Sequence record: MK903282.1
Source of the DNA: Escherichia phage Mansfield
Direction: 5' to 3' (one strand)
Length of the DNA: 64,000 nucleotides
The notes beneath the pieces were generated by a model. The model saw only the letters and a program-made list of their open reading frames with translations. It did not search any database and was not told the origin of the DNA. Both the position numbers and the translations under genes were made by a program. Of the stretch, positions 1 to 64,000 are shown piece by piece. Positions within the stretch are counted from its first letter, which is position 1. The number at the start of each line of letters is the position of its first letter.

Positions 1-70
1 ATTTTAAAATCATTTAAATTAATTTTTTTTCATATCCTCATACTTATACTAAACTTATATTTATACGTAC

Positions 71-132
71 TATCCGTAAGATATAAGTAAAAACAAAGAC
101 TTGCGGCAATACGGATGATACGTCATGATACG
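71..132. repeat. additional copies of the CGTATCATC iteron
   Basis: TATCCGTA at 71-78; inverted TACGGATGATACGTCATGATACG at 110-132. Confidence 0.6.
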
Positions 133-297
133 CTTCGACCAGCCAACAGCGGCTAAGTCATTGATTTGCATAACAAGCGGCGAAAGGGATGGATTTCTTT
201 TATACGTATCAAACAGTACACCACGCACCACGGTACGCTATTCATTCAGCACTATGATTTGTGTACGTTTACAGCCAATTTGAACATCAATCTGCAC

Positions 298-326
298 TTG
301 AATATAATGTTCATTCATTGTATAAT
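298..326 (+). promoter_or_regulatory. sigma70-like promoter TTGAAT-N17-TATAAT
   Basis: TTGAAT at 298-303, 17-nt spacer, TATAAT at 321-326; sits inside the long ORF 166..834, so the true start is downstream. Confidence 0.45.
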
Positions 327-360
327 TCACACTATTAATTTGCACTATGGGATTTGCACT

Positions 361-834
361 ATGAGTCAAGATTATGTAGCAATGCCTGAAGACTTTGAAG
401 ACCCGCGATTTGCAGAGCATAATCAGGCATTATTCGATGAGTTCATTGACCTTGTTATTCAGGGCCATGACATGCGCGCAGCTTTTGCACTAGTATTTGG
501 CATGGAGGTTGCGACCGATAACTACACTGGCCAGCGAATCCTCTGCACGCAACGCAATCCGTACTACAAGATGCGCTACAAAAAGCGTATGGAAGAGATG
601 CCATTGAAGGAATTGTGGAGCGTAAAGAGTTCCATCCACAATTTAGTGAAGCTTGTGCGTGATCCAGAAGTCGCGGCGTCAGCCAAGCTTAATGCCATTC
701 GTGAACTGAATATCATCTACGGCATCACGATGATTGATGAGAATGGCAATAGTAAAATGGGCCGTTCCATGGACGATTTCTACAAGGATTTTGGAGAGGC
801 AGCCAAAGAGGGTGAGCAATTCTCCCGCCACTAG
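361..834 (+). CDS. hypothetical early protein (157 aa)
   Basis: ORF 166..834 trimmed to ATG 361 because the predicted promoter lies inside the longer frame; ATG is embedded in 11-mer copy 2; no catalytic motif recognised. Confidence 0.5.
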   Translation: MSQDYVAMPEDFEDPRFAEHNQALFDEFIDLVIQGHDMRAAFALVFGMEVATDNYTGQRILCTQRNPYYKMRYKKRMEEMPLKELWSVKSSIHNLVKLVRDPEVAASAKLNAIRELNIIYGITMIDENGNSKMGRSMDDFYKDFGEAAKEGEQFSRH

Positions 835-853
835 CCAATTTGCACTATAAAAC

Positions 854-887
854 GGCCCTAGAACACATTTTCTCCACTTCTAGGGCC
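854..887 (+). other. stem-loop (8-bp perfect stem GGCCCTAG/CTAGGGCC, 18-nt loop)
   Basis: Inverted repeat immediately after the 361..834 stop and 11-mer copy 3; no U-tract, so not a canonical terminator. Confidence 0.35.
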
Positions 888-948
888 ATCGGTAATACGA
901 CGGGGAAGGTTACAACCGTAAACGCGTTAGAAGGTGTATTATTATAAG

Positions 949-1212
949 TCATCTTTTAGTCACTTTACGTAACAATTTACGACCTTCCGCCGTCCAGTCG
1001 AACGACTCCACCAGCAGATTTGCACTATAACCTAAGACGATGCGCCCTTTCTCGTTATCGACCCGCCAACAAGTCTCGAATAGCATTCGATTTGCACTGT
1101 TAACTATCGCCGCAACGCGCGCTGGGTAAGCGCAATTTGCACTATGGTCGTAAAGGGATAAGGTGCGACCACTTCCGATGGATAACGTAGCGATGAGAAT
1201 AAGCGTATTCAT
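949..1212 (-). CDS. hypothetical protein (87 aa), doubtful
   Basis: ORF with GGTGG 3 nt upstream; carries three antisense 11-mer copies; CpG-rich. Confidence 0.3.
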   Translation of the reverse strand: MNTLILIATLSIGSGRTLSLYDHSANCAYPARVAAIVNSANRMLFETCWRVDNEKGRIVLGYSANLLVESFDWTAEGRKLLRKVTKR

Positions 1213-1263
1213 AAGCCACCAATTTGCACTATGAAAAGCGACCCCCGAAGGGCCGCCATTCGA

Positions 1264-1890
1264 TTAGATAATCTGGAATGTGTAGGACTTGTTGCCGAAC
1301 TCGAAGTTCAAGCGCCCAGCTTCCTTAAGCTTCATACGGAAGCGAATGTGCTTGCTATCCGGTAATCCCAGCGCGGCGAACGCTACGCGGACCGATTTAA
1401 ACTCGCCTACACCTTCGACCATAACGCCGTTACGGGTGAGACGCTTTTGCGCTACTTCCTTGTTATCCCAACTTTTTGCAATACCTTCGCTATTCGAACG
1501 GCGATGAGAAGGAGTTCCATTTTGCACTACGCAATTTGCACTATCGTTTAGGCCGCTTTTAACGAAGGCTTCATACTCTTCGTCGGTCATCGCGTCGAGT
1601 TCTTCCTGAGTCGGCTCGGCCTTTTTAACGACCGCACGCGCCTTATGCGTTTTTACATCGCTGGACACTTCCTCGCGCGACTTCGCGTCGGGAATGGGCG
1701 ATTCGTTGGACGGCGCATCGAGCGCGTTTAAGGACTCGATCAACGCGATTACGCGAGTCTCGGCGGTCCGGCGGTCCGCGAATTTCTTAATCGGCTTCGA
1801 ACCGGAATTTGCATTATAAAATGCAACGAGGTCGGCGGTCTTAGTTGCGATAACGTCGCCGCTAGTAGAGAAGCGATTTAAGCTAACCAT
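1264..1890 (-). CDS. hypothetical protein (208 aa)
   Basis: SD context TAGGAGTTTATT-ATG as in the paralog cassettes; no own promoter seen, likely co-transcribed with 1971..2255. Confidence 0.55.
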   Translation of the reverse strand: MVSLNRFSTSGDVIATKTADLVAFYNANSGSKPIKKFADRRTAETRVIALIESLNALDAPSNESPIPDAKSREEVSSDVKTHKARAVVKKAEPTQEELDAMTDEEYEAFVKSGLNDSANCVVQNGTPSHRRSNSEGIAKSWDNKEVAQKRLTRNGVMVEGVGEFKSVRVAFAALGLPDSKHIRFRMKLKEAGRLNFEFGNKSYTFQII

Positions 1891-1970
1891 AATAAACTCC
1901 TATTTGTTAGGGCGCTAGGCGCGAAAGAATTTTATTAAAGCGCCGCGCACGACGCTCTAAAAATCCTCTC

Positions 1971-2255
1971 TTACGCTTCGACGAGGGAGAAGGTCTCAAA
2001 TTCTTCTTCGCCCATAACGAGTAAAATATTACCGATTTCGACCGCTTCGAAGAAGTATCCGTTAACGTTTACTTCGAAGGCTTCGCGGTCCGATTCCGGT
2101 AACGCCGCGTAAAGTTTAAAAGCCTCGGCGACCGTTACCCCACCCGCTTCGATAGTTTGGTCTACGTTCGCGGCGTAGACTTCGGATAAATTTTGTTTTA
2201 CGCCGTAGTTCTCGACGATAGCGTTACGGATAGAAGAAACGTTAAGAATAGCCAT
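1971..2255 (-). CDS. acidic small protein, paralog family member (94 aa)
   Basis: TAGGAG SD 6 nt upstream; shares blocks (NVDxTIE, xNGyfyexxEIG) with 2889..3179; net charge about -13. Confidence 0.6.
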   Translation of the reverse strand: MAILNVSSIRNAIVENYGVKQNLSEVYAANVDQTIEAGGVTVAEAFKLYAALPESDREAFEVNVNGYFFEAVEIGNILLVMGEEEFETFSLVEA

Positions 2256-2323
2256 TTTAAACTCCTAGTTGGGAGAGGCGTTAACGACCTATTCGTTAAC
2301 TCATCCCGTCCCGATATGAGTAC

Positions 2324-2351
2324 ATTATAATATAGTGTAGAAAAAAGTAAA
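2324..2351 (-). promoter_or_regulatory. sigma70-like promoter (minus strand) TTTACT-N16-TATAAT
   Basis: Reverse complement of 2346-2351 is TTTACT and of 2324-2329 is TATAAT; downstream 5'UTR aligns with that of the 2889 cassette. Confidence 0.55.
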
Positions 2352-2395
2352 GCACTTTTTCGATAAAAATGCGATAAATTATTTTATCTTTTTTC

Positions 2396-2423
2396 TTTAC
2401 TTCTTCGTACACTCGCGTATACT
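2396..2423 (+). promoter_or_regulatory. sigma70-like promoter TTTACT-N16-TATACT
   Basis: Shares CTTTACTTCTTCGTACACT and TATATCGAGAGG blocks with the promoter at 2793. Confidence 0.55.
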
Positions 2424-2477
2424 TATTTATATCGAGAGGCGATGGGCCTCTTCTCTTCTACCATCGGGAGTTTTATT

Positions 2478-2780
2478 ATGGCTACTTTAATTTCTTCTAT
2501 CCTTACTTACGACGAAGACCGTTTAACCGTTCGCTCTCTTATCGCCGCCGTTAACGCGGAACTAGAATCTAGCGCCATTAAGGTCCGCGCCGTCGCCTTC
2601 ATCGGCCTTTCCTTCGACGATATTAAATACGCCGAACGTAGCGCCATCCGCTTCGCGAAGACCGACGACGAAGCCGTTACCCTTATCGAGACGGTTACGC
2701 CGCGCGGCGAAGCGTTAATTATCGTCGAGTATATCGACGTAGAAGGCGATAAGGCGTATAAATATTTTATCGCAAAATAA
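2478..2780 (+). CDS. acidic small protein, paralog family member (100 aa)
   Basis: ORF 2442..2780 trimmed to ATG 2478 (GGGAG SD 8 nt upstream); weaker similarity to the other two paralogs. Confidence 0.55.
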   Translation: MATLISSILTYDEDRLTVRSLIAAVNAELESSAIKVRAVAFIGLSFDDIKYAERSAIRFAKTDDEAVTLIETVTPRGEALIIVEYIDVEGDKAYKYFIAK

Positions 2781-2792
2781 CGAAAAAAGTGC

Positions 2793-2821
2793 TTTACTTC
2801 TTCGTACACTAAGACTATAAT
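2793..2821 (+). promoter_or_regulatory. sigma70-like promoter TTTACT-N17-TATAAT
   Basis: TTTACT 2793-2798, TATAAT 2816-2821; conserved 5'UTR then TAGGAG SD. Confidence 0.6.
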
Positions 2822-2888
2822 GTTTTATATCGAGAGGGGATGAGGTAGCGAATAGGTCGCTACCCTTCCGACTAACTAGGAGAATATT

Positions 2889-3179
2889 ATGATTACTTTA
2901 TCCGCTATCCGTTCCGCTCGCGTCGAAACTTCCGAAAACTCTAACGTATTTGGCGAAACGTTAGAGAGCGTTTATCTCTCTAACGTAGACGCGACTATCG
3001 AGTCTATTTATGAACCGATCAACTTCCTCGACCTTTACAAGTATCGCGACGAGGACGTAGTATCCTACCGCGTAACGATTAACGGCTTCGTCTATACGAT
3101 TACCGAAATCGGCGGCGAATATATCGCTGTACCGCAACTCGGCGGAGAGGTGACTTATTTTAAAATCGTCTCCTTATAA
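2889..3179 (+). CDS. acidic small protein, paralog family member (96 aa)
   Basis: TAGGAG SD; paralogous to 1971..2255; net acidic. Confidence 0.6.
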   Translation: MITLSAIRSARVETSENSNVFGETLESVYLSNVDATIESIYEPINFLDLYKYRDEDVVSYRVTINGFVYTITEIGGEYIAVPQLGGEVTYFKIVSL

Positions 3180-3199
3180 TACCCTTCCGTTACTAATAG

Positions 3200-3224
3200 G
3201 CCGCGCTTAGTCGCGGCTTTTCTT
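3200..3224 (+). terminator. rho-independent terminator
   Basis: GCCGCG / CGCGGC 6-bp stem, 6-nt loop, followed by TTTTCTT; 20 nt after the 2889..3179 stop. Confidence 0.6.
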
Positions 3225-3344
3225 CGTCCCTATCCCGATGCGCGTCCTACGCGAAAACTCCTTTATCCTTCCCTTCGTCGTCGCATAATCTTCTTCGAGA
3301 TGCGCCTTAGTTCGCATAAGAGGTATTACGTTAAATGGAGAACA

Positions 3345-3418
3345 TCGCGTAAGTCCTTGTTTTATATAGACACCTATATCGGACCGTTAGGGAGGGTCGC
3401 GTAAGTCGTTGTTTTATA
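3345..3418. repeat. 22-bp direct repeat x2 (TCGCGTAAGTC[C/G]TTGTTTTATA)
   Basis: Copies at 3345-3366 and 3397-3418, one mismatch, in non-coding DNA. Confidence 0.7.
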
Positions 3419-3543
3419 AAGGCGCAAAACTTTCCCTTCGTTCCGAACTAAAACGAGAAATATGCCGACCCTTCGACGAAAAATAGTACGCATGCGAAAT
3501 TACCGACATCTAGAATAATCCCCACCGATATTATCCTACACGC

Positions 3544-3597
3544 AATCATTAGCTTTCGAATCATTATGCTTCATATCATTATGCGTCGAATCATTCG
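3544..3597. repeat. four phased copies of ATCATT (period 14-16 nt)
   Basis: ATCATT at 3545, 3561, 3575, 3590, each flanked by similar G/AAATCATTATG context. Confidence 0.5.
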
Positions 3598-3695
3598 CTT
3601 TCAAATTGTAACGCTGGAAACTGTAACGGCGATTGATTATTGCGTTCGTGTGGTTTTTAGGGCATGGGTCTTTTGGTGCGTTTTGGTACTTGATG

Positions 3696-3808
3696 AAATT
3701 TGCAGTACACTAATCAAAATACGACACATTCGGTCCACTAACTTTTCAAAGAAAAAGTCCCAGACAGTACCGTACTATTTTGTGCCCACAGTAAATTTGC
3801 AGTACACT
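3696..3808. repeat. 16-bp direct repeat x2 (AAATTTGCAGTACACT)
   Basis: Copies at 3696-3711 and 3793-3808; shares the ATTTGCA core with the 11-mer array. Confidence 0.7.
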
Positions 3809-3842
3809 CCTGCGCGGCAGGCAAAATAAAGGGCCGCAGCAG

Positions 3843-3884
3843 CGACCCACGACCCACGACCCACGACCCACGACCCACGACCCA
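3843..3884. repeat. tandem heptamer (CGACCCA) x6
   Basis: Six perfect head-to-tail copies; followed by a 12-bp direct repeat CCCACTATTCAC at 3881 and 3909. Confidence 0.85.
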
Positions 3885-3913
3885 CTATTCACGGTTAAAG
3901 CACCATCCACCCA

Positions 3914-4309
3914 CTATTCACTCTTATGGGCATCACCAAAGCCATCCGCAATCTGGCTGATCAGCGATTCAATGGACACAGTTTTACCAATTGATCGAGC
4001 GGTAATAGCAAGCATATTATCAATCAAACCGCGATTGACTGCATATGTTTCAGGTTTTGATTCATCTCCAGGACAACCAAAAAGCTGGTCGCGCAAACTT
4101 TCGAGGGAACGCTCAATATTTTCCAGCTTCTCTTCTAAATCGGATTGGCGACGTAAAACCCATGTTAAGTCGCGGTTGCCGACTTCCAATCCATTATAAT
4201 CGCAAGATGGAACGTCAATTTTGATGCTGCCACCAAAGGCCATTCCGCTGCCTTTAGTATATGCGTGGTGAATAGAATCATTTTTATTTGACATATCATT
4301 ACCTTTCAT
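3914..4309 (-). CDS. hypothetical protein (131 aa)
   Basis: ORF; no motif recognised. Confidence 0.5.
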   Translation of the reverse strand: MKGNDMSNKNDSIHHAYTKGSGMAFGGSIKIDVPSCDYNGLEVGNRDLTWVLRRQSDLEEKLENIERSLESLRDQLFGCPGDESKPETYAVNRGLIDNMLAITARSIGKTVSIESLISQIADGFGDAHKSE

Positions 4310-4367
4310 GAGGGTGATTAACTTAAATTATAATAAAGCCGCATAGCGCGGCATTCAAATCGGTTTG

Positions 4368-4616
4368 TTAATTGTAACGATTGGATTCATCAATCGATAC
4401 CAACTGTGCTGGGTCGCCGGATACGGTCGAGCCAACGATACCCATCTGCTGAAAGAACTCTGAATAAACTTCCTTCCAGTATTTACGCGCTGCTTTCTGA
4501 GCCTGTCCTTTGCGCTTGAAGCTTTTACCTTGAAAGATGAAACGGTCGCTTGCCGCTCGATACTCCACCACACCTTCCAGCCATTGTAAGAATGCTACTG
4601 ATTCATTCTGATTCAT
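4368..4616 (-). CDS. hypothetical protein (82 aa)
   Basis: ORF; overlapping alternative frame 4355..4573 judged less likely. Confidence 0.4.
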   Translation of the reverse strand: MNQNESVAFLQWLEGVVEYRAASDRFIFQGKSFKRKGQAQKAARKYWKEVYSEFFQQMGIVGSTVSGDPAQLVSIDESNRYN

Positions 4617-4623
4617 GTTAACC

Positions 4624-5019
4624 TCAATATTTTAATAAGAAAGCACCCAACCAACTTTCCTCAATCTCGCGCCCAGTAGCCACACGGTCGGTCTTTGCCA
4701 TGGGTCTGGATTCGCCACATGGCAATCCGTCTTGTAGTTGTGTACTATTTCCAATTCTCACCATGACCTTTCCATCAGGGGCGATATAAGCGCGACAACC
4801 CATGATTTCGAGTCGTTGTAGACACTGGCGAATCGTTTTCAGCCTTTCACCGGACCGGATAGAGCGCGGTCGCGACCGCTGACCGTTCTTATTCACTGTA
4901 CGCTTAACGACAGGAATCTCATTGGTGCGTTGCGCTTTCGGTCGGTAGTAGGCTTCTTCTCCAGGAGTTGCGCCTGGCGTCAATTCGCGCTTGAGAGCCT
5001 TTTCAATATCGATGATCAT
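4624..5019 (-). CDS. hypothetical basic protein (131 aa)
   Basis: ORF; Arg/Lys-rich N-terminal half. Confidence 0.5.
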   Translation of the reverse strand: MIIDIEKALKRELTPGATPGEEAYYRPKAQRTNEIPVVKRTVNKNGQRSRPRSIRSGERLKTIRQCLQRLEIMGCRAYIAPDGKVMVRIGNSTQLQDGLPCGESRPMAKTDRVATGREIEESWLGAFLLKY

Positions 5020-5022
5020 GAT

Positions 5023-5121
5023 TTATGCCGCTGCAGCGTAAACAATTGCATAAGCAATTCCAAATAGCGCGGCGATGCATACCGTGCCCCAAAGTGCAAA
5101 GCGTCGTGACTCTTTATCCAT
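5023..5121 (-). CDS. small hydrophobic peptide (32 aa), tentative
   Basis: Not in the ORF track (<60 aa); ATG abuts the stop of 5122..5409 (TAAATG); translation MDKESRRFALWGTVCIAALFGIAYAIVYAAAA. Confidence 0.25.
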   Translation of the reverse strand: MDKESRRFALWGTVCIAALFGIAYAIVYAAAA

Positions 5122-5409
5122 TTATTTATCCCCAACGTCCATGAAATTAAACACTAATTTTGCCATGTCATCTTGTGAAACGACACTGTAGTGTTTAGGC
5201 AAATTGCTTTCTGACAATACCTTCTGGGCTTCTTCTGCCGTCTCAAACAAAGGAATGCACCAATTAACTGCGTCGCCAGAATCATTGCTATCAACTTGTT
5301 TCAAGAAAACCAAGCGGTTGTCTTCAGGATCAATTCCGCAAATCACGTATTTAGGCAATGCTTTTGCTTTTTGGGCCTTATCGATGTCTTCAAATTTCAT
5401 TTCATTCAC
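5122..5409 (-). CDS. hypothetical protein (95 aa)
   Basis: ORF. Confidence 0.5.
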   Translation of the reverse strand: MNEMKFEDIDKAQKAKALPKYVICGIDPEDNRLVFLKQVDSNDSGDAVNWCIPLFETAEEAQKVLSESNLPKHYSVVSQDDMAKLVFNFMDVGDK

Positions 5410-5483
5410 CTCACTTGTTAACGTATAATGAGTATAACTTAATAGAGCATAAAGTAAAGGCGCTTTTCAGCGCCTTGAGTGAA

Positions 5484-7775
5484 TTATTTTGCTGCCTTTA
5501 GCGCGGCTATCTCTGCCTTCAAATCTTCAATTTGCTTATTGAGATACTGCACACAACCCATCAAGTCCATGACGATTGGGTTGTTGTCCACTGAAGGTCG
5601 GTCGCGCGTCTTCTCGCCTATCTTATTGCCTTCCTCATCAAAAATATCCTCATAAGGCATTTCATGATGCTTGATGTATTGTGGTGCGATCACCTCCGCT
5701 TCTTCGGCAATAATCCCGAATCTTACGCGCTCTTGCTCGTCATCCTTGTAGACAAAGTTCACTAGACGCTGTGAATTGATTCTGTCCATCGCTTCCTTTG
5801 CATCTGCATCAACGATGTCCCTTTTATATTCAAGACCGGACGTGCCTTGAAGCGCGATTGTTCCAGATGTTGAAGTCGGGAAGTCGAGAGTGATTTCACC
5901 AGTACGGTTGCCATCCTTGCGACGGAAGAATAAACGATAGTAGCGCGTACCGTTGGTGCCCAGCGCGGCTTCAAAAAACATCATACCGCCTACAACCGTG
6001 TCAGGGACTGTTCCGCCGCCGATGTAGTTTGGCTTCATCGAAAGTTGCGGGTACTGCCCATCAATGATTGAAACGCTGCCAGCAAATACTGCGTTTCCTT
6101 TGGAAGTTATCATCCCAGGGGCAGTAAAATCACCTCTTTCGTTAAAGTCATATACCGCTGTCAATCCGCTTGTTCGGTTATACACGTTTAAACGTGCATA
6201 ATACGTCGCGCCAATCGCTGCGCGGATACGCCAACTCATTTGCGCTTCTTGAACGCCATTAACGTTGTAGCGTGAAATGATTTCGCCGCCGTCAGCAGTG
6301 GTGCCTGGGCCTGGCATAGCGGAGTCACCAGTGATCACACTCCAAGATGTATTCGCTGCAACAAACCCGCCAGATGCACGAATAACCCAGACGCCTACAA
6401 AGCAGTCAGGGCGCACCTTTGACGAGCGTCCGTAAGCGGCATTCGACCTGCTTGCGCTATAGTTGAATGTTCCGTATCTGGTTTCAGAAGAAGGCGTTGC
6501 AATATTTATTGCTTGGTTGTTTTGTGAAGAAAAAGAGAATGCACCATATCCATTGCCTGTTTGATATGTATACGCGGTGAAAGAGCCTGTTATGTCTGGG
6601 GCACCGTTTTCAAACACATCACCTGCAGCAGATGATATTCCGCCGTCACCACGTCCGAACAATTCCTTAATTGAACCCGTCTGCACGCCGTTAAAATCAG
6701 GTACGCGAAATGTCGTCGTACCGTTACCGGAAGAATAACGACCGCGTTTTTTCGAGTCTGCAAGCCAGTCAGCATCAGCAATAGGGGAAAGCATTTGTGC
6801 ATACGCCCAAAGCTCAGGCCAGTCTGCACGGTTAAGTAATTGACCGTCCGCTACGACCTCGTACGGTTGGATATATGCACGACTATTTCGTAAGTGGAAG
6901 TCCCCAACGCCATAGTTCATAACACCGTTCATGTTTGGCCCAACGGTGCCTGTATTTACTAAGTTTTCCACCCAACGCTTTGTCGCGGCATCATAATCGT
7001 TGACTGGGTCACCAGCAAGCGGCGTTGAACCTTGTGGGCGAATGTTTAACCATGCTTGAGCATTCTCTCCAGAGCCTGTGCCGCCCATGGAAGTCGGAAC
7101 AACGCTCTGATCGGCCACAGGTCCGAATCCGAATGCATCTTTCATCCCCTGAATTGTGGTTTGGCCTGTTCCACCGTTCGATATTGGGATGATGCTCTGC
7201 TCACTGTAGATTGCTTTCCAAGGACTCCAACCAACAACTGGGTCATGAACTCGAATAAATTGAGAACCATTATTGTTGTATATGGTGTATATTTGTACGC
7301 ATCCATCAGCGCCATTTGCATAATTCTGCTTAACTTCCAGAACACCAGCAATTTGGGCTGGATAGTTTAGAGCAGGTGATGCATTGCTTGATCTGTCTTG
7401 ATAATAATAACCAAACCAGGTGCCAGTCAGAGCATTGAGATTTATTCCAGATGGAATAGGCCCGAAATTTCTAACAGTATTGGTCAAAGATGCGGCAGTA
7501 GTACGAATTGAAAGTAAATCACCAGCCGCCCATGCACGTGCTGCCGTACCTTCTTGTGCACGTTGAACGGTCAGGACGTTTCCAACCACGGCTGTTACTG
7601 TGACGATTTCGAATTGGAGGCCTGTTGCAGCGTCGACGATTGTCGCCACTACACGCTCGTTTGCGCCCAAAGTCGGAAAACCCGACCCTGAGCGAATTGT
7701 TATTGTGGTGTCTGAAGTCGTCGTTGGTTGAGCCAGCGCGACCTCAAAGTTGTTTTTGAATATTAGCCTTGGCAT
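5484..7775 (-). CDS. tail fiber/tailspike with C-terminal intramolecular chaperone (peptidase S74-like) domain
   Basis: 763 aa, Gly/Ser/Thr/Asn-rich body; C-terminal ~110 aa (...SGLEYKRDIVD...RFGIIAEEAEVIAPQY...IEDLKAEIAALKAAK) matches the autoproteolytic chaperone domain of phage fibers. Confidence 0.75.
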   Translation of the reverse strand: MPRLIFKNNFEVALAQPTTTSDTTITIRSGSGFPTLGANERVVATIVDAATGLQFEIVTVTAVVGNVLTVQRAQEGTAARAWAAGDLLSIRTTAASLTNTVRNFGPIPSGINLNALTGTWFGYYYQDRSSNASPALNYPAQIAGVLEVKQNYANGADGCVQIYTIYNNNGSQFIRVHDPVVGWSPWKAIYSEQSIIPISNGGTGQTTIQGMKDAFGFGPVADQSVVPTSMGGTGSGENAQAWLNIRPQGSTPLAGDPVNDYDAATKRWVENLVNTGTVGPNMNGVMNYGVGDFHLRNSRAYIQPYEVVADGQLLNRADWPELWAYAQMLSPIADADWLADSKKRGRYSSGNGTTTFRVPDFNGVQTGSIKELFGRGDGGISSAAGDVFENGAPDITGSFTAYTYQTGNGYGAFSFSSQNNQAINIATPSSETRYGTFNYSASRSNAAYGRSSKVRPDCFVGVWVIRASGGFVAANTSWSVITGDSAMPGPGTTADGGEIISRYNVNGVQEAQMSWRIRAAIGATYYARLNVYNRTSGLTAVYDFNERGDFTAPGMITSKGNAVFAGSVSIIDGQYPQLSMKPNYIGGGTVPDTVVGGMMFFEAALGTNGTRYYRLFFRRKDGNRTGEITLDFPTSTSGTIALQGTSGLEYKRDIVDADAKEAMDRINSQRLVNFVYKDDEQERVRFGIIAEEAEVIAPQYIKHHEMPYEDIFDEEGNKIGEKTRDRPSVDNNPIVMDLMGCVQYLNKQIEDLKAEIAALKAAK

Positions 7776-7813
7776 TTTACGGTCCTCGTTTTGTCGACAA
7801 CCGTATTATAACC

Positions 7814-8155
7814 TTAATTTCTTTTGAGAGGAATATGACGGTTGCTGTCATTATTTGGTTTAATAATGAGCATAAAAACGATTAGAAAGATGATGGCTGA
7901 TATACTTAATTCAATCAGCGCGGCTTGAGATATGGATTGATCTTCATGATACTGCTTTTGCATTTCCGCTCTCTTTTGAGCGCAAACTTCAGGCGATATA
8001 TAATCTCCTTTTGAGTTGCCATAATAAATCTCGCCATTCTCAGAAATAAGCCTGCCGCAAATATCCGTATCGGCCTTTGCGCTTGACATCATAATAACGG
8101 TGCCGATGATAGCAGCAATTGTCCAAATTAGCAGTTGTGATAAAGTGTTGTTCAT
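7814..8155 (-). CDS. membrane protein (113 aa)
   Basis: N-terminal and C-terminal hydrophobic segments; AAGAGG SD. Confidence 0.5.
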   Translation of the reverse strand: MNNTLSQLLIWTIAAIIGTVIMMSSAKADTDICGRLISENGEIYYGNSKGDYISPEVCAQKRAEMQKQYHEDQSISQAALIELSISAIIFLIVFMLIIKPNNDSNRHIPLKRN

Positions 8156-8173
8156 AATAACCTCTTTAAATTA

Positions 8174-8194
8174 CCCTTCCCATGTCGGGAAGGG
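8174..8194. other. perfect 8-bp hairpin (CCCTTCCC / GGGAAGGG)
   Basis: Lies between minus-strand genes just upstream of the 7814..8155 SD; possible attenuator. Confidence 0.35.
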
Positions 8195-8352
8195 TGAATA
8201 TTATTTTACGCGAAAGAATAAGCGCGTGCCACACAGCGAGTCCCAACGGCCCTCACCATCCCATATCGACCCAACACCAGCGGTGATTGGGCCAGCAGAA
8301 TTGGCGGCATTGGCCCAGGCGAGTCGTTTCAGTTTCCAACTGCACCAACGAT

Positions 8353-8616
8353 TCACAGTTCACCTCCAGACTGCAAAACAAGTCCCGCATAGAGGATTGC
8401 TAGAGCTAAAGGCGCACCACTTCCAGCCTCTCTATTCTCTTTGATTTGAAGAGTATCCTTAAGAAATTGCAACTGAACGTTGAATTCATTTTCAATTCCA
8501 AGCACTACAGATAATTCTTTTACAGAATCTGCATATGCCTTGTCTAGAACTTCTTTTGGTAATGTTAAAGTCAATTCACTTGCCATTCTCTTTCCACTCC
8601 ACAAATGTGCTGCCAC
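8353..8616 (-). CDS. hypothetical protein (87 aa; start may be internal)
   Basis: ORF. Confidence 0.4.
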   Translation of the reverse strand: MAAHLWSGKRMASELTLTLPKEVLDKAYADSVKELSVVLGIENEFNVQLQFLKDTLQIKENREAGSGAPLALAILYAGLVLQSGGEL

Positions 8617-8797
8617 TTGTTTCTCTATTTAGCAGGTATCTGCCGCGCATTCCATGAAGGCTGAATTCAACCGTCGATGGATTAGATTTTGAAAGCCACA
8701 TGGCCTGACCGTCGAACGGTCCGCCAACGCATGTGTATTTAGCCTTTGGCTCACTCCTTTTGGGTCGCTTTGCCCGCTCTTTGATTGATAGTCTCAT
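8576..8797 (-). CDS. hypothetical protein (73 aa)
   Basis: ORF; basic N-terminus. Confidence 0.4.
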   Translation of the reverse strand: MRLSIKERAKRPKRSEPKAKYTCVGGPFDGQAMWLSKSNPSTVEFSLHGMRGRYLLNRETSGSTFVEWKENGK

Positions 8798-9012
8798 CAG
8801 TCTTCACCTTGAGATTCCAGACAAGTAAGAACAAGCCACGTCATCGGAAGAATCAAAACCAGAGAAATAAGGGACCAGATGGACCAGCACAAGATGACAG
8901 ACTTGAATGTGTGAACGTCGCCAAACACAGCAGTGAAACAAAATCCCATCACAAAAGCAAGCGTGGTGGAGTGGTTATCAATGGCTTTGATGGCGCGGTC
9001 GATGAGTTTCAT
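8797..9012 (-). CDS. small membrane protein (71 aa)
   Basis: Two predicted hydrophobic helices. Confidence 0.45.
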   Translation of the reverse strand: MKLIDRAIKAIDNHSTTLAFVMGFCFTAVFGDVHTFKSVILCWSIWSLISLVLILPMTWLVLTCLESQGED

Positions 9013-9101
9013 ATTACCTCCGGTTTTGAGTTAATATGATTATAACGCAGAGTTTCAGAAAGGCAAACTTTTTGTGAATTTATGCCGTCCATGGCAAATG
9101 A

Positions 9102-9332
9102 TTAGTGAGAAGACACGACTAATGTGCCGCTTCCTTTCGCGAAAATCTCAACACCTGGCGGGATTGTGACCGTGCCAACAACTGCGATGCCGATCAACTT
9201 GTCGTCTGCTTTTTCTTCGAAACAGATCTCTGCGGCACCGCCGCGAACTTGAATAAGTGCGCCTGATACGTTTTCAACAACAGAAAGAACGGAAGTGTAA
9301 GATGGAGTGAGTTGAATATTTACTAGGGCCAT
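9102..9332 (-). CDS. hypothetical protein (76 aa)
   Basis: ORF. Confidence 0.45.
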   Translation of the reverse strand: MALVNIQLTPSYTSVLSVVENVSGALIQVRGGAAEICFEEKADDKLIGIAVVGTVTIPPGVEIFAKGSGTLVVSSH

Positions 9333-9343
9333 GATTTACTCCT

Positions 9344-9373
9344 GATAAAAAAATGGCCAGAAAGAATCTGGCC
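9344..9373 (-). terminator. hairpin with A-run on plus strand (minus-strand terminator-like)
   Basis: GGCCAGA / TCTGGCC 7-bp stem preceded by AAAAAAA; oriented to stop leftward transcripts although no minus gene lies to its right. Confidence 0.3.
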
Positions 9374-9420
9374 GAAAAGATCACCCTTTATCCACTACTA
9401 AGCTGGAATCACAATTTTAC

Positions 9421-9450
9421 TTGATATAGCTGTCTCAAGCAAACTATAAT
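9421..9450 (+). promoter_or_regulatory. sigma70-like promoter TTGATA-N18-TATAAT
   Basis: -10 ends at 9450, so the ATG at 9451 cannot be the terminase start. Confidence 0.5.
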
Positions 9451-9483
9451 ATGAATAAAATATTAACACATAATTGGAAAGTC

Positions 9484-10911
9484 ATGTACCAGTTGAATCC
9501 TGCTTTAAGAGAAGTTTGGAAGACGAAAGCGCGATACAAAGTAATATACGGCGGTCGTGCATCTTCCAAATCGCATGATGCCGCTGGTTTTGCTATTTAT
9601 TTGGCGGCAAACTTTAAATTAAAATTCCTTTGCGTTCGACAATTCCAGAACAAGATTTCTGAATCAGTATATACGCTATTAAAAGATAAGATAGAGATTT
9701 CTGATTTTAAAGACGAGTTCAACTTATTAAAGAACTCTATTGAACACAAAAGAACAAAATCTGAATTCTTATTTTACGGTATCGCACGCAACGTTGACGA
9801 AATCAAATCAACAGAAGGCGTTGATGTTCTTTGGCTTGAAGAAGCGCATGCACTGACTGAAGAACAATGGGACATTATTGAGCCGACCATTCGTAAGGAA
9901 GGGTCAGAAATATGGATCATATTTAACCCTGATGAAGAGGCCGATTTCGTCTACCAGAACTTTGTCATGCGACCGCCGAAGAATGCCATCGTTAAGAAGA
10001 TCAACTGGCAAGACAACCCATTTTTGTCACAAACAATGCTGGATGTTATTGCTGGCATGTATGAGCGCGACCCGAAAAAGGCAGAACACGTTTATGGCGG
10101 AGTACCGAAGACAGGCGGCGACAAGTCGGTCATCAACCGTGCATTCGTCAAGGCCGCGCTAAACCTCCACAAACACCCTACGCTGGGATGGAGCTTGTCA
10201 GGGTCTAACCGTATAGGCTTTGACGTGGCGGACGACGGCGACGACTTAAACGCCACAGCATTTGTCACGGGCAACGTATTGCGCGGCATCAAGACATGGG
10301 AAGGTCTGGAAGATGAATTGCTTAAGTCCGCAAGCGGAGTTTGGAAAGACGCATTGACATTCGGCGCATCAATTACCTATGACGCAATCGGTGTTGGTGC
10401 ATTTGCTGGTTCAAAATTTGATGAGCTTAATGAGTATGCAATCCATGAAAATCCAACATTCCCAAGAATCGAATTTAATGCGTTCAACGCGCAAGGTGCT
10501 GTTGATGATCCTGATGATGTTTTCCTTGAGTTACCACACGTTGAAATACTCAATAAAGACCATTTCGCAAACATAAAAGCGCAAAAATGGACTGAGATTG
10601 CCGAACGATTCAGGAAGACATATGAATATGCGACAGGGCAAGCCGTATATCCGACCGATGAGTTGATTTCCATCGACACAGACGGCATTCCAGAACTTGG
10701 GATTCCTGCTTGGTCTGCGGAAGAGATTGAGACGTTTCTTTTTGAGATGTCAGCGCCGCGCAAAGATACGTCTGTACTTGGCAAGTTCAAAGTTGAATCG
10801 AAAAAAGATATGGCAAAGCGTGGAGTCAAATCGCCTAACAAAGCGGACGCCGCAATCATGGCATTGATGAAACCAATTGTTGCAGCATCCGGCTTCTTCT
10901 CTAACCTTTAA
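9484..10911 (+). CDS. terL: terminase large subunit
   Basis: N-terminal ATPase with Walker A-like GGRASSKS and Walker B-like VLWLEE; C-terminal nuclease-like half; start moved from 9451 to 9484. Confidence 0.9.
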   Translation: MYQLNPALREVWKTKARYKVIYGGRASSKSHDAAGFAIYLAANFKLKFLCVRQFQNKISESVYTLLKDKIEISDFKDEFNLLKNSIEHKRTKSEFLFYGIARNVDEIKSTEGVDVLWLEEAHALTEEQWDIIEPTIRKEGSEIWIIFNPDEEADFVYQNFVMRPPKNAIVKKINWQDNPFLSQTMLDVIAGMYERDPKKAEHVYGGVPKTGGDKSVINRAFVKAALNLHKHPTLGWSLSGSNRIGFDVADDGDDLNATAFVTGNVLRGIKTWEGLEDELLKSASGVWKDALTFGASITYDAIGVGAFAGSKFDELNEYAIHENPTFPRIEFNAFNAQGAVDDPDDVFLELPHVEILNKDHFANIKAQKWTEIAERFRKTYEYATGQAVYPTDELISIDTDGIPELGIPAWSAEEIETFLFEMSAPRKDTSVLGKFKVESKKDMAKRGVKSPNKADAAIMALMKPIVAASGFFSNL

Positions 10912-10914
10912 CAA

Positions 10915-11154
10915 CTAAAGCATTCCGTGCTGAAGGTCGAGTTTTCTTGCGGCAAATGACCTGGCACGGAATCGCTTACCCGCTCTTACTGCCTGTCGAA
11001 TTTTCTTTTGCAAACACTTACGGTCAAAATCGTTGCGGTCGACGGCTTCGAGTAAATCACGACGCAACGCACCCAGTGTCGACTTTTCGGAGACTTCAAC
11101 GCCCAGCGCGGCTGCAACGTCTTTCAAAACATCGAGTTCGGTTAAAGTTCTCAT
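10915..11154 (-). CDS. hypothetical protein (79 aa)
   Basis: ORF; N-terminal segment LKDVAAALGVEVSEK resembles a Rho-N/SAP-like helix pair. Confidence 0.45.
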   Translation of the reverse strand: MRTLTELDVLKDVAAALGVEVSEKSTLGALRRDLLEAVDRNDFDRKCLQKKIRQAVRAGKRFRARSFAARKLDLQHGML

Positions 11155-11567
11155 TTGATAATCCCCTTGATGTCTGATTCTGCCATAAAGATTGGAGTGC
11201 CGCCGCCAGGAACAATCGAGCGCGTTACTTTGTCAAAAATATCGTTCTCTTCAACTTGAATACGATAAAATTTATTTTTGGATGAAGATGGGCACAATCC
11301 CATAAATTTGCCGATGCCGCGAACGCATTCATCTTCAAAGTATACTGTTTCACCTTGAATGGATTCGATGTTGTCTACTGGATAGACCTTGCGACCCAAC
11401 AACCACTCATCTAAAGTCGCCTGCAAGACGTTTCGCGCATCTAAAATCCACGGGTCAATAGTAGCACCTTCGTATCGCGCAGCAGTAGCCTTTGCCAGTT
11501 CTTCATATTCGCATACGTTAACGACTTCGCCGTTGTGCAAGACGACAAATACAATTGTTGTGCTCAT
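11151..11567 (-). CDS. hypothetical protein (138 aa)
   Basis: ORF overlapping the previous stop by 4 nt (coupled). Confidence 0.5.
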   Translation of the reverse strand: MSTTIVFVVLHNGEVVNVCEYEELAKATAARYEGATIDPWILDARNVLQATLDEWLLGRKVYPVDNIESIQGETVYFEDECVRGIGKFMGLCPSSSKNKFYRIQVEENDIFDKVTRSIVPGGGTPIFMAESDIKGIIK

Positions 11568-11662
11568 TTCAATCTCCTTTCGTTTGGTTAACTAAAATAT
11601 AACTCAAAATGATACAAAAGCAAAATATTTTATGAACTATTTATGATCACCATACATATCAT

Positions 11663-11691
11663 TTGCTTACAAACACATGAATATTTATAAT
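11663..11691 (+). promoter_or_regulatory. sigma70-like promoter TTGCTT-N17-TATAAT
   Basis: Upstream of the portal start at 11730. Confidence 0.45.
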
Positions 11692-11729
11692 ATAGATTGA
11701 TTCCCTTTCACTGTCAGGTGGCGTTAACA

Positions 11730-14105
11730 ATGAAAATTCTTGGCATAAAACTCTGGGAGAAGACGCAACCAGAAGCCGAACCAGCGGAGATGCCGCCAGG
11801 CGACCCATTGGCACCGTTTGAACGCCTTGAAAGGCGCGGCAGCGGTCAACGCTGGGAAAAGACTGAAAGCAATCGACCGACCTTTAAAACGGTTGATGAC
11901 TTCCCTTTATATGAACCTGATATTAATGGCGACGGTGTTGCTATCATAAAAGGTCGTTCAGTCGATTCCGCAACAGTATCCAAAAAGGTTATGGATAATG
12001 CCTTGAAGAACATCAGTTCAGAAGGGCAGGTCAACCCATACACAGTCCCTATTCAACTTCAAAACTGGTATTTGTCACAGTCATTCATCGGCTATCAAGC
12101 TTGTGCCATCATCGCACAGCACTGGCTGGTGAACAAGGCGTGTTCCATGGTAGGCCGCGATGCGGTCCGTAAAGGCTGGGAAGTCAAATCCAGTTCTGAG
12201 TCAGAATTATCAGTGCAGGCCAGCGAACGCCTAAAGCAAATTGATAAAGAATTTAATATCAAAGAGCACTTAGTTGAAGCCGAACGATTCAAAAATATTT
12301 TTGGTATCCGCGTCATCATATTTGATGTGCGTAGTGATGACCCAGAATACTACAGCAAACCTTTTAACATTGATGGTGTGACAAAGGGGTCTTATAAGGG
12401 AATCATTCAGGTTGACCCTTATTGGATGATGCCATTTTTGACGTCTGAAAACACCGCCGACCCTGCATCACAGCACTTCTATGATCCAGAATACTGGGTG
12501 ATCAGTGGACAACGTTATCATCGAAGCCACCTGATCATTTTGCGCAACGATGAGCCAGCTGATATTCTCAAGCCGACTTATATTTACGGCGGCATTCCTT
12601 TGACTCAGCAGATTTATGAACGCATCTATGCCGCTGAGCGTACCGCTAACGAAGCGCCATTGCTGGCGATGTCCAAGCGTACAACCACGCTGCGGACCGA
12701 CGTTGACAAGGCGATTGCCAATGAGAGGTCTTTTGCTGAACGTCTGATGATGTGGATTAAGTACCGCGACAACTATGCAGTCAAAGTGCTTGGTCAAAAA
12801 GAAGAGATGGACCAGTTCGACATCAACTTGTCAGACTTCGATAGCATCATCATGAACCAGTACCAGCTGGTGGCTGCAATCGCAAAAGTTCCGTCAACCA
12901 AACTTCTTGGGACTTCGCCAAAAGGCTTTAACGCCACTGGTGAATTTGAGATGGTCAGCTATCACGAAGAGTTGGAAACTTGCCAGCAGCATGACCTGAC
13001 AAAAATTCTCGACCGCCATTACAAAATCCTTCTCAAATCAGAAGGGGTGGAAGTCGATGTTAAGGTCGCATGGGAACCAGTTGGCTCACTTACTGCTACT
13101 CAACTTGCAGAAATCAACGACAAGCGAGCTAACACTGGCAAAACTCTTATTGATGCTGGCGTCATTTCTCCTGATGAAGAGCGCGACCGCATCAAAGACG
13201 ACAAAAACAGCGGCTACAACCGTCTGCCGGAAGACGCAGCAGAAGAAACCCCAGGGATGTCTCCAGAGAATATGGCATTGCTTGGCAAGTCTGCTGGTGA
13301 AGTCCTGCAAGGCAAGGCCGATATTGAACAGGCGAAAGCTGATGTCGTTAAGATGGGCGGCCAGTTCTATAGCGAAACAGGTATTATGCCAGAAGGTGCC
13401 GCGCGTGGTGAGTTGGCGGAAAACCCTGACAAAGCGCCTGTCGAAATCAACATGGACGATACCGATGATGAATCAAGCCATCAGGTTGATGTCCTAACGC
13501 AGTTGAAAGAAGGTCTGGAGGGTATTGCTGATTATTACCTGAAAGAAGGTCAGGATGTGGATTTTGACCCTCAAAAAGATTCACGGTCGGTACAACCGTC
13601 TACCCTTCCAAGCGTCAAAGGTAATGTCGTTAACTTACGACACAACGTTGGAAAGATGGATGCAGCATCGTTACCTAAGATGAAGTTGCACGGGCTGATT
13701 CTTGGGATTGAGAATCCTCGCAACAGCATCCGTAGAGGGAACAGCCTTGACGGTGAATGGGCAGTCAAGATGCCGCATCACTACGGATTCATCAAGGGCA
13801 CTAAGGGCGCGGACGGCGATGAAGTCGACTGCTTTGTTGGTCCAAATATGAAGTCGCCGAAGGTCTTTATCGTTAACCAGAATGATAATTACTCTGGCGA
13901 GTTTGATGAACACAAGTGCATGCTTGGATTCGATTCAGCAGAAGAAGCGAAAGAAGCTTATCAAGCATCATTTGGTAACGGGTGGAACGGATTTGACTCA
14001 ATCCACGAATTGGATGTAAACTCGTTCAAGGAGTGGTTGAAGGGTGATTGCTCTCAAGCATACGGAGCACTCAATAATCCTACTAATTCACCGAAGCAAG
14101 GTTGA
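11730..14105 (+). CDS. portal protein with C-terminal pyrophosphatase-like extension
   Basis: Large protein directly after terminase with acidic C-terminal region; start trimmed to 11730 (GGTGG SD); C-terminal ~150 aa contain HYGFI...DGDEVDC (13779-13832). Confidence 0.7.
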   Translation: MKILGIKLWEKTQPEAEPAEMPPGDPLAPFERLERRGSGQRWEKTESNRPTFKTVDDFPLYEPDINGDGVAIIKGRSVDSATVSKKVMDNALKNISSEGQVNPYTVPIQLQNWYLSQSFIGYQACAIIAQHWLVNKACSMVGRDAVRKGWEVKSSSESELSVQASERLKQIDKEFNIKEHLVEAERFKNIFGIRVIIFDVRSDDPEYYSKPFNIDGVTKGSYKGIIQVDPYWMMPFLTSENTADPASQHFYDPEYWVISGQRYHRSHLIILRNDEPADILKPTYIYGGIPLTQQIYERIYAAERTANEAPLLAMSKRTTTLRTDVDKAIANERSFAERLMMWIKYRDNYAVKVLGQKEEMDQFDINLSDFDSIIMNQYQLVAAIAKVPSTKLLGTSPKGFNATGEFEMVSYHEELETCQQHDLTKILDRHYKILLKSEGVEVDVKVAWEPVGSLTATQLAEINDKRANTGKTLIDAGVISPDEERDRIKDDKNSGYNRLPEDAAEETPGMSPENMALLGKSAGEVLQGKADIEQAKADVVKMGGQFYSETGIMPEGAARGELAENPDKAPVEINMDDTDDESSHQVDVLTQLKEGLEGIADYYLKEGQDVDFDPQKDSRSVQPSTLPSVKGNVVNLRHNVGKMDAASLPKMKLHGLILGIENPRNSIRRGNSLDGEWAVKMPHHYGFIKGTKGADGDEVDCFVGPNMKSPKVFIVNQNDNYSGEFDEHKCMLGFDSAEEAKEAYQASFGNGWNGFDSIHELDVNSFKEWLKGDCSQAYGALNNPTNSPKQG

Positions 14106-14106
14106 T

Positions 14107-14958
14107 ATGGCTTTTAAAGCTTCGAAAAAACGTGAACGCCGCTCACCCGATAGAATCGGGCGCGGCAGTCCGATAATCCCGTCAAACGCTATTGCGATGG
14201 CCTACCGTCGTGAGATGAAAGGTCTTTGCTATGCGATGATTGATGACTATCAAGCAGGCATTTCAGAATGGCTTGATAAGAAGCAGGTGCAGAAGTTTTT
14301 TGCGCAAGACTCTGCTGATTCTACATTCCAGACTCTCATGAAACGGCTGCAGCTGAAATGGGCAAAGGCGTTTGCACGTGTTGGGTCGAAGATTGCCGCT
14401 GATTTTATCAAATCGGTCGAAAAGGGTGCCACTTCTGCTACATTCGCAAGCCTTAAGTCCGCAGGCATAGAAGCGCCAAAGGCCACATATAACAAATTCG
14501 TTGAGAACACTCTTAGAACAAGCGAGACGTTTAACACGACTCTAGTGACTAAGGTCGGCGAGGATATTCACAACAGAGTGTACGAAGCAGTCATGCTTTC
14601 GCTGACTTCGCCCGACCCAGCCCAGCAAGGAACGTCAGGCATTCAGGCGGCGTTGCGAAACGTAAAACACTTCTCTGCAAAGAGGGTCGACTTGATCGCT
14701 AAAGACCAGACAAGCAAATTGTATTGCGTTCTAAGCGATGAAAGGATGCGCCAGAATGGAGTCGAAGAATTTGAGTGGGCGCACTCAGGAGCAGGAAAGG
14801 AGCCGCGAATCTCTCATGAACACGTCGACGGAATGAGATTCAAACTTGACGACAAGCGACTATGGGAAGTTGACGGCGAATTGAAGTTCAAAAAGGGTGA
14901 CATCGGTCCTCCTGGATGGGCAATACACTGCAAGTGCAGAAAAATACCAATCATTTGA
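14107..14958 (+). CDS. putative head morphogenesis (minor head) protein
   Basis: Assigned by position immediately after portal; start trimmed to 14107; ends HCKCRKIPII. Confidence 0.45.
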   Translation: MAFKASKKRERRSPDRIGRGSPIIPSNAIAMAYRREMKGLCYAMIDDYQAGISEWLDKKQVQKFFAQDSADSTFQTLMKRLQLKWAKAFARVGSKIAADFIKSVEKGATSATFASLKSAGIEAPKATYNKFVENTLRTSETFNTTLVTKVGEDIHNRVYEAVMLSLTSPDPAQQGTSGIQAALRNVKHFSAKRVDLIAKDQTSKLYCVLSDERMRQNGVEEFEWAHSGAGKEPRISHEHVDGMRFKLDDKRLWEVDGELKFKKGDIGPPGWAIHCKCRKIPII

Positions 14959-14965
14959 GGTCATT

Positions 14966-15886
14966 ATGACGATACCAATCAGCACGTTTCCTCTATCTGG
15001 ACAAACGCCAGTATTGCCTGCTGTATATGCTAACGGTTTGGCGATTGTTTCAGATTTTACATCCGACAAAAACCTGATTGTTCCATTGAGTCCGCCATTG
15101 GCGTCTGGATACAATTCAGTTGGTCAATTCTTTATGATCGGTAATGACGGCGATTCTACCAGCAAGCCGAATCTGACACTTTCAGTTCCCAAAATGAACA
15201 TAACAGACGTGCAGACTGGTTTAACTGCGTCTACAATCACCATCGCTTTTGGCGAAGCAGTGATTATAGGCATGGAGTCTGGAGGGTCCAAGAATGCTGT
15301 CGCCGTTAAGGTAGTCAAATCCAGCGGCAATCAATACACGTTACCAGCGGCAACGGCTTCTGTTCTCGGCGGCGTCAAAATAGGAAGTGGCATAAGCGTT
15401 GCAGGTGACGGTACAATTAGCGTGACTCAATACTCGTTACCGATTGCATCAGCATCAACCTTAGGTGGCGTAAAGGTAGGCACGACATTATCAATTGATG
15501 GTTCTGGAGTTCTTAATATTCCGTCAAGCACTGTGCAAAACGCAAGCAATAGTGTAAGCAATCCTCCGACAACTCTGGTGAATCTGGCAACATTAAACCT
15601 GCCTGCAGGGAAATGGCTTGTGACGGCAAGTCAGTTGACTGTCGCGACAGCAGGAATTCAAGCGAATACCGGAATTACAGTCAAATTGTCAACGAGCAAT
15701 TCAGATATTACTGATGATGCATTTACGATGTCAGCTGGCATTCGGGCTGCAGGTCGTTTCGGCGGCAATATTCCAACAAAGATAATTACTCTTGCCGCGC
15801 CTGGCAATGTGTATCTAAACTATCAATGCACAGATGCGTTGACGTCTACCGTTTACGGACAGATCACCGCAATTAAGTTGAACTAA
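14966..15886 (+). CDS. structural protein with tandem GGVKxG beta-repeats
   Basis: Start trimmed to 14966 (GAGG SD); internal repeats ASVLGGVKIGSGISVAGDGTISV / ASTLGGVKVGTTLSIDGSGVLNI. Confidence 0.5.
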   Translation: MTIPISTFPLSGQTPVLPAVYANGLAIVSDFTSDKNLIVPLSPPLASGYNSVGQFFMIGNDGDSTSKPNLTLSVPKMNITDVQTGLTASTITIAFGEAVIIGMESGGSKNAVAVKVVKSSGNQYTLPAATASVLGGVKIGSGISVAGDGTISVTQYSLPIASASTLGGVKVGTTLSIDGSGVLNIPSSTVQNASNSVSNPPTTLVNLATLNLPAGKWLVTASQLTVATAGIQANTGITVKLSTSNSDITDDAFTMSAGIRAAGRFGGNIPTKIITLAAPGNVYLNYQCTDALTSTVYGQITAIKLN

Positions 15887-15896
15887 AGAGGAAGTT

Positions 15897-16034
15897 ATGC
15901 AAAAGATTATTCAGTCACGTTATGTTAAAGTGCGAAATATTAATTGCAACTCTCTGCTTTCTTGGAAATGGGCCGTTTACGATTCGATGCTGATTGGCGT
16001 TTTAGTTGCTGGAGTGCTTTTTAATATTCACTGA
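15897..16034 (+). CDS. small hydrophobic protein (45 aa), tentative
   Basis: Not in the ORF track; AGAGGAAG SD 4 nt upstream; predicted single TM helix. Confidence 0.3.
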   Translation: MQKIIQSRYVKVRNINCNSLLSWKWAVYDSMLIGVLVAGVLFNIH

Positions 16035-16077
16035 ATCGCCTGGCAATGGATTGCCGCAGGATTTTACGCGTATAATG

Positions 16078-16341
16078 ACGTATCATCCGTATCAAGTAAG
16101 TATTTGTTTTCAAAAGAATCTTACGTATGATACGGATGATACGCGTTGCCGCGATACTTTATAGGAATTCAAATAAATTAATTTAAAATTATATATCTAA
16201 TTTAATTTTATTTTTTTATAAACTCTTATATATGAAAAGTATCCGTATCATCCGTATCATCCGTAGCACACCAGTGATAGCGCGGCTTATACACCGATAC
16301 GGATAAAAATACGCCTCATTTTATCCGTATCATCCGTATCA
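16078..16341. repeat. iteron cluster (9-mer unit CGTATCATC) in AT-rich region
   Basis: Forward copies 16078-16094, 16241-16265 (three tandem units), 16322-16341; inverted copies 16128-16143 and 16295-16304; flanked by a >90% A+T tract at 16175-16240. Confidence 0.75.
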
Positions 16342-16398
16342 CACTAATTAAGGCGCGGCTATATCGGTTGTTATACATATTCAAACCATAATTATTGT

Positions 16399-16427
16399 TT
16401 GCCTAAGTTTTTTTCATTAGATATAAT
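16399..16427 (+). promoter_or_regulatory. sigma70-like promoter TTGCCT-N17-TATAAT
   Basis: Upstream of the scaffold/capsid genes. Confidence 0.4.
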
Positions 16428-16456
16428 ACACAATACTTATTTGAGGGTGGATGCGA

Positions 16457-17872
16457 ATGCAAACGGCACGCGAAATTGACAAAAATGGATTCTTGACGAT
16501 TGTGGGTTGTCCCATTTCGTCATTTGGCATTTTTGATTATTCTGCAGGTCAGGTTGGACTTGATGGTGATCCGAATCGCATCGTAAAAGTTTATCGCCCA
16601 GAGTCAGCGGTGAAAGACCCCGAAGCGATAGATTCATTCAAAAATATCCCTTTCATCGACAATCACGAAATGCTTTCTGGATTCGAAGGTGATGAGGATA
16701 ACACAGCACCCGAAGAGTATGGCGTTGATGGAGTTCTAACTGGCAATGTTTATTATGACAAGCCATGGATGCGCGGCGACCTTAAAGTGTTTAGCCGTCG
16801 TCTGAAGAAGGCCATCGACTCTGGAAAGGTTGACTTGTCTTTGGGCTATGACTGTGAATTCATCATACAGTCTGGAGAGTTTGACGGGCAGCCGTATGAA
16901 GTGGTGCAGACAACTCTTCGCGGCAACCACATTGCTCTCGTGGACGTTGGTCGAGTACCAGGTGCACGGGTGCTGGATGGTCGTTGCTTTGACCATCTTT
17001 GTTTGACGACTGTAACACCATCCAACGAGGATTTAGACATGCCAAAACCGTTAAAAGGTAAAGCGCGTGATAACGCTGTTGAACAGCTGAAATCACTGAT
17101 CCCTGCGCTCGAACAATTTCTGAATGAAGAGAGCACCGAAGCTGCTCATCAGGACGAAGTTGAAGTGAAAGCAGAAGAGAAGGATTCAACCGAAGAACGT
17201 GAAGAAGTGATGGTTGATCCAGAAGTCAAAGCAGAAGCTGAAGAGACTCCAGAAGGTGAAGAGAAGTTTGAAGTTGAAACTGAATCTCACGCTGGCGGCG
17301 AGCTTCCGCAACTGATCAGCCAAATCGAAGCACTTATTGCAAAACTGAAAGGTGGCGCGGTAGGTGATGAAGAAGAAGTTGAAGCCGAAGTCAAAGACGA
17401 AGAAGAAGTTGAAGTCAAGGCTGAAGATGTATCACCTTGCGACAAAGCTGAAGATGTGGTTAGCGGCCTGCAAAACAGCAACGTAAAGGGGGCTTCGGTC
17501 GAAAAAGATGACAAACCGACAAAAGCGGCGAAAGCGTCGCCAGGTCCAGCAAAAGGGGAACACTCAATGGCATCTGATTCAGCAGTTGCTGCTTTCTACG
17601 CTGATTCTGCTCGTAAGAATAGCCTCTACCAGCGCCTGTCTAAAGTTGTTGGTGCCTTTGATCATGCAACTATGGACTCCAAGTCCGTAGCGAAATATGG
17701 CGCTAAAAAGTTAGGCTTGAAGTGCGTTGATGGCGCTGAGTTTGACGTTGTGGATAACTATCTGCGCGGCGTTGAACACGGTCAAAAACAGCGTGTAGTC
17801 GCAAAACAAAAGGCCGCTGCGGATTCTGCAGCAACTGACGAAGCATTTGAAGCTTGGTTGAAAGGGGAATAA
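16457..17872 (+). CDS. putative scaffolding protein with acidic repeat region
   Basis: Start trimmed to 16457 (GAGGGTGG SD); conserved N-terminal block ...RGNHIALVDVGR...; central E/V/K-rich repeats (EEVEAEVKDEEEVEVKAED). Confidence 0.55.
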   Translation: MQTAREIDKNGFLTIVGCPISSFGIFDYSAGQVGLDGDPNRIVKVYRPESAVKDPEAIDSFKNIPFIDNHEMLSGFEGDEDNTAPEEYGVDGVLTGNVYYDKPWMRGDLKVFSRRLKKAIDSGKVDLSLGYDCEFIIQSGEFDGQPYEVVQTTLRGNHIALVDVGRVPGARVLDGRCFDHLCLTTVTPSNEDLDMPKPLKGKARDNAVEQLKSLIPALEQFLNEESTEAAHQDEVEVKAEEKDSTEEREEVMVDPEVKAEAEETPEGEEKFEVETESHAGGELPQLISQIEALIAKLKGGAVGDEEEVEAEVKDEEEVEVKAEDVSPCDKAEDVVSGLQNSNVKGASVEKDDKPTKAAKASPGPAKGEHSMASDSAVAAFYADSARKNSLYQRLSKVVGAFDHATMDSKSVAKYGAKKLGLKCVDGAEFDVVDNYLRGVEHGQKQRVVAKQKAAADSAATDEAFEAWLKGE

Positions 17873-17874
17873 AC

Positions 17875-18492
17875 ATGACTTTCCAAACTAGTGTAGGCCG
17901 TCAATATACAACTGGCTTTCCTGGCGACATCGTTCGCGACGGCCCACAGCGTGGGAAGCCAGGTCGAATCGTTAGCGCCAACGACGGTGCAAACGTAAAC
18001 GCCATCAGCCGTGTGTTCGGTTTTAAGGCTGACGTATCTTTAATGGGTACTGGCCAAACCAAAACTTTGGGCGCGCAGGACTTTGAAGTTGAGCTGGGCG
18101 GCACCAACTACTACGGCATCCTCGGTAATAGCAAGCGTTACGCGCTGTATGGCAACTCTACTGGTCCTTTGGGTGCCAGCATGGTTCTGCCTCAATATAG
18201 CGAAGGCGAGTTCTATGATATGTGCACGGGCCTCGTAGTTGAAGTATTCAACCCAAGCACCAGCCCGCAGACGCTGAACTACGGCGACCTGCTCGCTTAT
18301 GTACCTAAAGGCATTTCAAGCGTGAACAACCCGAACAACTTGCCTATTGGTGCAATTATCGCCTATACTGGCTCACTGCCAACTGGCATGGTTGCCATCC
18401 CAGGCGGTATTGTGATTGACCCGACTGCTATTGCCCTTTCCGGCCCAAGCGTCCAGTCTTCCACTTATACCATTGTACAATTGACTCGTTAA
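17875..18492 (+). CDS. putative head decoration/structural protein
   Basis: Between scaffold and capsid genes; start trimmed to 17875; Gly-rich. Confidence 0.4.
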   Translation: MTFQTSVGRQYTTGFPGDIVRDGPQRGKPGRIVSANDGANVNAISRVFGFKADVSLMGTGQTKTLGAQDFEVELGGTNYYGILGNSKRYALYGNSTGPLGASMVLPQYSEGEFYDMCTGLVVEVFNPSTSPQTLNYGDLLAYVPKGISSVNNPNNLPIGAIIAYTGSLPTGMVAIPGGIVIDPTAIALSGPSVQSSTYTIVQLTR

Positions 18493-18506
18493 TAGGCAGG
18501 TGAATA

Positions 18507-19646
18507 ATGACTCGCATTAGCCAAACACACTCTCGCCTCCCAGCGAGCAAGGTGCGCCCTTTTGATATGCAATCCGTGACCGACGCGGCTGTTTCCCAGC
18601 TTGCTCGTATCGGTATTGTGTTTGATTCCGCGATTGTGCGTGATCAGATTGAGCACTTAAACCGTGCAGGCGCTTTCCGCGTAGGTGACGCCGCGTTTAC
18701 CGCGCCGCAGACCACGCCATCAATCCCGACCCCGCTGCAGTTCCTGCAACAGTGGCTGCCTGGCTTCGTCAAAATCATGACCGCTGCCCGTAAAATTGAC
18801 GAGCTGGTTGGTATTGACACCGTTGGTCAGTGGGAAGATGCAGAAATCGTTCAGGGCATCGTTGAACCAGCTGGCACCGCAGTTGAATATGGTGATTTCA
18901 CTTCTATTCCTCTGGCAAGCTGGAACGTGAACTTTGAACGCCGTTCCATCGTTCGCGGTGAAATGGGCATGGCAGTCGGCATGCTGGAAGAAGGCCGCGC
19001 GTCTGCGATGCGTCTGAACTCCGCAGAGACCAAGCGCCAGCAGGCTGCTGTATCTCTGGAAATCATGCGTAACGCAATCGGCTTCTATGGTTGGTACAAC
19101 GGGAACAACCGCACGTTCGGCTTCCTGAATGATCCAAACCTGCCAGCGGCGATGACTTCAAACACCACTTCCGGCTGGGCTACTGCGACCTTCCAACAGG
19201 TGACTGCAGACATCCGTTTGATGGTTCGTCAAATTCGTGTAAACTCTCAGGATCAGATTGATCCAGAGAAGGTTGACATGACTCTGGCGTTGCCGACCAA
19301 CTCTATTGATTGGCTGTCAAACACCACAGACTTCGGTATTTCTGTACGTGACTGGATCACCCAGACTTATCCGAAGATGAAGATCAAATCTGCACCGGAA
19401 CTCAACGGCGCACTTGGCAGTGACCCGACTTTCCTGAACGTGGCATATCTGTACGCTGATCACATCGATTCCTCAATTGATGGATCAAGCGATGATGGTT
19501 CCGTATTCAGTCAGCTGGTCCAGACTAAGTTCATGACTCTGGGCGTTGAGAAACGTGCTAAGAGCTACGTTGAAGACTACGCAAACGCAACAGCAGGCGT
19601 TCTGCTCAAGCGTCCTTTCGCAGTCGTCCGTATGACTGGTATCTAA
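18507..19646 (+). CDS. putative major capsid protein
   Basis: 379 aa after scaffold and decoration-like genes; AGGTGA SD; followed by stem-loops. Confidence 0.55.
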
Positions 19647-19672
19647 TTGCTGTGATTACACAGTAAAACACA

Positions 19673-19703
19673 TGGGGCGTGGTCGAAAGGCTTCGCCCCA
19701 TAT
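19673..19703 (+). terminator. stem-loop after capsid gene, possible attenuator
   Basis: TGGGGCG...CGCCCCA stem 27 nt after the stop; weak U-tract. Confidence 0.3.
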
Positions 19704-19761
19704 CAATAGACCTCAAGGGCTGTAGGGGCTTATCTGAGGCTTATATAAATAGGACTACAAA

Positions 19762-20226
19762 ATGCCAAAATACATCGTTTCAACTATGTCTATGTCAGTC
19801 AACTACACTTTCTATACGGAAGTGAAAGAAAACCCGAACGCAAAAGCTGGTTCAGGCGCTCTTCCAAATATTCGAAAACAGATTCTGATCAAGGGCGGCG
19901 CTGGTCTTACTTCGGCAACTTCCGGCTTTGGTGAAATGGCAAAAGGCGCTGATGGTGCACCTTTGTGGACTCCTGAAGGAATCGTCACCGTTGTAAGCGA
20001 TGCTGATTTTGAACATCTAAAAGATCATCACGTATTCAAGCAACACCTTGAAAAAGGTCTGGTTAAAGTCGTAAATCACGACATCGTTGGCAATCACAAA
20101 GCTGTCGCTAAAGAAGTGCGCAGCATGTCAGATGACCCGTTCGCACCTATGACGCGTGAGACGGCTGACAAGCGCATCAAGGTTAAATTGAGCGGCGACC
20201 AAGAAGATGATTTGTTCCGCGTTTAA
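19762..20226 (+). CDS. hypothetical virion protein (154 aa)
   Basis: ORF in head module. Confidence 0.5.
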   Translation: MPKYIVSTMSMSVNYTFYTEVKENPNAKAGSGALPNIRKQILIKGGAGLTSATSGFGEMAKGADGAPLWTPEGIVTVVSDADFEHLKDHHVFKQHLEKGLVKVVNHDIVGNHKAVAKEVRSMSDDPFAPMTRETADKRIKVKLSGDQEDDLFRV

Positions 20227-20231
20227 ATAAG

Positions 20232-20696
20232 GTGAATGCCATGTCATTAGATTACGAAAAGTTCAGAATAAAATTTCCACAGTTTGCTGATCAGGTCAAA
20301 TTCCCTGACACAACGCTTCAAGTATTCTATGACATGGCATGTGAATTTATTGAATCACAAGACAGTCCTTGTCGTGTTTTAAATGGCAGTAAATTGGAGC
20401 TGGCATTGGAATATATGACGGCTCATCTTTTATGCATATCCGCAGACCAACAGGTGTCTGTGTCTTCTGGCGACGGAGTTGAACAAGGCGGCTTCGTGAC
20501 TGGTGCGACAATCGGTGACATCACCGTGAATAAGGTAGCGCCGCCTGCGAGTGATGGTTGGGAATACTGGCTTTCAAGCACTCCTTATGGTATGGCGCTT
20601 TGGGCGCTTCTGCAAGCACTGGCTGTCGGCGGCTTGTCGTTTGGCGGTCTTCCAGAGCGCGAAGGATTCCGTAAAATTGGTGGGGTATTCTGGTGA
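20232..20696 (+). CDS. putative head-tail connector protein
   Basis: Position and size; N-terminal YEKFRIKFPQFAD... Confidence 0.4.
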   Translation: MNAMSLDYEKFRIKFPQFADQVKFPDTTLQVFYDMACEFIESQDSPCRVLNGSKLELALEYMTAHLLCISADQQVSVSSGDGVEQGGFVTGATIGDITVNKVAPPASDGWEYWLSSTPYGMALWALLQALAVGGLSFGGLPEREGFRKIGGVFW

Positions 20697-21079
20697 GGAT
20701 TCCTGGCGTAAACTTATATCGAGTTGCGACAAAGGTCATCGGTCGCCAACCGATTCAATATTACATGTACAAGGGGCGTACTCTTGATAAGATGCGCAAC
20801 TATGTTACCACATATGAAGAACCAATCACCCTGCTTGCTTCGGTGCAGGCTGTACTTCGAAATCAATACGTTGAGCTTGGATTAGAGCTTCAAAAGAACT
20901 ATGTCAAAATTTGGGTAGACAAAGACATTGTTGACCTTGACCGTGACGCTTCCGGCGACTATTTTGTGTTTGGTGGGAAAACGTATAAAATGGAAGATGA
21001 AACGACATGGTTTGACCAAGATGGTTGGACGTCTTGCCTTGCCGTGGAAGTAAAACAAAGCTTTCCAGTGTCTACTTGA
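20693..21079 (+). CDS. putative head-tail joining protein (128 aa)
   Basis: Overlapping start/stop with neighbours. Confidence 0.4.
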   Translation: MRIPGVNLYRVATKVIGRQPIQYYMYKGRTLDKMRNYVTTYEEPITLLASVQAVLRNQYVELGLELQKNYVKIWVDKDIVDLDRDASGDYFVFGGKTYKMEDETTWFDQDGWTSCLAVEVKQSFPVST

Positions 21080-21080
21080 G

Positions 21081-21662
21081 GTGTATATGACAGATGTCGA
21101 CCTGATTGACATGCTGGCAACGCGAATTGAAGAAGGTCTGGCGGCGTATAGTCGTGCAGACCTTTCTGCTGTTCCGGTCCAGAAAAAGTATCAACCGACT
21201 CAACAGGGTATTCCGACTGGTGACCAAATTTGGTTTAACCTTTTATTCTCAGTTCCGTTTGGATGGTCAATGAGGAAAAGTGAATTTGTCAATGATGAGT
21301 CTCAATTTGTAAACGGAAAATTCAAAGATGTTGAAGATCAAATATACGCCACACGTTTTCAAATCAGCGGCTTATTTCCAGAAGTTCCTGGCAATCCAGA
21401 AAAGCCTACTGCTAATGACGTGTTGACTTATTTGGCAAGATTCATAACTCATAAAGCTAATCTGAGAGATTGGTTCAAAAAGCACCAAGCTTCAGTATAT
21501 CGAATCGACATGAATAATAATGAAAAGTTTTATGATGACATGTCTCAATTTGAATCATTCCCTTCTTTTGATTTAGTAATACTTCACAGAAACGCAATTT
21601 CAATTGATACTCCTGCAGTGGCAAGAGCTGTTAATAATGACTTGGGTGACGTTCCGGTGTGA
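21081..21662 (+). CDS. hypothetical structural protein (193 aa)
   Basis: ORF. Confidence 0.45.
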   Translation: MYMTDVDLIDMLATRIEEGLAAYSRADLSAVPVQKKYQPTQQGIPTGDQIWFNLLFSVPFGWSMRKSEFVNDESQFVNGKFKDVEDQIYATRFQISGLFPEVPGNPEKPTANDVLTYLARFITHKANLRDWFKKHQASVYRIDMNNNEKFYDDMSQFESFPSFDLVILHRNAISIDTPAVARAVNNDLGDVPV

Positions 21663-21663
21663 T

Positions 21664-22149
21664 ATGACAAAATCAAAAATGATAGAAAAACAGATAAAGG
21701 CGCTTCAATCGATGAAGGGTCTTACTGTCGAGGCAGGATGGTTTGATTCTACCAGATACCCTTCAGAAACTGGTGGAGAAGGAATGTTGGTGTCAGAAGT
21801 CGCGCGGCTTAATGAATTTGGTCACATAGCCGTTTTGAACTTTGGACAAGGGCCAGTCAGGGTAGAAGTTCCACCCAGACCATTCATGAGATATGCCTAT
21901 GAATTATTCGTTAGTGAGCGCAGTGAAATAGAGAATAAAATTGCTAAAAAAATTTTTTCCGGTAAAATAGACGCTAGACAGGCATTAGGTCAAATTGGGC
22001 TTGCGATGGAAGCAAAGATTGTCGAATCAATTAAAAACGGACCTTGGCAAAGAAACGCCAGATACACCGTGCGTGTGAAAGGATTCGACAAACCTTTAAT
22101 TCACAGCAGCCTTATGTGGCAATCTGTCAACAGCCAAGTCATTAAATAA
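21664..22149 (+). CDS. hypothetical structural protein (161 aa)
   Basis: ORF 21604..22149 trimmed to the ATG after the upstream stop. Confidence 0.4.
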   Translation: MTKSKMIEKQIKALQSMKGLTVEAGWFDSTRYPSETGGEGMLVSEVARLNEFGHIAVLNFGQGPVRVEVPPRPFMRYAYELFVSERSEIENKIAKKIFSGKIDARQALGQIGLAMEAKIVESIKNGPWQRNARYTVRVKGFDKPLIHSSLMWQSVNSQVIK

Positions 22150-22161
22150 GAGGACACCGAC

Positions 22162-23700
22162 GTGATCAGTCAATCTCGTTATATTAAAATTGTATCAGGG
22201 GTCGGAGCAGGCGCGGCTGTTGCAGTTCGCAAACTGTCGCTTCGCGTCATGACTTCTAATACAGTTCTGCCGCCAGGCATTGTAGCAGAATTTTCAACTG
22301 CTGATGCCGTTGGATCATATTTCGGTTTTTCTTCCGAAGAATACAAGCGCGCAGCACTGTATTTTGGATTCATTAGCAAGCAAATCAACTCGCCTGATTC
22401 AATCAGCTTCTCGCGTATTGTTTCAACTGCGATTCCAGCAATGGTAATCGGTGATACTGAGCCTAAAGTGCTTGCTACGTTTCAAGCATTCACTGGCGCT
22501 ATCTTAAGCATCACTTACGATGGCACAGACTACCTGACTGACGCAATTAACCTTTCAGCGGCGACAAGTCTGGCAAATGTTGCTGAACTTCTGGAAACGG
22601 CAATCAATACTAAATTCGCAGCAGAAGGTGGCACATCGGTGCCTGCACTTGCTGATGCAGAAGTGTATTGGAATGCTAACACTCAGCAGTTCACGCTGGA
22701 AGCAGCGCCGTCGACCGCTGGTGCAGGAAATCTGTCTATCAACGTCACAGGCCAACCGACCGACCCGTCTCAAGCATTGGGTTGGACCACCACTGGAACC
22801 GTAACTGTTGCAGGCCAGGGCGTTTCAAGTCCGGTAGAAGCAATCGCAGCATCTGTGGAAATCTCCAACAACTTTGGCTCATTCCTTTTTGCTGGGGCTG
22901 ACCGAACTCTGGAAGAAATTACCGCTGTGGCAGCGTGGACTCATTCGCAGAATAATATGTACATGTATTTATTCTCGACTTCGTTCGCCAATATCGGGTC
23001 ATACTACACCGCTCTGAAAGGGTACTCAGGTGTTGGCATGATGATTCGCGCAACTAACCTTGCCAACGATTACATCGACCAAGCGCCTGCTGAAATCCTC
23101 GCGGCAACAAACTATAATACTGTAAATGCAACTCAAAACTACATGTATTATCAGTTTGACACTCGCAACGTGACTGTTTCAACTGACTCTCGCGCAGATA
23201 CTGCTGATCAAAACCGTGCCAACTACATCGGCGCTACTCAGCAGGCCGGACAAACATTGGCGTTCTTCCAGCGCGGTGTATTGATGGGCGGGTCAACTGC
23301 AGCAGTCGATATGAACACTTATGCCAACGAGATGTGGCTCAAGTCCGCTATTACATCTCAGCTGTTCAGCATGTTCTTGAATCTGGGTCGCGTCCCTGCT
23401 AACGAAGAAGGGAAAGCAACTGTACAAGCCATGATTCAGGTTGCTGTGGATAACGCAAAAGTAAACGGCACCATCTCTGTTGGCAAGGCGCTGACTGAGA
23501 TTCAGAAACAATACATCACGCAAACTTCCGGTGACAACACTGCTTGGCGGCAGGTTGAAACTATCGGTTACTGGCTGACTGTAGATTTTGATACTGAAAC
23601 CACTTCCGATGGGCGCACCGAATACTATGCAACATACACGCTAATCTACTCTAAAGATGATGCTGTGCGTCGCGTTGAAGGTCGTGACGTTCTTATCTAA
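22162..23700 (+). CDS. putative tail sheath protein
   Basis: 512 aa immediately upstream of tube-like proteins and tape measure. Confidence 0.55.
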   Translation: MISQSRYIKIVSGVGAGAAVAVRKLSLRVMTSNTVLPPGIVAEFSTADAVGSYFGFSSEEYKRAALYFGFISKQINSPDSISFSRIVSTAIPAMVIGDTEPKVLATFQAFTGAILSITYDGTDYLTDAINLSAATSLANVAELLETAINTKFAAEGGTSVPALADAEVYWNANTQQFTLEAAPSTAGAGNLSINVTGQPTDPSQALGWTTTGTVTVAGQGVSSPVEAIAASVEISNNFGSFLFAGADRTLEEITAVAAWTHSQNNMYMYLFSTSFANIGSYYTALKGYSGVGMMIRATNLANDYIDQAPAEILAATNYNTVNATQNYMYYQFDTRNVTVSTDSRADTADQNRANYIGATQQAGQTLAFFQRGVLMGGSTAAVDMNTYANEMWLKSAITSQLFSMFLNLGRVPANEEGKATVQAMIQVAVDNAKVNGTISVGKALTEIQKQYITQTSGDNTAWRQVETIGYWLTVDFDTETTSDGRTEYYATYTLIYSKDDAVRRVEGRDVLI

Positions 23701-23747
23701 ATAATTGCCGCCGTAACTGGCGGCCATCTCTCTGAGAGGAATCTGTA

Positions 23748-24215
23748 ATGATTAACGTTTCCGGTTTTGGCGCTTCGATTCGTTTAGTGGCATCAAACAC
23801 TTTTCCAAATGGTGTAACTCTTTCTGATTTCGCAGATGATGCTGATCCGATTGACGCGCCTGATCTTCAAATCTCTGAAGCAGCAATGGGATTGAACGGT
23901 GACCTGGTAGTCTGGAACCGTGCCAACCCTCTTGAAGTAGGCGTCAACATCATCCCTACTTCTGAAAGCGATGTGAACTTAGATGTTCTGGCTGCGGCTA
24001 ACCGTGTAGGCAAGCGCAAGAACTCTGCGAAAGATGTGATCACCCTTATTCTGACCTATCCTTCTGGCATGGTCATCACATTGAACAAGGGCACTTTGAC
24101 GACTGGTTCAGTGATTCCTGGCATCCAGTCTCAGGGTCGTGTAAAAACACGTCAATATCGCTTTAAGTTTGAGAACGTAGTCAAAACTGGCGTGAGCAAC
24201 CAAGAGATTTTATAA
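23748..24215 (+). CDS. putative tail tube protein
   Basis: 155 aa after the sheath; paralogous to 25166..25663. Confidence 0.5.
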   Translation: MINVSGFGASIRLVASNTFPNGVTLSDFADDADPIDAPDLQISEAAMGLNGDLVVWNRANPLEVGVNIIPTSESDVNLDVLAAANRVGKRKNSAKDVITLILTYPSGMVITLNKGTLTTGSVIPGIQSQGRVKTRQYRFKFENVVKTGVSNQEIL

Positions 24216-24544
24216 TGTATCAAATACCACTTGACAGCGTACCTAACCAGAATATCAGCTTTAACGTTGACGGTGCTTATTGGCAGCTGCACATATTCGC
24301 CGCAATTGATCACATGTGCGCAGATGTTTACCGCAATGGCGAACTGTTGATTCAGGGGGTGCGTTGTTTTGGTGGTATACCAATGGTGCCTTATAAATAT
24401 CTCATGATTGGGTACGGCAACTTTATTTTTGACAGCGTACCCGATTATGAGAATTTTAACTCTGGCGGCTGTAATTTATATTACATGTCAGAATCTGAGT
24501 TGGCTGAATTCCAGAAGACTGCTGAAGCGGAGTTTGCAATTTGA
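24215..24544 (+). CDS. hypothetical tail protein (109 aa)
   Basis: ORF. Confidence 0.45.
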   Translation: MYQIPLDSVPNQNISFNVDGAYWQLHIFAAIDHMCADVYRNGELLIQGVRCFGGIPMVPYKYLMIGYGNFIFDSVPDYENFNSGGCNLYYMSESELAEFQKTAEAEFAI

Positions 24545-24897
24545 CGACTCTAACGATTGAAGTTGATGATAACAACGACCTGTTTCTGCCTGATGGAAGA
24601 AATTTGAATATTCTGTCAGGAGAGAAGGCTATGGTACAAGTCATCAAGGCGGCGCATCAAATGCGACTTGGTGAAGACTTGTACGATGTTGAAAACGGAG
24701 TCGATTATTTAGGAACTGTTTTCAAATCGCCCGTTGATGAAGACGGTGCGAGAAAGTCGATTGCAGATGCTATTCTGAAGAAAGCAGACGTTGCCGGAAT
24801 CGACTCATTGACTGTCACCATCCAAAACGGTATTCTTGGATTCACCGCTGAAGTGGTGACTATTTATGGCGAACGTATAAAGGTGAGTAATCAATAA
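24541..24897 (+). CDS. hypothetical tail protein (118 aa)
   Basis: ORF with TTG start, overlapping previous stop. Confidence 0.4.
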   Translation: MTTLTIEVDDNNDLFLPDGRNLNILSGEKAMVQVIKAAHQMRLGEDLYDVENGVDYLGTVFKSPVDEDGARKSIADAILKKADVAGIDSLTVTIQNGILGFTAEVVTIYGERIKVSNQ

Positions 24898-25163
24898 TGG
24901 CACAAGTAATTCATTTTGCTAATGGCGTCATGAAATTTGGCGAAAAATTTGAAGACGCATCGGAATTATTCAACAAGACTTCAAATCCTGTTGCGGAGAA
25001 GAAAGAACAGGTCGAAGAGAAGACATTAGAGTCGAAAGTTGATTTTGATTCAATGAGCGTCTCTGAATTGAAGGCTTATGCAAAGGAACATGAGATTGAC
25101 ATCAAAGGTCTTTCTTATAAGGATGAAATTATTGCGGCAGTTAAATCTGCATCTGCGGAGTAA
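24897..25163 (+). CDS. hypothetical protein (88 aa)
   Basis: ORF. Confidence 0.45.
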   Translation: MAQVIHFANGVMKFGEKFEDASELFNKTSNPVAEKKEQVEEKTLESKVDFDSMSVSELKAYAKEHEIDIKGLSYKDEIIAAVKSASAE

Positions 25164-25165
25164 AT

Positions 25166-25663
25166 ATGGTCAATATTAGTGGATTTGGCACAAGCATTAG
25201 AATTGTCGCTCTTCAATCTTTTCCTGTTGGGCTGAATATCAGTTCTTTGTCTGATGACCAGGATTCGCTAATTATTGAGGAAGTTGAATCAGTAGGCTAT
25301 CAACTTACTTATGACGGCGGCATTTGTATTTACGACAAGGCCGCCGTCGTTCGCGTATCCATTGCGGTGATCCCAAACACTGAAGACGACATAAACCTAA
25401 AGCTTTTGCTTTCCGCTCGTAAAGGCGGATTCAAGTGGCTTCCTATACAGGATGTCACGTCAATGCTTATTACATATCCTGATGGCGGCAGAGTGGCGTT
25501 TTCAAACGGAACCATCATCAGCGGTCCGCTTGGCGACTCCATTGAGCAATCCGGTCGTCGTAAGACAAACAGATACACATTCGTGTTTGCCAGCTACGGC
25601 GGCGCACAGAGCACATCGCAAATTGCAAAAGGCGTGGTGCAGAGCATATTGGGGTCAATTTAA
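25166..25663 (+). CDS. tail tube-like protein, paralog of 23748..24215
   Basis: Shared N-terminus M(I/V)N(V/I)SGFG(A/T)SIR(L/I)VA and colinear similarity. Confidence 0.5.
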   Translation: MVNISGFGTSIRIVALQSFPVGLNISSLSDDQDSLIIEEVESVGYQLTYDGGICIYDKAAVVRVSIAVIPNTEDDINLKLLLSARKGGFKWLPIQDVTSMLITYPDGGRVAFSNGTIISGPLGDSIEQSGRRKTNRYTFVFASYGGAQSTSQIAKGVVQSILGSI

Positions 25664-26196
25664 TGGCTATCGATTTATTGTCATATAGTCTTTCCAACAG
25701 AAGCTTCACAATAAGAAGCTTCAACCTTGGGGAAGTATCAACGCTTGGTTGGGCAATTGTTAACGTTAAAATAAGACTCCAAGCGAAGATATTCAAGAAC
25801 CAAAGGGAAGATGGAAGCTATATTGTCGATGGCAGAGTCAAAATGCCTAGAATATTGACTGTGACTGTAATAGCACAGACAAAAAGCGCATCCGACGCAA
25901 TCGCAAAGATGTTGCAGAACAGGTCCACGATATACACAATAAATTCTCGTGGGCTAATATTTGAACGTATGGTGCTGCAAAATAACAATTTCAGCCAAGA
26001 TGCTGACAATATAACTTCACAACCCATACAACTGGTATTCCACGAGATATTAACACAGCAGGATGTGTCTATTCAAACAGCGCAAGCAGCCGACTCTACT
26101 GTCATTGAGCGCGGCATCGCTTATATAAAAGAAACTACTGCCAGCGTCACTGGCGTTGCAACAAAGGTGATGAATGGCATCAAGGGGATGTTCTGA
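25663..26196 (+). CDS. hypothetical tail protein (177 aa)
   Basis: ORF. Confidence 0.45.
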   Translation: MAIDLLSYSLSNRSFTIRSFNLGEVSTLGWAIVNVKIRLQAKIFKNQREDGSYIVDGRVKMPRILTVTVIAQTKSASDAIAKMLQNRSTIYTINSRGLIFERMVLQNNNFSQDADNITSQPIQLVFHEILTQQDVSIQTAQAADSTVIERGIAYIKETTASVTGVATKVMNGIKGMF

Positions 26197-26756
26197 TGGA
26201 CTTTGTTTCGATTCTGCTTTCTGGTCAATCTCTGACCATAACGAATGAGTCGACAGGGCTTCCTGTCTGGACAAGGCTTTCTCCAGTGTCTGCAGAAATA
26301 ACATCACCAGCAGAAACTACTCAATTTCCACTTGCTGGAACGGCAATGCAGGTGGTGGAAGTATCAAGCACATCCTCAGTAAGCAATTTACAGGCGGCAA
26401 AAGTTATTATGCCAGCGCACATGGCGCTAAACGTAATTTGCAATGACCAATCGACTATTGAAAACATAATTAATGCATTCGAAAATGATGAATTTACATT
26501 TTCAATAACTTCTCGAAGCATAATTGCAAGCAAAATGTCGATGTCTGATGTTGAAATAACTCAGTCAGAAGAAAACCTGAATGGAGTATCAATTGTAATA
26601 ACATTTGAACAGACGTCATTTAGTATTCAAGGAAGCTTTGATCCTAAACAGTCCGCAGATGAATCGTCAAATGGCGTGGCTATTAAAGAGCCAGTCAGTT
26701 TGACTACAACTGTGAGTTCGTTATATAATAAAATAAAATCAACAGTAGGAATATAA
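26196..26756 (+). CDS. hypothetical tail protein (186 aa)
   Basis: ORF. Confidence 0.45.
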   Translation: MDFVSILLSGQSLTITNESTGLPVWTRLSPVSAEITSPAETTQFPLAGTAMQVVEVSSTSSVSNLQAAKVIMPAHMALNVICNDQSTIENIINAFENDEFTFSITSRSIIASKMSMSDVEITQSEENLNGVSIVITFEQTSFSIQGSFDPKQSADESSNGVAIKEPVSLTTTVSSLYNKIKSTVGI

Positions 26757-26757
26757 A

Positions 26758-27174
26758 ATGAAGATCACCAATAAACAAACTGGTCGTAAAGTAGAAATTA
26801 AAATCAGCAAAATGACTGCGATGGAAGGTTGGAACATACAACGCCGATTTATCGAATTTGCGATGTCAAAAGACCCTGCCTTTCGTTCAGAATACACAAT
26901 GGAAGTATTAAACTTTGCAAAGGTTGAACTTGATGTCGGGCAAGAAATTCCTCTGAGTACTGGCGCACTTATTGACAACCATCTTGGCGACTGGGAAAAC
27001 TTGAAATTGGTTTTCGAAGCAGTGTTGATGGAAAACGGAATCAACCCAGAGACTCACGCTGAACGTGAAGGATACTGGGAACAAGCTGGCGGCGAAATGG
27101 CTGCAGCGTTTATTGGCGAATCGATGCGATTAATCGCGCCATTCCTCAGCGGCGAGACTCCAAACAAGGGGTAA
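26758..27174 (+). CDS. putative tail assembly chaperone (138 aa)
   Basis: Position directly upstream of tape measure. Confidence 0.4.
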   Translation: MKITNKQTGRKVEIKISKMTAMEGWNIQRRFIEFAMSKDPAFRSEYTMEVLNFAKVELDVGQEIPLSTGALIDNHLGDWENLKLVFEAVLMENGINPETHAEREGYWEQAGGEMAAAFIGESMRLIAPFLSGETPNKG

Positions 27175-27177
27175 ACT

Positions 27178-29358
27178 GTGTCTGACTCATTAGAAAAATT
27201 TGTTCTTCAATATACGGTGGACTTGAAAGAGTCCATCAATCGTCTTGAGCAATTGCAAGATAAGGTTGATCAGACAAACAAAAAGGCAAAGGCTGCTGGT
27301 AAAGACTTCACCGGAGCATTCAAAGATGTGTTTGGTGAGCTGAAGCCTCTCACAGCTGAACTGGGGTCTATTGACGGAATCCTTGCGCGGCTTACTTATC
27401 GCTTTGCCGCGCTTGTGCCTGTTGTCGCAGGATTGGCCGTCGTCGTCAAATCCATTGTTGATGTTCGAAAAGAATATGAAGCGCAAAGGAAGCTGGGATT
27501 TGAAGCAGGTCTTTCACCAATTGGCGTGGAGCAGCTACAGCGACAATTGAATGAAAGTTCAGGTGGCATTCTTGGTGCGCAGGGGTCAAGGGATTTGATC
27601 AGCAAAGCTTCTAATCTCGCATTCAACGCATACACCAACCCAGATGTGATGAACAAGGACAACTTGTTACTGAACAAGATGGGCACTAGTCCTTTCAACA
27701 GTAACGGCGGCATCAAAGACACAAACCAGCTTCTTGATGAAATTGGCACAAAGCTGAGAAGTGTGAATGAGCAAACCGCTCGTGCTATTGGTGCTCTGGC
27801 AGGTTTTACCGCCGATGAAGTCCGTGCGCTTCGTGAGCGAAATCAATCAGTCAAAGAAAGTACCCGTATAAGCGACGAAGAAACCGCAAAGCTGCAAAGA
27901 CAGCAGGCCGCGCTTGAAACGATACGAAACAGCATGGGCCAAATTCAAGAAGACTGGCGACGCATTGAACTGGTAATCGGTGAGAACGTGATGCCTGCAT
28001 TCTCGACGCTTGTCAGCAAAACCGCCGATACAGTCGAAGGATTCCAGATGATGTTTCAAAGGATGTCTGATGGATGGTCCGAATTTGTCGACAATTTCAT
28101 TGCTGACTTGAAACACCCGTTTGATAAACAGGCGGCTGTTAACGAGCGTCACGAGCGTGCCGTTGATAGATGGATCACTCAGATGGCTGACGGCGATGTG
28201 AAACGCCAGAGGAATCAGGAGCAAAACGCGGCTGAACAACGTTCTGCGCAAGCACTTTTCACTCGCGACATCAACCTGTTTTCAAGCGCCGTATCAACCT
28301 TTGCTGGTGTCATTGATGAGCGACAAGCGTGGGCTGCATGGGCTGGTGAAATAGGACGAAGTGCAGGCCAATCCGCCATGCCTGGAACACCAGCACTAAG
28401 CACTGGTGCGACCGTAGGCAATAACTTGGGGTCAGGCAATCCGACTGCATATGACTCAATCTATGAGGAAGCCTCCAAACGTTATGGAATCCCTGTTGCG
28501 ATGATGAAGGCCGTCACAGAAGTCGAATCTGGATTCAACCCCAACGCCGTAAGCGGAGCAGGCGCGACCGGACTGATGCAAATAATGCCTTCCAACTTCA
28601 AGGGTCTTGGCATCACAGACGGCAACGACCCAAGACAAAACATTATGGGCGGCGCTCAACTTCTCAAGGAATATTTAACTGCTGCCAATGGCGATTGGAA
28701 TCTTGCTCTGACGATGTATCACGGCGGATACGACCGCAGCGGATGGGGTAAGAACACCCGTGCATATCCTGGCAAGGTCATGGCTGCTCTCGACCGACAG
28801 GCGAATGGAGAATACGCCACAGGAGCGCCGCAAGGTGCACCAGTGACTCCCGTCCTTAGCGGTAGCGGAGCAGAAGCGCCGAAAGGAAGCTATGCACCAG
28901 TACAAGGCCAATCCCGCCAAACGGTGCAATACAGACAGTTGCAAGAAGCCATCGCGGGATACTTAAACGTGCCAGTTGAGCAGTTGATGCAAGGGCAAGT
29001 TAACAAAGGTGATATTGACTTTGCTCAAACTTACCTTAAACTTGGAACGCAAAGGGATTATATTAAAAACATGCAGCTGGCTTCAACTCCAGGTGTAAGA
29101 CCGAACATTCAGGCTGAAGCGATGAAGAATGCTCGTCTTGCGGCATTCCAGCTTGAGGCATTCCAGAAATACGGCGGCGACCTTTCCGCGAATAGTCGAC
29201 CTGGTGGGCGTGATATCACTATGGGTCAGAAAAACGTTGTCATCAACGTCAACGGCGCTCAAGACCCACGCAGCACGGCATTCGAAACAAAACGAGTGCT
29301 TGAACAAGATGATATCAACGACATAAACAACCTTACTGCTACACCTTTGAAGTGGTGA
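27178..29358 (+). CDS. tape measure protein with lytic transglycosylase domain
   Basis: 726 aa, GTG start; helical N-terminal half; SLT-like segment ...VTEVESGFNPNAVSGAGATGLMQIMPSNF...GGAQLLKEYL. Confidence 0.75.
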   Translation: MSDSLEKFVLQYTVDLKESINRLEQLQDKVDQTNKKAKAAGKDFTGAFKDVFGELKPLTAELGSIDGILARLTYRFAALVPVVAGLAVVVKSIVDVRKEYEAQRKLGFEAGLSPIGVEQLQRQLNESSGGILGAQGSRDLISKASNLAFNAYTNPDVMNKDNLLLNKMGTSPFNSNGGIKDTNQLLDEIGTKLRSVNEQTARAIGALAGFTADEVRALRERNQSVKESTRISDEETAKLQRQQAALETIRNSMGQIQEDWRRIELVIGENVMPAFSTLVSKTADTVEGFQMMFQRMSDGWSEFVDNFIADLKHPFDKQAAVNERHERAVDRWITQMADGDVKRQRNQEQNAAEQRSAQALFTRDINLFSSAVSTFAGVIDERQAWAAWAGEIGRSAGQSAMPGTPALSTGATVGNNLGSGNPTAYDSIYEEASKRYGIPVAMMKAVTEVESGFNPNAVSGAGATGLMQIMPSNFKGLGITDGNDPRQNIMGGAQLLKEYLTAANGDWNLALTMYHGGYDRSGWGKNTRAYPGKVMAALDRQANGEYATGAPQGAPVTPVLSGSGAEAPKGSYAPVQGQSRQTVQYRQLQEAIAGYLNVPVEQLMQGQVNKGDIDFAQTYLKLGTQRDYIKNMQLASTPGVRPNIQAEAMKNARLAAFQLEAFQKYGGDLSANSRPGGRDITMGQKNVVINVNGAQDPRSTAFETKRVLEQDDINDINNLTATPLKW

Positions 29359-29362
29359 TAAT

Positions 29363-30235
29363 TTGAAAAAGAGAATCCTTAAAGTCACCTTATCTATGCC
29401 GGATGGCACAAGCCAAGTGCTTGATGAAGGATTGATGCTTAGATGCCGAATCAAAAAGGCAGCACTTTCCGTTCAGAATAAGGCCACGATTGAAGTTGCA
29501 GGATTGACAGGTTACTTGAGAGAGTACCTGCTTTCTAACTTCACGGCATTCAACAAACGTCTGCGCGACCAAGGCCAGCTGGCGGCGAACTACGTCAACG
29601 TGACTATTGAAGCTGGATACAGAGAGGGGAGCGTAATCAGCAGCAACTTGGTATACAAGGGGCAGGTGACGACGGTGGAGATAACAGCGCCGCCGCCGAA
29701 TATTGTCATCAGAATTACTTGCTACACTAACCAAATAAACAGAACGAAGTTCATCACTCAAGCTGCGCCATCCAACCCGACTTTCAAAGAGTTCGTGGAA
29801 TGGTCTGCAAAGCAAATGGACATCGATACTGTTATTTGTGATACGTCGATTAACAATCAGCGCCTTGTGAATCCAGGAAGAACGACATATGTTGCTGCTG
29901 CGCTGCTGCTTGAGATCCAGAACTATCAACGCAACTCCATCGCGGCATACATTGATGACGATACGTTAATTGTTAAGGATAAAGACAAAATTCTAAATCC
30001 AGACCAGATTACAATCATTGAGGAATTTGTCGGAATACCGATGTGGAACGAGTGGGGTGCAGACTTCACTTGTATGTATAACGCAGATTTGAAGCTTGCA
30101 CAAGGTGTTAAATTCAAATCAGTCTTAAACCCAAGCTTGAACGACACCACATTTGTCATCATGCAACTTGAATATGATTTAGCGAGTCGTGATGATATAT
30201 TTACGGTGACGGGCGGCGTTGCACCATCGGCATAA
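29363..30235 (+). CDS. putative baseplate/tail protein (290 aa)
   Basis: TTG start; position. Confidence 0.45.
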   Translation: MKKRILKVTLSMPDGTSQVLDEGLMLRCRIKKAALSVQNKATIEVAGLTGYLREYLLSNFTAFNKRLRDQGQLAANYVNVTIEAGYREGSVISSNLVYKGQVTTVEITAPPPNIVIRITCYTNQINRTKFITQAAPSNPTFKEFVEWSAKQMDIDTVICDTSINNQRLVNPGRTTYVAAALLLEIQNYQRNSIAAYIDDDTLIVKDKDKILNPDQITIIEEFVGIPMWNEWGADFTCMYNADLKLAQGVKFKSVLNPSLNDTTFVIMQLEYDLASRDDIFTVTGGVAPSA

Positions 30236-30237
30236 AT

Positions 30238-30759
30238 ATGAGAAAGAATAAAATAATCGACTTGTTTGGCGTAACTTATGAAATTCATCAATTCAGCGCA
30301 ATAGATGCATTTGAAATGGTTGATGACATAAGTATATTAACTCCACTTGAATTATTGAGTGAATGTTATGTAATCAAGTATGACGGGTCCAAAGTAAGGC
30401 TTAACTCTGAAAAAGTAATTAGTGAGGAAGTGAAAAGTATTCCTAATCACTTGCCGCCTAATCTCGTGTTGAAAGTATTGATGGAAGCCGTTAAAAAGCA
30501 CAACTTTGGATTCCTTAGCGATTGGAAAAGCACCAAAATTCCAAATAGATTCTTGGCTGATGCACCGACAGTAGAGCCTAATTATCTTGAGCCAATGGTT
30601 GCAAGCCTAATAAATAACGGCCTTGCATCTTTAAAGGAGTTGGAAGAATACTATTCACTGCGTGATGCATTCGCTATGTTTGATGGACTAATAGCAAAAT
30701 CACTTAATGAAGCATACTCAAACGAAGCTGCCATTAAAGAATCAAAGTCAAATCGCTAA
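30238..30759 (+). CDS. hypothetical baseplate protein (173 aa)
   Basis: ORF. Confidence 0.45.
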   Translation: MRKNKIIDLFGVTYEIHQFSAIDAFEMVDDISILTPLELLSECYVIKYDGSKVRLNSEKVISEEVKSIPNHLPPNLVLKVLMEAVKKHNFGFLSDWKSTKIPNRFLADAPTVEPNYLEPMVASLINNGLASLKELEEYYSLRDAFAMFDGLIAKSLNEAYSNEAAIKESKSNR

Positions 30760-30816
30760 AATATTGCTTATAGACTCCTTATAGATTATAATTTGTTGAT
30801 CAGATATAAGGAGTCT

Positions 30817-31545
30817 ATGATGGCAGAAAAGTTAACACAACTTACAAGCCCCAACCAAACTGACAAATCAAGTATGTTTGCCGCGCTGCAGGGAATGCTG
30901 GACCGTGGCAAGTATACCACTGACGGTATGATTCCTGCGCAAGTAATATCTTATGACCGCAAGAAAAATTTAGCAGTCATAAAACCTGTTATTCATTTCG
31001 TAAGTCTTGATGATAAGCCAGTGGAGCGTCAACCTTTGGTGTCAATTCCTGTATTGGCAATCGGCGGCGGCGGCTTCGTGATCAACTTTCCTTTGAAAGA
31101 AGGTGATTTGGGTTGGATATTCGCTGGCGACCGCGAGTTGTCGACATTCCTTGAAGAATTGAAGCCGACCGCGCCCACCAATGGCCGTGTAAAAACTTTC
31201 GCTGATGGACTGTTCATACCGGATGTATTCCGAAAATACACCATAAGCGGAGAGGATGCAGGGTCAATGGTAATCCAGTCCCTCAGTGGCGCTGTGAGAA
31301 TTGCACTAAGTGATGACTCAATAAACATTACTGCATCTGCTGGAGTAAACATCAAGACCCCGATAACCACTATCGATCAACAATTGATAGTGAATGGAAA
31401 GGCAACATTCAATGGCGGGATAGAAGGCAAAGAAGGAACGACGGCAACGCTTCCGACTGGCACAACGGTCGGCGGCATTGATGTATCCACTCACGGGCAT
31501 ATCGGCAACGGGCCTGGAAACAGAACTGGGAATATGATAGAATGA
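30817..31545 (+). CDS. putative baseplate component
   Basis: Start trimmed to 30817 (AAGGAG SD); Gly-rich C-terminus. Confidence 0.45.
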   Translation: MMAEKLTQLTSPNQTDKSSMFAALQGMLDRGKYTTDGMIPAQVISYDRKKNLAVIKPVIHFVSLDDKPVERQPLVSIPVLAIGGGGFVINFPLKEGDLGWIFAGDRELSTFLEELKPTAPTNGRVKTFADGLFIPDVFRKYTISGEDAGSMVIQSLSGAVRIALSDDSINITASAGVNIKTPITTIDQQLIVNGKATFNGGIEGKEGTTATLPTGTTVGGIDVSTHGHIGNGPGNRTGNMIE

Positions 31546-32813
31546 GTGCACAATATTCTTACATAGTAAGCACTGGTGTAATAACCATCGACACAGCCGA
31601 TTTACTGGCTGACGTTCAAAGTGAATGGATTGAGTCATTAGGGGTCGGGCTTGACGTTGATGCCTCGACACCGCAAGGCACGCTAATCGCAACAGAGACG
31701 TTGGCAAGAACTTCAGTGATGAAGAACAATGCCGAATTGGGAAGTCTCATCAACCCTAACTACTCATATGGAGTATACCTTGATGCAATCGCGGCGCTTC
31801 TTGGCATCGAGCGCACAAAGAATGTAAGCACAATGTTGAAAGGTGTGACTGCAGAGGGAACACCGCTGTTGGAAATTCCTGCTGGAAGTCTTCTCACTGA
31901 TTCAAATGGCACATACTGGTATGTGCTGGAAGACGTTCAAATCACTTCGACTGGCAAGACAAGCAACATGACTCTTGCGTCAAAAGAGTATGGCTCATTT
32001 ACTGTTGCGCCTGATGAAGAGTTTACAGTGGTGCAAGGTTATGACGTCATCGGATGGTCAAGAACTTATTCAACGTCTGCAACGACGACCGTTCCAGGAA
32101 CACAATACATGGGCGACGGAGCATTAAAGGCCGCTCGTGTTAAGCGTCTTTACCAGCAGGGCATCGCATCGCTTGGTGCCATCCGCGCTCGCGCCATGTC
32201 GGTCGACGGTGTAGAATCTGTGATGGTCGTGGAGAATGACACAGGAGTCCCTGGAACGGTGCGCGGCATTACGTTCTCAACGCCTAACGGTGTTTGGGTA
32301 TGCGCAAGCGGAACATTTGACAAGCAAGTGTTTGCGGAGACGATATTCAAGGCGAAGATGGGCGGTCAACCTTGGGACTTTGGTGCTACTAATCAAGGCA
32401 ATCCGGTAAACTCTCCTGATGGAATCGAAGTGGTTGATTCAGAATCACAGCTTTCTTATTTCGTCAAATTTAACACTGCAGTGATATATGATTTGTATGT
32501 TGATATAACCGTTTCAAGAGGGACGGCGACCGCTGATGCAGAGTCTATTATTGCCGCCGTACTGAATTACGGCAATGGCAATTTTAACGGTGAGCAGGGG
32601 TATACAGTAGGACAATCTCAATCTTCTTTTGAAATTGCTTCAGCAGTATCCTGCGAATATCCAGGACTTTATATCAAAGATTGCAAAATTGCAGCAGTCA
32701 AAAGCGGACAGGCAGCGCCAACTTATCCTTCCGATTATGGCAGCGAGTGGGTCGCAAATCCTTGGGATAAGGCCAATACTATGCGCGGCTTCATCAACGT
32801 TAAATTTGTGTGA
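31542..32813 (+). CDS. putative baseplate J-like protein
   Basis: 423 aa, position before fiber genes; overlapping start/stop. Confidence 0.45.
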   Translation: MSAQYSYIVSTGVITIDTADLLADVQSEWIESLGVGLDVDASTPQGTLIATETLARTSVMKNNAELGSLINPNYSYGVYLDAIAALLGIERTKNVSTMLKGVTAEGTPLLEIPAGSLLTDSNGTYWYVLEDVQITSTGKTSNMTLASKEYGSFTVAPDEEFTVVQGYDVIGWSRTYSTSATTTVPGTQYMGDGALKAARVKRLYQQGIASLGAIRARAMSVDGVESVMVVENDTGVPGTVRGITFSTPNGVWVCASGTFDKQVFAETIFKAKMGGQPWDFGATNQGNPVNSPDGIEVVDSESQLSYFVKFNTAVIYDLYVDITVSRGTATADAESIIAAVLNYGNGNFNGEQGYTVGQSQSSFEIASAVSCEYPGLYIKDCKIAAVKSGQAAPTYPSDYGSEWVANPWDKANTMRGFINVKFV

Positions 32814-32819
32814 GGAACT

Positions 32820-35558
32820 ATGCAAAAGTTTGACACAAACCTGTTGCAAAACCTTAAGTGGATGCAAAACAACGCGCCGAACATCACATCTTTGGTTCAA
32901 AAGAAAAGTGACTGGTATGAGCGATATCAAGATCAGTTTTGGATTGACTGGTACAAGAACATATTCAACATTGATACTTGTGATGCAATGGGCATTTATA
33001 TTTGGTGTGACATCCTATGCATACCAAGGGATTTTGTTGACTTAAGCAACTATGAGCACAACTGGGCGTTTGGACCCACACGCGACAACTTCGAAGGGCC
33101 GGACAACATCGGCGGCAACTTCTTTGGTGCTGGCGGAAAGGTTGTGAAAAACATTGAAGAAGCGCGAATCCTTCTTAAGCTTCGTTATTTGACGCTCACA
33201 AGCGATGGCCGCATAGAAAGCATCAACCGTATGCTTAAGTGGATTTTTAACCGTGGAGAAGCTTGGGATTATTCTTCATCGCGATACGCATACGTGACAG
33301 ACAATACTCAAGGCGCGGTGTCTTCTTCTGAATCAACAAACGGTTCATTCCTTCTGTACGACTGGCAGGGGTCAACTGAGATTCAGCACGATTATAAACA
33401 AGTTCTTTTGAGTCACGGCAACAACGCAGGACTGACCATAAGTGGGGTGGCAGGGACCGTTTCGCGAATGGCACACCCAGACTGGTATTCATGGGGCAAC
33501 GGGTCCGGCGCTGGTATTGTCGGCGGTGATACACGCCAATATGGCGGCCCTGACTATTACGGCCAACTGTGCGGTGATTACCCAGGGGAGGCCATCGAGA
33601 ACTTTGCCAACGCAGTACGGGTCATCAAAACGGCTTCCAGCGGTGAGCCTGTGTATTCGTTGGCCAATAATCCAAGCGCCCAATCTATTTCGCTTCCTTC
33701 TCAGGCTGGCGTCAACGTTTGCTATAGCTTCTACATAAAAGTGCTTTCTGAAAACGTGGCTTCTGTTTCCGTAACAGAGAACAGTGATGCATCGAGTAAT
33801 GGAAAGCTTTTCGACCCAGTGACTGGGCAATTCAACCTTGACCCTTCTTTGAGTTATTTTATCACAGGCAAGTTCGACGGTGTTAGAAGGGAATCAAGCC
33901 GTGGTGGCATCAAGGCCATCGGCGGCGATTGGTACAGAATCTGGATTGTAGAGCAAACTGCAAACGCTACAGCTGGAGTTAAAACAAGCTTTTCAATTGA
34001 GTTGAAAGCAACTGCCGCTGGATCAACACAAACTCGCGAATTGCCTGAAGGGTCTGATGCGCTTCTTTTTGGATACTCCATTTGTGTTTGCGACCCTGTT
34101 CAGAATCCTAATGGGCCTGAGCCTTATTTCTATGGGACTCAAAATCCTCCTGCGGATGGCACGGCAATCTTGTCCGTTACGGCAGGAACGCTCAACAACA
34201 TCTCTTGCGCAAACGGTCCGTTGACCACAAGAGATGGCGTGGTAGGTGAATCATTCATGCAGCCTGGTTCATCACTTGCATACTCTGGTTCAATCGGCGG
34301 CTATCCGTACCCAGGGAACGCCACCCTCATTGCAGAGACAGATGGAATCAGACGCTCATGGAACGTTAGCCGATTGGACGGAGTACCGCCGCCGCCGACC
34401 GCTGACTATTACATGGAATATGTCATCGGGCCTTATTTTGCCAACAACTTGTCTGATAACTTTAAGACGCTAGTTGGCGACAGGAATGAAGGATTCTTGC
34501 CAGCAAACGCTGGGATACGTTGGCAGCTTTACCAAGAAGTTGCAGACCTTTCAGATATTGACTTGACAGTGAGCGACATCACAGACACCCGAATCGGATT
34601 TGAAACGGAAGGTGTTGCATGGATTAACACTGACGGGATTATCAGAGTTGGCGGCATTAACGAGTGGCCGTTGAACAATTTTAACGGTGTCATAAGACAG
34701 CTTGAATCTTTGAAAGGTGTAAACCAAGTAATCGACGGCGCTCTTGTCAACGACTATTCAATCTCAAAAGCTTCAAGAGATGACTTTGGGCGTGAAATTC
34801 CACGTGCTGCAATCACTAACTACTGGCGATACACACAGCCGAATGATGGTACATCTTTTGGCAATATCGTCAAGGACGGAGCTAACACGGTCACGGCAAC
34901 GCCAATCAGCGGTGTTCCCAACCAGTTTCCATCATTCAAGCTTTCAGCTACAATAGGGACTGTGCCCGCATCCGGTTATGCACGCGCTGTACTTGCCACT
35001 AAATACACTGGCACCCTGACTGGGCCTTTGTCGTTTATCGCAATAGTTAAAAACAACACGGTAAACGGTCAAAAACTTTTTGTAACCGTACCGGATGGGA
35101 TGGGCGGCTATATCCCTAAATTCTACAACATAGGCGTAGGTGATTTGCAGCGTATCGAAATTGACCTTGCCGCTGAGATTGTTGCAGGAGCGACTTGGGA
35201 CGGTTCGACAGGTGGGATCAGTATTGGTTTGATATCAGGGAAAGACTTGCCGACCGAAGTTGGCACAACTCTTGAACTTGACATTTTAAGCTTGATGCTT
35301 GTGTCTGGTGATACGATGAATGCGCTTGCGATTTCAACAAGCGAAGATTTTGCAAAGAAAACTGCAACTTCTATATACATCAAAAACCCAGGGTCACTGG
35401 CGACTGGAGTTCAATTGATAGCTTCAAATGGGGATGTTGTAGCGACAGTAAACTTTCCAAGAAGTGCTGCTGGCGGTTATGTTTCAAGCATGAATATAAC
35501 TGACTTAACTGGTGATTGGGCATCGACCCTTTTATCAAAAATTAAATACATCGTGTAG
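32820..35558 (+). CDS. large tail fiber / baseplate wedge protein
   Basis: 912 aa, Gly/Ser/Thr/Asn-rich, after baseplate genes. Confidence 0.55.
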   Translation: MQKFDTNLLQNLKWMQNNAPNITSLVQKKSDWYERYQDQFWIDWYKNIFNIDTCDAMGIYIWCDILCIPRDFVDLSNYEHNWAFGPTRDNFEGPDNIGGNFFGAGGKVVKNIEEARILLKLRYLTLTSDGRIESINRMLKWIFNRGEAWDYSSSRYAYVTDNTQGAVSSSESTNGSFLLYDWQGSTEIQHDYKQVLLSHGNNAGLTISGVAGTVSRMAHPDWYSWGNGSGAGIVGGDTRQYGGPDYYGQLCGDYPGEAIENFANAVRVIKTASSGEPVYSLANNPSAQSISLPSQAGVNVCYSFYIKVLSENVASVSVTENSDASSNGKLFDPVTGQFNLDPSLSYFITGKFDGVRRESSRGGIKAIGGDWYRIWIVEQTANATAGVKTSFSIELKATAAGSTQTRELPEGSDALLFGYSICVCDPVQNPNGPEPYFYGTQNPPADGTAILSVTAGTLNNISCANGPLTTRDGVVGESFMQPGSSLAYSGSIGGYPYPGNATLIAETDGIRRSWNVSRLDGVPPPPTADYYMEYVIGPYFANNLSDNFKTLVGDRNEGFLPANAGIRWQLYQEVADLSDIDLTVSDITDTRIGFETEGVAWINTDGIIRVGGINEWPLNNFNGVIRQLESLKGVNQVIDGALVNDYSISKASRDDFGREIPRAAITNYWRYTQPNDGTSFGNIVKDGANTVTATPISGVPNQFPSFKLSATIGTVPASGYARAVLATKYTGTLTGPLSFIAIVKNNTVNGQKLFVTVPDGMGGYIPKFYNIGVGDLQRIEIDLAAEIVAGATWDGSTGGISIGLISGKDLPTEVGTTLELDILSLMLVSGDTMNALAISTSEDFAKKTATSIYIKNPGSLATGVQLIASNGDVVATVNFPRSAAGGYVSSMNITDLTGDWASTLLSKIKYIV

Positions 35559-35568
35559 AGGAACGGCA

Positions 35569-37356
35569 ATGCCAACACTTATTAACAGACCTTTCGCGCA
35601 AAGCGGTGATGTATCCGTGGTGCCGGATGCAAGCCCAAGCGGTTATGTGAACTTCCAGCGCGGCTACACACCTGACTATGCGCTTGCTCTGGAGGCTGGA
35701 AACGTCGCCGCGAAAGCTGTTGAGCGCGAATCGATGAACTGGTTGCTGAATTTGATTACAGACAACCTTATGTTTATTCAAGACCATGGCGCTCAACAAT
35801 ATTTCTCTTCTGACTTGAAGCCGGATGGATACCCGAAAAATGCCATTGTTGTCAGCAACTCTGGAACGCCTTCAGCGCCTGAGTGGCGCATCTTTCAAAG
35901 CGTGGTCGACGGCAACACAAGCGCCGTACCAGCTAACGGAGAAACGGAATCTTGGCAGGAATTAACACTGCCCAGCGAAGCGCGAAAATACATTCCGATG
36001 CCTGCTGGCGGCGATGCGCAAAACCCGTACTTTGTTCGCGGATTGATTTCAAGCTTTGTGGACTTCGATAATATCACGACTTCCACAACTATCGTCATTC
36101 AATCAGATGCAGTCGCCGCTCTTTGCTCTAACATCCCGAATGCGGTTGGCGCAACAAAGGTTGCAGGTCGACTGCAGGTCTGCGCTTGGCAGGTCGATGC
36201 GCAAACGTTTGCCTTGCAGCAATATACATCAATGAATGGCTATTTGTTTACTCGCTCTTACACTTCTGGTGCTTGGAGTGCTTGGATTCAAAACGCAACC
36301 ATTCAAGATGTGCAAATCGGAACGCCAAACCTTGCATCTGGTAAAGGCGCGCAAGATATAATCCTCACCGTTCCAGCAGGGTATTCATGGCCACCTTCTG
36401 CGGGTAGCCGTTTAACCATCGTCAATGATGTGACTACTACCGGACCTGTCACCGTGACCATTGGTGCGAACAAGGTTGCCGTTCTTGGATTCGACGGCGG
36501 CGAGTTACCAGCTGGCGCTATCGTAGGTTTGTTGCCATTCACCATCATTTATGACGGCACCGTGTGGCGTCTCCTTCAGGCGTTTGGCGCGGCGCAAATC
36601 GGCGTTGACGCTACTGAGCCGCAGCAGTTTGTGACCAAAAGACAGCTTGATGCGCTTGCTGAAAAGTTGATCACCATGGGTGATGTGTTCGAAGTCGGTG
36701 AGACTCGATTCCTGACAAACGGGACCAACCCAAACACCAAACTGGGTGCTTACGGTCAGGTATGGACACGACTGCCTGATAACATGGTGATTCGCACGTC
36801 CGGCACGGCACGGAACGGGCTTGCAACTGGCGGCGCGGACTCTGTCACCCTTACCGCCGCCATGCTTCCTCTCCACAATCACAGTGTGAACATTACCACA
36901 CGACAAAGTGGCCCATGGTCCAATACCACTGGAGACGCAGGCAATCACAATCACACAGGGGATACAAGCCAAAACGGTGCTCACGTGCACGGAATGGACA
37001 CTGCAGGCAACCACCACCATGACAGCAGCTGGGGTGAAGCGAATACACACGATGCGCGGTATGGTGTGTATGATAATACGCGCAACAACTTCGGAAGTCG
37101 CAAAGGCGGCGACTGGGATAACTACAAATACAACACTTCAACTAATGGCAACCACGTCCACAATATTCAATCTTCTGGGTCACACACCCATGGGTTGAAT
37201 ATAAATTACGCTGGCAATCACAGCCACAGTTATACCCTTCCCGCTCACACTCACGATGTGGTCGGTAACACTGGCAATGCAGGGCAGTCGGTGCCAACGG
37301 CTGTTGCGACTTTGCCGCGATACGTTGTTTTGAATGGCTGGTACAGAAGCGCATAA
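35569..37356 (+). CDS. tail fiber protein with C-terminal HxH repeats
   Basis: Start trimmed to 35569; C-terminal repeated GNHxH / HxHG motifs typical of fiber tip domains. Confidence 0.7.
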   Translation: MPTLINRPFAQSGDVSVVPDASPSGYVNFQRGYTPDYALALEAGNVAAKAVERESMNWLLNLITDNLMFIQDHGAQQYFSSDLKPDGYPKNAIVVSNSGTPSAPEWRIFQSVVDGNTSAVPANGETESWQELTLPSEARKYIPMPAGGDAQNPYFVRGLISSFVDFDNITTSTTIVIQSDAVAALCSNIPNAVGATKVAGRLQVCAWQVDAQTFALQQYTSMNGYLFTRSYTSGAWSAWIQNATIQDVQIGTPNLASGKGAQDIILTVPAGYSWPPSAGSRLTIVNDVTTTGPVTVTIGANKVAVLGFDGGELPAGAIVGLLPFTIIYDGTVWRLLQAFGAAQIGVDATEPQQFVTKRQLDALAEKLITMGDVFEVGETRFLTNGTNPNTKLGAYGQVWTRLPDNMVIRTSGTARNGLATGGADSVTLTAAMLPLHNHSVNITTRQSGPWSNTTGDAGNHNHTGDTSQNGAHVHGMDTAGNHHHDSSWGEANTHDARYGVYDNTRNNFGSRKGGDWDNYKYNTSTNGNHVHNIQSSGSHTHGLNINYAGNHSHSYTLPAHTHDVVGNTGNAGQSVPTAVATLPRYVVLNGWYRSA

Positions 37357-37364
37357 GGTGATTT

Positions 37365-38009
37365 ATGATTAACGCAAACGTAATATCTAAAGGGACCGGA
37401 TGCAGCATGGATGTTGCAGAGAAATGGGTGGACCCTTTCAAGCAGGCTTGTGAGCACTACGGAATCAAAAGCAAGAGTGCCATCGCGGCATTCCTTGCAA
37501 ACGTAGGAGTAGAAACGGGCAGCTTGAAGACCTTTGTGGAAAATCTCAACTACTCTGCACAGGGTCTTGCCAATACATGGCCTAGTCGTTACAGCGTCAA
37601 CGGTCGTGCTGGAAGCGCCCCGAACTCATTGGCCCTGTCGATTGCCCGTAAACCTGTGGAAATCGCCAATAATACATATGCAAACCGCATGGGAAACGGT
37701 TCGGTAGCGTCTGGTGACGGTTGGAAGTACCGTGGCCGTGGTGCCATTCAGTTGACTGGCAAAGCAAACTATGCGGAATATACGCGTCAATCAGGCTATG
37801 ATGCATTGAATAACCCCGACATTTTGACTGAGCCGAAATACATCGCTGACAGCGCGGCATGGTTCTTCAAGAATAGTGGTTGTATTCCTCTTGCTGACGC
37901 AGGTAATTTTGATTCAACCGTTAAGCGGATTAACGGGGCCGCGCCGAACGCAGCAAACCACGGTGAGTTGCGAAGAAAGCGTTACAAGGATGCATTAGCA
38001 GTTATGTAA
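37365..38009 (+). CDS. endolysin (GH19 chitinase-like lysozyme)
   Basis: Motifs AAFLANVGVETGSL, NLNYS, YRGRGAIQLTGKANY. Confidence 0.8.
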   Translation: MINANVISKGTGCSMDVAEKWVDPFKQACEHYGIKSKSAIAAFLANVGVETGSLKTFVENLNYSAQGLANTWPSRYSVNGRAGSAPNSLALSIARKPVEIANNTYANRMGNGSVASGDGWKYRGRGAIQLTGKANYAEYTRQSGYDALNNPDILTEPKYIADSAAWFFKNSGCIPLADAGNFDSTVKRINGAAPNAANHGELRRKRYKDALAVM

Positions 38010-38014
38010 GAAAA

Positions 38015-38040
38015 AGGCCCATATGGGCCTTTGTTTATTT
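38015..38040. terminator. bidirectional rho-independent terminator
   Basis: Perfect palindrome AGGCCCATATGGGCCT flanked by A-run upstream and TTGTTTATTTT downstream, between convergent genes. Confidence 0.65.
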
Positions 38041-38247
38041 TACGGCTTCAACTTGGACGGGCGGAGCGGAACTTGTATCAATGTCTGGCAAGTCGAAGTA
38101 ATACCCCGCCATACCAATCACACCTACAATCGCGGCCCGTGCCACCTTGTTGCTAATTGACTCCCCAATAAGCTTTACCAACAGGGATAAGATTTGAGAC
38201 GTCAAAGCCTTTTTCAGCCTTTTGTTTTCTTCCAAATCTTTCTGCAT
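38035..38247 (-). CDS. small membrane protein (70 aa), possible holin
   Basis: ORF 38035..38265 trimmed to ATG at 38247 (GGTGG SD); one hydrophobic helix; convergent with endolysin. Confidence 0.35.
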   Translation of the reverse strand: MQKDLEENKRLKKALTSQILSLLVKLIGESISNKVARAAIVGVIGMAGYYFDLPDIDTSSAPPVQVEAVK

Positions 38248-38261
38248 AACTACCACCCATG

Positions 38262-38804
38262 TCAACGCACTTCCTGTGTCTTAACATTACCTGAAGCATC
38301 TCTCAAGGGCAGTGGATAGTAGGCCATTTGGTAGTCTGATACGCCTTCAATGTGATAAAACACGATTACGTCTTTGCTGTTGATGAGCATGTTAACGACA
38401 TCTGATTTATCTTCTGGAGTGAGTATTAGTGCGCCGCCTGTCCTGCTGTCTACTGCAACAGGGTATGTCTTGTCGACAAGGCCGCTGTCCAATGTATTAT
38501 ACCTGACAACGATTTCAGGGGCATCAACTTTTGCCATTGACATTCCGAACACAAACGACACGACCTGCCGACCGCGATCATTCATTACGCACATCTTTTC
38601 TTTGTCAAATCTTTCTTTTATTACGTCGTATTTATTCCAGCAGAACTCAAAGGATTGACCATTGTTGAAATATCTTGTAAGAACTTTTGCACTTCCATTT
38701 GGCGGCGTAAACATATTTTCAGCCGCTGCAGCCTTGGTGAAGAATATAACTGTCAGCATAGCCATGATGATGATCAAAACAATCTTTAATTTGTTCGCTT
38801 TCAT
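38262..38804 (-). CDS. secreted/periplasmic protein (180 aa)
   Basis: Signal peptide MKANKLKIVLIIIMAMLTVIFFTKAAAA-E; AGGTGA SD. Confidence 0.5.
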   Translation of the reverse strand: MKANKLKIVLIIIMAMLTVIFFTKAAAAENMFTPPNGSAKVLTRYFNNGQSFEFCWNKYDVIKERFDKEKMCVMNDRGRQVVSFVFGMSMAKVDAPEIVVRYNTLDSGLVDKTYPVAVDSRTGGALILTPEDKSDVVNMLINSKDVIVFYHIEGVSDYQMAYYPLPLRDASGNVKTQEVR

Positions 38805-38871
38805 TATAATTCACCTTTTGATTATGAATATTAATAGTATAGGCTTAAGGTTTTGAAAGTAAATACGCCGA

Positions 38872-38906
38872 AAGTAAATAAAAGAAAAGCCGGAAATTTC
38901 CGGCTT
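38872..38906 (-). terminator. rho-independent terminator (minus strand)
   Basis: Perfect palindrome AAGCCGGAAATTTCCGGCTT followed on the minus strand by a T-rich tract; downstream of ligase. Confidence 0.6.
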
Positions 38907-38979
38907 TATGTATACACTGCATATTAAATTCTATAAAACGGCGCGATAGATTATACGCAACAATTATTTATCCAGTGTG

Positions 38980-39957
38980 TTAAAAATACTCCATATCGGT
39001 AATATCACGGAAGCACTTATACAAGGCAGAGCGCGGCACGTCAACGATGCCAAAGTTAAAGAATTTATATGTCAGATACTTGTTGCGATAATTCTCGCGA
39101 TTCTCCCAAAGCATTTTTCTCTCTGCCATAGGCATTGAACCAGCGGAGACGCGGAAAGGAATCATTTCCCCTTTCTCATCAACATATTTTGGATTGACAA
39201 CTACGAATGAGCCAAGGTATCCTTTTGCGACTAAGCCTTCAGCCTCTTTTGAACGCTTAGTGCGACCCAACTCATCAATGAATGCTTCGTTGTTGTTCTC
39301 CATCATCTCAACGAAGTCTATGATCAGTCCTTCTTCATCGGTCCACGGCTTATCCTTCCACACATCACGTGACTTTGGCGTCGCGCGGCCATGCTTGTAT
39401 TTGCCCGTCCAAGACTTGCCATACAAGCCTTCATAGCCAAGCTGGTCTGCTTCGATTTGCATTGCCGCGTACTGTTCCATATTTTCGATGTTTCGATATT
39501 CGAGAGCGCGAAGGAATGGGCGTCGACCATGGTTGATGAGGTGCTGATTGACTTCAGCAACTCTAGCGCGATAGTTTGCATAACGTTTTTCAAAAGGCAA
39601 ATCAGGGTCGCTGAAGTCATCAAACACCCACCATGTAAAGTTAGTGATTGCATCAGTGTTCATACATGCAGTATAGGCCTGTTGCATGACGTTCTTGTCG
39701 TTCGGATTGCCGTCAATTAGCTCTCCATCAAGTCCGTGAATCAATTCACCCAAGAACAGGAACTCTTTTTTGATTTGAATGTTGCGCAGCGCCATGCCGG
39801 AAGTGCCCATTGGCAAGTTGTCATACGCCATCGCGCGTATGCCATCGACCTTGAAGGATAATCCGCAAGGCAGCGGCACATCTTCACCGCGCTCGATAAT
39901 TTGCTTACGCTGGCAACCTTTCATTGGTTTTAATGCTTTGATTTCCCCTGCCATCAC
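38980..39957 (-). CDS. ATP-dependent DNA ligase
   Basis: Motif I KVDGIR with adenylation-domain-like context; 325 aa. Confidence 0.8.
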   Translation of the reverse strand: MMAGEIKALKPMKGCQRKQIIERGEDVPLPCGLSFKVDGIRAMAYDNLPMGTSGMALRNIQIKKEFLFLGELIHGLDGELIDGNPNDKNVMQQAYTACMNTDAITNFTWWVFDDFSDPDLPFEKRYANYRARVAEVNQHLINHGRRPFLRALEYRNIENMEQYAAMQIEADQLGYEGLYGKSWTGKYKHGRATPKSRDVWKDKPWTDEEGLIIDFVEMMENNNEAFIDELGRTKRSKEAEGLVAKGYLGSFVVVNPKYVDEKGEMIPFRVSAGSMPMAERKMLWENRENYRNKYLTYKFFNFGIVDVPRSALYKCFRDITDMEYF

Positions 39958-40547
39958 TCGCGACCCTCATTCATTACTTGTTCCATTGCGTAGGCATAAG
40001 CCTGATCAGTCGATTTGATAAAAGTTCCGTTATACATCACGCCTTTACGGTCCTTGATGTCTTCATAGGCGGCTTGAGCGCAATCAGACAGTCGAAGTCC
40101 ATAATCATGCGCTACGCCGGAAAGATAATCGACTGCGGCCATGATGGTGACATCAATATCCATACTCTGATTTTTAGCAATGGCGTCACCAAGCCGTCCG
40201 AGAGTCTTTGCTAAGCGAAGGATAAACGAGTGAGGGTGGGCACCTTTGTCAGCGCAACCGCCGCCGTTGACATCTTCGATTTTTGCACCATTTTGCGCAG
40301 CAAGAATAGTTAACACAACAAGGCAATCGCCGATGTCATCCTTGATTGCGGCTTGTAAATCACAGATGGCCTGCTCTGTATATCCGATTTCAGGGTCAAA
40401 GAACACAAGGTCATGGAGTTGATCAACGTGGTCGGTCAACTCCCCAAACTCGCTAATAAGCTTCGGGTATTGGTCTTTAAGACCGCAACCTTTGATGATG
40501 TTACGGTCAGAAGCCCACTGGCGAATGTTTGCATAAATCTGGTTCAT
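39954..40547 (-). CDS. mazG: MazG-like nucleotide pyrophosphohydrolase
   Basis: All-alpha NTP-PPase pattern (KLISEFGELTDHV...). Confidence 0.6.
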   Translation of the reverse strand: MNQIYANIRQWASDRNIIKGCGLKDQYPKLISEFGELTDHVDQLHDLVFFDPEIGYTEQAICDLQAAIKDDIGDCLVVLTILAAQNGAKIEDVNGGGCADKGAHPHSFILRLAKTLGRLGDAIAKNQSMDIDVTIMAAVDYLSGVAHDYGLRLSDCAQAAYEDIKDRKGVMYNGTFIKSTDQAYAYAMEQVMNEGRE

Positions 40548-41062
40548 TTATTTTCCTTTGATGCGTTGAATTGATCGATTTTAATTTTAGCCTGATTATA
40601 AGTATCAATCAAGCTATTAACCTTCTCTTTTAATCTGTTTGTTTCTGCGGCGAACTGAACAAGAAATCGGACATCCTCTTCTGATAGTCCACAGTTTCCT
40701 TCTGGGATAGAGAGGCGTCCAGTGGTCGCAGAGTCGGGCACACTCCTGAGTAATTCACGGGAGCAGCTGAGTTGCTCGCGCAACTTGATATTCCCAGACT
40801 TGTAACGAGCAATAGTGTCATCAGCAACCAGTTGCGCTTCCTGGCGACCCTTCTCATATGCCGATGCCGATTCAACCTGTAAAGATGCAATTTGCTCTTC
40901 GAGTGCATTTATCTTGTCCTTACGCTCATTAAGCGATGTCAGATATTGATTATCCTTGGCCAGTGATGCGTTGGTTTGCTGAAGGTCTTCAACGTATGAT
41001 CCAGCGGCGAACGCGCCAACAAGGGCCAGAATCTTCAGAAGCGGTACAATTCTTTCTATCAT
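40544..41062 (-). CDS. Rz: i-spanin (Rz-like)
   Basis: N-terminal TM helix, coiled-coil body, contains embedded lipoprotein ORF. Confidence 0.6.
   Translation of the reverse strand: MIERIVPLLKILALVGAFAAGSYVEDLQQTNASLAKDNQYLTSLNERKDKINALEEQIASLQVESASAYEKGRQEAQLVADDTIARYKSGNIKLREQLSCSRELLRSVPDSATTGRLSIPEGNCGLSEEDVRFLVQFAAETNRLKEKVNSLIDTYNQAKIKIDQFNASKENK
40630..40821 (-). CDS. Rz1: o-spanin (Rz1-like), embedded in Rz in a different frame
   Basis: ORF 40630..40908 trimmed to internal Met; lipobox LGISSC then Pro-rich mature peptide. Confidence 0.5.
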   Translation of the reverse strand: MTLLLVTSLGISSCASNSAAPVNYSGVCPTLRPLDASLSQKETVDYQKRMSDFLFSSPQKQTD

Positions 41063-41067
41063 GATGC

Positions 41068-41102
41068 ACCAGATAAATAAAAGGCCGCCAATCGGCAGCC
41101 TT
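41068..41102 (-). terminator. rho-independent terminator (minus strand)
   Basis: AAGGCTGCC / GGCGGCCTT stem with one mismatch, followed on minus strand by TTTATTTAT. Confidence 0.5.
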
Positions 41103-41119
41103 GTTGATTTGATTGTCGA

Positions 41120-41980
41120 TTAAAACTCTTCTGCGTCGGTCGGAGTTTCGTTGACAGGACCAGCAGCACCGCTTGCTTCTTCCTGCTTGCTGCGATCAAT
41201 GTTAACGTTGCCGCCAACTACGTCGTTGTGGAATGCTTTGGCGACTTCATACAGACCTTTGTCCTGCACCAGACCTTCCAGCTCAAACTTCAGGACGGAC
41301 CAGGTGTTGCCGTCTTTGGACTGAGACGCAGTACCCATGCGAACGATGTTCATAAAGGTCGGCGGAGTTTTCAGACCCTGCGGAGTCTGAACTTTCTTCT
41401 GTTGCAGCGCGGTCATCAGCATGCGAGACGGCTTGATCATGGAAGAAGTCAAAGACAGCATTGCACTACCAAATTCACCAGTTTCTTCGTTCAACAGAAT
41501 CACGAAGTGGTTGCGTGTATCAGCGTAGTAAGGTGATTTCTTCTCGTGCACTTTGCCGTTTTCATCCGGCACAAACACCTTACCGTTGATCTCAACAGCG
41601 CGGCCTGTCGCGACTTCTGCATCAACGTGCTCTTTGGTGAATTCACCTTTAAAGCCTTTATCGTCGGACTCGCGACCGCCCCAAAGGATGAAGGTGCGTT
41701 TGAATGCGCAAGGGATGATCTGCACGCCTTTCTTGCCGTCATACAACTCACCAGTAACGGTGTTGTACAGCATACCAGCTTTTGCGCCAGGCACGTGTTT
41801 TGGATCATCTTCGTCGACCATCGGAGACATCTTTTGCAGTACGACGATAAAAGGAATGGCATAAGCGTCGGCATCGGCACCTTCAAAACCAGCGCCAAAA
41901 TCGGTCATATCGACAAAATCAGCCATAGCGGACATCTGGGTGTTTTTCACTGCAACTTCGGTAGTTTCTTTCTTAGACAT
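41120..41980 (-). CDS. putative ssDNA-binding protein with acidic C-terminal tail
   Basis: C-terminus ...ETPTDAEEF (acidic, terminal Phe); position in replication module; fold not verified. Confidence 0.4.
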   Translation of the reverse strand: MSKKETTEVAVKNTQMSAMADFVDMTDFGAGFEGADADAYAIPFIVVLQKMSPMVDEDDPKHVPGAKAGMLYNTVTGELYDGKKGVQIIPCAFKRTFILWGGRESDDKGFKGEFTKEHVDAEVATGRAVEINGKVFVPDENGKVHEKKSPYYADTRNHFVILLNEETGEFGSAMLSLTSSMIKPSRMLMTALQQKKVQTPQGLKTPPTFMNIVRMGTASQSKDGNTWSVLKFELEGLVQDKGLYEVAKAFHNDVVGGNVNIDRSKQEEASGAAGPVNETPTDAEEF

Positions 41981-42039
41981 TTGATGTTTTCCTATAGTAT
42001 CAAGTTTCGTGGCAACCTGATTTCAAGATAAAGGTTAAA

Positions 42040-42597
42040 TTACTTTTTGCTTTTAGGCAAGGTTATTTTAGCTTCTTTATACTCAAAGACGCTAATATCT
42101 TCACTGACTGGATTACCCGCTTCCAGCTGTTCTTTTACGAATGACTTCAGTGTAGCAGAATGAACGCCTTGTTTCAATGTGGCTTCAACACCGTCTTCAC
42201 GCAGTGCGGCAACAATCTCTTGCGCTTGTTCGATTTCTTCGCGACCGAACTCAGCCGTGACGCTGGACTTGATCAAGCCGCCGTAACCGTTGTTGACAAG
42301 CCAATCGAATACCTTCAATTCATTTTCTTTCTTAATTGAAGCATTAACTTTTGACTCGACCTTGATCTTGGTCTTGTCTTCAAGCTTGATTTCGGACACG
42401 CCAAGCTCATCCATAACGCCAGGAAGCAGAACAGTTTTGATTTCACTGATGCGCTGCTTTTGCATATCAGCTTCATCTTCAAGCTCTGTCAAAGCTTCTT
42501 GGCGTTCTGCCAATTCCGATACTAAGCGCGCAAGGCGCTCTTGGATGCTCTCAGGAGCGACCTGCGGCAAATCATCTTCCCAATTAATATTGCTCAT
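42040..42597 (-). CDS. hypothetical coiled-coil protein (185 aa)
   Basis: N-terminal coiled coil then beta-rich region; function not assigned. Confidence 0.5.
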   Translation of the reverse strand: MSNINWEDDLPQVAPESIQERLARLVSELAERQEALTELEDEADMQKQRISEIKTVLLPGVMDELGVSEIKLEDKTKIKVESKVNASIKKENELKVFDWLVNNGYGGLIKSSVTAEFGREEIEQAQEIVAALREDGVEATLKQGVHSATLKSFVKEQLEAGNPVSEDISVFEYKEAKITLPKSKK

Positions 42598-42857
42598 ATT
42601 TTACCTTCTTGCATTAGCCCTTCAACACGGGTCATTTGATAACGTTCAGGTTTCCAAGCCGCCAAAGCCTTCTCAGCGCCTTTTAAAGTTTTATATGCCT
42701 TGATGCCAGGCATAATGACGGTATTCACCCCAGCACCGTTGCCATAATCAAACTCTTTTACAACGCGGAACATGCCGTCAATTTCTTTGACCAAAAGACG
42801 TTTGAACGCGATTGCGCCAGTAGATTCATTTTTGTAACGTTCAAGGATGCGTACCAT
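42594..42857 (-). CDS. hypothetical protein (87 aa)
   Basis: ORF overlapping neighbour by 4 nt. Confidence 0.45.
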   Translation of the reverse strand: MVRILERYKNESTGAIAFKRLLVKEIDGMFRVVKEFDYGNGAGVNTVIMPGIKAYKTLKGAEKALAAWKPERYQMTRVEGLMQEGKI

Positions 42858-42931
42858 TTTGTATTCCTCTATTTCGTTTCGATGAAGTAATTATGACTCA
42901 TCTTCCGTGACAAGTCAAATTATTTTTGATA

Positions 42932-44455
42932 TTAATTCATCTTTTTGCCGTCGAGGATGTGATCAGCAAGCATAGACTTCATACTTAGTGAACGCTGAAT
43001 TTCTTCGTCGATGGTATCAACACCAATAAAATCAACATACAACACGCTTGATTTTGTACCGATGCGGTGATTTCGGTCTTCGGATTGCTTGCGCAACTCG
43101 TTGTCGTAGTTGCAAGAATAATAAATTGCCAAATCGGCGGCGGTAAGCGTGATGCCGATGCCTGCCGCTGCAGCGTGGCAAACCAAGACTTGCGTTCCAC
43201 CGTTCTCGACTGTGTTTTTCTGGAAGTCATCAATCAAGAACTCGCGTTGCTCTTTTGACGTTTCACCGTTGTATACACCAGTGACCACACCTTCGGACTC
43301 AAGCCAATCCTTAATCTGGTTCATCTCTTCCTTAAAGATGGCCCAAACAATGAATTTACGTTCTGGGTCGTCTTCCAACACCCCTTCCACATAATCCTTA
43401 AAGGCCGTGAATCGTGGGTTGTCTTCCATGTAGACCATCTCATCATACACCTTAACAAAGCCGGATGTCACCTGCTTCATCTTAGTGCGCGACGCGATCA
43501 TCTCAAACTTGACGTTTTCTTCTTCGCCCTTGTATTCCATCAAATAGTTGTACTCATTCTTGAGTTCATCGTAAACATCGCGTTGTTTAGGCGAAAGCTC
43601 AAAGTCGATAAACTTGTACACCTTCTCTGGAAGGTCCGGCAAGTATTCCGCTTTTGTCGCACGAAAATAGTGCGGTTCCATCAGCCGGATAAGCTTGTCA
43701 AGGTTTTTGTACATCGGTCGGCCAAACTGGTCTTTGCGCGGCACTTGCGGAATCCCATGGCCATTGCCGCCGATTTTCTTGAGGATGGCTTGCATCTCTG
43801 GGTCGTGCGCTTCAAGTAGCACAGTGAATTCAGAGTTGAATGCACGGAATGATTTGGTGCCGAGCAATCCTGCTTCAAGAAAGTGATATTGCATGTAAAT
43901 ATCCGCAGGCGAGCGCGGCAACGGCGTGCCAGAAAGGATTCGACGGGCCTTTGCCAGCCGTCCCAATTCCACAACCTTGATGGAGCGTTTGGCTGTGTTA
44001 TTCTTGATGCGCGTTGATTCGTCGATAATCATCAGGCAGCGGTATTTCTTCAAGACCGACTCAATGTGTTGATAACCGACTGGTGTGTTGACGGTATCAA
44101 TGTTGAATGAGAAAATGCGTGCAGGCACTTCACCTTCAGGGTAGTGATCAGCAAACATCTTCTCCCAAAGCGCCTTGCCCTTTTTAGTCTTCATCTTGTC
44201 ATTGCCGCGCCAGTAGTGCCCAATCCATTTGATGGAAAGGTGTTCTGGTGCTTCACGACGAATCCAGTTTGAGTGGACACCGTTTGGAGCGATGACGACC
44301 ATGGCATCGAACGCGCCAGCGGCGAAGTGCTTTTCAAACTCTGCCAAAGCGGTCCAGGTTTTGCCAAGACCCTGTTCCATGAAATAGGCAAAGTATTTTC
44401 TGCGGCCTGCTTTATCAAGCGCCAGAAGCTGGTGGCGCATCCCTTGTGTTTTCAT
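42932..44455 (-). CDS. SNF2-family helicase/ATPase
   Basis: Walker A GLGKT, DExx box IIDEST, SNF2 C-terminal helicase block. Confidence 0.85.
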   Translation of the reverse strand: MKTQGMRHQLLALDKAGRRKYFAYFMEQGLGKTWTALAEFEKHFAAGAFDAMVVIAPNGVHSNWIRREAPEHLSIKWIGHYWRGNDKMKTKKGKALWEKMFADHYPEGEVPARIFSFNIDTVNTPVGYQHIESVLKKYRCLMIIDESTRIKNNTAKRSIKVVELGRLAKARRILSGTPLPRSPADIYMQYHFLEAGLLGTKSFRAFNSEFTVLLEAHDPEMQAILKKIGGNGHGIPQVPRKDQFGRPMYKNLDKLIRLMEPHYFRATKAEYLPDLPEKVYKFIDFELSPKQRDVYDELKNEYNYLMEYKGEEENVKFEMIASRTKMKQVTSGFVKVYDEMVYMEDNPRFTAFKDYVEGVLEDDPERKFIVWAIFKEEMNQIKDWLESEGVVTGVYNGETSKEQREFLIDDFQKNTVENGGTQVLVCHAAAAGIGITLTAADLAIYYSCNYDNELRKQSEDRNHRIGTKSSVLYVDFIGVDTIDEEIQRSLSMKSMLADHILDGKKMN

Positions 44456-44874
44456 GACAATTCCTCTAAATACTTGATGATGTGATGAATAGTTCCCTTC
44501 ACGATTATCTCACGTTGAACGTCTGCAATATTATAACGCTTTAATTCAATCGAAGGGTGGACTAAATAAAACATCTTCTCAGAATCGACTTTAAGCAAAA
44601 CAAATGATGGGTATTTCCAATCATTCCACGAAGAAAGAAAGCTGCACTGACCTTTCTCAAATGCATTTCTGAAAGGTGCAGTGGTGGCCCTTGCAGGCCA
44701 CGATTCAAAGAACTTCATTTCAAGCCAAAAGCCGCGCCCTTTCCGGTTGGTGCCGATTACATCCGGCACGCCATCACCAGTCATCGATTCGATTCGTTGA
44801 AGCTTCAATATTGATTCTGAATGCTTCTTCAAAGGTACGAATATGTATTTCTGTTCACGGTTATTTGTTGCCAT
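44452..44874 (-). CDS. VRR-NUC-like (PD-(D/E)xK) nuclease
   Basis: Start trimmed to 44874 (AGGTG SD); motif GVPDVIG ... FWLEMK; adjacent to SNF2 helicase. Confidence 0.55.
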   Translation of the reverse strand: MATNNREQKYIFVPLKKHSESILKLQRIESMTGDGVPDVIGTNRKGRGFWLEMKFFESWPARATTAPFRNAFEKGQCSFLSSWNDWKYPSFVLLKVDSEKMFYLVHPSIELKRYNIADVQREIIVKGTIHHIIKYLEELS

Positions 44875-47758
44875 CTGGATACACCTGTTTGATAACGTCG
44901 ACGATGAACATATCAATGCCTTCAAGCTTGCGCCCTTTCATCAGGAAGAATGCACCGTTCCCAACGTTCTCTGCAATGTATTTCCCGTACTTCTGGAACT
45001 TCTCTGGGCGAATCCTGAAACGCATTGGCGAATCGGTCGAATCGTCTTTGCACATAAGGTCAATGAACTGAGTTTCAAGCTTGTTTCCATACTGGTCAAA
45101 CTCTGCGTAGCGGCCATCGGACTGAAGACCTTTTTTAAGCTTGCCGTGCTTTGTATAAATGCCGCGCTCAAGACGTTTACGTATGCGTGTCGCTTCGTTC
45201 TCGTCAGCCAGCACTTTCTTGGTCAACTTGCCGATTACTATTGCACGCTCGTCATCGCCGACTTCCTTCATCTGGCGTATTGAAGCACCGGAAGTAACGC
45301 CAATCAGATAGGGGTCATTATACGCCCAGCCGAACTTTGTGTGCATTTCTGTAAGGTCGCCGTATTTGACTTCAGCATTGGCCAATGCGTCCTTTTGTTT
45401 TTGCGTTAAGGTTCCGGCTTCACGTGCTTCGATGTACTTCATCGCCTTCACCATTCCGTACCCTTTAGCGTTCATGATTCCGCCGATTAGCTTTCCGTTA
45501 GCGATGGTCCAGTTCATTGAAGAGTGGTCAGGGTCGATTGGCACATAATCCACGCCTTCCTTTGCAAGTTCACGTAATATCGCAATCGTCTGGTCTTCGT
45601 CCTTGGCAGCGCGTAAGCAAGCAGCGGCAAATTCCAACGGGTAGTGTCGTTTAAGCCACAAGGTCCAGTAGGTCACGACCGCGTATGATACGGAGTGTGA
45701 CTTGTTAAAGCCCCATGACCCGAACGTCGCCATCGCCTGCCAAAGCTTTCTTGCATCCGCTTCCGGTACGCCGTTATTTATTGCGCCTGCAACGAAGTCT
45801 TCGCCAAGCTTGTTAAAGTATTCCTCACCCTTACGACCTGACATCGCCTTACGCACAGCTGACGTTTTCGCCCAGTCGAATGAACCAATCTCTTTAACCA
45901 CGGCCATGATTTGCTCTTGGTAAAGAAACACGCCGTAAGTCTCTTTTAAGTATGGCTCAAGCTGCGGCACATCATACTCAATCGGCGCACGCCCTGCCGC
46001 GCGTTCGATGTATTTCTGGGCCATACCGGATGACAACGGGCCAGGTCGGCCAAGTGCTGTCAGGTTATCGATTTTGTTAAAGTTATCAACGTGCACAAAG
46101 TTGGTTACTGAGCGTACAGCATCGCCTTCAAACTGAAATATGCCTGACATCTTGTTTTCGTTAAGGATGTCAAGGACGCTTTGATCATTGAGCTTGATTC
46201 CGTACAGCGTTTCAGCATCTATCACGCCAGTATCAGAAATGATGCCGAGGGTGCGAAGGCCCAACGCATCAAGCTTCAAAAGGTTAAGATATTCGCTGTC
46301 AGGCTTATCAATTTGTGCAATCCCTTCCGCCGTTACCGTACAGTAATCAGAGATTGGGTCGTTACACACAATGATTCCTGCTGCGTGAACGCCAGTGTGG
46401 GAAGGGTGAATCTCAAGGTCACCCATGCATCGCGCGGCATCAGGATATTTAGCCACAAACTCTTGGCCCGTGGTCGTTGTTGCAAAGGTATCCTCCAGGC
46501 CGTGACCATAACGGGCGTCACCGGATGAGTATTCAAGCAATGCGTTTTTAATGTTGGCCGTTTCGTGATAGCCAATGTTAAACTTCTTACCAACCTGAGC
46601 CATTACTGAGTTGGCCTTAAGCGTGTTGATGTTGCCAAGCTTTGCAACGTTCATTTCGCCGTATTTTTCTTTAAGGTAATCAAACACCATATAGCGTTTG
46701 GTATCCTCAAAGTCAATATCAATATCAGGAAGGTCGGCGCGGCTTACGTCGATGAATCGGGCAAAAAGCAGCTTATACGGGATTGGATCAACTTCCGTGA
46801 TGCCGAGGCAATAACAAACCAATGAACCAGCCGATGAGCCGCGAGCGGGTCCAACGAGCATTTTTGTTTTTGCGAATCGTACAAGGTCCGCTACCACCAG
46901 AAAGTATGAGTCAAAATCTTTCAGCTGAATCTGGTGAATCTCTTCGTTGAATCGGTCCTCATATTCCTGAGTCCATTCTTTGATGTGACCTGCCTTAAGT
47001 CGGTACTCCATCCCCTCACGAGCAAGCTTTACCATGTCACCAGCAAGGTGGATAATCGGTGCCTTGCGCAGCTTCAGGTCAAGCCCCACAATTCCGTTTG
47101 CGATGTCAACTGCATTGGCCGTTGCTTGATTCAGCTCATCTTCTGTCAGGATTCCTTTAAGCTGTTTGCGCAAGTCTTCCGCGTCAACGATGCAGTGCGG
47201 CTTGACCGTGTCGCGAACTTCCCAAGCATAAGCAAAGTCAACGTGCTCAGGTGAAGGCATGTGGTTGTATCCGGTTAAAACCAGCGGCCTTCCGTTGCTG
47301 CGGTGAGCCAATGCCTGGCGCTTAGCCAAAAGGAACGATGATGGGTTGACGTCTATATAATCGTAGTCCTCTGGTCGCAGCAACTCCACGGCACCGCCAC
47401 AGAATTTAACGACGCCATCCAACGCCCCGAACTCTGCACGGGTCAGTCCGCCGCGCTGTGTTGCAAGTGTCGTAGCGTTGTAAAAGGATTTCAGGTCAAG
47501 CGCCAATATCCAAGCCTTCGGTTTGAATCCCTTTTTCGGGTCCGCATCAGGGTCGATGATTGGAATCTCCATGCCGAACATAGGCTTGATATCATTCTTC
47601 TGACATTCCTTTTCCCAGCGAACGTGACCCCATGTATTGTTATCAACTAATGCCGCGACTTCGCAGCCCAACTCTTTGAGCCGTGCTATAATTTCAGGAT
47701 GCCGTCCATATACTTCTTTGAACGTGTAACCGCTGCGAACTCTCAATTGTGGAAACAT
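44861..47758 (-). CDS. dnaE: DNA polymerase III alpha subunit-like replicase
   Basis: PHP-like N-terminus; signature GPARGSSAGSLVCYCLGITEVDP; 965 aa. Confidence 0.9.
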   Translation of the reverse strand: MFPQLRVRSGYTFKEVYGRHPEIIARLKELGCEVAALVDNNTWGHVRWEKECQKNDIKPMFGMEIPIIDPDADPKKGFKPKAWILALDLKSFYNATTLATQRGGLTRAEFGALDGVVKFCGGAVELLRPEDYDYIDVNPSSFLLAKRQALAHRSNGRPLVLTGYNHMPSPEHVDFAYAWEVRDTVKPHCIVDAEDLRKQLKGILTEDELNQATANAVDIANGIVGLDLKLRKAPIIHLAGDMVKLAREGMEYRLKAGHIKEWTQEYEDRFNEEIHQIQLKDFDSYFLVVADLVRFAKTKMLVGPARGSSAGSLVCYCLGITEVDPIPYKLLFARFIDVSRADLPDIDIDFEDTKRYMVFDYLKEKYGEMNVAKLGNINTLKANSVMAQVGKKFNIGYHETANIKNALLEYSSGDARYGHGLEDTFATTTTGQEFVAKYPDAARCMGDLEIHPSHTGVHAAGIIVCNDPISDYCTVTAEGIAQIDKPDSEYLNLLKLDALGLRTLGIISDTGVIDAETLYGIKLNDQSVLDILNENKMSGIFQFEGDAVRSVTNFVHVDNFNKIDNLTALGRPGPLSSGMAQKYIERAAGRAPIEYDVPQLEPYLKETYGVFLYQEQIMAVVKEIGSFDWAKTSAVRKAMSGRKGEEYFNKLGEDFVAGAINNGVPEADARKLWQAMATFGSWGFNKSHSVSYAVVTYWTLWLKRHYPLEFAAACLRAAKDEDQTIAILRELAKEGVDYVPIDPDHSSMNWTIANGKLIGGIMNAKGYGMVKAMKYIEAREAGTLTQKQKDALANAEVKYGDLTEMHTKFGWAYNDPYLIGVTSGASIRQMKEVGDDERAIVIGKLTKKVLADENEATRIRKRLERGIYTKHGKLKKGLQSDGRYAEFDQYGNKLETQFIDLMCKDDSTDSPMRFRIRPEKFQKYGKYIAENVGNGAFFLMKGRKLEGIDMFIVDVIKQVYPDGNK

Positions 47759-48300
47759 TATTTACTCCAGATGTCATATACGCCAATTTGTTGGCAGACT
47801 TTGTGCAGTAATATTACGTCGTCTAATGCACGGTGTTTCTGTTCATATTTTCCGAAATATAATTCATACAACTCTTGAAGCTTAACTCTTCGGCCAAAAA
47901 TAGGCAAGGTTTGCTCGACTGTACAAATGTTTATTTCTGGAAAATTAACATCACCAAGTGTAAGACCTTCGCGCTGTAATGCATAGTCAAGAATGTTTTT
48001 ATCAAACGCATGGTTGTGCGCGATAGTTGCATCCGTCTTCTTGAATATTTCTTTTAGCTGCGGAACGAAATGAATAAATGGTGGATTGCACTCAAGGTCT
48101 TCGTTGGTTAATCCGGTAATCTTCGTGATGATTTCTTCAATCACAATTTCAGGATTAATTATGAACTCGAAGGTTTCAAGAATCTCTTTGCCATCCGTCA
48201 ACAGGCCTGCAAATTCAATAGGGCGCGGCTGCATTCCAAGCGGTGCTTTCGGGTGCACGGTTAATCCGGTTGTTTCGAAGTCATAAGGGAGAAATAACAC
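47758..48300 (-). CDS. dnaQ: DnaQ-like 3'-5' exonuclease
   Basis: Exo motifs DFETTG, HNHAFD, HRALDDV; start overlaps polymerase stop. Confidence 0.85.
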   Translation of the reverse strand: MLFLPYDFETTGLTVHPKAPLGMQPRPIEFAGLLTDGKEILETFEFIINPEIVIEEIITKITGLTNEDLECNPPFIHFVPQLKEIFKKTDATIAHNHAFDKNILDYALQREGLTLGDVNFPEINICTVEQTLPIFGRRVKLQELYELYFGKYEQKHRALDDVILLHKVCQQIGVYDIWSK

Positions 48301-48354
48301 ATTGGCCTCCTACAAAAAGGCCGCCCATTAGGACGGCCACAGATTCAAGATTCG

Positions 48355-48906
48355 TTATGCAGTGTACGGAGTACCGTCTTGATTCAACCGCACGATGAAC
48401 TTAAGGTCGACACCAATGATTTCACGAGTATCAAAGATCACATAGTTGTAACGACGCTGACCAGCAATATTTGGGTTGGTGTGAGAGTCAGTTACGACTT
48501 CCTGCGCAACCTGAATGCCTTCTTCTTTAAAGAACTTACGCCATTCAGCAAGTTCAGCGGCAGTCACATGCATACCAAGATGGCTGACCTGATTATCGTG
48601 CGCATCAAGCATGTCGATGTTTTCGTTGATCCAGTTGCAACCCATTGTGTAGTCAAGGATTTCAAGCTCAAGAGGCTTACCAGCGCCGCCATCGGTGCCG
48701 TTGCCAGCCTGATAGTTGAATCGCAAGTCAGCTTCGTTGGTGCAATCGTCGCGACGACCTTTAAATTCGTCATTTTCAAATACGCGACCAGTAGCAACAA
48801 CATGATCATGGAACCATTCTGTCAGGCCGATTTTAGCCAGAAAATCCTGTGCACGCTTAGCATCTGGAATTGACAGGGCGATTTGTTCAATTTTAAAGTG
48901 TGGCAT
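48355..48906 (-). CDS. hypothetical protein, possibly VOC/glyoxalase-like
   Basis: 183 aa; assignment by eye only. Confidence 0.4.
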   Translation of the reverse strand: MPHFKIEQIALSIPDAKRAQDFLAKIGLTEWFHDHVVATGRVFENDEFKGRRDDCTNEADLRFNYQAGNGTDGGAGKPLELEILDYTMGCNWINENIDMLDAHDNQVSHLGMHVTAAELAEWRKFFKEEGIQVAQEVVTDSHTNPNIAGQRRYNYVIFDTREIIGVDLKFIVRLNQDGTPYTA

Positions 48907-48926
48907 TTTGTTTCCTTAATTAAATA

Positions 48927-49142
48927 TTATTGATTAATTACTGTGTTGTCTTCGTCCTGTTGCTTTTCAGGAGCGGGTGTGACAATTTCAAATTTAGGTT
49001 TGGGTAATTCACCTTTAGCGCCTGGGACTTCAACGACAATCTTTTTGTCAGACTCAACAGGATTTGGAACTTCAAATTTGGTTGTGTATCCTAATACAAC
49101 AAGAAGCACTAAACCGATTACCGCTACCCAGGCTTTGTTCAT
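48927..49142 (-). CDS. small secreted or membrane-anchored protein (71 aa)
   Basis: N-terminal hydrophobic segment MNKAWVAVIGLVLLVVLGY. Confidence 0.4.
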   Translation of the reverse strand: MNKAWVAVIGLVLLVVLGYTTKFEVPNPVESDKKIVVEVPGAKGELPKPKFEIVTPAPEKQQDEDNTVINQ

Positions 49143-49145
49143 GAT

Positions 49146-49829
49146 TTATTTCCCAAATGGAATATCAGTACCAGACATAAAGCGCCATGCGCCCGTAATT
49201 AAGATATGGCGAATGAAGTCAGCAATTACTTGCGGCTCAGTCTCCAATCCATTCATCAACGCCTTTTTCTGGTATTCAGCAGCATACTCAGGAGTCCAGC
49301 CGCGAGTCGCACAAACAGCATCTTCAATCTGTTTAGACATGCCAGTGCCGCGCAACTTGTTAGGACTAATAGAGAATACCGTAATCCCGTATTTAGGCGT
49401 AAGTTCGTGGGCCATCTGCTTACTGATCATAAGTGCAGCGGCCTTGGAAGCATTATAACACAAGCTGGACGTCATAGGAATATGCGCAGCGTTGGAAACG
49501 ATATTGATCACAAAACCTTTGTTGTCGATAAGACTTTTCAGTGCAGCCTGAGTCGTGTTAACGAAAGAGAAGGCGTTGGTATGCATAACGCGGTTAAATT
49601 CTTCGTAGTTGACATCTTCAAACCAGTTGTTGGAGTTGACGCCAGCACAGTTGATCAAGCCTTCCACGTCGTATTGAGAGAGAAGCTCTTTCATTTGTTT
49701 CGCGTTACGGATGTCATAACCGTTGTCCAAATCAATACCGACGACTTCATGACCGTAAGCACCAAGGGTGTCAAAAATTGATTTACCAAGACCGGAATTG
49801 CAGCCAGTTACAACAATTACTTTTTTCAT
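49146..49829 (-). CDS. short-chain dehydrogenase/reductase (SDR)
   Basis: Cofactor motif TGCNSGLG and catalytic YNASK. Confidence 0.8.
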   Translation of the reverse strand: MKKVIVVTGCNSGLGKSIFDTLGAYGHEVVGIDLDNGYDIRNAKQMKELLSQYDVEGLINCAGVNSNNWFEDVNYEEFNRVMHTNAFSFVNTTQAALKSLIDNKGFVINIVSNAAHIPMTSSLCYNASKAAALMISKQMAHELTPKYGITVFSISPNKLRGTGMSKQIEDAVCATRGWTPEYAAEYQKKALMNGLETEPQVIADFIRHILITGAWRFMSGTDIPFGK

Positions 49830-49895
49830 TTATTTATCCTTTTTTGGACTTCGTTTCGATGAGATAAATATAACTCATCGAAACGCACAAGTAAA

Positions 49896-50768
49896 CTATT
49901 TATTGAAATTAATATTATGGGTGTTGACGAGACGTTCACACATGGCGCTGTAAACACCATCATCGTGTATAGAGTCTTCGTGCTTCAGGCCGCTAATTGC
50001 GAAGCGTGTAAGCTTGACAATCTTAAGCTCGAAAAGGTGCCACATGTGATAGTCTTCCGGCGTTTTCAACGTCACGCCATTAGGGAAAAGTACCTGCATA
50101 ACCTGACCTACCATCACAGCGTTATCGCCATATACGGCGTTGCGTTCACGGAAAGTCGCGGCCATCGCATCAAGAATATCGGCGGCGGTTGCCGGAGATT
50201 GTTCAATTTCCACAGCCTTATTCTCTTCTTGCCCCGTTGCGCTTGGATCAATTGCTAATTGTTGCACCACTTCACCTGCCTTGCAAAGATTAAATGTAAA
50301 GGCGATTTTATTTTGTGCCATGGAATTATAATCCATAGCTTCCTTACGCATTGCCGCGAGAATGTCTTGTCTGTCATCAAATACGTTGATGATTCGATAA
50401 TCGCCATGCCGCAACACATACTGCAACCACTTTGATTTGATGGTCATTGACGGACGTTTGTCACCATCGTCTCTCATCTTGATGATAAATTCATCGAAAG
50501 GAAAAACATTGTCAAGACGTTCAAAGGTTGCTTGTCTGTATTTTTTTGGTCTTGCCGTCCAATATTCAACCGACTCACCGCGAAGAGTTGCAGACTCTAC
50601 TGATGATGCGATGTCAGGATAGAACTGATCATAACCAATGCCGCTGTGATAATCATCATAGTCTGACAACGGGCCTGCCACCTTGATGCGGTCTAAGCGC
50701 CAACGGTCATCAAACAGCGTTCCGTCAAGGTCGAATGCGTTTAAGATTTGGTGACTTTTAATGCTCAT
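49896..50768 (-). CDS. HAD-superfamily phosphatase fused to a C-terminal domain of unknown function
   Basis: Motif I FDLDGTL, later VFDDRQD; C-terminal ~140 aa unassigned. Confidence 0.6.
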   Translation of the reverse strand: MSIKSHQILNAFDLDGTLFDDRWRLDRIKVAGPLSDYDDYHSGIGYDQFYPDIASSVESATLRGESVEYWTARPKKYRQATFERLDNVFPFDEFIIKMRDDGDKRPSMTIKSKWLQYVLRHGDYRIINVFDDRQDILAAMRKEAMDYNSMAQNKIAFTFNLCKAGEVVQQLAIDPSATGQEENKAVEIEQSPATAADILDAMAATFRERNAVYGDNAVMVGQVMQVLFPNGVTLKTPEDYHMWHLFELKIVKLTRFAISGLKHEDSIHDDGVYSAMCERLVNTHNINFNK

Positions 50769-51568
50769 CCTTTTGACACTCCATCTTTAGCCACTGGATT
50801 GTTGGTGATTGGCATTGCATTCCAAAACTGGATGCGTAATTCTTCTTGCTGTGCAGTTGTATCCATCCAATCACGATACCAAGGGCAATGGGCTTTGCCA
50901 TGACGAGGAAACGCGCATTTACCCATACCGATGCATTGCGGCTGTAGTAAAGGATTAGCCCACGGGTGCACCTTGAGGACTTCCGCAACCATTGCGCGAA
51001 ATACTTCTTGATACTCGCCTTGTGTGCGCGTGCACAAGCGGTTTGACGCCATCTGCTGCAGCGTGCGCAAGTTGAACTTTGCCATGATATGCGTTTGCAT
51101 ATTAGAAGGCAAAACGGCACGTGCATCTTGAATCTCTGCGCCAGCCGCGCGAAGTTCTTGGTATAGGGCGTCAATGGTCGCCATTGCATCATCCCACTTC
51201 TCTGCCAGTGCAGCAGCCTTCTCGTCATGGCGAGTCCAGCCCTTTGGATCATCCTCTGGGTAAGTAAATTTGGCAGGACGAATCGCATCAAAAGCAGAAG
51301 ATTCCTGAGCGCGGCTTGTGCGTTCTTGATATGCGCCTGTGCGTGTGCGTACCATCTGATGAGTCATATTCTTTGATACATCAGTAATGTCAAAGATATA
51401 GTCCACAAAGTCAAAAGGTGACTTGATTGTATCAAGCATGTAGCGCCAGTGCTCTTGCTTCTCTGATTCCGTCATTTCAGAGACAGGCTTGCCAGTCATG
51501 CGCGTGTTCTTTGTTTCCAGCAAAAGGTCAAGTGCATCTTGGGTGTATCGAATTAATTCAACTTTCAT
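50765..51568 (-). CDS. thyX: flavin-dependent thymidylate synthase (ThyX)-like, altered signature
   Basis: ThyX-type blocks ...FDFVDYIFDITDVSKNMTHQMVRTR...ERTSR and RAVLPSNMQTHIMAKFNLRTLQQMASNR; canonical RHR reads RTR. Confidence 0.7.
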   Translation of the reverse strand: MKVELIRYTQDALDLLLETKNTRMTGKPVSEMTESEKQEHWRYMLDTIKSPFDFVDYIFDITDVSKNMTHQMVRTRTGAYQERTSRAQESSAFDAIRPAKFTYPEDDPKGWTRHDEKAAALAEKWDDAMATIDALYQELRAAGAEIQDARAVLPSNMQTHIMAKFNLRTLQQMASNRLCTRTQGEYQEVFRAMVAEVLKVHPWANPLLQPQCIGMGKCAFPRHGKAHCPWYRDWMDTTAQQEELRIQFWNAMPITNNPVAKDGVSKG

Positions 51569-51581
51569 TTTAATTATCCTA

Positions 51582-52028
51582 TTAACGGTAATTCACTAAT
51601 TGTTGATCACCAGAGAAGGTGCAATGATAAACGAATTGTGCGTTGTAAAGCAATTGAAAACTTTTCTTTGGTTCATTATTAGCACTCATCGATGTGAATA
51701 CTTCTGCACCGGAACGGTTTTCACCAATCAGATTGATAAAGCCGCCAGTTGAACGAGGTTGAACGAAAGTGAAACGTTGCATCCACGGAGTACGGTTGGC
51801 ACCTTTCCCTGTGAATCCCTGAATCTGAATATTCAGACCTTCTTGCTCGTTAACACCGATGTAAGTGGTAATCGTTGCACCAGTTGTCGCTGCGGTCTTA
51901 CCGTCCATCGCTTCACAATCGTAAACAGCGATTGAATCGGAAGTACGGACGGCAGCTTCAGTCGCTTCCATATACATGGTGCCGAGAATAGCAGTTGCGG
52001 CAAGCGCGATTCCAGTGATTCGTTTCAT
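51582..52028 (-). CDS. secreted protein of unknown function (148 aa)
   Basis: Signal peptide MKRITGIALAATAILGTMYMEATEA. Confidence 0.5.
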   Translation of the reverse strand: MKRITGIALAATAILGTMYMEATEAAVRTSDSIAVYDCEAMDGKTAATTGATITTYIGVNEQEGLNIQIQGFTGKGANRTPWMQRFTFVQPRSTGGFINLIGENRSGAEVFTSMSANNEPKKSFQLLYNAQFVYHCTFSGDQQLVNYR

Positions 52029-52093
52029 TTTCGTTTCCTCTATGAGTTCTGCTTCAATGATTAAAGTATACGCCCATTGAAGCAGAAAGCAAA

Positions 52094-53089
52094 TTATTTA
52101 TTAGCAATATAAGCAAATTTTTGATAGTTATTTGCTTTGATGAGTTTTTCAACTTCAGCAAGGTCATGAGCGACGTCATCAAGCAAAATGTTGCGCCAGG
52201 TAGCAAATCGACCGACACTAAACACATTCAAATCCATAGTCAGCTGCAGGAGTAGGGCGTGTCGCAAGTCCTTCGGAATGTCGACAATCTTGCCATATTT
52301 CTGGTCGACCTTTTCAACTTCTTCAAGAGCAATGTCACTCCATGAGAGGCCAAAGGCTGTCAACACTTCGTCGACTTCTGCGCGCAACTTCATGTCACGG
52401 TAACGAGTGATGCCGCCAGCGGCTTCAACTGCAGCTGCACTTACGCTGACCAAAGGAATAGTTTCAATGATAAGCGTGTCACCAGTGATTGATGCGCGGT
52501 AAGTTCTGACGGAGTAGTCAGGGAAGTAAATCGTCTGATACAACTCGCACTTACGTTTAATCTTAAAGCGATAAACACGAATATTTGCCTTATCAAATGA
52601 GAAATCAAGCTTTTGATCAATCCCAGCCAGCTTCATCATGACTGGCAGCGGCGACGTGTTGATGATTGGCGTCTCGCTATAGCCGCAAAGAGTATCAACC
52701 GGAGTATTAAAGAATATGCGGTCACCCAGTTTGTCGACAAGCTGATCATAAAAGTCATCAGGTGCAATATAACGCGTTGCAGTTTTAAGCTTCATAATTG
52801 AACGGCTGCCAAACTGATTGGTGACCTTCATGGAATACATATTGGCAAGGTTGATTGGGCAATGGTCGTGGTAGTAGTTGCCGCGAAAATACACAGCCTT
52901 GTCAACTGTCACGGCCTTGAAAGGGATTCCGGTAATACGGCTTACTTCTTCGCCGCGAAAGCGTAGAAGCGCCTTGTGCTGTTGCGCTCGTTCCCCTGCT
53001 TCGTACACAATAGAGTTCGGGAAGTGACACGCTGTGATAAGTCCTGCCAGTCCGCCGCCGATAATCATTACAGGTTGTTTCATGTTCAT
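52094..53089 (-). CDS. FAD/NAD(P)-binding Rossmann-fold protein
   Basis: N-terminal VMIIGGGLAGL dinucleotide-binding motif; C-terminal GRFATW resembles amine-oxidase/UGM-type flavoenzymes. Confidence 0.6.
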   Translation of the reverse strand: MNMKQPVMIIGGGLAGLITACHFPNSIVYEAGERAQQHKALLRFRGEEVSRITGIPFKAVTVDKAVYFRGNYYHDHCPINLANMYSMKVTNQFGSRSIMKLKTATRYIAPDDFYDQLVDKLGDRIFFNTPVDTLCGYSETPIINTSPLPVMMKLAGIDQKLDFSFDKANIRVYRFKIKRKCELYQTIYFPDYSVRTYRASITGDTLIIETIPLVSVSAAAVEAAGGITRYRDMKLRAEVDEVLTAFGLSWSDIALEEVEKVDQKYGKIVDIPKDLRHALLLQLTMDLNVFSVGRFATWRNILLDDVAHDLAEVEKLIKANNYQKFAYIANK

Positions 53090-53167
53090 TTGTCCTTTGT
53101 GGGTGATATGAGAAGTATAATAGCTAAATTATTTTACAGCAACAAGTCATTTTATTTAGTACAGATG

Positions 53168-53195
53168 AAAAAAAGACCCACAACAAGTGTGGGTC
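53168..53195 (-). terminator. rho-independent terminator (minus strand)
   Basis: GACCCACA / TGTGGGTC 8-bp stem, 5-nt loop, followed on the minus strand by T7. Confidence 0.7.
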
Positions 53196-53222
53196 AATTA
53201 CCGCTGCATAACCGTCCTAAGG

Positions 53223-54068
53223 TTATTCCGCTTGATCACCGTCTTCGGCATCTTCGTTGGATTCAACATCGACAAACTCGATGTGACCCATCTCTTCCAG
53301 CTTGCTCAGGTAGGAGCGAACTGAAGCGCCAAACAGTTGATCTTTAACTTTTTCGCCCAGCTCATCGATAGACTGTGCCACGCCAACTTCGCCTTCTTTG
53401 ATCGCCGCCAGAACGCGTCCACGGGTGGAATGCTCTTGCGGCTGACTCAGGCCATTGCCAGTGTAGATGAAGTGAGTAGCTTTTGCACGACGCTGACCAT
53501 TGGCCTTTTTGGCAGCCTTACGTTCTGCGATGGCTTTGCGACGTTCTTCAGCTTCTTGCTTACGCTGTTCTTTCTGCTGTTCTGCAGCTTCTTTCGCCGC
53601 AATCTTAGCAGCTTCACGCTCTGCCTTGCGTTTCGCTTTGGCTTCTTCTTTGGCCTTCTCTTTTTCGGCCTTCGCTGCAGCACGGGCTTGATCACGCTCT
53701 GCTTTCTTAGCAGCAGCTTGTTCAGCTTTCAGGCGCTTGGCTTCTTCTTTAGCCTTTGCCTTTTCGATTTCTTTCGCTGCTTTAGCGGCTTCACGCTCTG
53801 CTTTCTTAGCAGCAGCCTTTTCTGCACGCTCTTTGGCCTTCTTGGCTGCTTCTTCAGCACGCTTCTGAGCCTTCTCATCAGCAGCCTGCTTGCGTTTCAG
53901 GGCAGCTTCTTCACGCTTGGCTTGTTTTTCCTGCTCACGCTTCTGGCGTTTTTCTTCGGCTTCTTTCTTTTTAGCCAGACGTTTTTCTTCAGCCACGCGA
54001 CGACGTTCTGCTGCAGCTGCTTGTTTTTCTTCTTTAGATAATACTTTGATTGCTTCGGCCATGTTCAC
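53223..54068 (-). CDS. Lys/Ala/Glu-rich low-complexity protein with globular acidic C-terminus
   Basis: About 200 aa of KAE-type charged helix repeats then ~80 aa non-repetitive acidic tail; the antisense ORF 53337..54041 is a composition artefact. Confidence 0.6.
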   Translation of the reverse strand: MNMAEAIKVLSKEEKQAAAAERRRVAEEKRLAKKKEAEEKRQKREQEKQAKREEAALKRKQAADEKAQKRAEEAAKKAKERAEKAAAKKAEREAAKAAKEIEKAKAKEEAKRLKAEQAAAKKAERDQARAAAKAEKEKAKEEAKAKRKAEREAAKIAAKEAAEQQKEQRKQEAEERRKAIAERKAAKKANGQRRAKATHFIYTGNGLSQPQEHSTRGRVLAAIKEGEVGVAQSIDELGEKVKDQLFGASVRSYLSKLEEMGHIEFVDVESNEDAEDGDQAE

Positions 54069-54221
54069 AGTCCTTAAATAAATTAGTTTATTTTATATTC
54101 CCCGTTTGGGATAACTTAATTATGCCTTCAGTCGCCGCCAGTAGCAACTAAAAACTCTGGCGGCAATGCCACTTTAATTAAACTGATTTTCAGTTTTATT
54201 TTTCGTAAATTTACGTCAACA

Positions 54222-55406
54222 TTAACGCGCTTTCAAATCACGGTACACGGTCAGATTCTTTTTAGCGCGGGTAATAGCGGTGTACATCATCTTTGCATAC
54301 GGAACGCCGCGCAGGATTTCTTCCAACACGCACACATTGTCCCACTCGCTGCCTTGCGATTTGTGCACCGTTATGACATAGCCATAGTCCATGCCTCCAA
54401 CGGCTCGTTGGGCCTCTTTGCGCACTTCCTGATCAGTAGAGAAGGAAAGAGGATTTATCTTCACCTTTATATCTTTGCCATCGGTAAGCGAGCGCAAGTT
54501 GACATACATGATTTCATTAGACTCGTCTTCATCCCTTTCAAAGTCCGGCACTGGCTCATAACTAATAACAATCCCTTGCTCGCCATTACAGAATCCTGGA
54601 CCGTGTTGGTTGAATGTGCAAATAACTTTCTCTCCGATTCCTGGCATCGGCGTTATACGTCCGCTCACTTGCCGCAATAATGAATTCCATTTATCTTTGG
54701 TGCTATTATATGAGCAAATAATTTGATCATCTTCGCCCATGAATTTCTTCAACGCAGTAACGCGCGGCGATTCAGCCAACACCTTGACATCATCGTATTC
54801 GCGCGGAGGAAGTCGGTTGCCCTGTCGCACGAAGAAGGAAGCGCGGATGATGTTGGACTCTTTCCCTTGCCGCATGATTTCGGTTAACAGTACGTCAACG
54901 GCATCTTCAGTAAAGTAGGCGGCGGCTTTTACCGGAGGGACTTGTCCAATGTCGCCTAATGCCAGAACAGGGATGCGGTGATCAAGAAGGCGCTCTGTGT
55001 CCCACTCGCCAACCATTGAAGCTTCATCAAGGACGACAAGATGCGGCCTTTCATCAAGCGTTGACTTCCTTGCAAAGATTGGTTCATTGTCATCGTTAAC
55101 GCCGCGCACGTTATAGATGAACTGGTGAAGGGTCTTAGCGCCACGACACCCTTTCTGCTTCAATCGGCTGGCGGCCTTTCCGGTCGGCGCAATATAAATG
55201 GCACCGTACTCACCGACACAACGGCGCACAATCTCACGCGCAATAGAGGTTTTACCTGTTCCTGCATAGCCAGCGATGAAAAACACGCGCTTCGTTGTTT
55301 TGCCGTCCTGCAATCGCTTGTACCATGCAACGGCCTTTTCGATGGCGTCAATCTGTTGCGCGTTAAACTGAATCACTGGCTCATCATTAAATTCTGGAAT
55401 GTTCAT
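54222..55406 (-). CDS. dda: SF1B helicase (Dda/RecD-like)
   Basis: Walker A GYAGTGKT, Walker B VVLDEASMV, C-terminal VITVHKSQGSEWD. Confidence 0.85.
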   Translation of the reverse strand: MNIPEFNDEPVIQFNAQQIDAIEKAVAWYKRLQDGKTTKRVFFIAGYAGTGKTSIAREIVRRCVGEYGAIYIAPTGKAASRLKQKGCRGAKTLHQFIYNVRGVNDDNEPIFARKSTLDERPHLVVLDEASMVGEWDTERLLDHRIPVLALGDIGQVPPVKAAAYFTEDAVDVLLTEIMRQGKESNIIRASFFVRQGNRLPPREYDDVKVLAESPRVTALKKFMGEDDQIICSYNSTKDKWNSLLRQVSGRITPMPGIGEKVICTFNQHGPGFCNGEQGIVISYEPVPDFERDEDESNEIMYVNLRSLTDGKDIKVKINPLSFSTDQEVRKEAQRAVGGMDYGYVITVHKSQGSEWDNVCVLEEILRGVPYAKMMYTAITRAKKNLTVYRDLKAR

Positions 55407-55732
55407 TATAACTCCACTACGCTTTCAAGGTCCAGATATACTGGAATAAAATGGCAATCTTCTTTTCGTTCAAACATCTCACCGTCAACATGACTGAAGA
55501 AAACAGTTGTGTTTGGTATCTTCCACCCTTGCTCGCCGCGCACTAGGTATGCCATGGATTCAACAGGGATGTAAAGCGATACCGGATTTGCGGCAAAGAT
55601 GAATTTGATTCTGTCTGGTTGACCAAGGAATCGCATAATTGTAAGACTTGAATTCAGTCTTGTATTAAGGAAGGACTCAACGATGCCGACGTGTGTTGCA
55701 CGTTCGCGTTGCTTCGTATCTTTTTCGTTCAT
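55406..55732 (-). CDS. hypothetical protein (108 aa)
   Basis: First gene of the minus-strand operon. Confidence 0.45.
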   Translation of the reverse strand: MNEKDTKQRERATHVGIVESFLNTRLNSSLTIMRFLGQPDRIKFIFAANPVSLYIPVESMAYLVRGEQGWKIPNTTVFFSHVDGEMFERKEDCHFIPVYLDLESVVEL

Positions 55733-55835
55733 TTCAGGCGACCTTTGTTAGTGCGGAAATATTTTCTGATAGTATAATTGCAGATATAGTATAAAGCAAA
55801 GTAAATCGAAATTGTGAACTAAATGGTAAATATTG

Positions 55836-55863
55836 TTGACTTTGTATCACTCAATATTATACT
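55836..55863 (+). promoter_or_regulatory. sigma70-like promoter TTGACT-N16-TATACT
   Basis: In the divergent intergenic region; a mirrored TTGCTT/TATACT pair is readable on the minus strand at about 55770-55800. Confidence 0.5.
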
Positions 55864-55892
55864 GCAGGTATTGATCACCGAAGGAAAGAAAG

Positions 55893-56975
55893 ATGGCTAG
55901 TTTAAGAGAAGAAGCAAAAATAATCGAAGAGTTTTTGACAGAACTCCAAAGAGGCATTCCAGAAGATGAACGCGTCATGACCGTGTTTGCGCCTGAAGCA
56001 ACGGTGCAGACCGACGAGCGCGGCAAAAAGATTAACAGCAGCTTCTGGCCTAAGCCTTGGAAGCTTGGCAAGCCGCTGATGCAACATCAGAACGGTTACG
56101 CCTGCATAAGTTCAATGCGTAAGTCTCCCAACCCAAAGACAGGCGAGATGCGATACTGGCGCACGGAATCGGCTTTCGGTCATGGCATGGCGATGATGGT
56201 CGACGACATCGGTCACGGTAAAGGGTCCAAAGGCGATTTAGATTTAGAGTTCTTTTTCGAGAGTCTGAAGCCAACCGTCATTGTTGAGACTTCACCGAAC
56301 AACCACCAGCTGTGGTATTTCTTTAAAGACCCGATTGACCATCTTATCCAGTTCAAAGCATTCCTTGGGTCTTTCGTAAACATGGTACTCAAGAAGGGCG
56401 GCGACAACACGATTAAAGACGTGACGCGCGTGGGCCGTGTTCCTGGTTGCATCAACAACAAGCGTGTGACTCACGACGGCCCTTACAAATATGTCGATGA
56501 GAACGGCGACCCGTTCCGCTGCCGACTTGTCCATGCAGACTATTCTTTGCGATACACAATCGAAGAGATTTGCCAAGCCTTCGGTTTCCACGTCGTTATG
56601 CCGCAAAAGCGTGAAATTCAAATCGACGTTGACGAATACAAATATGATGCTGTTTGGTATAAAATAGCCCAGCAAATCCTTGCTCGCAATAAGATGGGTG
56701 AAGGGTCCGATGGCGATGTTGTTGAAAACATGTCAGGTAAATGCCGCATCATCTGCCCTTGGGGTGAAGAGCACACCAACGGCGACCCATATGGCGCTTA
56801 CTTTCGCGGCCCAATCCCTGGCGCTGAACATGAATTCGTTTTCGGTTGCGCTCACGACTGTCACCGGAAAGGTGAAGGTAAGAAAGGCTGGACAGCTTTT
56901 GTTGAAGCAGTAGTCATGCCTTATATTGAGAATCAACTTGATATGATAAATCGTCGCGCAGGTGGCATAAAATAG
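55893..56975 (+). CDS. primase-polymerase (AEP/prim-pol-like) with C-terminal zinc ribbon
   Basis: AEP-like motifs MVDDIG, SPNNHQLWYF, RVPGCINNK; Cys/His cluster CPWGEEH...CAHDCH. Confidence 0.6.
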   Translation: MASLREEAKIIEEFLTELQRGIPEDERVMTVFAPEATVQTDERGKKINSSFWPKPWKLGKPLMQHQNGYACISSMRKSPNPKTGEMRYWRTESAFGHGMAMMVDDIGHGKGSKGDLDLEFFFESLKPTVIVETSPNNHQLWYFFKDPIDHLIQFKAFLGSFVNMVLKKGGDNTIKDVTRVGRVPGCINNKRVTHDGPYKYVDENGDPFRCRLVHADYSLRYTIEEICQAFGFHVVMPQKREIQIDVDEYKYDAVWYKIAQQILARNKMGEGSDGDVVENMSGKCRIICPWGEEHTNGDPYGAYFRGPIPGAEHEFVFGCAHDCHRKGEGKKGWTAFVEAVVMPYIENQLDMINRRAGGIK

Positions 56976-57033
56976 TTTGCTTTTATTTTTCTAGCAACTA
57001 TAATCATTTTATGAACTGAAGCAGAGGTGATTT

Positions 57034-57180
57034 ATGAAAAGCGAAGAATTGAATATCGAGCTTGAAGGTCTGTTAAAGTCGTTAGAACCTAAGCCCGTAG
57101 AGCTTCCCACCCTTGAAGGTGTCATGGCTCACCACCAATCGGCTGCGGCCAAACACTACTATGAATTTATTAAGGAATAA
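57034..57180 (+). CDS. small protein (48 aa), tentative
   Basis: Not in the ORF track; AGAGGTGA SD 3 nt upstream. Confidence 0.35.
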   Translation: MKSEELNIELEGLLKSLEPKPVELPTLEGVMAHHQSAAAKHYYEFIKE

Positions 57181-57182
57181 AA

Positions 57183-57473
57183 ATGAACGAACCAAAAATG
57201 ATGACTCCTGAAGAAGCACAAAAACTTCGCGTGGAAAACGAGCTGAAGCTTGTAAATGAAATTCTTCCTCTGTTTAAAGGCTATGCGGTTGAAGAAGTCG
57301 TTGGCGCAATCCTTAATGTGTCGACTCACGTGGCGATGAATCTGAATGCAGAGCGTTTCAATACTTTGCTGACGATCAACAACTTTACTGTCAGTGCAAC
57401 ATTTACAGTTGAGCCAGTAAATTTTGAAGAAGCTGCAGCCGCAATTCAACAACAGCGAGATCAAGAGGTGTAG
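57183..57473 (+). CDS. hypothetical protein (96 aa)
   Basis: AAGGA SD. Confidence 0.45.
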   Translation: MNEPKMMTPEEAQKLRVENELKLVNEILPLFKGYAVEEVVGAILNVSTHVAMNLNAERFNTLLTINNFTVSATFTVEPVNFEEAAAAIQQQRDQEV

Positions 57474-57474
57474 C

Positions 57475-57738
57475 ATGGGCGCTTTCCGCAACGAGTTCAT
57501 TTGGAACGTCACAAGCAGTCTTTCGACTTGTCCTAACTGTGCGAGCGATGTGATCAAGGTGCGGCAGCATCGCAACGCAGAGGAAGGTGCCTGGGAGGAC
57601 GGCGACCTTGTAGAGTGCCAGTGCTGCTCTCACGAAGGCGTGGTGGAGCTTTACGCAGGAGAAGGTTGTCCACCAGCAGAACGTTCAGCACGCGTTGAAT
57701 GGGATGCGACAGACTCCATCGGTGATCCTCAACAGTAA
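57475..57738 (+). CDS. zinc-ribbon protein (87 aa)
   Basis: ORF 57424..57738 trimmed to ATG 57475 (AGAGGTG SD); CPNC...CQCC. Confidence 0.45.
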   Translation: MGAFRNEFIWNVTSSLSTCPNCASDVIKVRQHRNAEEGAWEDGDLVECQCCSHEGVVELYAGEGCPPAERSARVEWDATDSIGDPQQ

Positions 57739-57756
57739 ATTTAGGTATAGATACAT

Positions 57757-57861
57757 ATGAAAGCCGTAAAGAAATACACATTAATCATTTCCCTTGTTAT
57801 CATCCTGGGGCTATTATATGTATTGGATATGGCATATTATTTGGCAGGGGTGAGTAAATGA
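57757..57861 (+). CDS. small membrane peptide (34 aa), tentative
   Basis: Not in the ORF track; stop overlaps next start (ATGA); single hydrophobic helix. Confidence 0.3.
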   Translation: MKAVKKYTLIISLVIILGLLYVLDMAYYLAGVSK

Positions 57862-58148
57862 ATATTGTAATTCTTTATGGTGAGAATATCAGCGATGACG
57901 ACATCGAAGTTGCCGTTGATGTTTACGGTATCGATGAGGTGAAACGTGTTGAAGAAATTAATGGCTCAAATCTTAATGAGATTGCCAAAGAAGCTGGTTG
58001 CCCTTCGGAAGAGATTCTGGTGGTTACTAACGATGACCTGTCTTCTATGGATTGTTTGCGCCGCATCTTCACCGATTGCCAATACCTTCATTCTGTTCAG
58101 TCAGTAAACAAATTGAGAAAGGCATACGCTGACCAATTTCCTTGCTGA
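57858..58148 (+). CDS. hypothetical acidic protein (96 aa)
   Basis: ORF. Confidence 0.45.
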   Translation: MNIVILYGENISDDDIEVAVDVYGIDEVKRVEEINGSNLNEIAKEAGCPSEEILVVTNDDLSSMDCLRRIFTDCQYLHSVQSVNKLRKAYADQFPC

Positions 58149-58200
58149 TAGTTCACCAGTTATATTGCTTTAAACTGAGTTTTACTATATTAATATACAA

Positions 58201-58224
58201 CGCCAGATTTCTGGCGTTTATTTA
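58201..58224 (+). terminator. rho-independent terminator
   Basis: CGCCAG / CTGGCG stem, 4-nt loop, then TTTATTTA. Confidence 0.6.
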
Positions 58225-58284
58225 CCGCACCCTGAAAGGATATATCCATGCAACAATATAACAAAGCCGTATCAGGAGGATTAA

Positions 58285-59955
58285 ATGTCAATTGAACATG
58301 ACAATCTTCCAGAGGATACAGGTGATGAATTTGGTGCAATCTTTGACGAAATTCAAGACGCTGGTGTTTCAGAAGAAATGCAAGCGGCAGAGCAGCAAGG
58401 CACCAGAGCTAAAATCAGCCTACAGCACAAGGCTGTTGAGAAAGATGCAGAGCGCATGGAATGCTACGGTGAAGAAGACTTGGTTGAAAGGGCACGTTTG
58501 CTCGCCTCACTTCAGGTAATCAAGTTCCCTCACTACAAACCGACGAAAGATGATTTTGTTCTTCAGGCGGACCGGACGAGTGACATGAACCGTTATGCGG
58601 TTTTCGACGCGTTGTTTGATAAGGGAAGTGGCGTTGTTCCATTCCCTCACAAAGATACTTTTCGTGGACGCTTAGTCGACCATCGCGGCGAAACTTTCAC
58701 CGACCGGACGTTGGAAGTTACAGAGATAGTTGCCGCTGTCGATGCAGCAGGACTGTCCAACCCAAACTCACGTCAGGTCGCTCAATCCTATAAGGAATGG
58801 GCCATGCGTTATCAGCGCGACGACCTGATGGACTTCTTCTACAAGAAGCTGCCTGAATGGGACGGTACTGCGCGCATTGAGAAATACCTTATCGAGCTAT
58901 TCCGACCGTTCGATACAGAGTTAAACCGACAAATCGGTGTGTATTTTTGGCTATCGCTCTATAACCGCCTGACCAACCCTGGCTGTCAAGCGCCAATCTC
59001 CATCGCGCTCATCGGCGGCCAGAACGCAGGGAAGAGTTATTTTAGCAAGCTGCTTTGCGAAGCTATTATGAACGACCGCCACGCAACACCGATTCCGTTG
59101 AACTTGGCCGCGCAGAACTTCAACCCGTTCTTGCGAGCTATTACGGGTCGCTCAATTATCGCGAACGTTGGCGAGATGACAGGCTTTAAAAAGGCTGACA
59201 TCGAAAACATGAAAGCATTCCTGACTAAGACGGAAGATGACCTGGACTTCAAATTTGAGGACACGCAGGTTAAACCACGCCAGTGGATTGCTATCATGGA
59301 CGGCAACGAATACGCAGGCATGCAGCGTGACGACACGGGCAACCGTCGTGTATACCCTATATTTGTTGGCCAACTCGCTGACAAGGACGGGCAACCGAAC
59401 TGGTCTAAAGACTTCCAAGCTGACCTTTCCACTTTGAAAGAAGACGTTTGGCAGCTGATGGCTGAGTGCGCTGCTTGGATGGAGAAGCACGGCGAAGCAG
59501 GTTACAATGCCTTTGTTGGTGAAACGTCTCGCATGCTTACTGAGTTCAGTAAGAACGAAATGGAACGCGCTCGCGGCGTTATCCGTGATGAGATGGTCGA
59601 CAACGACCTTGTTGAAGTCGTCATCACCGCGCCTTATGACCGACATCACAGCGGACGCTGGCACATCACCAGTGGTGCAATCGCTATGGGATTCAGAGCT
59701 AAGTGCGGCAAGTCGCCTTTCTCACGTACCCTTGCGCCGCACATGTCGAAGCTTGGATTTGAGCCTGCGACCTATCGCAACCAGCGCGGTTACTTTACGC
59801 CGCTGATTAAGAATGAAGCAGGGGAATACATTTCTGACCTGATGACTATTTTGGCGTATCTTATCCGCGACGAATCTGACCCTGAAGATATTGAATTCTT
59901 GAAGAAGGTTATTGAGCGCAAACGTTCTTTAGGAAGAGATAAGGATGAATTCTGA
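58285..59955 (+). CDS. SF3-type replicative helicase (primase C-terminal/VirE-like)
   Basis: Walker A LIGGQNAGKS; size and arrangement typical of phage primase-helicase C-terminal half; AGGAGG SD. Confidence 0.65.
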   Translation: MSIEHDNLPEDTGDEFGAIFDEIQDAGVSEEMQAAEQQGTRAKISLQHKAVEKDAERMECYGEEDLVERARLLASLQVIKFPHYKPTKDDFVLQADRTSDMNRYAVFDALFDKGSGVVPFPHKDTFRGRLVDHRGETFTDRTLEVTEIVAAVDAAGLSNPNSRQVAQSYKEWAMRYQRDDLMDFFYKKLPEWDGTARIEKYLIELFRPFDTELNRQIGVYFWLSLYNRLTNPGCQAPISIALIGGQNAGKSYFSKLLCEAIMNDRHATPIPLNLAAQNFNPFLRAITGRSIIANVGEMTGFKKADIENMKAFLTKTEDDLDFKFEDTQVKPRQWIAIMDGNEYAGMQRDDTGNRRVYPIFVGQLADKDGQPNWSKDFQADLSTLKEDVWQLMAECAAWMEKHGEAGYNAFVGETSRMLTEFSKNEMERARGVIRDEMVDNDLVEVVITAPYDRHHSGRWHITSGAIAMGFRAKCGKSPFSRTLAPHMSKLGFEPATYRNQRGYFTPLIKNEAGEYISDLMTILAYLIRDESDPEDIEFLKKVIERKRSLGRDKDEF

Positions 59956-60602
59956 TGAATAAAGCAATCAACATCGCTAAATTCTTTCAACATCTCGGTG
60001 AACTGAACAAAGAGAGTGACGTTCACGGAGAAGAAATGAACCGGATGATTTCAACCGTGTTGCGTGGTTTTGGTTACGATAAAGACTCCATCACCTGTAA
60101 ACGCACGAAGCTTGTCGATGAGACATACCTTTACTACGTTGAATTGCGCGTAGGGAAAGATTTGATGATCATCGACCCTAAATTGGAAGGGGCGCACTGT
60201 TTTGGCGCTCACCCTCGTGCAAGTGAATTCAAGGGGCGCGGTCGTAACCGACTCCAGAAGCTTGATGATGCAGGCGACTTGAACATCTCGATGTTCCTCA
60301 AAGAGTTCCTTGCTTTGCCGAAGGTTGCGTCTTCAACGGGTCGTGATGACCTTTGCAAGATTGGATTCAGAACTAAAGATTTGCGCAATGCGCTACGCAA
60401 GAAGGGATTTGTGCCTTCTTATGATAACGTCGCCGCGCTGATGGCTTCCATGGAGGAAGCTGAAGCAATGGACAAGGTGCGCGGCTATTTCCTGAATACA
60501 GGCTGCACAATGTATGAGTGGCACACCAAAGGATTGACGGTCGCCGACTTCATCTATTCATTAGAGCAGAAGTATGTACGCAATATGCAGGCCACAGGAT
60601 AA
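59955..60602 (+). CDS. hypothetical protein (215 aa)
   Basis: ORF, start overlaps helicase stop. Confidence 0.5.
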   Translation: MNKAINIAKFFQHLGELNKESDVHGEEMNRMISTVLRGFGYDKDSITCKRTKLVDETYLYYVELRVGKDLMIIDPKLEGAHCFGAHPRASEFKGRGRNRLQKLDDAGDLNISMFLKEFLALPKVASSTGRDDLCKIGFRTKDLRNALRKKGFVPSYDNVAALMASMEEAEAMDKVRGYFLNTGCTMYEWHTKGLTVADFIYSLEQKYVRNMQATG

Positions 60603-60641
60603 TTATCATCAAAATATTTGCTTTTCTGAAGAGGTGATATT

Positions 60642-60866
60642 ATGATTAATTTAGACAGGATTGAGTTAGCACTTAGTACCTTAATCAAATATTACCAGTT
60701 TGCTTTTAAGGCCAGTTTGTTCGGCTTGTTCAATCCTCATCAAGCAGCAAAGGCGCGAAGCAATGCAAACCGCCTGCGTTGTACTGGTATAGTCATCCAC
60801 GACCGGATATTGACAGAGGGTAGATCCAGCCATGAATACACAAGGGAGAATAACAAATCAGCGTAG
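60642..60866 (+). CDS. hypothetical protein (74 aa)
   Basis: ORF. Confidence 0.4.
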   Translation: MINLDRIELALSTLIKYYQFAFKASLFGLFNPHQAAKARSNANRLRCTGIVIHDRILTEGRSSHEYTRENNKSA

Positions 60867-61041
60867 GGCTTTACAAGTCCTCGTCCACTACCTGACACGC
60901 CTTTATCCAACGGCGCACGAGCAGAATCCATCAACGGGTCACCTGTTTAAGCGCCGTAACCTTTCGTTGAAAACATTCGCTTTAATCCAATACGACCGCT
61001 ACCTGGACGGGCGCTACAGCGGCCCGAAGGACTCACTATGA
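60832..61041 (+). CDS. hypothetical protein (69 aa)
   Basis: ORF. Confidence 0.35.
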   Translation: MNTQGRITNQRRALQVLVHYLTRLYPTAHEQNPSTGHLFKRRNLSLKTFALIQYDRYLDGRYSGPKDSL

Positions 61042-61316
61042 TTACTACATACAAAATATTCTTTGTCAAGTGCACATCATCGATTGATGACCAGTTTACT
61101 GCTGGAAAGAATTATCCCGTGATTTCTGAGTCAAAACTAGATATAATCTTGAATGATCATGAAATCTATGAGCCAATGCCAGCGACTGCGTTTGATGTTA
61201 TCGGTCACGTTCGGATTAAGACGAATGTTGAAACGATGCATGACCCGTTGTTCAAGAAGCAAATTAAGAATGCCATGCAAGACTTTTGCGCGGCAATGTT
61301 TAAATACTATAAGTGA
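61038..61316 (+). CDS. hypothetical protein (92 aa)
   Basis: ORF. Confidence 0.45.
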   Translation: MITTYKIFFVKCTSSIDDQFTAGKNYPVISESKLDIILNDHEIYEPMPATAFDVIGHVRIKTNVETMHDPLFKKQIKNAMQDFCAAMFKYYK

Positions 61317-61323
61317 GTTGAAG

Positions 61324-61545
61324 ATGAGCAAGAAAACTCTTAAGGCTGGCGACCGTATCCGTTGGGTGTCAGGACAGAATATGCGCGCAGGCACCATCCT
61401 TGAGTTGGATGAATACCTTACCGATTCGCGCGGTCGCAATCATTACCGCGTTCGAATCGATACGGTAAAAGAAGATGACAAGTCACTGGTTGGTGAAGTG
61501 GTCATCGTTACTCCACGTCAAATTAAGGCGGCTTGTGAAGCGTGA
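61324..61545 (+). CDS. hypothetical protein (73 aa)
   Basis: ORF 61153..61545 trimmed to the first ATG after the upstream stop. Confidence 0.4.
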   Translation: MSKKTLKAGDRIRWVSGQNMRAGTILELDEYLTDSRGRNHYRVRIDTVKEDDKSLVGEVVIVTPRQIKAACEA

Positions 61546-61699
61546 ATAAATTTCAATTTAGCGATAATAAAATCAGTAAGGCAGATGCAATCAAGCAGCT
61601 TCGCCGCGTACTTGAAGCCAGCGGCCATACGAAAGAGCGTTCACGCGTCCTAGCCAAAGAACATTATAAACGTTTTGTGTCACAAATCAGAGGTTAATT

Positions 61700-62194
61700 A
61701 TGATCATCCATCGCCCTTTAATGTTAAAGAAAGAAGAGTGTGAAGAAATCTTACACGCATTGAGACGTGCAGAAGCAGATGTTAACCTTCGTGTAAGGGT
61801 AAGAGACTTCATCATGAAGGAGTTTGAAAGTGATGATGTTGACTATGCCATTGATGAATTGCTGAAGCGCAACGTCAAGGGTGCAACAATACCTATTTAC
61901 CATCAATCTCGTTGCGTACAAGTTCCTATCAAGACTTATGTTGATAAAAAGCCGCGCCTTAAGCCTGTTCCGGCTGATAAAATAGAAGTCGGTGATGTTA
62001 TCGTCTGCGTCTATTACGGCAGTCAGATTTTCAATGCTGTTGTAGTAAGACGATACAGCATAAACGGATGCCAATACATGGAAGTGACAAACGCAAAGAA
62101 AGAACCTGGCAGCTTGAACGTGGCTTATGCATTAAGGGAATTCAGCAGCCCTTCTTGCACTCTTTATAAGGTACTCGACCATGGCTCATGTTAA
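61700..62194 (+). CDS. hypothetical protein (164 aa)
   Basis: AGAGG SD. Confidence 0.5.
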   Translation: MIIHRPLMLKKEECEEILHALRRAEADVNLRVRVRDFIMKEFESDDVDYAIDELLKRNVKGATIPIYHQSRCVQVPIKTYVDKKPRLKPVPADKIEVGDVIVCVYYGSQIFNAVVVRRYSINGCQYMEVTNAKKEPGSLNVAYALREFSSPSCTLYKVLDHGSC

Positions 62195-62528
62195 AGACGA
62201 AGTGTTGTTTGGCGCAGAGATTAAGAAGCGTGTCAGAGAAATGGCAGGAGAAGAAAGAATGAAACCGCTGCGAAAAGGCTTTGATCACATCAATGGCGTA
62301 TCCGGCACGAAGGAGATGGGCGTGTTGGTAAAAGACATTCGCGTTGGCGATGTCATGGTCATCGACCGACAAGCGCGAGTCGTTATCCAGGTGCAACCGA
62401 ACGATGATGAAGGATGTGTCCTATTGAAGCTGAAGAAACTTTCATCCAGCCCAGCAAAGGCCGTCATCAAGAAGGTATGGCCCGAAGGATTACGCAAACT
62501 CATCCGTAGACCCGTGGAGAATTTGTAA
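62181..62528 (+). CDS. hypothetical protein (115 aa)
   Basis: ORF. Confidence 0.45.
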   Translation: MAHVKDEVLFGAEIKKRVREMAGEERMKPLRKGFDHINGVSGTKEMGVLVKDIRVGDVMVIDRQARVVIQVQPNDDEGCVLLKLKKLSSSPAKAVIKKVWPEGLRKLIRRPVENL

Positions 62529-62764
62529 TGGAAGATTATATCAACGCTATGTATATGGCATTCTATGTCGTGCAACTTCCGAATGGCGCGGTATTCTATG
62601 GCGAGTATACCTTTGACGTTCAATATGACGTTTCAGAGCGTACAGTGTTAACAAGGGAGTTGATTGCGGACCTTAAGGACGACATCAAACGCGTCGCGCG
62701 ACAGCAGTTCAATTTGGATGACACAGTCATCGTTCGAATTACCGGAATAACAGAGGTGCAGTAA
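62528..62764 (+). CDS. hypothetical protein (78 aa)
   Basis: ORF, coupled to neighbours. Confidence 0.45.
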   Translation: MEDYINAMYMAFYVVQLPNGAVFYGEYTFDVQYDVSERTVLTRELIADLKDDIKRVARQQFNLDDTVIVRITGITEVQ

Positions 62765-63093
62765 TGACCCGTGATCAGATACTCGCCGCGCATGAGCGTG
62801 AGAAGGTTAAAGAGATTTGTAAAAGGCACAGATCATTTGCCGATTCTTACGCCTTCTTAAAGTCCTGTATCAAGCAAAATGCAAGGATGGACAATACTGT
62901 ATTGACATTCAACCTTTTGTCTAACGGAGCAAAGCTTGATGCAATATGCGGCTGCAGAATTGCCAGCATGACGTTTGAGCGATGTGCTCACAAAGACTCT
63001 TTCTTCTATCAATTCTCCCACCGGACGGGTGATACAAAGATAACAAGGACAAGGCACGAGATAGAGATTGACTTACTCCACTATGTAAAATGA
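62764..63093 (+). CDS. hypothetical protein (109 aa)
   Basis: ORF. Confidence 0.45.
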   Translation: MTRDQILAAHEREKVKEICKRHRSFADSYAFLKSCIKQNARMDNTVLTFNLLSNGAKLDAICGCRIASMTFERCAHKDSFFYQFSHRTGDTKITRTRHEIEIDLLHYVK

Positions 63094-63178
63094 ATATCAA
63101 AAAGGTGAGCTAAATGCTTGCCTTTTATTTTATCAATACTTATACTCTTTTCATCAAGACTAACAAGCGAGGTGAATT

Positions 63179-63496
63179 ATGATTTACTTAGGCATTGACC
63201 AGGAACAAGACGAGCGGTTAGGAAGCGTGTTAAACGTAGACTTAAACACAGCTGTACACATCAGGCCTTGGCCAGAGGCGCATCCCGACGTAGTTGTACC
63301 CGTTGCGCCTTGGACGCGTTACGTTGCCATTGACAATGATGGCCTTGTCCATTGCTACTCAGAAAAGCCGACATACTTCGAAAAGTATCACCAATGGCTT
63401 ATGACTGGTTGGGCAAAGGTGCGATGCTGCGGCGAAGTCGGTCTGGAAGGCTGGAGCTTCGAGGCTAGTGAATCGTGTGTCGAGGTGCAATTATGA
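63179..63496 (+). CDS. hypothetical protein (105 aa)
   Basis: GAGGTGA SD. Confidence 0.45.
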   Translation: MIYLGIDQEQDERLGSVLNVDLNTAVHIRPWPEAHPDVVVPVAPWTRYVAIDNDGLVHCYSEKPTYFEKYHQWLMTGWAKVRCCGEVGLEGWSFEASESCVEVQL

Positions 63497-63711
63497 ATGC
63501 CACGCTGGGTAAGCTGTCTTTCAACAAGCGCAATGAGCTGCGCATGGTGTCTCGTTTTCAGTTTTTATTGAATGCTATGTCAAGCGTTGCCATAACAATG
63601 CTTCGCGCTGATTGCCCTGCTGAAAAGCGTGAGACTTTATTCAAACGTCACCAACAATTAAGAAATGCTGCTTATAAACTGCAGCAATATGCTATGGAGT
63701 ATGCAAAATGA
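63475..63711 (+). CDS. hypothetical protein (78 aa)
   Basis: ORF. Confidence 0.4.
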   Translation: MCRGAIMNATLGKLSFNKRNELRMVSRFQFLLNAMSSVAITMLRADCPAEKRETLFKRHQQLRNAAYKLQQYAMEYAK

Positions 63712-64000
63712 GAATGAAACGTTGTCCTTATTGCCACGATGTGATGCATCTTCCACACGAAGATTTTGTGCAGCACATGACTAATTGTGATAAGAATCCT
63801 AAGAGCGAAAGCCAGCTTGAAGAAAGGATGTTTCTGGTGTCATTCAAGTATTCAGCTTATGACGTGCAACTGGCTTATGGCGCGAGCGGCGCACCAAGTG
63901 CTATCAACTGCCCAACAACATTGAGAAGTGACATCGACTCGATGCAGCTTGCGGCTTGGATTAACGTTAAGGAAGGCATCACGCCGCACTTTATCGCGCG
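63708..64000 (+). CDS. zinc-finger protein, 3'-truncated by window end
   Basis: Begins MRMKRCPYCHDVMH...; runs off the window. Confidence 0.4.
   Translation, partial: MRMKRCPYCHDVMHLPHEDFVQHMTNCDKNPKSESQLEERMFLVSFKYSAYDVQLAYGASGAPSAINCPTTLRSDIDSMQLAAWINVKEGITPHFIA

What the first reader, a model, noticed from the sequence alone, without database searches (positions are those of the whole stretch)
15887..16456. AT-rich iteron region interrupting the structural gene cluster, with related copies at the window start
A 570-bp non-coding gap between structural genes contains at least five copies of a 9-mer iteron (CGTATCATC) in both orientations, including three perfect tandem units at 16241-16265, adjacent to a >90% A+T tract; the same motif appears inverted at 110-132. 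Iterons next to a DNA-unwinding-like tract are the classic architecture of a replication origin, plausible here because the phage encodes its own primase and SF3 helicase, but they could equally be activator sites for late transcription. A 45-aa hydrophobic ORF (15897..16034) lies at the left edge.
Basis: partly seen in the sequence, partly recalled or inferred. Interest (0 to 1): 0.6.

Follow-up and report, generated by a model that had tools for sequence, protein, structure and literature searches.

The report
Likely phage replication origin with iterons
The gap in front of the head-protease gene of this E. coli phage (genus Wifcevirus) looks like a replication origin: short repeats face each other across the most easily melted DNA in the window, and the phage encodes a matching initiator helicase.

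Summary
The 9-mer CGTATCATC occurs 6 times in the window against 0.41 expected: five copies at 16079-16334 and one at 114-122.

The repeats lie in opposed arrays around a tract that is 90-98% A+T (16153-16233). This tract is the least stable duplex in the whole 64-kb window.

The window is a Wifcevirus genome, and its base 1 is the physical left end. The copy at the window start is the right half of a second, paralogous module. The left boundary of the 3.7-kb direct terminal repeat (DTR) falls inside that module.

The same two-module design is seen in Pbunavirus 14-1 and Serratia phage MyoSmar; three more relatives have at least one such module. Each lineage has its own repeat sequence.

The phage encodes a full-length structural homologue of the staphylococcal pathogenicity island (SaPI) Rep1 initiator helicase, with a hypervariable C-terminal domain, and a conserved RepB-type primase. 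SaPI origins have this same layout.

Published transcription-start mapping in 14-1 finds only the head-gene promoter in the homologous gap, not a start site in the repeat or A+T part.

Best reading (about 0.6): a Rep-bound origin or cis-replication element. No replication or binding data exist. It is a new member of a known kind; duplication and the DTR link are unusual.

The parts
15897..16034 (+). Small conserved ORF (45 aa, hydrophobic C-terminus). It marks the left border and is not part of the repeat module.
   Evidence: It is annotated as gp024 in WFH. It aligns in position and pattern with 14-1 gp21, billy_59 and MyoSmar_080.
16039..16066 (+). Terminator-like hairpin CCTGGCAATGGATTGCCGCAGG followed by ATTTTA. 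It contains the first GCCGC box.
   Evidence: Read directly from the sequence. WFC differs in this stretch but can still form a CGGCAA/TTGCCG stem followed by a T run. The scan tool did not call it, so this is inference.
16069..16096 (+). Left outer iteron array: CGTATAATG(A), CGTATCATC, CGTATCAAG.
16117..16143 (-). Left inner iteron array, read on the minus strand: CGTATCATC, CGTATCATA, CGTAAGATT. It forms a perfect 16-nt inverted repeat with 16079-16094.
   Evidence: inverted repeat I5. The 46-nt block 16118-16163 is 93% identical to WFH 67511-67556, which lies 27 nt upstream of the DTR boundary.
16146..16153 (+). GCCGC box (TTGCCGCG) at the left edge of the A+T core.
   Evidence: Boxes in the same orientation lie left of the core in WFH module 2 and in both 14-1 modules.
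16153..16233 (.). A+T-rich core (90-98% A+T), the candidate DNA-unwinding element.
   Evidence: Least stable duplex of the whole window, z about 5. Apart from a one-base T-run length difference in FEC19, identical in the five Wifcevirus genomes aligned.
16235..16270 (+). Right inner iteron array: (A)GTATC, CGTATCATC, CGTATCATC, CGTAGCACA. It points the opposite way to 16117-16143.
   Evidence: inverted repeat I1 (22 nt, 95% complementary, arms 100 nt apart).
16280..16286 (+). GCGGC box (GCGCGGC), the mirror image of the boxes on the left.
16295..16304 (-). Single reversed iteron (ATCCGTATCG on the minus strand).
   Evidence: inverted repeat I9.
16317..16343 (+). Right outer iteron array: CATTTTATC, CGTATCATC, CGTATCACA.
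16353..16359 (+). Second GCGGC box (GCGCGGC), about 70 nt upstream of the -10 hexamer. Its counterpart in 14-1, billy and MyoSmar reads CAGTCGCGGC.
16399..16427 (+). Sigma-70-type promoter of the head protease/scaffold gene (TTGCCT, 17-nt spacer, TATAAT). It is a separate element next to the repeat module.
   Evidence: Matches 10 of 12 consensus positions. The -10 context TATAATACA is shared with MyoSmar and Pbunavirus. Its homologue in 14-1 is the experimentally mapped start site P014 at 13257.
1..135 (.). Right half of the paralogous module 2, cut by the physical genome end. It comprises A+T core remnant 1-60, degenerate iterons 66-80 (+), GCGGC box 102-108 and a reversed iteron array 105-132. 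The left half lies beyond the window end, at about 67.4-67.6 kb in WFH.
   Evidence: Bases 1-101 and 5-85 are the second least stable duplex of the window.
58285..59955 (+). Candidate initiator: a VapE-like helicase of the SF3 type with a hypervariable C-terminal domain that looks like a winged helix.
   Evidence: Pfam PF05272, E 1.6e-28. Sequence match to PDB 7PDS (SaPI1 Rep1), E 4e-11. Foldseek match to 7PDS, E 3e-16, about 480 aligned columns. The C-terminal domain is 25% identical across 55 homologues, against 59% for the ATPase.
55893..56975 (+). RepB-type DNA primase, the candidate priming enzyme.
   Evidence: Pfam PF16793, E 3e-36. It is 64% identical to 14-1 gp73.

Best explanation
The non-coding stretch 16035-16398 is most likely a replication origin or cis-replication element of the SaPI/P4 type. 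It is one of two paralogous modules in the genome.

**Proposed mechanism (inferred).**
1. The phage's VapE-like Rep helicase (58285-59955) recognises the 9-bp iterons (core CGTATCA) through its divergent C-terminal winged-helix-like domain.
2. Rep assembles on the opposed iteron arrays on both sides of the A+T core (16153-16233).
3. Rep melts the core and loads itself onto the DNA.
4. The RepB-type primase (55893-56975) and the phage's own Pol III-alpha-like polymerase start DNA synthesis.

The sigma-70 promoter at 16399-16427 is a separate neighbouring element that drives the head genes.

**Shown here.**
- The repeat architecture.
- The extreme duplex instability of the core.
- The paralogy of the two modules.
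- Conservation of the design with lineage-specific iterons.
- Homology of the helicase to a proven iteron-binding initiator.

**Inferred only.** Binding, melting and initiation at this site. Also open is whether module 1 is a full second origin or an auxiliary Rep-binding site like the crr element of phage P4.
For: 1. **Repeat architecture.** The iterons are highly enriched and clustered. They are arranged as opposed arrays 100 nt apart around the A+T core (repeats I1 and I5).

2. **Duplex stability.** The core is the least stable duplex in 64 kb, and the half-module at the window start is the second least stable.

3. **A second, paralogous module.** WFH 67400-67720 has the same order of blocks.

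4. **Conservation of the design with changed repeats.**
   - Pbunavirus 14-1 has GGWAATTWGG clusters at 12818-13159 and at 59040-59566.
   - MyoSmar has TTACTTTTCG-type repeats at both sites.
   - Relative L067 has ACGTATCAT, and L068 has TATCCGCAAGA in at least 9 copies.
   - BcepF1 has repeats with a TAGTTA core.

5. **Position relative to rep.** Module 2 lies just downstream of the rep gene in 14-1, L068, MyoSmar and BcepF1, as in SaPIs (PMC9371898).

6. **The initiator candidate.** The 556-aa protein is a VapE-like helicase that matches SaPI1 Rep1 (PDB 7PDS) by sequence and over its full length by structure.

7. **The specificity domain.** The C-terminal domain has the helix-strand-helix-helix-strand-strand order of a winged helix. 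It is the most divergent region: 25% mean identity against 59% for the ATPase, and 56% against 86-88% in the closest relative, whose iteron also differs.

8. **Self-sufficient replication genes.** The phage encodes a RepB-type primase, a Pol III-alpha-like polymerase and accessory helicases.

9. **Transcription data.** In 14-1 the homologous gap has no start site or termination site in its iteron/A+T part.

10. **Sequence conservation.** The module is 97% conserved across Wifcevirus, including the A+T core.
Against: - No replication, marker-frequency or DNA-binding data exist for any member of this phage group. The argument rests on architecture and homology.
- Module 1 lies about 42 kb from rep, inside the head-gene cluster. 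That is not where SaPI-type origins lie.
- The fold match of the C-terminal domain alone to winged-helix proteins is not statistically significant (best E 0.087).
- In 14-1 module 2, a mapped sigma-70 start site (P040 at 59399) arises right at the tandem iterons. The repeats may therefore also, or instead, act on transcription.
- In Wifcevirus and MyoSmar the terminal-repeat boundary lies inside module 2. A role in packaging or end formation cannot be separated from a replication role.
- One relative (L071) has no large gap within 4 kb downstream of rep.
- GC skew follows gene orientation and does not mark an origin here.
Confidence: 0.6

Rival explanations
1. The repeats are binding sites for a transcription regulator. 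An activator or repressor would bind them to control the head-gene promoter at 16399-16427 and, at module 2, the first promoter of the terminal repeat. The A+T tract would act as an UP element or bent DNA.
For: - The right-hand arrays lie 60-190 nt upstream of a strong sigma-70 promoter. That promoter's homologue is a mapped start site in 14-1.
- In 14-1 module 2, start site P040 (59399) begins just after the tandem iterons, which sit in the promoter spacer.
- The iteron contains TATCAT, a 5-of-6 match to the -10 hexamer.
- Earlier papers guessed at promoter or sigma-factor motifs in this region (PMC3008698).
Against: - The motif occurs at only two loci, although the genome has many promoters.
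- At least ten sites in mirror-image arrays around the least stable DNA is more than a single promoter needs.
- The module 1 homologue in 14-1 yields no start site other than the plain sigma-70 promoter. Such promoters of 14-1 are active in E. coli without phage factors.
- No dedicated DNA-binding regulator was identified, whereas a Rep homologue with a variable DNA-binding-type domain is present.
Confidence: 0.17
2. The modules are recognition sites for genome-end formation or packaging. Terminase or an end-processing factor would bind the repeats and cut in the A+T core to create the boundary of the 3.7-kb terminal repeat. Module 1 would be a second or vestigial site.
For: - The WFH terminal repeat is exactly 1-3701 = 67583-71283, and its left boundary falls in the A+T core of module 2, 27 nt after the left arm.
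- The PhageTerm-predicted repeat of MyoSmar (1-3559) also ends inside its module 2.
- The sequence around the boundary, TTAACTCC|ATTTTGAA, is conserved in relative L067.
Against: - Module 1 is not a genome end, and it lacks the AACTCCATTTTG boundary sequence.
- The right boundary of the repeat (about 3673) has no iterons.
- Pbunaviruses keep both modules. They are reported to lack a terminal repeat (PMC12390725), and the 14-1 record does not start at a module.
- No small terminase gene was annotated next to the large terminase gene.
Confidence: 0.13
3. The region encodes a structured non-coding RNA, and the inverted repeats are RNA stems.
For: - There is a perfect 16-nt inverted repeat at 16079-16094 / 16128-16143.
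- A TATAAT hexamer lies at 16071-16076.
Against: - No Rfam family comes near its threshold, and there is no tRNA.
- The left arm of the inverted repeat is not kept in module 2.
- No start site was mapped in the equivalent part of 14-1.
- The TATAAT is simply a variant iteron, CGTATAATG.
Confidence: 0.03

Closest known systems
SaPI / PICI replication origins with Rep self-loading helicases (SaPI1 Rep1, PDB 7PDS; SaPI5 PriRep5, PDB 7OLA)
   Same: - Short iterons lie on both sides of an A+T-rich centre, with at least two per side pointing in opposite directions.
- The initiator is an SF3-like hexameric helicase with a C-terminal DNA-recognition domain, and a separate or fused primase is present.
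- The origin lies just downstream of rep; here this holds for module 2 in 14-1, L068, MyoSmar and BcepF1.
- The phage protein is the best PDB match to Rep1 by both sequence and fold.
   Different: - The host is a virulent 68-kb myovirus, not a satellite island.
- The iterons are 9-11 nt rather than 5-6 nt.
- There are two paralogous modules. The one in this finding lies in the head-gene cluster, about 42 kb from rep.
- The primase is RepB-type rather than the SaPI Pri type.
- One module coincides with the terminal-repeat boundary.
Phage P4 ori plus crr, bound by the alpha primase-helicase
   Same: - Two separated iteron loci are bound by one SF3-type helicase-initiator with a C-terminal DNA-binding domain (from general knowledge; not tested here).
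- This gives a precedent for module 1 being an auxiliary cis-replication region.
   Different: - P4 alpha carries primase, helicase and DNA-binding domain in one polypeptide; here the primase is a separate RepB-type protein.
- The iteron sequence is unrelated.
- P4 has cohesive ends, not a long terminal repeat.
Bacillus phage SPP1 oriL / oriR
   Same: Two origins with the same initiator-binding repeats next to an A+T-rich segment, one of them far from the replication genes (from general knowledge).
   Different: The SPP1 initiator G38P is not a helicase and recruits a DnaB-type helicase through a loader. There is no homology to the proteins here.
Phage T7 primary origin and the end-proximal phiOL / phiOR elements
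   Same: Origin-like elements (a promoter plus an A+T-rich stretch) occur both internally and next to the terminal repeat, and they are tied to concatemer processing (from general knowledge). This is a functional analogy for the link between module 2 and the repeat boundary.
   Different: T7 uses its own RNA polymerase promoters, not iterons and a Rep protein. Its terminal repeat is 160 bp, not 3.7 kb.

Membership tests
SaPI/PICI-type Rep-iteron origin | Short iterons, at least two on each side of an A+T-rich centre, pointing in opposite directions | tested here: met
   Arrays at 16117-16143 (-) and 16235-16270 (+) flank the 90-98% A+T core, with outer arrays at 16069-16096 and 16317-16343.
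SaPI/PICI-type Rep-iteron origin | The element encodes a Rep helicase homologous to the SaPI Reps (SF3-like ATPase) | tested here: met
   Pfam PF05272, E 1.6e-28. Sequence search hits 7PDS at E 4e-11. Foldseek hits 7PDS at E 3e-16, with a TM-score of about 0.6 normalised to the target, over about 480 columns.
SaPI/PICI-type Rep-iteron origin | Rep carries a C-terminal winged-helix domain that sets iteron specificity | tested here: inconclusive
   The secondary-structure order fits a winged helix, with pLDDT about 85-90. The top PDB hits for the domain alone are all winged-helix folds, but the best E-value is 0.087. The domain is hypervariable and differs between lineages with different iterons. 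No binding data exist.
SaPI/PICI-type Rep-iteron origin | The origin lies immediately downstream of rep | tested here: not met
   Module 1 (16.2 kb) is about 42 kb from rep (58285-59955). Module 2 is about 7.6 kb downstream of rep in WFH. It lies directly downstream of rep in 14-1, L068, MyoSmar and BcepF1.
SaPI/PICI-type Rep-iteron origin | Rep binds the iterons, melts the A+T region, and replication starts there | not testable with these tools
   This needs gel-shift or footprinting assays, permanganate probing, and marker-frequency sequencing.
P4-type ori/crr pair | Two separate iteron loci with the same repeat | tested here: met
   The same iteron occurs at module 1 and module 2 in Wifcevirus, in 14-1 and in MyoSmar.
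P4-type ori/crr pair | A single polypeptide carries primase, helicase and DNA-binding domain | tested here: not met
   Pfam found no primase domain in the 556-aa protein. The primase is a separate RepB-type gene.
DnaA-dependent or lambda-type iteron origin | DnaA boxes, or an initiator gene that contains the origin | tested here: not met
   There is no perfect TTATNCACA in the module. One-mismatch hits occur at chance level across the window (65 found, 63.7 expected). The module is intergenic.
Terminal-repeat boundary or packaging site | The site coincides with a physical genome end | tested here: not met
   Module 1 is internal. Only module 2 holds the repeat boundary, and the boundary sequence AACTCCATTTTG is absent from module 1.
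Sigma-70 promoter region | A mapped transcription start within the repeat or A+T part | tested here: not met
   In 14-1 the only start site in the homologous gap is P014, 65 nt upstream of the gene and outside the repeat part. There are no data for Wifcevirus itself.

The most novel reading that the evidence does not exclude
The Rep-bound module at the junction between the unique region and the terminal repeat may both start replication and define the left boundary of the 3.7-kb direct terminal repeat. Origin melting or fork initiation in the A+T core would then be the event that creates or marks the genome end. That would give a replication-coupled mechanism for making long terminal repeats, which is unexplained for phages such as T5 and SPO1. 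Module 1 in the head-gene cluster would be a second origin that has lost the cutting signal.
Probability: 0.15. Interest if true: 0.75.

Novelty: new member of a known kind. Interest (0 to 1): 0.5.

Why it matters
- **No origin is known for this phage group.** Wifcevirus and its Pbunavirus relatives include widely used therapeutic Pseudomonas phages and E. coli phages reported to replicate very fast. The only published proposal I found rests on GC skew and points elsewhere (PMC12390725).
- **The prediction is specific and testable.** It names two cis elements, the Rep protein and the primase, which opens the way to replication studies, minimal replicons and phage engineering.
- **It offers a natural test of protein-DNA co-evolution.** Each lineage has its own iteron and a hypervariable Rep C-terminal domain.
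- **It gives a lead on end formation.** One module coincides with the terminal-repeat boundary in two genera, which bears on how long terminal repeats are made.

Tried and rejected
- **GCGCGGC as a special motif.** The 7-mer occurs 65 times in the window, 15 times the simple expectation. A maximal-order Markov model expects 58, and many GC-rich k-mers are equally enriched. This is therefore a composition or codon effect, not a site-specific signal. The mirror-image GCCGC/GCGGC boxes inside the modules remain only a descriptive observation.
- **Structured RNA or tRNA.** Rfam gave nothing near threshold and ARAGORN found no tRNA.
- **A sigma-70 promoter in the A+T core.** This was predicted for JG024/PB1 but is not supported by start-site mapping at module 1 of 14-1.
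- **DnaA boxes.** None above chance.
- **GC skew as an origin marker.** It follows gene orientation only.
- **Fold search with the C-terminal domain alone.** The hits are winged-helix folds, but none is significant.
- **Scan of viral contigs for the 16-mer CGTATCATCCGTATCA.** Multi-copy hits came only from Wifcevirus genomes; the other 50-odd hits were single chance matches.
- **The rule that the origin lies right after rep.** It does not hold everywhere: relative L071 has no large gap within 4 kb downstream of rep.
- **Conservation within the genus.** The alignment is too uniform (97% identity) to separate functional positions.
- **Technical limit.** Only some fetched loci reached the Python sandbox, so several genome-wide scans were run with the search tools instead.

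Full report
**What the window is**

The region is 98-99% identical to E. coli myophages of the genus Wifcevirus, such as FEC19, WFH, ECML-117 and kaset. Base 1 of the window aligns to base 1 of the WFH record.

WFH carries a direct terminal repeat (DTR) of exactly 3701 bp: 1-3701 equals 67583-71283 at 100% identity (Korf et al. 2019, PMC6563267). The window therefore starts at the physical left end of the genome. Its DTR ends near 3673, the length reported for the close relative Mansfield (PMC6753283).

The finding lies between two groups of head genes. Upstream are the 802-aa minor head protein (probably the portal), the Mu-F-like protein, the head fibre and a 45-aa ORF. Downstream are the head protease/scaffold and the major capsid protein.

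**Checking the observation**

- CGTATCATC occurs 6 times in the window, against 0.41 expected. Five copies lie at 16079-16334 and one at 114-122.
- A weight matrix built from the copies finds 9 sites of 12 bits or more inside the two repeat regions and only 4 in the remaining ~63 kb.
- The units are spaced 9-10 bp apart and form five groups:
  - 16069-16096 (+)
  - 16117-16143 (-)
  - 16235-16270 (+)
  - a single unit at 16295-16304 (-)
  - 16317-16343 (+)
- The two inner groups form a 22-nt inverted repeat, 95% complementary, with 100 nt between the arms.
- Between the arms lies a tract of 90-98% A+T at 16153-16233. By nearest-neighbour free energy it is the least stable duplex in the whole window, with z about 5. 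The second least stable segment is the first ~100 bases of the window.
- The 45-aa ORF at 15897-16034 is conserved in three genera. The non-coding part is therefore 16035-16450.

**The copy at the window start is half of a second module**

In WFH, the junction between the unique region and the right DTR copy (67400-67720) has the same order of blocks as 16060-16270:

1. GCGTATAATGACGTA
2. CTTACGGATGATACGGATGATACGCGTcGCCGCtATACTTTATA, which is 93% identical to window 16118-16163
3. an A+T-rich core
4. iterons

The DTR boundary falls inside that A+T core, 27 nt after the left arm. Bases 1-135 of the window are the right half of this module.

In Serratia phage MyoSmar, the PhageTerm-predicted DTR (1-3559) also ends between the two iteron arms of its module 2. 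The boundary sequence TTAACTCC|ATTTTGAA is kept in a 75%-related uncultured phage (L067). It is absent from module 1.

**Conservation across genera**

The long gap in front of the protease gene is kept in MyoSmar (470 nt) and in Pbunavirus (about 510-550 nt). It is absent in Xanthomonas phage FoX6. Each lineage has its own repeat, placed in both orientations around an A+T-rich core:

| Lineage | Repeat |
|---|---|
| Wifcevirus | CGTATCATC |
| Relative L067 | ACGTATCAT |
| Relative L068 | TATCCGCAAGA, at least 9 copies |
| MyoSmar | TTACTTTTCG |
| Pbunavirus | GGWAATTWGG |
| BcepF1 | TAGTTA core |

Pbunavirus 14-1 also has two paralogous modules. One lies at 12.8-13.2 kb. The other lies at 59.0-59.6 kb, in the roughly 960-nt unannotated gap directly after the helicase gene gp75. 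Within each lineage the two modules share the same repeat, so they appear to co-evolve as targets of one protein.

GCCGC boxes lie to the left of the core and GCGGC boxes to the right in all lineages. GC-rich k-mers are enriched throughout the genome, so I give these boxes little weight.

**The protein side**

- The 556-aa product of 58285-59955 has a VapE-like domain.
- Its only PDB match by sequence is 7PDS, SaPI1 Rep1 bound to DNA (E 4e-11).
- An AlphaFold model (mean pLDDT 88.7) matches 7PDS best, at E 3e-16 over about 480 columns of a roughly 450-residue chain.
- SaPI Reps are self-loading helicases that also act as initiators. A C-terminal winged helix binds iterons. The origin lies just downstream of rep, has an A+T-rich centre, and has at least two iterons on each side pointing in opposite directions (PMC9371898). 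That is the architecture seen here.
- The C-terminal domain of the phage protein (431-510) has the helix-strand-helix-helix-strand-strand order of a winged helix.
- Searched alone, this domain retrieves only winged-helix folds among its top hits (LOTUS domains, RosR, HSF, PadR, MecI/BlaI). None is significant; the best E-value is 0.087.
- It is the fastest-evolving region: 25% mean identity across 55 homologues against 59% for the ATPase. In the closest relative it is 56% identical against 86-88% for the rest, and that relative's iteron also differs.
- The RepB-type primase (55893-56975) is much more conserved, at 64% identity to 14-1.
- The phage also encodes a Pol III-alpha-like polymerase and other helicases. 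It therefore plausibly needs its own origin and initiator.

**Transcription evidence from a relative**

ONT-cappable-seq of 14-1 (Putzeys et al. 2024, PMC10914365; supplement of the bioRxiv version) maps one start site in the homologous gap. This is P014 at 13257, a sigma-70 promoter whose -10 context TATAATACA is shared with the window's TTGCCT-17-TATAAT at 16399-16427.

No start site or termination site was mapped in the repeat or A+T part. This contradicts the older computational promoter call in the A+T core (PMC3008698).

In module 2 of 14-1, however, start site P040 at 59399 arises right after the tandem iterons and reads into gp76. Transcription and the repeats are therefore not fully separable.

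**Weighing the readings**

*Origin or cis-replication element (0.6).* This reading explains the most:
- the mirror-image arrays around the most meltable DNA;
- the restriction of the motif to two loci;
- the lineage-specific repeats paired with a variable DNA-binding-type domain in a Rep homologue;
- the position of module 2 next to rep in four lineages.

Its weaknesses:
- there is no direct evidence;
- module 1 lies in the head-gene cluster;
- the winged-helix assignment is not significant.

*Regulator sites (0.17).* This is kept alive by the neighbouring promoters and by P040.

*End formation or packaging (0.13).* This is kept alive by the DTR boundary in module 2 of two genera. It does not explain module 1. 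It also does not explain Pbunaviruses, which keep both modules but are reported to lack a DTR (PMC12390725).

*Structured RNA (0.03).* This is unlikely.

**Comparison with known systems**

The module works like a SaPI/PICI origin, and the helicase is a member of that Rep family by sequence and fold. As an origin of that family it meets the iteron/A+T-core and Rep criteria. It fails the criterion of lying directly downstream of rep at this locus. Binding and initiation are untested.

The two-locus design recalls P4 ori/crr and SPP1 oriL/oriR. The link to the terminal repeat recalls the end-proximal origin-like elements of T7.

**Novelty**

My literature searches found no description of an iteron origin in Wifcevirus, Myosmarvirus or Pbunavirus. 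The only published origin proposal rests on GC-skew minima at 42-52 kb in a Pbunavirus.

I rate this a new member of a known kind. Two features are unusual: the origin-like module is duplicated inside the head genes, and its paralogue coincides with the DTR boundary.

Noticed in passing
window 3180-3914: This 735-nt non-coding stretch holds the right boundary of the terminal repeat (about 3673) and is packed with other repeats. These are a 15-nt-period unit ATCATTATGC... in 4 copies (3545-3619), TCGCGTAAGTCSTTGTTTTATA in 2 copies (3345, 3397), AAATTTGCAGTACACT in 2 copies (3696, 3793) and tandem CCCACGA in 6 copies (3843-3891). None of the CGTATCATC iterons occur here.
   Followed up: partly
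window 280-362; L067 15137-15219: Two overlapping strong sigma-70-like promoters (TTGAAC-17-TATAAT and TTGAAT-17-TATAAT) are followed by tandem ATTTGCACTATG repeats just before the first gene of the terminal repeat. A relative has 4-5 copies of the same TGCACTA unit. This could be an operator array.
   Followed up: no
L002 27486-27502 (WFH 67486-67502); L069 about 3633-3649, minus strand: The exact 17-mer GGTGCGCCGCGACTGGG occurs in module 2 of both WFH and Serratia phage MyoSmar, although the two show no other evident sequence similarity across the module (read by eye). It ends in CTGGG, the core of the non-sigma-70 promoter motif reported for 14-1.
   Followed up: no
L002 27135-27340; L008 39000-39140 and 39600-39860; L069 3330-3880: A G/T-rich tract lies to the left of module 2. 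In 14-1 and MyoSmar a C/A-rich tract lies to its right. This is a mirror-image strand-composition bias around the module.
   Followed up: no
whole window: GCGCGGC occurs 65 times, about 15 times the mononucleotide expectation, on both strands and mostly inside genes. A maximal-order Markov model expects 58, and related GC-rich k-mers are similarly enriched. This points to a composition or codon-usage effect rather than a specific site.
   Followed up: yes
window 15897-16034: The 45-aa ORF with a hydrophobic C-terminus is conserved in position and pattern (FFSWK...D...IG) in Pbunavirus (14-1 gp21, billy_59) and MyoSmar_080. It is probably a real small membrane protein of the head-gene block.
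   Followed up: partly
window 16287-16432: Three one-mismatch DnaA-box-like 9-mers (TTATACACC, TTATACATA, TAATACACA) lie within 150 nt on the right side of the module. There is no perfect box, and across the window such matches occur at chance level.
   Followed up: partly
window 9451-10911: The large terminase gene stands alone on the + strand between blocks of minus-strand genes. No small terminase gene is annotated next to it in WFH.
   Followed up: no

What the first reader, a model, noticed from the sequence alone, without database searches (positions are those of the whole stretch)
44861..48300. Phage-encoded bacterial-type replicase: Pol III alpha-like polymerase with separate DnaQ-like proofreader
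A 965-aa DnaE-like polymerase (PHP domain, GPARGSSAGSLV signature) is translationally coupled to a DnaQ-like exonuclease with all three Exo motifs. It is shorter than cellular DnaE (about 1160 aa), suggesting loss of C-terminal clamp or tau-interaction regions, and no phage clamp or clamp loader was recognised in the window.
Basis: established knowledge. Interest (0 to 1): 0.45.

Follow-up and report, generated by a model that had tools for sequence, protein, structure and literature searches.

The report
Phage DnaE polymerase with separate proofreader
This E. coli phage (genus Wifcevirus) carries its own bacterial-type DNA polymerase gene next to a small proofreading exonuclease gene; the pair is real and well supported, but it is already annotated and published for this phage group, so it is an ordinary finding.

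Summary
ORF 44861..47758(-) encodes a 965-aa C-family (DnaE-type) DNA polymerase. ORF 47758..48300(-) encodes a 180-aa DEDDh exonuclease. The two overlap by one base (TAATG).

The window is about 97% identical to Wifcevirus phages (WFH, kaset, ECML-117, FEC19). Both genes are already annotated there and listed in a 2020 paper.

An AlphaFold model (pLDDT 87) matches DnaE1 structures (TM 0.74). It shows PHP, polymerase core, a shortened (HhH)2 region and a C-terminal OB fold. The protein ends 6 residues after the OB fold, so the tau-binding domain is absent. No beta-clamp-binding motif exists in either protein or is conserved in the family. The PHP metal ligands are almost all lost.

The exonuclease corresponds to the catalytic domain of E. 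coli epsilon only (TM 0.83-0.86), without epsilon's alpha-binding tail. No clamp, clamp loader or SSB family was detected in the window or in a relative's full genome.

The best reading is a two-subunit phage replicase core detached from the host holoenzyme scaffold. Its processivity mechanism is unknown. Kazlauskas and Venclovas (2011) already described this general pattern for phage C-family polymerases. Verdict: already known, low interest.

The parts
48319..48338 (-). Intrinsic-terminator-like hairpin (GGCCGTCC-TAAT-GGGCGGCC followed by TTTTT) ending the upstream gene, immediately before the exonuclease ribosome-binding site
   Evidence: 8-bp stem, 7 G-C pairs, T tract. A 'terminator' feature is annotated at the same place in phage WFH. 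Consensus match only; function not shown.
48306..48311 (-). Shine-Dalgarno AGGAGG, 5 nt upstream of the GTG start of the exonuclease
   Evidence: read directly from the sequence
47758..48300 (-). 180-aa DEDDh 3'-5' exonuclease (epsilon/DnaQ-like catalytic domain only); Exo I D7/E9, Exo II D100, Exo III H156/D161; conserved C-terminal G[VIL]Y[DNE]x[FW]
47756..47760 (-). TAATG junction: exonuclease stop codon and polymerase start codon share one base (47758), which implies translational coupling
   Evidence: The same 1-nt overlap occurs in Pbunavirus Ab28 and Vibrio phage VA-RY-3.
47039..47758 (-). Polymerase residues 1-240: PHP domain, about 50 aa shorter than in E. coli, with metal ligands degenerate (R6/R8 in place of HxH, Y18 for D, N40 for H; E64 kept)
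45641..47038 (-). Polymerase residues 241-706: Pol3 core (palm, thumb, fingers); catalytic D345, D347 and D497 plus conserved D349; GPARGSSAGSLV at 303-314
45248..45640 (-). Polymerase residues 707-837: region equivalent to the beta-binding/(HhH)2 domain. The first HhH aligns to E. coli up to residue 857. The remainder is about 52 aa shorter, and no Q..LF-type clamp motif is present or conserved.
44882..45247 (-). Polymerase residues 838-959: C-terminal OB fold (basic, pI 9.65) with a conserved VLADENEAxRxKKR helix and a Wifcevirus-specific insertion of about 30 aa (863-893)
   Evidence: strand/helix topology; local Foldseek hits to RPA, Stn1, AsnRS and OBody OB folds
44861..44881 (-). Polymerase residues 960-965 and the stop codon: the protein ends 6 residues after the OB fold, so there is no tau-binding C-terminal domain
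44452..44874 (-). 140-aa gene overlapping the polymerase 3' end by 14 nt and the next gene by 4 nt. It is annotated 'DNA helicase' (phrog_2165) but is too small to be one. It is possibly a PD-(D/E)xK (RecU/VRR-NUC-like) nuclease and belongs to the same tightly coupled cassette.
   Evidence: (RecU E = 0.044 only)
42932..44455 (-). 507-aa SNF2-family helicase, last gene of the exo-pol-small gene-SNF2 cassette conserved in Pbunavirus
58285..59955 (+). 556-aa VapE/D5-like (SF3-type) primase-helicase: inferred replicative helicase and candidate tether for the polymerase (context, inferred partner)
55893..56975 (+). 360-aa RepB'-type primase (context, inferred partner)
54222..55406 (-). 394-aa Dda/RecD-like SF1 helicase (context)

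Best explanation
The two genes encode the phage's own replicative polymerase core. The 108-kDa subunit is an alpha-like (DnaE-type, C-family) catalytic subunit, and the 21-kDa subunit is a separate epsilon-like DEDDh 3'-5' proofreading exonuclease. They are produced together from overlapping cistrons at the head of a conserved cassette: exonuclease, polymerase, small nuclease-like protein, SNF2 helicase. The polymerase keeps an intact active site, a PHP domain that has lost its zinc ligands (so it serves as scaffold, not nuclease), a reduced (HhH)2 region and an OB fold. It lacks the two features that plug cellular DnaE1 into the holoenzyme: the beta-clamp-binding motif and the tau-binding C-terminal domain. 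The exonuclease is only the catalytic domain of epsilon and lacks epsilon's clamp motif and alpha-binding tail. The core therefore probably does not join the host Pol III holoenzyme. It more likely works at a phage-built fork with the VapE/D5-like helicase, RepB'-type primase, Dda-like helicase and ATP-dependent ligase, using host SSB. Shown here: identity, fold, catalytic residues, domain losses, gene coupling and its conservation, and absence of detectable clamp or loader genes. Inferred: that the two proteins bind each other, that the exonuclease proofreads, and how processivity is obtained.
For: Family and fold: (TM 0.74 to DnaE1 structures; PolC weaker). Active site: D345/D347/D349/D497 equal E. 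coli D401/D403/D405/D555 and are invariant in 75 sequences. Domain map and truncation after the OB fold. No clamp motif in the polymerase, the exonuclease or any replication ORF, and none conserved in family columns 780-842. PHP ligands are lost, whereas an actinophage DnaE with a canonical PHP (Pfam 1e-32) has no adjacent exonuclease gene. This matches the bacterial pattern described in PMC3919608. Exonuclease: DEDDh residues invariant; fold equals epsilon186; nearest solved sequence is a PolC exonuclease domain. The exo-pol 1-nt overlap is conserved at 56-59% identity (Pbunavirus) and at 33-37% identity (Vibrio podophage). It is the only DNA polymerase in the genome, and every non-structural ORF of 350 aa or more is otherwise assigned. 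No clamp, loader or SSB family was found. Published gene lists agree: PMC7048862.
Against: There is no direct evidence that the two proteins interact. The exonuclease lacks the C-terminal segment through which E. coli epsilon binds the alpha PHP domain, so any contact must be made differently. No biochemical study of a phage DnaE was found in the searchable literature. Clamps are hard to detect by sequence, and many small ORFs remain unassigned, so a divergent processivity factor cannot be excluded. The pair starts directly after a terminator-like hairpin, and the sigma-70 consensus scan placed no promoter-like site between that hairpin and the exonuclease start, so its transcription is not explained. 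The second HhH motif is assigned only from the secondary structure of the model.
Confidence: 0.8

Rival explanations
1. Same enzyme, but not autonomous. The phage polymerase still rides on the host beta clamp, loaded by the host clamp loader, through a non-canonical or structural contact. Candidates are the retained (HhH)2/OB region or the conserved C-terminal G[VIL]Y[DNE]x[FW] peptide of the exonuclease. This would explain why the phage carries no clamp genes.
For: No phage clamp or loader was detected. Cellular DnaE2 and DnaE3 often keep only weak, non-canonical motifs (PMC3919608). The exonuclease family has a conserved aromatic C-terminal peptide at the position where epsilon carries QTSMAF. 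A fast infection cycle is reported for these phages (PMC7048862; PMC11990801), which calls for a fast and processive replicase.
Against: No Q..LF, Qxx[LM]xF or even xxxLF motif is present or conserved between the (HhH)2 region and the OB fold. The exonuclease terminal motif has an acidic residue at the key hydrophobic position 4, and no Gln is conserved. The segment that carries the motif in E. coli is about 52 aa shorter. The same architecture serves phages of hosts as different as Pseudomonas, Xanthomonas, Burkholderia, Escherichia and Vibrio.
Confidence: 0.3
2. The exonuclease is not a proofreading subunit. It is a free-standing DEDDh nuclease with another job, such as host DNA or primer degradation, recombination-end processing, or destruction of nucleotide signals of host defence. 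Its position next to the polymerase would then reflect only operon organisation.
For: It lacks epsilon's alpha-binding tail. Its fold is also close to TREX1/2, ExoX, DinG-N and 3'hExo. One relative is annotated 'three-prime repair exonuclease I'.
Against: The one-base overlap with the polymerase is conserved down to 33% identity in an unrelated podophage. The best structural match is epsilon itself, and the best sequence matches are PolC exonuclease domains. The partner polymerase has lost its own PHP nuclease site, while a phage DnaE with an intact PHP has no such neighbour.
Confidence: 0.12
3. The polymerase is a specialised, error-prone or repair polymerase (DnaE2/ImuC-like), as one GenBank record names it, while the host Pol III holoenzyme replicates the phage genome.
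For: Like DnaE2 it lacks the CTD and a canonical clamp motif and has a degenerate PHP (PMC3919608). Phage T34 annotates the orthologue 'dnaE2: error-prone DNA polymerase'.
Against: The NCBIfam DnaE2 model scores lower (331 bits, cut-off 939) than the DnaE1 model (494 bits). The gene is coupled to a proofreading-type exonuclease, which is the opposite of an error-prone design. It sits in a complete phage replication module with its own helicases, primase and ligase. It is strictly conserved at 56-99% identity across hundreds of lytic phages. No imuA or imuB partner appears in the annotation.
Confidence: 0.05

Closest known systems
Orthologous gene pair of Lindbergviridae phages (Wifcevirus WFH, kaset, ECML-117, FEC19, vB_Eco4M-7; Pbunavirus e.g. 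Ab28 gp72/gp71)
   Same: The same two genes in the same order with the same 1-nt overlap and the same downstream small gene plus SNF2 helicase. Protein identity is 99.7% to FEC19 and about 59% to Pbunavirus. They are already annotated 'DNA polymerase III alpha subunit' and 'DEDDH exonuclease / DNA polymerase exonuclease subunit', and are listed in PMC7048862.
   Different: Nothing essential differs. Wifcevirus has an insertion of about 30 aa in the OB fold. Pbunavirus has an extra insertion of about 50-70 aa and an acidic C-terminal tail.
E. coli DNA polymerase III core (alpha DnaE1 + epsilon DnaQ)
   Same: PHP, palm, thumb, fingers, first HhH and OB folds. The catalytic Asp triad. A PHP domain that is not a nuclease, combined with a separate DEDDh proofreader. 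The exonuclease fold equals epsilon186.
   Different: No internal (QADMF) or C-terminal (QVELEF) clamp motif and no tau-binding CTD. The PHP is 50 aa shorter and even more degenerate. The exonuclease has no QTSMAF motif and no C-terminal alpha-binding segment. No theta, beta, tau, gamma, delta or delta' genes are present. NCBIfam equivalog cut-offs are not reached (494 vs 1002 bits).
Cellular DnaE2 and CTD-less DnaE3 or DnaE1 variants (Timinskas et al. 2014, PMC3919608)
   Same: A PHP-Pol3-(HhH)2-OB architecture truncated after the OB fold, a disrupted PHP metal site, and a weak or absent clamp motif (one search compared).
   Different: Those enzymes lack a dedicated proofreader and act beside a main replicase (PolC or DnaE1). 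Here the enzyme is the only polymerase and is coupled to an exonuclease. Its profile scores favour DnaE1 over DnaE2 and DnaE3.
Other phage C-family polymerases (Kazlauskas & Venclovas 2011, PMC3201878; 2016, PMC4889955), e.g. actinophage DnaE-like polymerases and Bacillus phage 0305phi8-36
   Same: A C-family polymerase in a phage whose sequence similarity to E. coli alpha stops after the fingers, usually with no clamp in the genome. About 2.5% of sequenced phages (1,262 of 50,697 records) carry one.
   Different: Actinophage versions (e.g. Gordonia phage Commandaria) keep a canonical PHP nuclease site and have no separate exonuclease gene next to the polymerase. 0305phi8-36 has a QADMF-aligned motif and its own beta homologue. 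Here the 'unassigned' C-terminal region resolves into a cryptic OB fold.
PolC of Firmicutes
   Same: The exonuclease's best sequence matches are PolC exonuclease domains (TIGR01405 7.6e-18; PDB 2p1j).
   Different: In PolC the exonuclease is inserted in the PHP domain and the OB fold is N-terminal. Here the exonuclease is a separate protein and the OB fold is C-terminal. The PolC fold match is weaker (TM 0.63).

Membership tests
C-family DNA polymerase, DnaE type | Pol3 core (palm, thumb, fingers) with the catalytic Asp triad | tested here: met
   PF07733 3e-63 and PF17657 1.6e-37. D345/D347/D497 align to E. coli D401/D403/D555 and are invariant. TM 0.74 to DnaE1 structures.
C-family DNA polymerase, DnaE type | N-terminal PHP domain without an inserted exonuclease (distinguishes DnaE from PolC) | tested here: met
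   PHP 8e-6, just above the Pfam cut-off. The model is confident over residues 1-240. hhalign covers E. coli residues 4-857. There is no insertion; the exonuclease is a separate ORF.
C-family DNA polymerase, DnaE type | Tandem (HhH)2 after the fingers | tested here: inconclusive
   The first HhH aligns to E. coli 836-857. The second is inferred only from helices 786-793 and 804-819 of the model. There is no Pfam HHH_6 hit for this protein, and only a weak one (0.0015) in the Vibrio phage homologue.
C-family DNA polymerase, DnaE type | OB fold C-terminal to the core | tested here: met
   Strand/helix topology of residues 838-959. Local Foldseek matches to RPA, Stn1, AsnRS and OBody OB folds with TMt 0.6-0.76. 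Not detectable by sequence.
DnaE1 (main bacterial replicase, E. coli alpha type) | Beta-clamp-binding motif (Q..LF type) after the (HhH)2, present in 99% of DnaE1 (PMC3919608) | tested here: not met
   No match to Q..[LMI]F, Qxx[LMIV]xF or QLxLx[LF] in the protein. No conserved Gln or LF pair in family columns 780-842.
DnaE1 (main bacterial replicase, E. coli alpha type) | C-terminal tau-binding domain (CTD) | tested here: not met
   The protein ends 6 residues after the last OB strand. Family lengths are 930-1040 aa.
DnaE1 (main bacterial replicase, E. coli alpha type) | NCBIfam equivalog score | tested here: not met
   PRK05673 scores 494 bits against a cut-off of 1002. Only the superfamily model TIGR00594 passes (474 vs 434).
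DnaE2 / ImuC error-prone polymerase | Subfamily profile score and association with imuA/imuB | tested here: not met
   PRK05672 scores 331 bits against a cut-off of 939, lower than the DnaE1 models. No imuA- or imuB-like gene appears in the annotation of the relative or among the ORFs scanned.
PHP-type proofreading polymerases (T. aquaticus and M. tuberculosis DnaE1) | Nine conserved metal ligands forming a trinuclear Zn centre (PMC5636811) | tested here: not met
   HxH is replaced by R6/R8, D by Y18 and H by N40. Only E64 is clearly kept, plus possibly one position of the terminal DxH. The reference used was an actinophage DnaE with the canonical pattern.
DnaQ/epsilon-like DEDDh 3'-5' exonuclease | Exo I (DxE), Exo II (D) and Exo III (Hx4D) catalytic residues, and the RNase T/DnaQ fold | tested here: met
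   D7, E9, D100, H156 and D161 are invariant in 57 sequences. PF00929 1.6e-21. Model pLDDT 94.6 with TM 0.83-0.86 and rmsd 2.6 A to E. coli epsilon186.
Pol III epsilon subunit (proteobacterial DnaQ equivalog) | C-terminal segment that binds the alpha PHP domain, and the QTSMAF clamp motif | tested here: not met
   The protein ends about 19 residues after Exo III (D161). The family is 177-209 aa long. TIGR01406 scores 43.6 bits against a cut-off of 222.7.
Pol III epsilon subunit (proteobacterial DnaQ equivalog) | Physical complex with the polymerase and proofreading of its errors | not testable with these tools
   Only indirect support: a conserved 1-nt gene overlap and the complementary loss of the PHP nuclease site.
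Clamp-dependent replicase (polymerase + sliding clamp + loader) | Phage-encoded clamp (beta, gp45 or PCNA type) and AAA+ clamp loader | tested here: not met
   No such family in any non-structural ORF of 90 aa or more in the window or in the early genes of relative kaset that lie outside the window. The only hit is a 2e-4 P-loop match of the Dda-like helicase to phrog_168. Highly divergent clamps could escape detection.

The most novel reading that the evidence does not exclude
The Lindbergviridae alpha-epsilon pair may be a naturally minimal C-family replicase that works without any sliding clamp or tau-like organiser. Processivity and fork coupling would then come from direct contact with the phage VapE/D5-like helicase, or from the basic OB domain with its conserved DENEAxRxKKR helix. 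The exonuclease would bind the polymerase through a new interface, possibly its conserved C-terminal G[VIL]Y[DNE]x[FW] peptide, instead of an epsilon-type tail. If so, it would be the first clamp-independent Pol III-type replisome, and a compact two-protein fast polymerase that might help explain the 10-minute infection cycle reported for these phages.
Probability: 0.3. Interest if true: 0.5.

Novelty: already known. Interest (0 to 1): 0.17.

Why it matters
As it stands the finding matters little. It correctly re-identifies a gene pair that GenBank records and a 2020 paper already name. It also restates the broader point, that phage C-family polymerases lose similarity to E. coli alpha after the fingers and usually come without a clamp, which was made in 2011.

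The small added value from this work:
- The unassigned C-terminus is a cryptic OB fold, with the protein ending right after it.
- The PHP zinc site is essentially gone, whereas actinophage DnaE enzymes keep it and lack the exonuclease partner.
- The proofreader is an epsilon186-only protein.

These points make a concrete, testable question: how does a Pol III-type polymerase achieve processive, fast replication with no clamp motif, no tau-binding domain and no phage clamp? The phages concerned (Pbunavirus, Wifcevirus) are used therapeutically and are now culturable on E. coli K-12 derivatives.

Tried and rejected
1. Hidden clamp, loader or SSB. I scanned all non-structural ORFs of 90 aa or more with PHROGs, Pfam and NCBIfam, and the early genes of relative kaset that fall outside the window. 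Nothing was found. The two clamp-sized unknowns were rejected on reading the sequences: the 331-aa protein starts with a GxGxxG Rossmann motif, and the 281-aa protein is K/E/A-rich low complexity.

2. Clamp-binding motifs. Regex searches in the polymerase, the exonuclease and every ORF of 60 aa or more, plus a column-by-column inspection of family positions 780-842, found no canonical or weak motif. Hits occurred only in structural genes or antisense ORFs. The exonuclease C-terminal 'QQIGVY' looked superficially like QL[SD]LF but was rejected: the Gln is not conserved, and the conserved register GVYDAF has Asp at the key hydrophobic position.

3. Sequence alignment of the C-terminal 180 residues to E. 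coli alpha. MAFFT gave an unreliable alignment and hhalign stopped at E. coli residue 857. The domain could only be assigned from the AlphaFold model.

4. The 140-aa gene between the polymerase and the SNF2 helicase as a possible processivity or tau-like factor. It has no Pfam or PDB hit, and only a marginal RecU similarity at E = 0.044. It remains unassigned, with a small nuclease as the tentative reading.

5. Literature search for biochemistry of any phage-encoded DnaE. None was found in the searchable library.

6. A sigma-70 promoter for the pair. The scan placed no promoter-like site between the upstream terminator-like hairpin and the exonuclease start, and the total number of sites did not exceed the shuffled expectation.

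7. Not attempted, because the tools do not allow it: a structure prediction of the exonuclease-polymerase complex (single chains only), and residue-level superposition of the model on E. coli alpha.

Full report
**1. The observation**

The polymerase is 44861..47758 on the minus strand (965 aa, ATG start). The exonuclease is 47758..48300 on the minus strand (180 aa, GTG start). The exonuclease start is preceded by AGGAGG five bases upstream. Its TAA stop shares its last A with the polymerase ATG (..AAATAATGTTT..).

A terminator-like hairpin at 48338..48319 closes the preceding gene. At the 3' end the polymerase overlaps a 140-aa gene by 14 nt (ATG at 44874), and that gene overlaps an SNF2-family helicase by 4 nt. 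The four genes therefore form one tightly coupled cassette.

**2. Identity of the polymerase**

- Pfam gives DNA_pol3_alpha (3e-63), DNA_pol3_finger (1.6e-37) and a borderline PHP hit (8e-6).
- PHROGs gives phrog_405 'DNA polymerase' at 1e-270.
- NCBIfam passes only the superfamily model TIGR00594. All equivalogs fall far below cut-off, and the best is the DnaE1 model PRK05673 (494 bits against 1002).
- A PDB sequence search finds T. aquaticus and E. coli alpha at 1e-84.
- An AlphaFold2 model built on 75 family members is confident (pLDDT 87.3, pTM 0.80). It matches full-length DnaE1 structures (M. tuberculosis 7pu7 TM 0.74; Taq 2hpi and 3e0d; E. coli 5fku) better than PolC (TM 0.63).
- The catalytic residues D345/D347/D497, with D349, correspond to E. 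coli D401/D403/D555 and D405. They are invariant in the family, as is the GPARGSSAGSLV segment.

**3. Where the missing 195 residues went**

| Region | E. coli alpha | Phage polymerase | Difference |
|---|---|---|---|
| PHP | up to residue 290 | up to residue 240 | -50 |
| Polymerase core | 291-778 | 241-706 | -22 |
| Rest of the (HhH)2 / clamp-motif segment | 858-963 | 784-837 | -52 |
| OB fold | 964-1078 | 838-959 | +7 |
| Tau-binding CTD | 1079-1160 | 960-965 | -76 |

Profile alignment to E. coli stops at residue 857, just after the first HhH. The model then shows two or three short helices followed by a five-stranded domain with an inter-strand helix at 838-959. That domain gives local Foldseek hits to classical OB folds: RPA, Stn1, Teb1, AsnRS and OBody.

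The protein ends six residues after the OB fold, so the tau-binding C-terminal domain is absent. The segment that carries QADMF in E. coli is about 52 aa shorter here. The E. coli domain boundaries used are established knowledge (the Lamers et al. 2006 and Fernandez-Leiro et al. 2015 structures) and were not retested here.

**4. Clamp-binding motifs**

Neither protein matches Q..[LMI]F, Qxx[LMIV]xF or QLxLx[LF]. In family columns 780-842 no Gln and no hydrophobic pair is conserved. No replication-module ORF in the window has such a motif. According to PMC3919608, 99% of DnaE1 enzymes have this motif and 91% have the CTD. This enzyme is therefore a DnaE-type polymerase but not a DnaE1 member. 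Its architecture resembles the CTD-less DnaE2 and DnaE3 variants.

**5. The PHP domain**

I used a Gordonia phage DnaE as a canonical reference. It has a PHP hit of 1e-32 and shows HxH, D, H, E, H, C and DxH. Against it, the Wifcevirus protein has R6/R8 for HxH, Y18 for Asp and N40 for His, and clearly keeps only E64. It cannot build the trinuclear zinc centre described for PHP proofreaders (PMC5636811).

The actinophage with the intact PHP has no exonuclease gene adjacent to its polymerase. The Lindbergviridae enzymes with the dead PHP have one, translationally coupled.

**6. The exonuclease**

- RNase_T 1.6e-21.
- The best NCBIfam hits are DEDD and PolC-type exonuclease domains, ahead of proteobacterial DnaQ.
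- The best solved sequence is the T. maritima PolC exonuclease domain.
- The AlphaFold model (pLDDT 94.6) superposes best on E. coli epsilon186 (2gui, 2ido, 1j53; TM 0.83-0.86, rmsd 2.6 A over about 177 columns).
- D7, E9, D100, H156 and D161 are invariant.
- The family is uniformly 177-209 aa long and ends about 20 residues after Exo III.

It therefore has neither epsilon's QTSMAF clamp motif nor the C-terminal segment that tethers epsilon to the alpha PHP domain. A short conserved C-terminal motif, G[VIL]Y[DNE]x[FW], forms a terminal helix in the model and is a candidate interaction element. That role is an inference only.

**7. Conservation of the pairing**

The same exo-pol one-base overlap, followed by the small gene and the SNF2 helicase, is present in Pbunavirus Ab28 (exonuclease 56% identical, polymerase about 59%). 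A 40-kb Vibrio podophage also has a 191-aa 'hypothetical protein' overlapping its DnaE by one base. It is the same exonuclease (33% identity, E = 6e-19, RNase_T 1.7e-23).

**8. Genome context and missing accessory factors**

The window is a Wifcevirus (Lindbergviridae). It is about 97% identical in DNA to WFH, kaset, ECML-117 and FEC19, and its polymerase is 99.7% identical to that of FEC19.

The replication module contains:
- a VapE/D5-like primase-helicase,
- a RepB'-type primase,
- a Dda-like helicase,
- the SNF2 helicase,
- an ATP-dependent ligase,
- MazG, ThyA and a polynucleotide kinase/phosphatase.

No clamp, clamp loader or SSB family was found in any non-structural ORF of 90 aa or more. 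None was found in the early genes of kaset that lie outside the window. All non-structural ORFs large enough to be a polymerase are otherwise assigned, so this is the only DNA polymerase.

**9. What is already known**

- GenBank records name the genes 'DNA polymerase III alpha subunit' and 'DEDDH exonuclease / DNA polymerase exonuclease subunit / epsilon'.
- Necel et al. 2020 list both in the replication block shared by these phages (PMC7048862).
- About 2.5% of sequenced phages (1,262 of 50,697 records) carry a DnaE-like polymerase, and 377 match over the full length.
- The protein database holds thousands of homologues, the closest 120 all on contigs up to about 74 kb, many of them 66-73 kb.
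- Kazlauskas and Venclovas 2011 (PMC3201878) stated that viral C-family polymerases resemble E. coli alpha from the PHP domain through the fingers and then lose detectable similarity. They found that only Bacillus phage 0305phi8-36 has both a QADMF-aligned motif and a beta homologue.
- The 2016 survey (PMC4889955) places C-family polymerases as rare and phage-only among viruses.

**10. Mechanism**

The best-supported reading (confidence 0.8) is a two-subunit phage replicase core. It has an alpha-like catalytic subunit whose PHP domain is only a scaffold, plus an epsilon186-like proofreader. The overlapping cistrons would couple their synthesis, and the core is detached from the host holoenzyme scaffold.

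How it becomes processive is open. Three options remain:
- use of the host clamp through a non-canonical contact (about 0.3),
- coupling to the phage helicase or intrinsic processivity through the basic OB domain (the novel case, about 0.3),
- an undetected phage factor.

The alternative that the exonuclease has a non-proofreading role (0.12), and the alternative that the polymerase is a DnaE2-like repair enzyme (0.05), are both disfavoured. The evidence against them is the conserved coupling, the complementary PHP loss and the profile scores.

**11. Verdict**

The feature is already known. This work adds a few modest details: the cryptic OB fold, the exact domain losses, the epsilon186-only proofreader, and the contrast with actinophage PHP-active enzymes. 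Interest is low (0.17).

Noticed in passing
window 52094..53089 (-): A 331-aa protein of unknown function (phrog_4828; no Pfam or NCBIfam hit). Its N-terminus MIIGGGLAGLITA is a GxGxxG dinucleotide-binding (FAD/NAD Rossmann) motif. It sits among the nucleotide-metabolism and replication genes (ThyA, PNK) and could be a flavoenzyme acting on nucleotides or DNA.
   Followed up: partly
window 53223..54068 (-): A 281-aa protein (phrog_4765, unknown function). About 190 residues are K/E/A-rich low-complexity, coiled-coil sequence resembling histone H1 or AlgP. A C-terminal globular region of about 80 aa follows, acidic at its tip. It may be a DNA- or nucleoid-binding protein inside the replication module.
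   Followed up: partly
window 44452..44874 (-): A 140-aa gene annotated 'DNA helicase' in relatives (phrog_2165) that is far too small to be a helicase. It overlaps the polymerase by 14 nt and the SNF2 helicase by 4 nt. It contains a ..DVIG..WLEMKF.. pattern and gives a marginal RecU hit (E = 0.044), suggesting a PD-(D/E)xK nuclease. The annotation is probably wrong. The longest ORF starts at a TTG (44925), but the ATG at 44874 matches the relatives' annotation.
   Followed up: partly
window 48355..48906 (-) and 49146..49829 (-): A glyoxalase/VOC-like 183-aa protein (weak Pfam hit, 0.0055) and a FabG-like short-chain dehydrogenase (1e-31) lie between the replicase pair and the polynucleotide kinase. 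These are unexpected metabolic-type genes in a replication operon, conserved in the relative kaset.
   Followed up: no
window 48319..48338 (-): A strong terminator-like hairpin lies only 8 nt upstream of the exonuclease Shine-Dalgarno sequence. The sigma-70 scan placed no promoter-like site between the hairpin and the exonuclease start. The replicase cassette must be expressed by read-through or from a phage-specific promoter type.
   Followed up: partly
window 44882..45247 (-), polymerase residues 848-862 and 905-918: The most conserved C-terminal elements of the polymerase family are a helix VLADENEAxRxKKR inserted in the OB fold and a DDSTDSPMRFRIRP strand-loop. Wifcevirus has an extra insertion of about 30 aa (863-893) that most relatives lack. 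The function is unknown; these are candidate DNA- or partner-binding sites.
   Followed up: partly
window 47758..47790 (-), exonuclease residues 171-180: The exonuclease family has a conserved C-terminal motif G[VIL]Y[DNE]x[FW], forming a short terminal helix at the position where E. coli epsilon carries its clamp motif. It is not a canonical clamp motif. It may be how this tail-less exonuclease contacts the polymerase.
   Followed up: partly
homologues P0115 (1232 aa) and P0094 (1215 aa); phages Ro157lw and AV128: Some family members carry insertions in the polymerase gene. P0115 has an intein-splicing domain (PF14890) and P0094 is similarly enlarged. Two Wifcevirus genomes show insertions of about 126-158 bp in this 4-kb region. 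The window's copy has no intein.
   Followed up: no
L007 (Gordonia phage Commandaria) 3989..7297: This actinophage DnaE-like polymerase (1102 aa) keeps a canonical PHP metal-ligand pattern (Pfam PHP 1e-32) and has no adjacent DEDDh exonuclease gene. That is the mirror image of the Lindbergviridae arrangement, suggesting that phage DnaE enzymes follow their hosts' two proofreading solutions.
   Followed up: partly
window 55893..56975 (+) and 58285..59955 (+): The bacterial-type polymerase is combined with a plasmid RSF1010 RepB'-type primase (PF16793, 3e-36) and a VapE/D5-like helicase (PF05272, 1.6e-28), not with DnaG and DnaB. This is a mosaic replisome. A 215-aa ORF with no detectable family (59955..60602) is start/stop-overlapped with the helicase gene.
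   Followed up: partly

What the first reader, a model, noticed from the sequence alone, without database searches (positions are those of the whole stretch)
48355..53089. Accessory enzyme cluster of unclear pathway within the replication operon
Six consecutive minus-strand genes encode a possible VOC-fold protein, a small signal-anchored protein, an SDR oxidoreductase (TGxxxGxG, YxxxK), a HAD phosphatase fused to an unknown domain, a ThyX-like enzyme with altered signature, a secreted protein, and an FAD-binding Rossmann protein. Beyond thymidylate synthesis, this combination of oxidoreductases and a phosphatase is not a standard phage nucleotide-metabolism set and could be a pathway for a modified nucleotide or DNA base. 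The pathway assignment is speculative.
Basis: inference. Interest (0 to 1): 0.7.

Follow-up and report, generated by a model that had tools for sequence, protein, structure and literature searches.

The report
Candidate thymidine-hypermodification gene module in a coliphage
Seven genes in this E. coli phage contain a widely conserved five-enzyme module that is the best candidate for making the unusual sugar-decorated thymine recently found in the DNA of related Pseudomonas phages.

Summary
The window is a Wifcevirus, a lytic E. coli myovirus. All seven minus-strand genes at 48355-53089 are real, and two strong terminator-like hairpins bracket them.

Five of the genes form a conserved module:
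- a flavoprotein with the UDP-galactopyranose-mutase/protoporphyrinogen-oxidase fold
- a divergent ThyX
- a PNKP-type HAD phosphatase fused to DUF6378
- an SDR
- a VOC-fold protein

Among 58 informative viral loci, the flavoprotein sits with the ThyX variant in 58 and with HAD and DUF6378 in 57. SDR and VOC appear together in 38 loci and are both absent in 18. The order is always the same, directly upstream of the exonuclease and DnaE polymerase. The two small exported proteins occur only in Wifcevirus.

The ThyX variant keeps the dUMP-binding arginines. It lacks the signature histidine and the folate-stacking histidine.

Pbunavirus phages carry the three-gene core. A 2025 preprint shows sugar-derived hypermodified thymidine in their DNA and names no biosynthetic genes. 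[quoted passage not shown]

My best reading (confidence about 0.5) is that this module makes a non-canonical thymidine. No experiment yet links the genes to the modification, and Wifcevirus DNA has not been analysed.

The parts
53165..53195 (-). Terminator-like hairpin (GACCCACA-CTTGT-TGTGGGTC followed by T7) between the Lys-rich protein gene and the cluster. It marks the upstream boundary.
   Evidence: 8-bp stem, 5 GC pairs; dG -13.9 kcal/mol, z -3.2 against shuffles.
52094..53089 (-). 331-aa FAD-binding flavoprotein (PHROG 4828, function unknown) with the UDP-galactopyranose-mutase/protoporphyrinogen-oxidase fold. First gene of the conserved module.
51582..52028 (-). 148-aa protein with an N-terminal signal-like segment. 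Wifcevirus-specific insertion, probably not part of the pathway.
   Evidence: No family hit. Found only in the 3 Wifcevirus loci among 58 informative loci.
50765..51568 (-). 267-aa divergent ThyX. The motif is RTRTGAYQERTSR. The dUMP-binding Arg and Gln residues are kept, and the equivalents of His53 and His79 are lost. It also has a clade-specific Cys179/212/218/228 set. Its stop codon overlaps the start of the next gene by 4 bp.
   Evidence: Thy1 E=1.9e-30. TIGR02170 82.1 bits, below the 87.9 cut-off. Alignments to T. maritima ThyX. Present in 58 of 58 loci next to the flavoprotein.
49896..50768 (-). 290-aa fusion of an N-terminal capless HAD phosphatase of the PNKP 3'-phosphatase type (about 50319-50768) with a C-terminal four-helix DUF6378 domain (about 49929-50186).
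   Evidence: HAD_PNKP E=1.8e-7. phrog_4889. AF2 pLDDT 88.3. Foldseek top hits are Pnkp1, the T4 Pnkp phosphatase domain and class B/C acid phosphatases. DUF6378 in 30 of 32 homologues. The two domains are separate adjacent ORFs in many loci.
49146..49829 (-). 227-aa classical short-chain dehydrogenase/reductase (TGxxxGxG, YxxxK).
   Evidence: adh_short E=1.2e-31. phrog_3142. Best PDB relatives are FabG enzymes at about 1e-12. Co-occurs with the VOC gene: both in 38 loci, neither in 18, one alone in 2.
48927..49142 (-). 71-aa protein with an N-terminal transmembrane segment. Wifcevirus-specific, probably not part of the pathway.
   Evidence: No family hit. Detected only in Wifcevirus loci.
48355..48906 (-). 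183-aa VOC-fold (glyoxalase/dioxygenase superfamily) protein. Q8, E82 and H109 are invariant, as is an SHTNP motif. Last gene of the module.
   Evidence: Glyoxalase_4 E=0.0055 for the window copy. 20 of 32 homologues hit the family, best E 9.3e-6.
48304..48338 (-). Terminator-like hairpin (GGCCGTCC-TAAT-GGGCGGCC followed by T5) between the VOC gene and the exonuclease gene. It marks the downstream boundary.
   Evidence: 8-bp stem, 7 GC pairs; dG -17.4 kcal/mol, z -2.15.
44861..48300 (-). Context only: a DEDDh 3'-5' exonuclease (47758-48300) and a DnaE-type polymerase (44861-47758), which follow the module directly in every locus.
   Evidence: RNase_T E=1.6e-21. Synteny.

Best explanation
The cluster is the Wifcevirus copy of a conserved phage module that makes a non-canonical, probably sugar-derived, thymidine for the phage's own DNA. 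That modification would protect the DNA from restriction.

Shown here:
- A three-part core travels together in phages of very different architecture. It consists of the UGM/PPOX-fold flavoprotein, the ThyX variant and the HAD phosphatase with DUF6378.
- An SDR-VOC pair is gained or lost as a unit.
- In the window, the whole set is bracketed by terminator-like hairpins directly upstream of the exonuclease and DnaE genes.

Inferred roles:
- The ThyX variant still binds dUMP and FAD. It has lost the histidine that stacks on folate, so it may install something other than a plain methyl group at C5 of dUMP, or generate a reactive exocyclic-methylene intermediate.
- The second flavoprotein handles the sugar or polyol partner, or the oxidation state of the adduct.
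- The capless PNKP-type HAD domain removes a phosphate from a sugar-phosphate adduct or from the nucleotide.
- SDR and VOC tailor the side chain in the phages that have them. Wifcevirus has them and Pbunavirus does not, so the Wifcevirus adduct should differ from the Pbunavirus ones.

Not resolved:
- Which enzyme performs which step.
- How the TG-context specificity reported for Pbunavirus arises. That specificity implies a step acting on DNA.
For: Synteny and co-occurrence:
- 58 viral loci hold both the flavoprotein and the exonuclease. ThyX-like is present in 58, the HAD domain in 57 and DUF6378 in 57.
- SDR and VOC are both present in 38 loci, both absent in 18, and split in only 2. The gene order is the same in every locus.
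- Among sequenced isolates, the flavoprotein and the ThyX variant have matching distributions: 358 versus 356 full-length records, with 292 Pseudomonas, 26 Escherichia and 9 Serratia in both.
- The trio recurs within 7 kb in a 206-kb Rhizobium jumbo phage of another family, beside dUTPase and RNR genes.

The ThyX variant:
- The equivalents of Q75, R78, R80, R90, R147 and R174 are invariant.
- The H79 position is never His, and the GH..EH folate-stacking region is replaced.
- Canonical phage ThyX proteins keep both features.

Absence of other candidates:
- No ThyA-type hydroxymethylase, kinase, glycosyltransferase or dioxygenase was found among the other non-structural ORFs of the window.

Literature:
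- Pbunavirus F8 and 14-1 replace about a quarter of their thymidine with derivatives of 362 and 390 Da. These are described as a tetrose sugar-alcohol derivative and a circularised aldopentose derivative, in TG context. The authors note that such phages lack known modification genes (PMC12191111).
- Native Nanopore sequencing fails on Pbunavirus genomes and is rescued by amplification.
- Wifceviruses resist all tested restriction-modification systems except EcoP1_I, with no known protection mechanism (PMC11990801).
- The window nevertheless has 16 EcoRI, 5 EcoRV and 5 EcoKI sites.
- Between F8 and 14-1, which make different adducts, the HAD-DUF6378 protein is the most diverged enzyme of the module: 79% identity against 94-97% for the others.
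Against: - The link between these genes and the modification is purely correlative. No knockout, expression or biochemical data exist.
- Most of the loci share the same Exo-DnaE-SNF2 replication module. Much of the synteny could therefore reflect common descent rather than functional coupling.
- The ThyX variant keeps the whole dUMP-binding apparatus and could simply be a thymidylate synthase.
- A TG-context modification needs a DNA-level, sequence-reading enzyme, and none of the module's proteins is an obvious DNA-binding enzyme.
- SDR and VOC are missing from the only phages proven to be modified.
- Wifcevirus DNA has never been analysed. Its resistance to restriction could come from anti-restriction proteins instead.
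- F8 DNA is cut by EcoRI whereas Wifceviruses resist EcoRI, so the two cases are not simply equivalent.
Confidence: 0.5

Rival explanations
1. This is ordinary nucleotide supply. The ThyX variant is simply the phage's thymidylate synthase. The HAD-DUF6378 protein is a nucleotidase, a pool-sanitising enzyme or a DNA-end 3'-phosphatase. The flavoprotein, SDR and VOC are auxiliary redox enzymes that support it, for example by supplying a reductant or a one-carbon unit. The genes stay together only because they belong to a vertically inherited replication block.
For: - The Thy1 domain is clear (E=1.9e-30), and all dUMP-contacting Arg and Gln residues are conserved.
- In the Rhizobium jumbo phage the trio sits beside dUTPase and ribonucleotide reductase genes.
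- The HAD domain is closest to PNKP phosphatases and class B/C nucleotidases.
- Most loci share the same Exo-DnaE-SNF2 block.
- All public annotations call the gene a thymidylate synthase.
Against: - The folate-stacking and signature histidines are lost throughout the clade, while canonical phage ThyX proteins keep them.
- The score is below the NCBIfam equivalog cut-off.
- No known thymidylate pathway needs a second UGM/PPOX-fold flavoprotein, an SDR and a VOC protein.
- The 1:1 co-occurrence of the flavoprotein with this ThyX clade, and with no other, is left unexplained.
- It leaves the Pbunavirus modification and the Wifcevirus restriction resistance without any candidate genes.
Confidence: 0.3
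2. This is folate-independent thymidylate synthesis. The amine-oxidase-like flavoprotein generates formaldehyde or another one-carbon donor. The histidine-less ThyX variant uses that donor directly, freeing the phage from the host folate pool. The product is plain dTMP.
For: - The flavoprotein's fold neighbours include amine and amino-acid oxidases.
- The ThyX variant lacks the folate-stacking His.
- From my own knowledge, not checked here: ThyX has been reported to accept free formaldehyde as a methylene donor.
Against: - No substrate can be named.
- SDR, VOC, HAD and DUF6378 have no role in this scheme.
- It does not explain the modified DNA in Pbunavirus.
Confidence: 0.08
3. These are auxiliary metabolic genes unrelated to DNA. 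The flavoprotein, SDR, VOC and HAD enzymes remodel a host sugar or cell-envelope metabolite during infection. The ThyX neighbour is coincidental.
For: - PHROGs files the SDR under 'moron, auxiliary metabolic gene'.
- The best structural match of the flavoprotein is a cell-wall sugar mutase.
- Two exported proteins sit inside the Wifcevirus cluster.
Against: - The flavoprotein is tied to the ThyX variant in 58 of 58 loci and sits inside replication modules of strictly lytic phages.
- The exported proteins are not conserved outside Wifcevirus.
- There is no sequence-level relationship to true UGM.
Confidence: 0.07

Closest known systems
Hypermodified thymidine of Pbunavirus F8 and 14-1 (Yee et al. 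2025, bioRxiv, PMC12191111)
   Same: These phages carry the same flavoprotein, ThyX-variant and HAD-DUF6378 core in the same position upstream of Exo-DnaE. Identities to the window proteins are 40%, 49% and 27%. They are distant relatives of Wifcevirus.
   Different: Pbunaviruses lack the SDR and VOC genes. The paper reports the chemistry and a TG context but names no biosynthetic genes. F8 DNA is cut by EcoRI, whereas Wifceviruses resist EcoRI in vivo.
Thymidine hypermodification pathways of phages M6, ViI, SP10 and PhiW-14 (Lee et al. 2018; 2021, PMC8989533)
   Same: The outcome is the same: bulky C5 substituents on a fraction of thymidines that protect against restriction. Both are encoded by phage enzyme clusters, and both involve an exocyclic-methylene type of chemistry at C5.
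   Different: Those pathways start from a ThyA-family dUMP hydroxymethylase and a 5-hmdU DNA kinase, followed by DNA-level group transfer. Neither enzyme family was found in this window. Here the thymidylate-synthase homologue is of the flavin-dependent ThyX type.
Flavin-dependent thymidylate synthase ThyX (Pfam Thy1, TIGR02170)
   Same: It has the Thy1 domain, and the equivalents of Q75, R78, R80, R90, R147 and R174 are conserved.
   Different: RHR is replaced by RTR, RSR or RNR. The His53 region is replaced. The score is below the equivalog cut-off. There is an extra C-terminal region with conserved cysteines in the large-genome clade. It is always paired with a second flavoprotein.
UDP-galactopyranose mutase (Glf) and protoporphyrinogen oxidase
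   Different: There is no detectable sequence relationship (no Pfam hit; hhalign probability 3.5% against E. coli Glf). The protein is shorter at 331 aa. It has its own set of invariant Arg and Lys residues.
T4 polynucleotide kinase/phosphatase, 3'-phosphatase domain
   Same: A capless DxDxT HAD fold. It is the top Foldseek and Pfam match.
   Different: There is no kinase domain. The HAD domain is instead fused to, or adjacent to, DUF6378. In some phages a DUF3310 protein takes that place.
Sugar-bearing pyrimidines made by glycosyltransferases (T4 glucosyl-hmC, RB69 arabinosyl-5hoC, base J)
   Same: A sugar moiety on a pyrimidine in DNA used as an anti-restriction device. In RB69 the pathway starts with a thymidylate-synthase homologue that binds a flavin (PMC13326640).
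   Different: No glycosyltransferase or nucleotide-sugar synthesis gene was recognised here. The RB69 enzyme is a ThyA homologue acting on cytosine.

Membership tests
ThyX (flavin-dependent thymidylate synthase) | Thy1 domain above the Pfam gathering score | tested here: met
   PF02511 E=1.9e-30, 106.5 bits against a cut-off of 24.8.
ThyX (flavin-dependent thymidylate synthase) | ThyX signature motif RHRxxSxxxxSxR | tested here: not met
   The window has RTRTGAYQERTSR. In 38 clade members the His position is T, S or N and never H. Bacillus and Clostridium phage ThyX keep RHR.
ThyX (flavin-dependent thymidylate synthase) | NCBIfam equivalog score (TIGR02170) | tested here: not met
   82.1 bits against a cut-off of 87.9.
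ThyX (flavin-dependent thymidylate synthase) | dUMP-binding residues (T. maritima Q75, R78, R80, R90, R147, R174) | tested here: met
   Q71, R74, R76, R86, R150 and R177 are invariant across the clade and align to these positions.
ThyX (flavin-dependent thymidylate synthase) | Folate/NADPH-stacking histidine (T. maritima His53 in GHxxxxEH) | tested here: not met
   The aligned segment is TIKSPFDF in the window and TIPSSWEF in others. Canonical phage ThyX proteins show H.S.LEH. The role of His53 is from my own knowledge of the T. maritima structures.
ThyX (flavin-dependent thymidylate synthase) | Converts dUMP to dTMP with CH2-THF and NADPH | not testable with these tools
   Needs an enzyme assay or thyA complementation.
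UDP-galactopyranose mutase | Sequence membership (Pfam GLF domain, or profile similarity to Glf) | tested here: not met
   No Pfam or NCBIfam hit. hhalign of the family profile against E. coli Glf gives probability 3.5%.
UDP-galactopyranose mutase | Fold | tested here: met
Classical SDR | TGxxxGxG cofactor motif, YxxxK catalytic motif and the adh_short domain | tested here: met
   TGCNSGLG and YNASK in the sequence. PF00106 E=1.2e-31.
HAD phosphatase, PNKP type | DxDxT nucleophile motif and the HAD_PNKP domain and fold | tested here: met
   FDLDGT. PF25109 31.8 bits against a cut-off of 27.6. Foldseek hits to Pnkp1 and the T4 Pnkp phosphatase at E about 3e-5.
VOC (glyoxalase/bleomycin-resistance/dioxygenase) superfamily | Pfam domain above the gathering score | tested here: inconclusive
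   The window copy scores 17.4 bits against a cut-off of 27. Twenty of 32 homologues match Glyoxalase_4, best E 9.3e-6. No PDB relative was found by sequence profile.
Known thymidine-hypermodification clusters (M6/ViI type) | ThyA-family dUMP hydroxymethylase | tested here: not met
   None is annotated in a complete Wifcevirus genome. No such Pfam hit appeared among 29 window ORFs scanned. Small ORFs and structural genes were not scanned.
Known thymidine-hypermodification clusters (M6/ViI type) | 5-hmdU DNA kinase (P-loop) | tested here: not met
   Same scans and annotations. No kinase domain was found.
Known thymidine-hypermodification clusters (M6/ViI type) | Non-canonical thymidine present in virion DNA | not testable with these tools
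   Shown for Pbunavirus F8 and 14-1 only. No data exist for Wifcevirus.

The most novel reading that the evidence does not exclude
The ThyX variant, working with the UGM-fold flavoprotein, performs a reaction not yet described: flavin-mediated coupling of an aldose or aldose phosphate to C5 of dUMP. The sugar's C1 becomes what looks like the 'methyl' carbon of thymine.

Both parent enzyme families use a flavin-N5 iminium. ThyX forms it with a methylene group, and UGM forms it with the anomeric carbon of a sugar.

The arithmetic fits the published Pbunavirus nucleosides:
- dU plus a pentose, with reduction and loss of water, gives 5-(1-deoxypentitol-1-yl)-dU at 362 Da.
- dU plus a hexose, minus water, gives a C-glycoside at 390 Da.

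An ether or O-glycoside on 5-hydroxymethyl-dU has the same masses, so mass alone does not decide between them.

The PNKP-type HAD domain would then remove the sugar's phosphate. SDR and VOC would tailor the chain in Wifcevirus.
Probability: 0.12. Interest if true: 0.92.

Novelty: new variant of a known kind. Interest (0 to 1): 0.72.

Why it matters
- Pbunaviruses are among the most used therapeutic Pseudomonas phages. Their DNA was only recently found to be hypermodified, and no genes have been assigned to the modification.
- Wifceviruses are now part of the BASEL reference collection, and their restriction resistance is unexplained.
- This analysis names a short, specific gene list that can be knocked out or expressed.
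- It predicts that many uncultured phages are modified as well. The flavoprotein has about 1900 relatives in public data and the ThyX-like gene sits beside it in all 58 informative loci.
- It predicts that phages with the SDR-VOC pair and phages without it carry different adducts.
- If the module makes the adduct, it is a route to hypermodified thymidine that uses none of the known enzymes. It may also extend ThyX chemistry beyond methyl transfer.
- It would give a sequence marker for predicting sensitivity to restriction and END nucleases, and for predicting Nanopore sequencing failures.

Tried and rejected
- Sequence searches of the flavoprotein against PDB, both as a single sequence and as a profile, gave only the Rossmann N-terminus.
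- hhalign of the flavoprotein family against E. coli Glf showed no relationship. 'UGM-like' therefore holds at fold level only.
- The DUF6378 domain could not be placed. A profile search against PDB gave only weak POU-domain hits, which I treat as chance. hhalign against the phage's own MazG-like protein was negative. Foldseek hits for the fusion model all fell on the HAD domain. I recall a resemblance to Nmad1/DUF1599 and to MazG-like folds, but this is unverified. Literature searches for DUF6378 and DUF1599 gave nothing useful.
- The VOC profile found nothing in PDB.
- I first assumed SDR and VOC were Wifcevirus-specific additions. The 80-locus survey showed they are widespread and that Pbunavirus is the lineage lacking them.
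- I looked for a homologue of the Pbunavirus anti-END inhibitor (14-1 gp87/gp88) in the window as indirect evidence of modified DNA. None was found, and this is uninformative because F8 and PB-1 are not protected either.
- No convincing sigma-70 promoter was found upstream of the cluster.
- Overall terminator and promoter counts do not exceed shuffled controls. Only the two bracketing hairpins stand out.
- The afdb50 fold library was unavailable.
- I did not scan bacterial genomes for the family, because the viral loci already answered the synteny question.
- Papers on Wifcevirus isolates contain no restriction-digest or nucleoside data.

Full report
**What the window is.** The region 48300-53200 matches 28 sequenced phages at 92-95% nucleotide identity. 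All are Wifcevirus myoviruses of E. coli or Shigella, such as WFC, WFH, ECML-117, FEC19 and the BASEL phages Bas98-101. One protein is 100% identical to a protein of Escherichia phage Mansfield.

**The observation.** There are seven minus-strand genes between 48355 and 53089, not six.
- The SDR is unambiguous: adh_short E=1.2e-31, with TGCNSGLG and YNASK.
- The 290-aa protein has FDLDGT and a HAD_PNKP domain.
- The 267-aa protein has a Thy1 domain (E=1.9e-30). Its signature reads RTRTGAYQERTSR, and it scores 82.1 bits against the NCBIfam thyX cut-off of 87.9.
- The 331-aa protein has GGGLAG...E30 but matches no Pfam or NCBIfam family. It matches only PHROG 4828, of unknown function.
- The VOC assignment is weak for the window copy (Glyoxalase_4 E=0.0055). 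It is supported by 20 of 32 homologues, with a best E of 9.3e-6.

Two strong terminator-like hairpins sit exactly at the two ends of the cluster. One lies at 53195-53175 (dG -13.9 kcal/mol, z -3.2) and the other at 48338-48319 (dG -17.4, z -2.15). The cluster therefore looks like its own transcription unit inside the replication gene block. Terminator-like sites in the whole region are no more frequent than in shuffled sequence, so only these two are notable.

**Individual proteins.**
- *HAD fusion.* The model is confident (pLDDT 88.3). The N-terminal domain is closest to the Pnkp1 and T4 Pnkp 3'-phosphatase domains and to class B/C acid phosphatases.
- *C-terminal domain.* It is a four-helix domain. 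The window copy itself gives no Pfam hit, but 30 of 32 homologues match DUF6378. I could not place it further.
- *SDR.* It is a generic classical SDR.

**Comparative genomics.** I used the flavoprotein alignment to fetch 80 viral loci. I then called ORFs and searched them with the window proteins. Fifty-eight loci contain both the flavoprotein and the exonuclease gene:

| Component | Loci (of 58) |
|---|---|
| ThyX-like | 58 |
| HAD domain | 57 |
| DUF6378 | 57 |
| SDR and VOC both present | 38 |
| SDR and VOC both absent | 18 |
| Only one of SDR or VOC | 2 |

- The order is always flavoprotein, ThyX-like, HAD, DUF6378, SDR, VOC, exonuclease, DnaE, VRR-NUC-like, SNF2.
- HAD and DUF6378 are fused in some phages and are separate adjacent ORFs in others.
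- The 148-aa and 71-aa exported proteins occur only in Wifcevirus and are not part of the module.
- Pbunavirus (14-1, F8 and relatives) has the three-part core without SDR and VOC.
- Among sequenced isolates, the flavoprotein and this ThyX clade have matching distributions: 358 and 356 full-length records, with 292 Pseudomonas, 26 Escherichia and 9 Serratia in both.
- Canonical ThyX proteins of Gram-positive phages are under 30% identical and are not accompanied by the flavoprotein.
- The trio also occurs within 7 kb in the 206-kb Rhizobium phage RHph_TM2_3B, which belongs to another family. There it lies beside dUTPase and ribonucleotide reductase genes, has an RNR motif in its ThyX, and again has a HAD-DUF6378 fusion.
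- In one viral contig (L054) a DUF3310 protein follows the ThyX-like gene where HAD-DUF6378 normally sits. In Vibrio phage VA-RY-3 a 222-aa protein with a weak, sub-threshold DUF3310 match sits there, followed by a sulfotransferase-fold protein.

**The ThyX variant.** I aligned it to the T. maritima enzyme, whose residues I read from the PDB alignments.
- The equivalents of Q75, R78, R80, R90, R147 and R174 are invariant in the clade. A nucleotide of the dUMP type and FAD are therefore probably still bound.
- The His of RHR is always T, S or N.
- The GHxxxxEH segment, which contains the histidine that stacks on folate and NADPH in T. maritima (my knowledge of that structure), is replaced by TI(K/P)S(P/S)(F/W)(D/E)F.
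- ThyX proteins of Bacillus phage Mgbh1 and Clostridium phage CPQ4 keep both features.
- The large-genome clade, including Wifcevirus and Pbunavirus, adds four conserved cysteines: C179, C212, C218 and C228 in the window protein.

**Literature.**
- Humolli et al. [quoted passage not shown] The exception is EcoP1_I.
- The window has 16 EcoRI, 5 EcoRV, 5 EcoKI and 81 EcoP1 sites, so lack of sites is not the reason.
- Yee et al. (PMC12191111) show that Pbunavirus F8 and 14-1 replace about a quarter of their thymidine with derivatives of 362 and 390 Da. They describe a tetrose sugar-alcohol derivative and a circularised aldopentose derivative. Restriction digests of F8 DNA indicate a TG context. 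They stress that such phages would be missed by searches for known modification genes, and they assign no genes.
- In the window, 26.6% of thymines are followed by G, which fits 'about a quarter'.
- A 2026 preprint reports that native Nanopore sequencing fails on Pbunaviruses and is rescued by amplification.
- I found no paper linking ThyX or the flavoprotein to this modification.

**Other candidates in the genome.** A fully annotated Wifcevirus genome lists no other metabolic enzyme apart from a ligase and a MazG-like protein. My Pfam scans of 20 further non-structural ORFs found no ThyA, kinase, glycosyltransferase or dioxygenase.

**Interpretation.** The best-supported reading is that this is a conserved module for making a non-canonical thymidine. 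It has a three-part core and an optional SDR-VOC tailoring pair. The coincidence is suggestive. One enzyme comes from a family that moves a carbon onto C5 of dUMP through a flavin iminium. Its constant partner has the fold of an enzyme that forms a flavin iminium with a sugar. And the relatives' DNA carries a sugar-derived substituent on thymine.

Between F8 and 14-1, which make different adducts, the HAD-DUF6378 protein is the most diverged enzyme of the module (79% identity against 94-97%). Much of that difference may lie in the linker between the two domains.

The mass arithmetic allows either a C-C linked product (dU plus an aldose) or an ether on 5-hydroxymethyl-dU, so it does not discriminate between them.

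**Weaknesses.**
- The evidence is correlative.
- Much of the synteny may be inherited together with the Exo-DnaE-SNF2 block.
- The TG context calls for a DNA-level enzyme that I cannot identify.
- SDR and VOC are absent from the only phages shown to be modified.
- Wifcevirus DNA has not been analysed.

The main rival is plain thymidylate supply plus unrelated helpers, at about 0.3. I put the modification reading at about 0.5.

**Novelty.** DNA hypermodification in phages is a known phenomenon, and the Pbunavirus modification is published. The module described here, its breadth, its two states, the divergent ThyX signature and its proposed link to the modification are not in the literature I could search. 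None of its enzymes belongs to the known thymidine-hypermodification toolkit. I classify it as a new variant of a known kind.

Noticed in passing
window 50765-51568 (protein residues C179, C212, C218, C228): Four cysteines are conserved in the ThyX-like protein of the large-genome clade, including Pbunavirus. They are absent from the 40-57 kb clade. A similar RLCT...C..G.C pattern appears in the 'ThyX-like' protein of Gordonia phage Zany. This may be a metal or Fe-S site, which canonical ThyX does not have.
   Followed up: partly
window 53223-54068 (-): A 281-aa protein directly upstream of the cluster has a long Lys/Ala/Glu-rich repeat region (AKKAEREAAKAAKE...) and a conserved C-terminal domain that looks like a winged helix by eye. 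The C-terminal part is also found next to the flavoprotein gene in several distant loci. Only PHROG 4765, of unknown function, matches it.
   Followed up: partly
whole window: GATC is strongly depleted (113 observed against 259 expected from a first-order Markov model). CAGCAG (67 against 34) and AAGCTT (50 against 24) are enriched, and XbaI sites are depleted (2 against 9).
   Followed up: no
L054 11969-12241; L003 (Vibrio phage VA-RY-3) 8561-9981: In contig L054 a DUF3310 protein (E=1.4e-15) follows the ThyX-like gene where HAD-DUF6378 normally sits. In VA-RY-3 a 222-aa protein with only a weak, sub-threshold DUF3310 match (E=0.0037) sits there, followed by a sulfotransferase-fold protein. 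DUF3310 and DUF6378 share a K..R...H/K.D..D..Y pattern by eye and may be related.
   Followed up: partly
L015, L017, L018, L020, L021, L026, L028, L031 (between the flavoprotein and ThyX-like genes): Several relatives carry a second, separate HAD-like ORF between the flavoprotein and the ThyX-like gene, in addition to the HAD-DUF6378 protein.
   Followed up: no
window 41120-42597 (-): Two adjacent genes match the recently defined Pfam families Pam3_Gp34 (E=4e-86) and DUF7307/Pam3 gp33-like (E=3e-37). They lie between the spanin genes and the SNF2 helicase gene. Their function is unknown.
   Followed up: no
window 51582-52028 and 48927-49142 (-): Two small proteins with N-terminal signal or anchor segments are inserted inside the enzyme cluster in Wifcevirus only. 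Bas98 has one more small ORF in the same place. They may be morons, for example for superinfection exclusion. They are unrelated to anything in the libraries.
   Followed up: partly
window 55893-56975 and 58285-59955 (+): Two separate genes are annotated as DNA primase in the closely related Bas98 genome. They are transcribed divergently from the cluster's strand.
   Followed up: no
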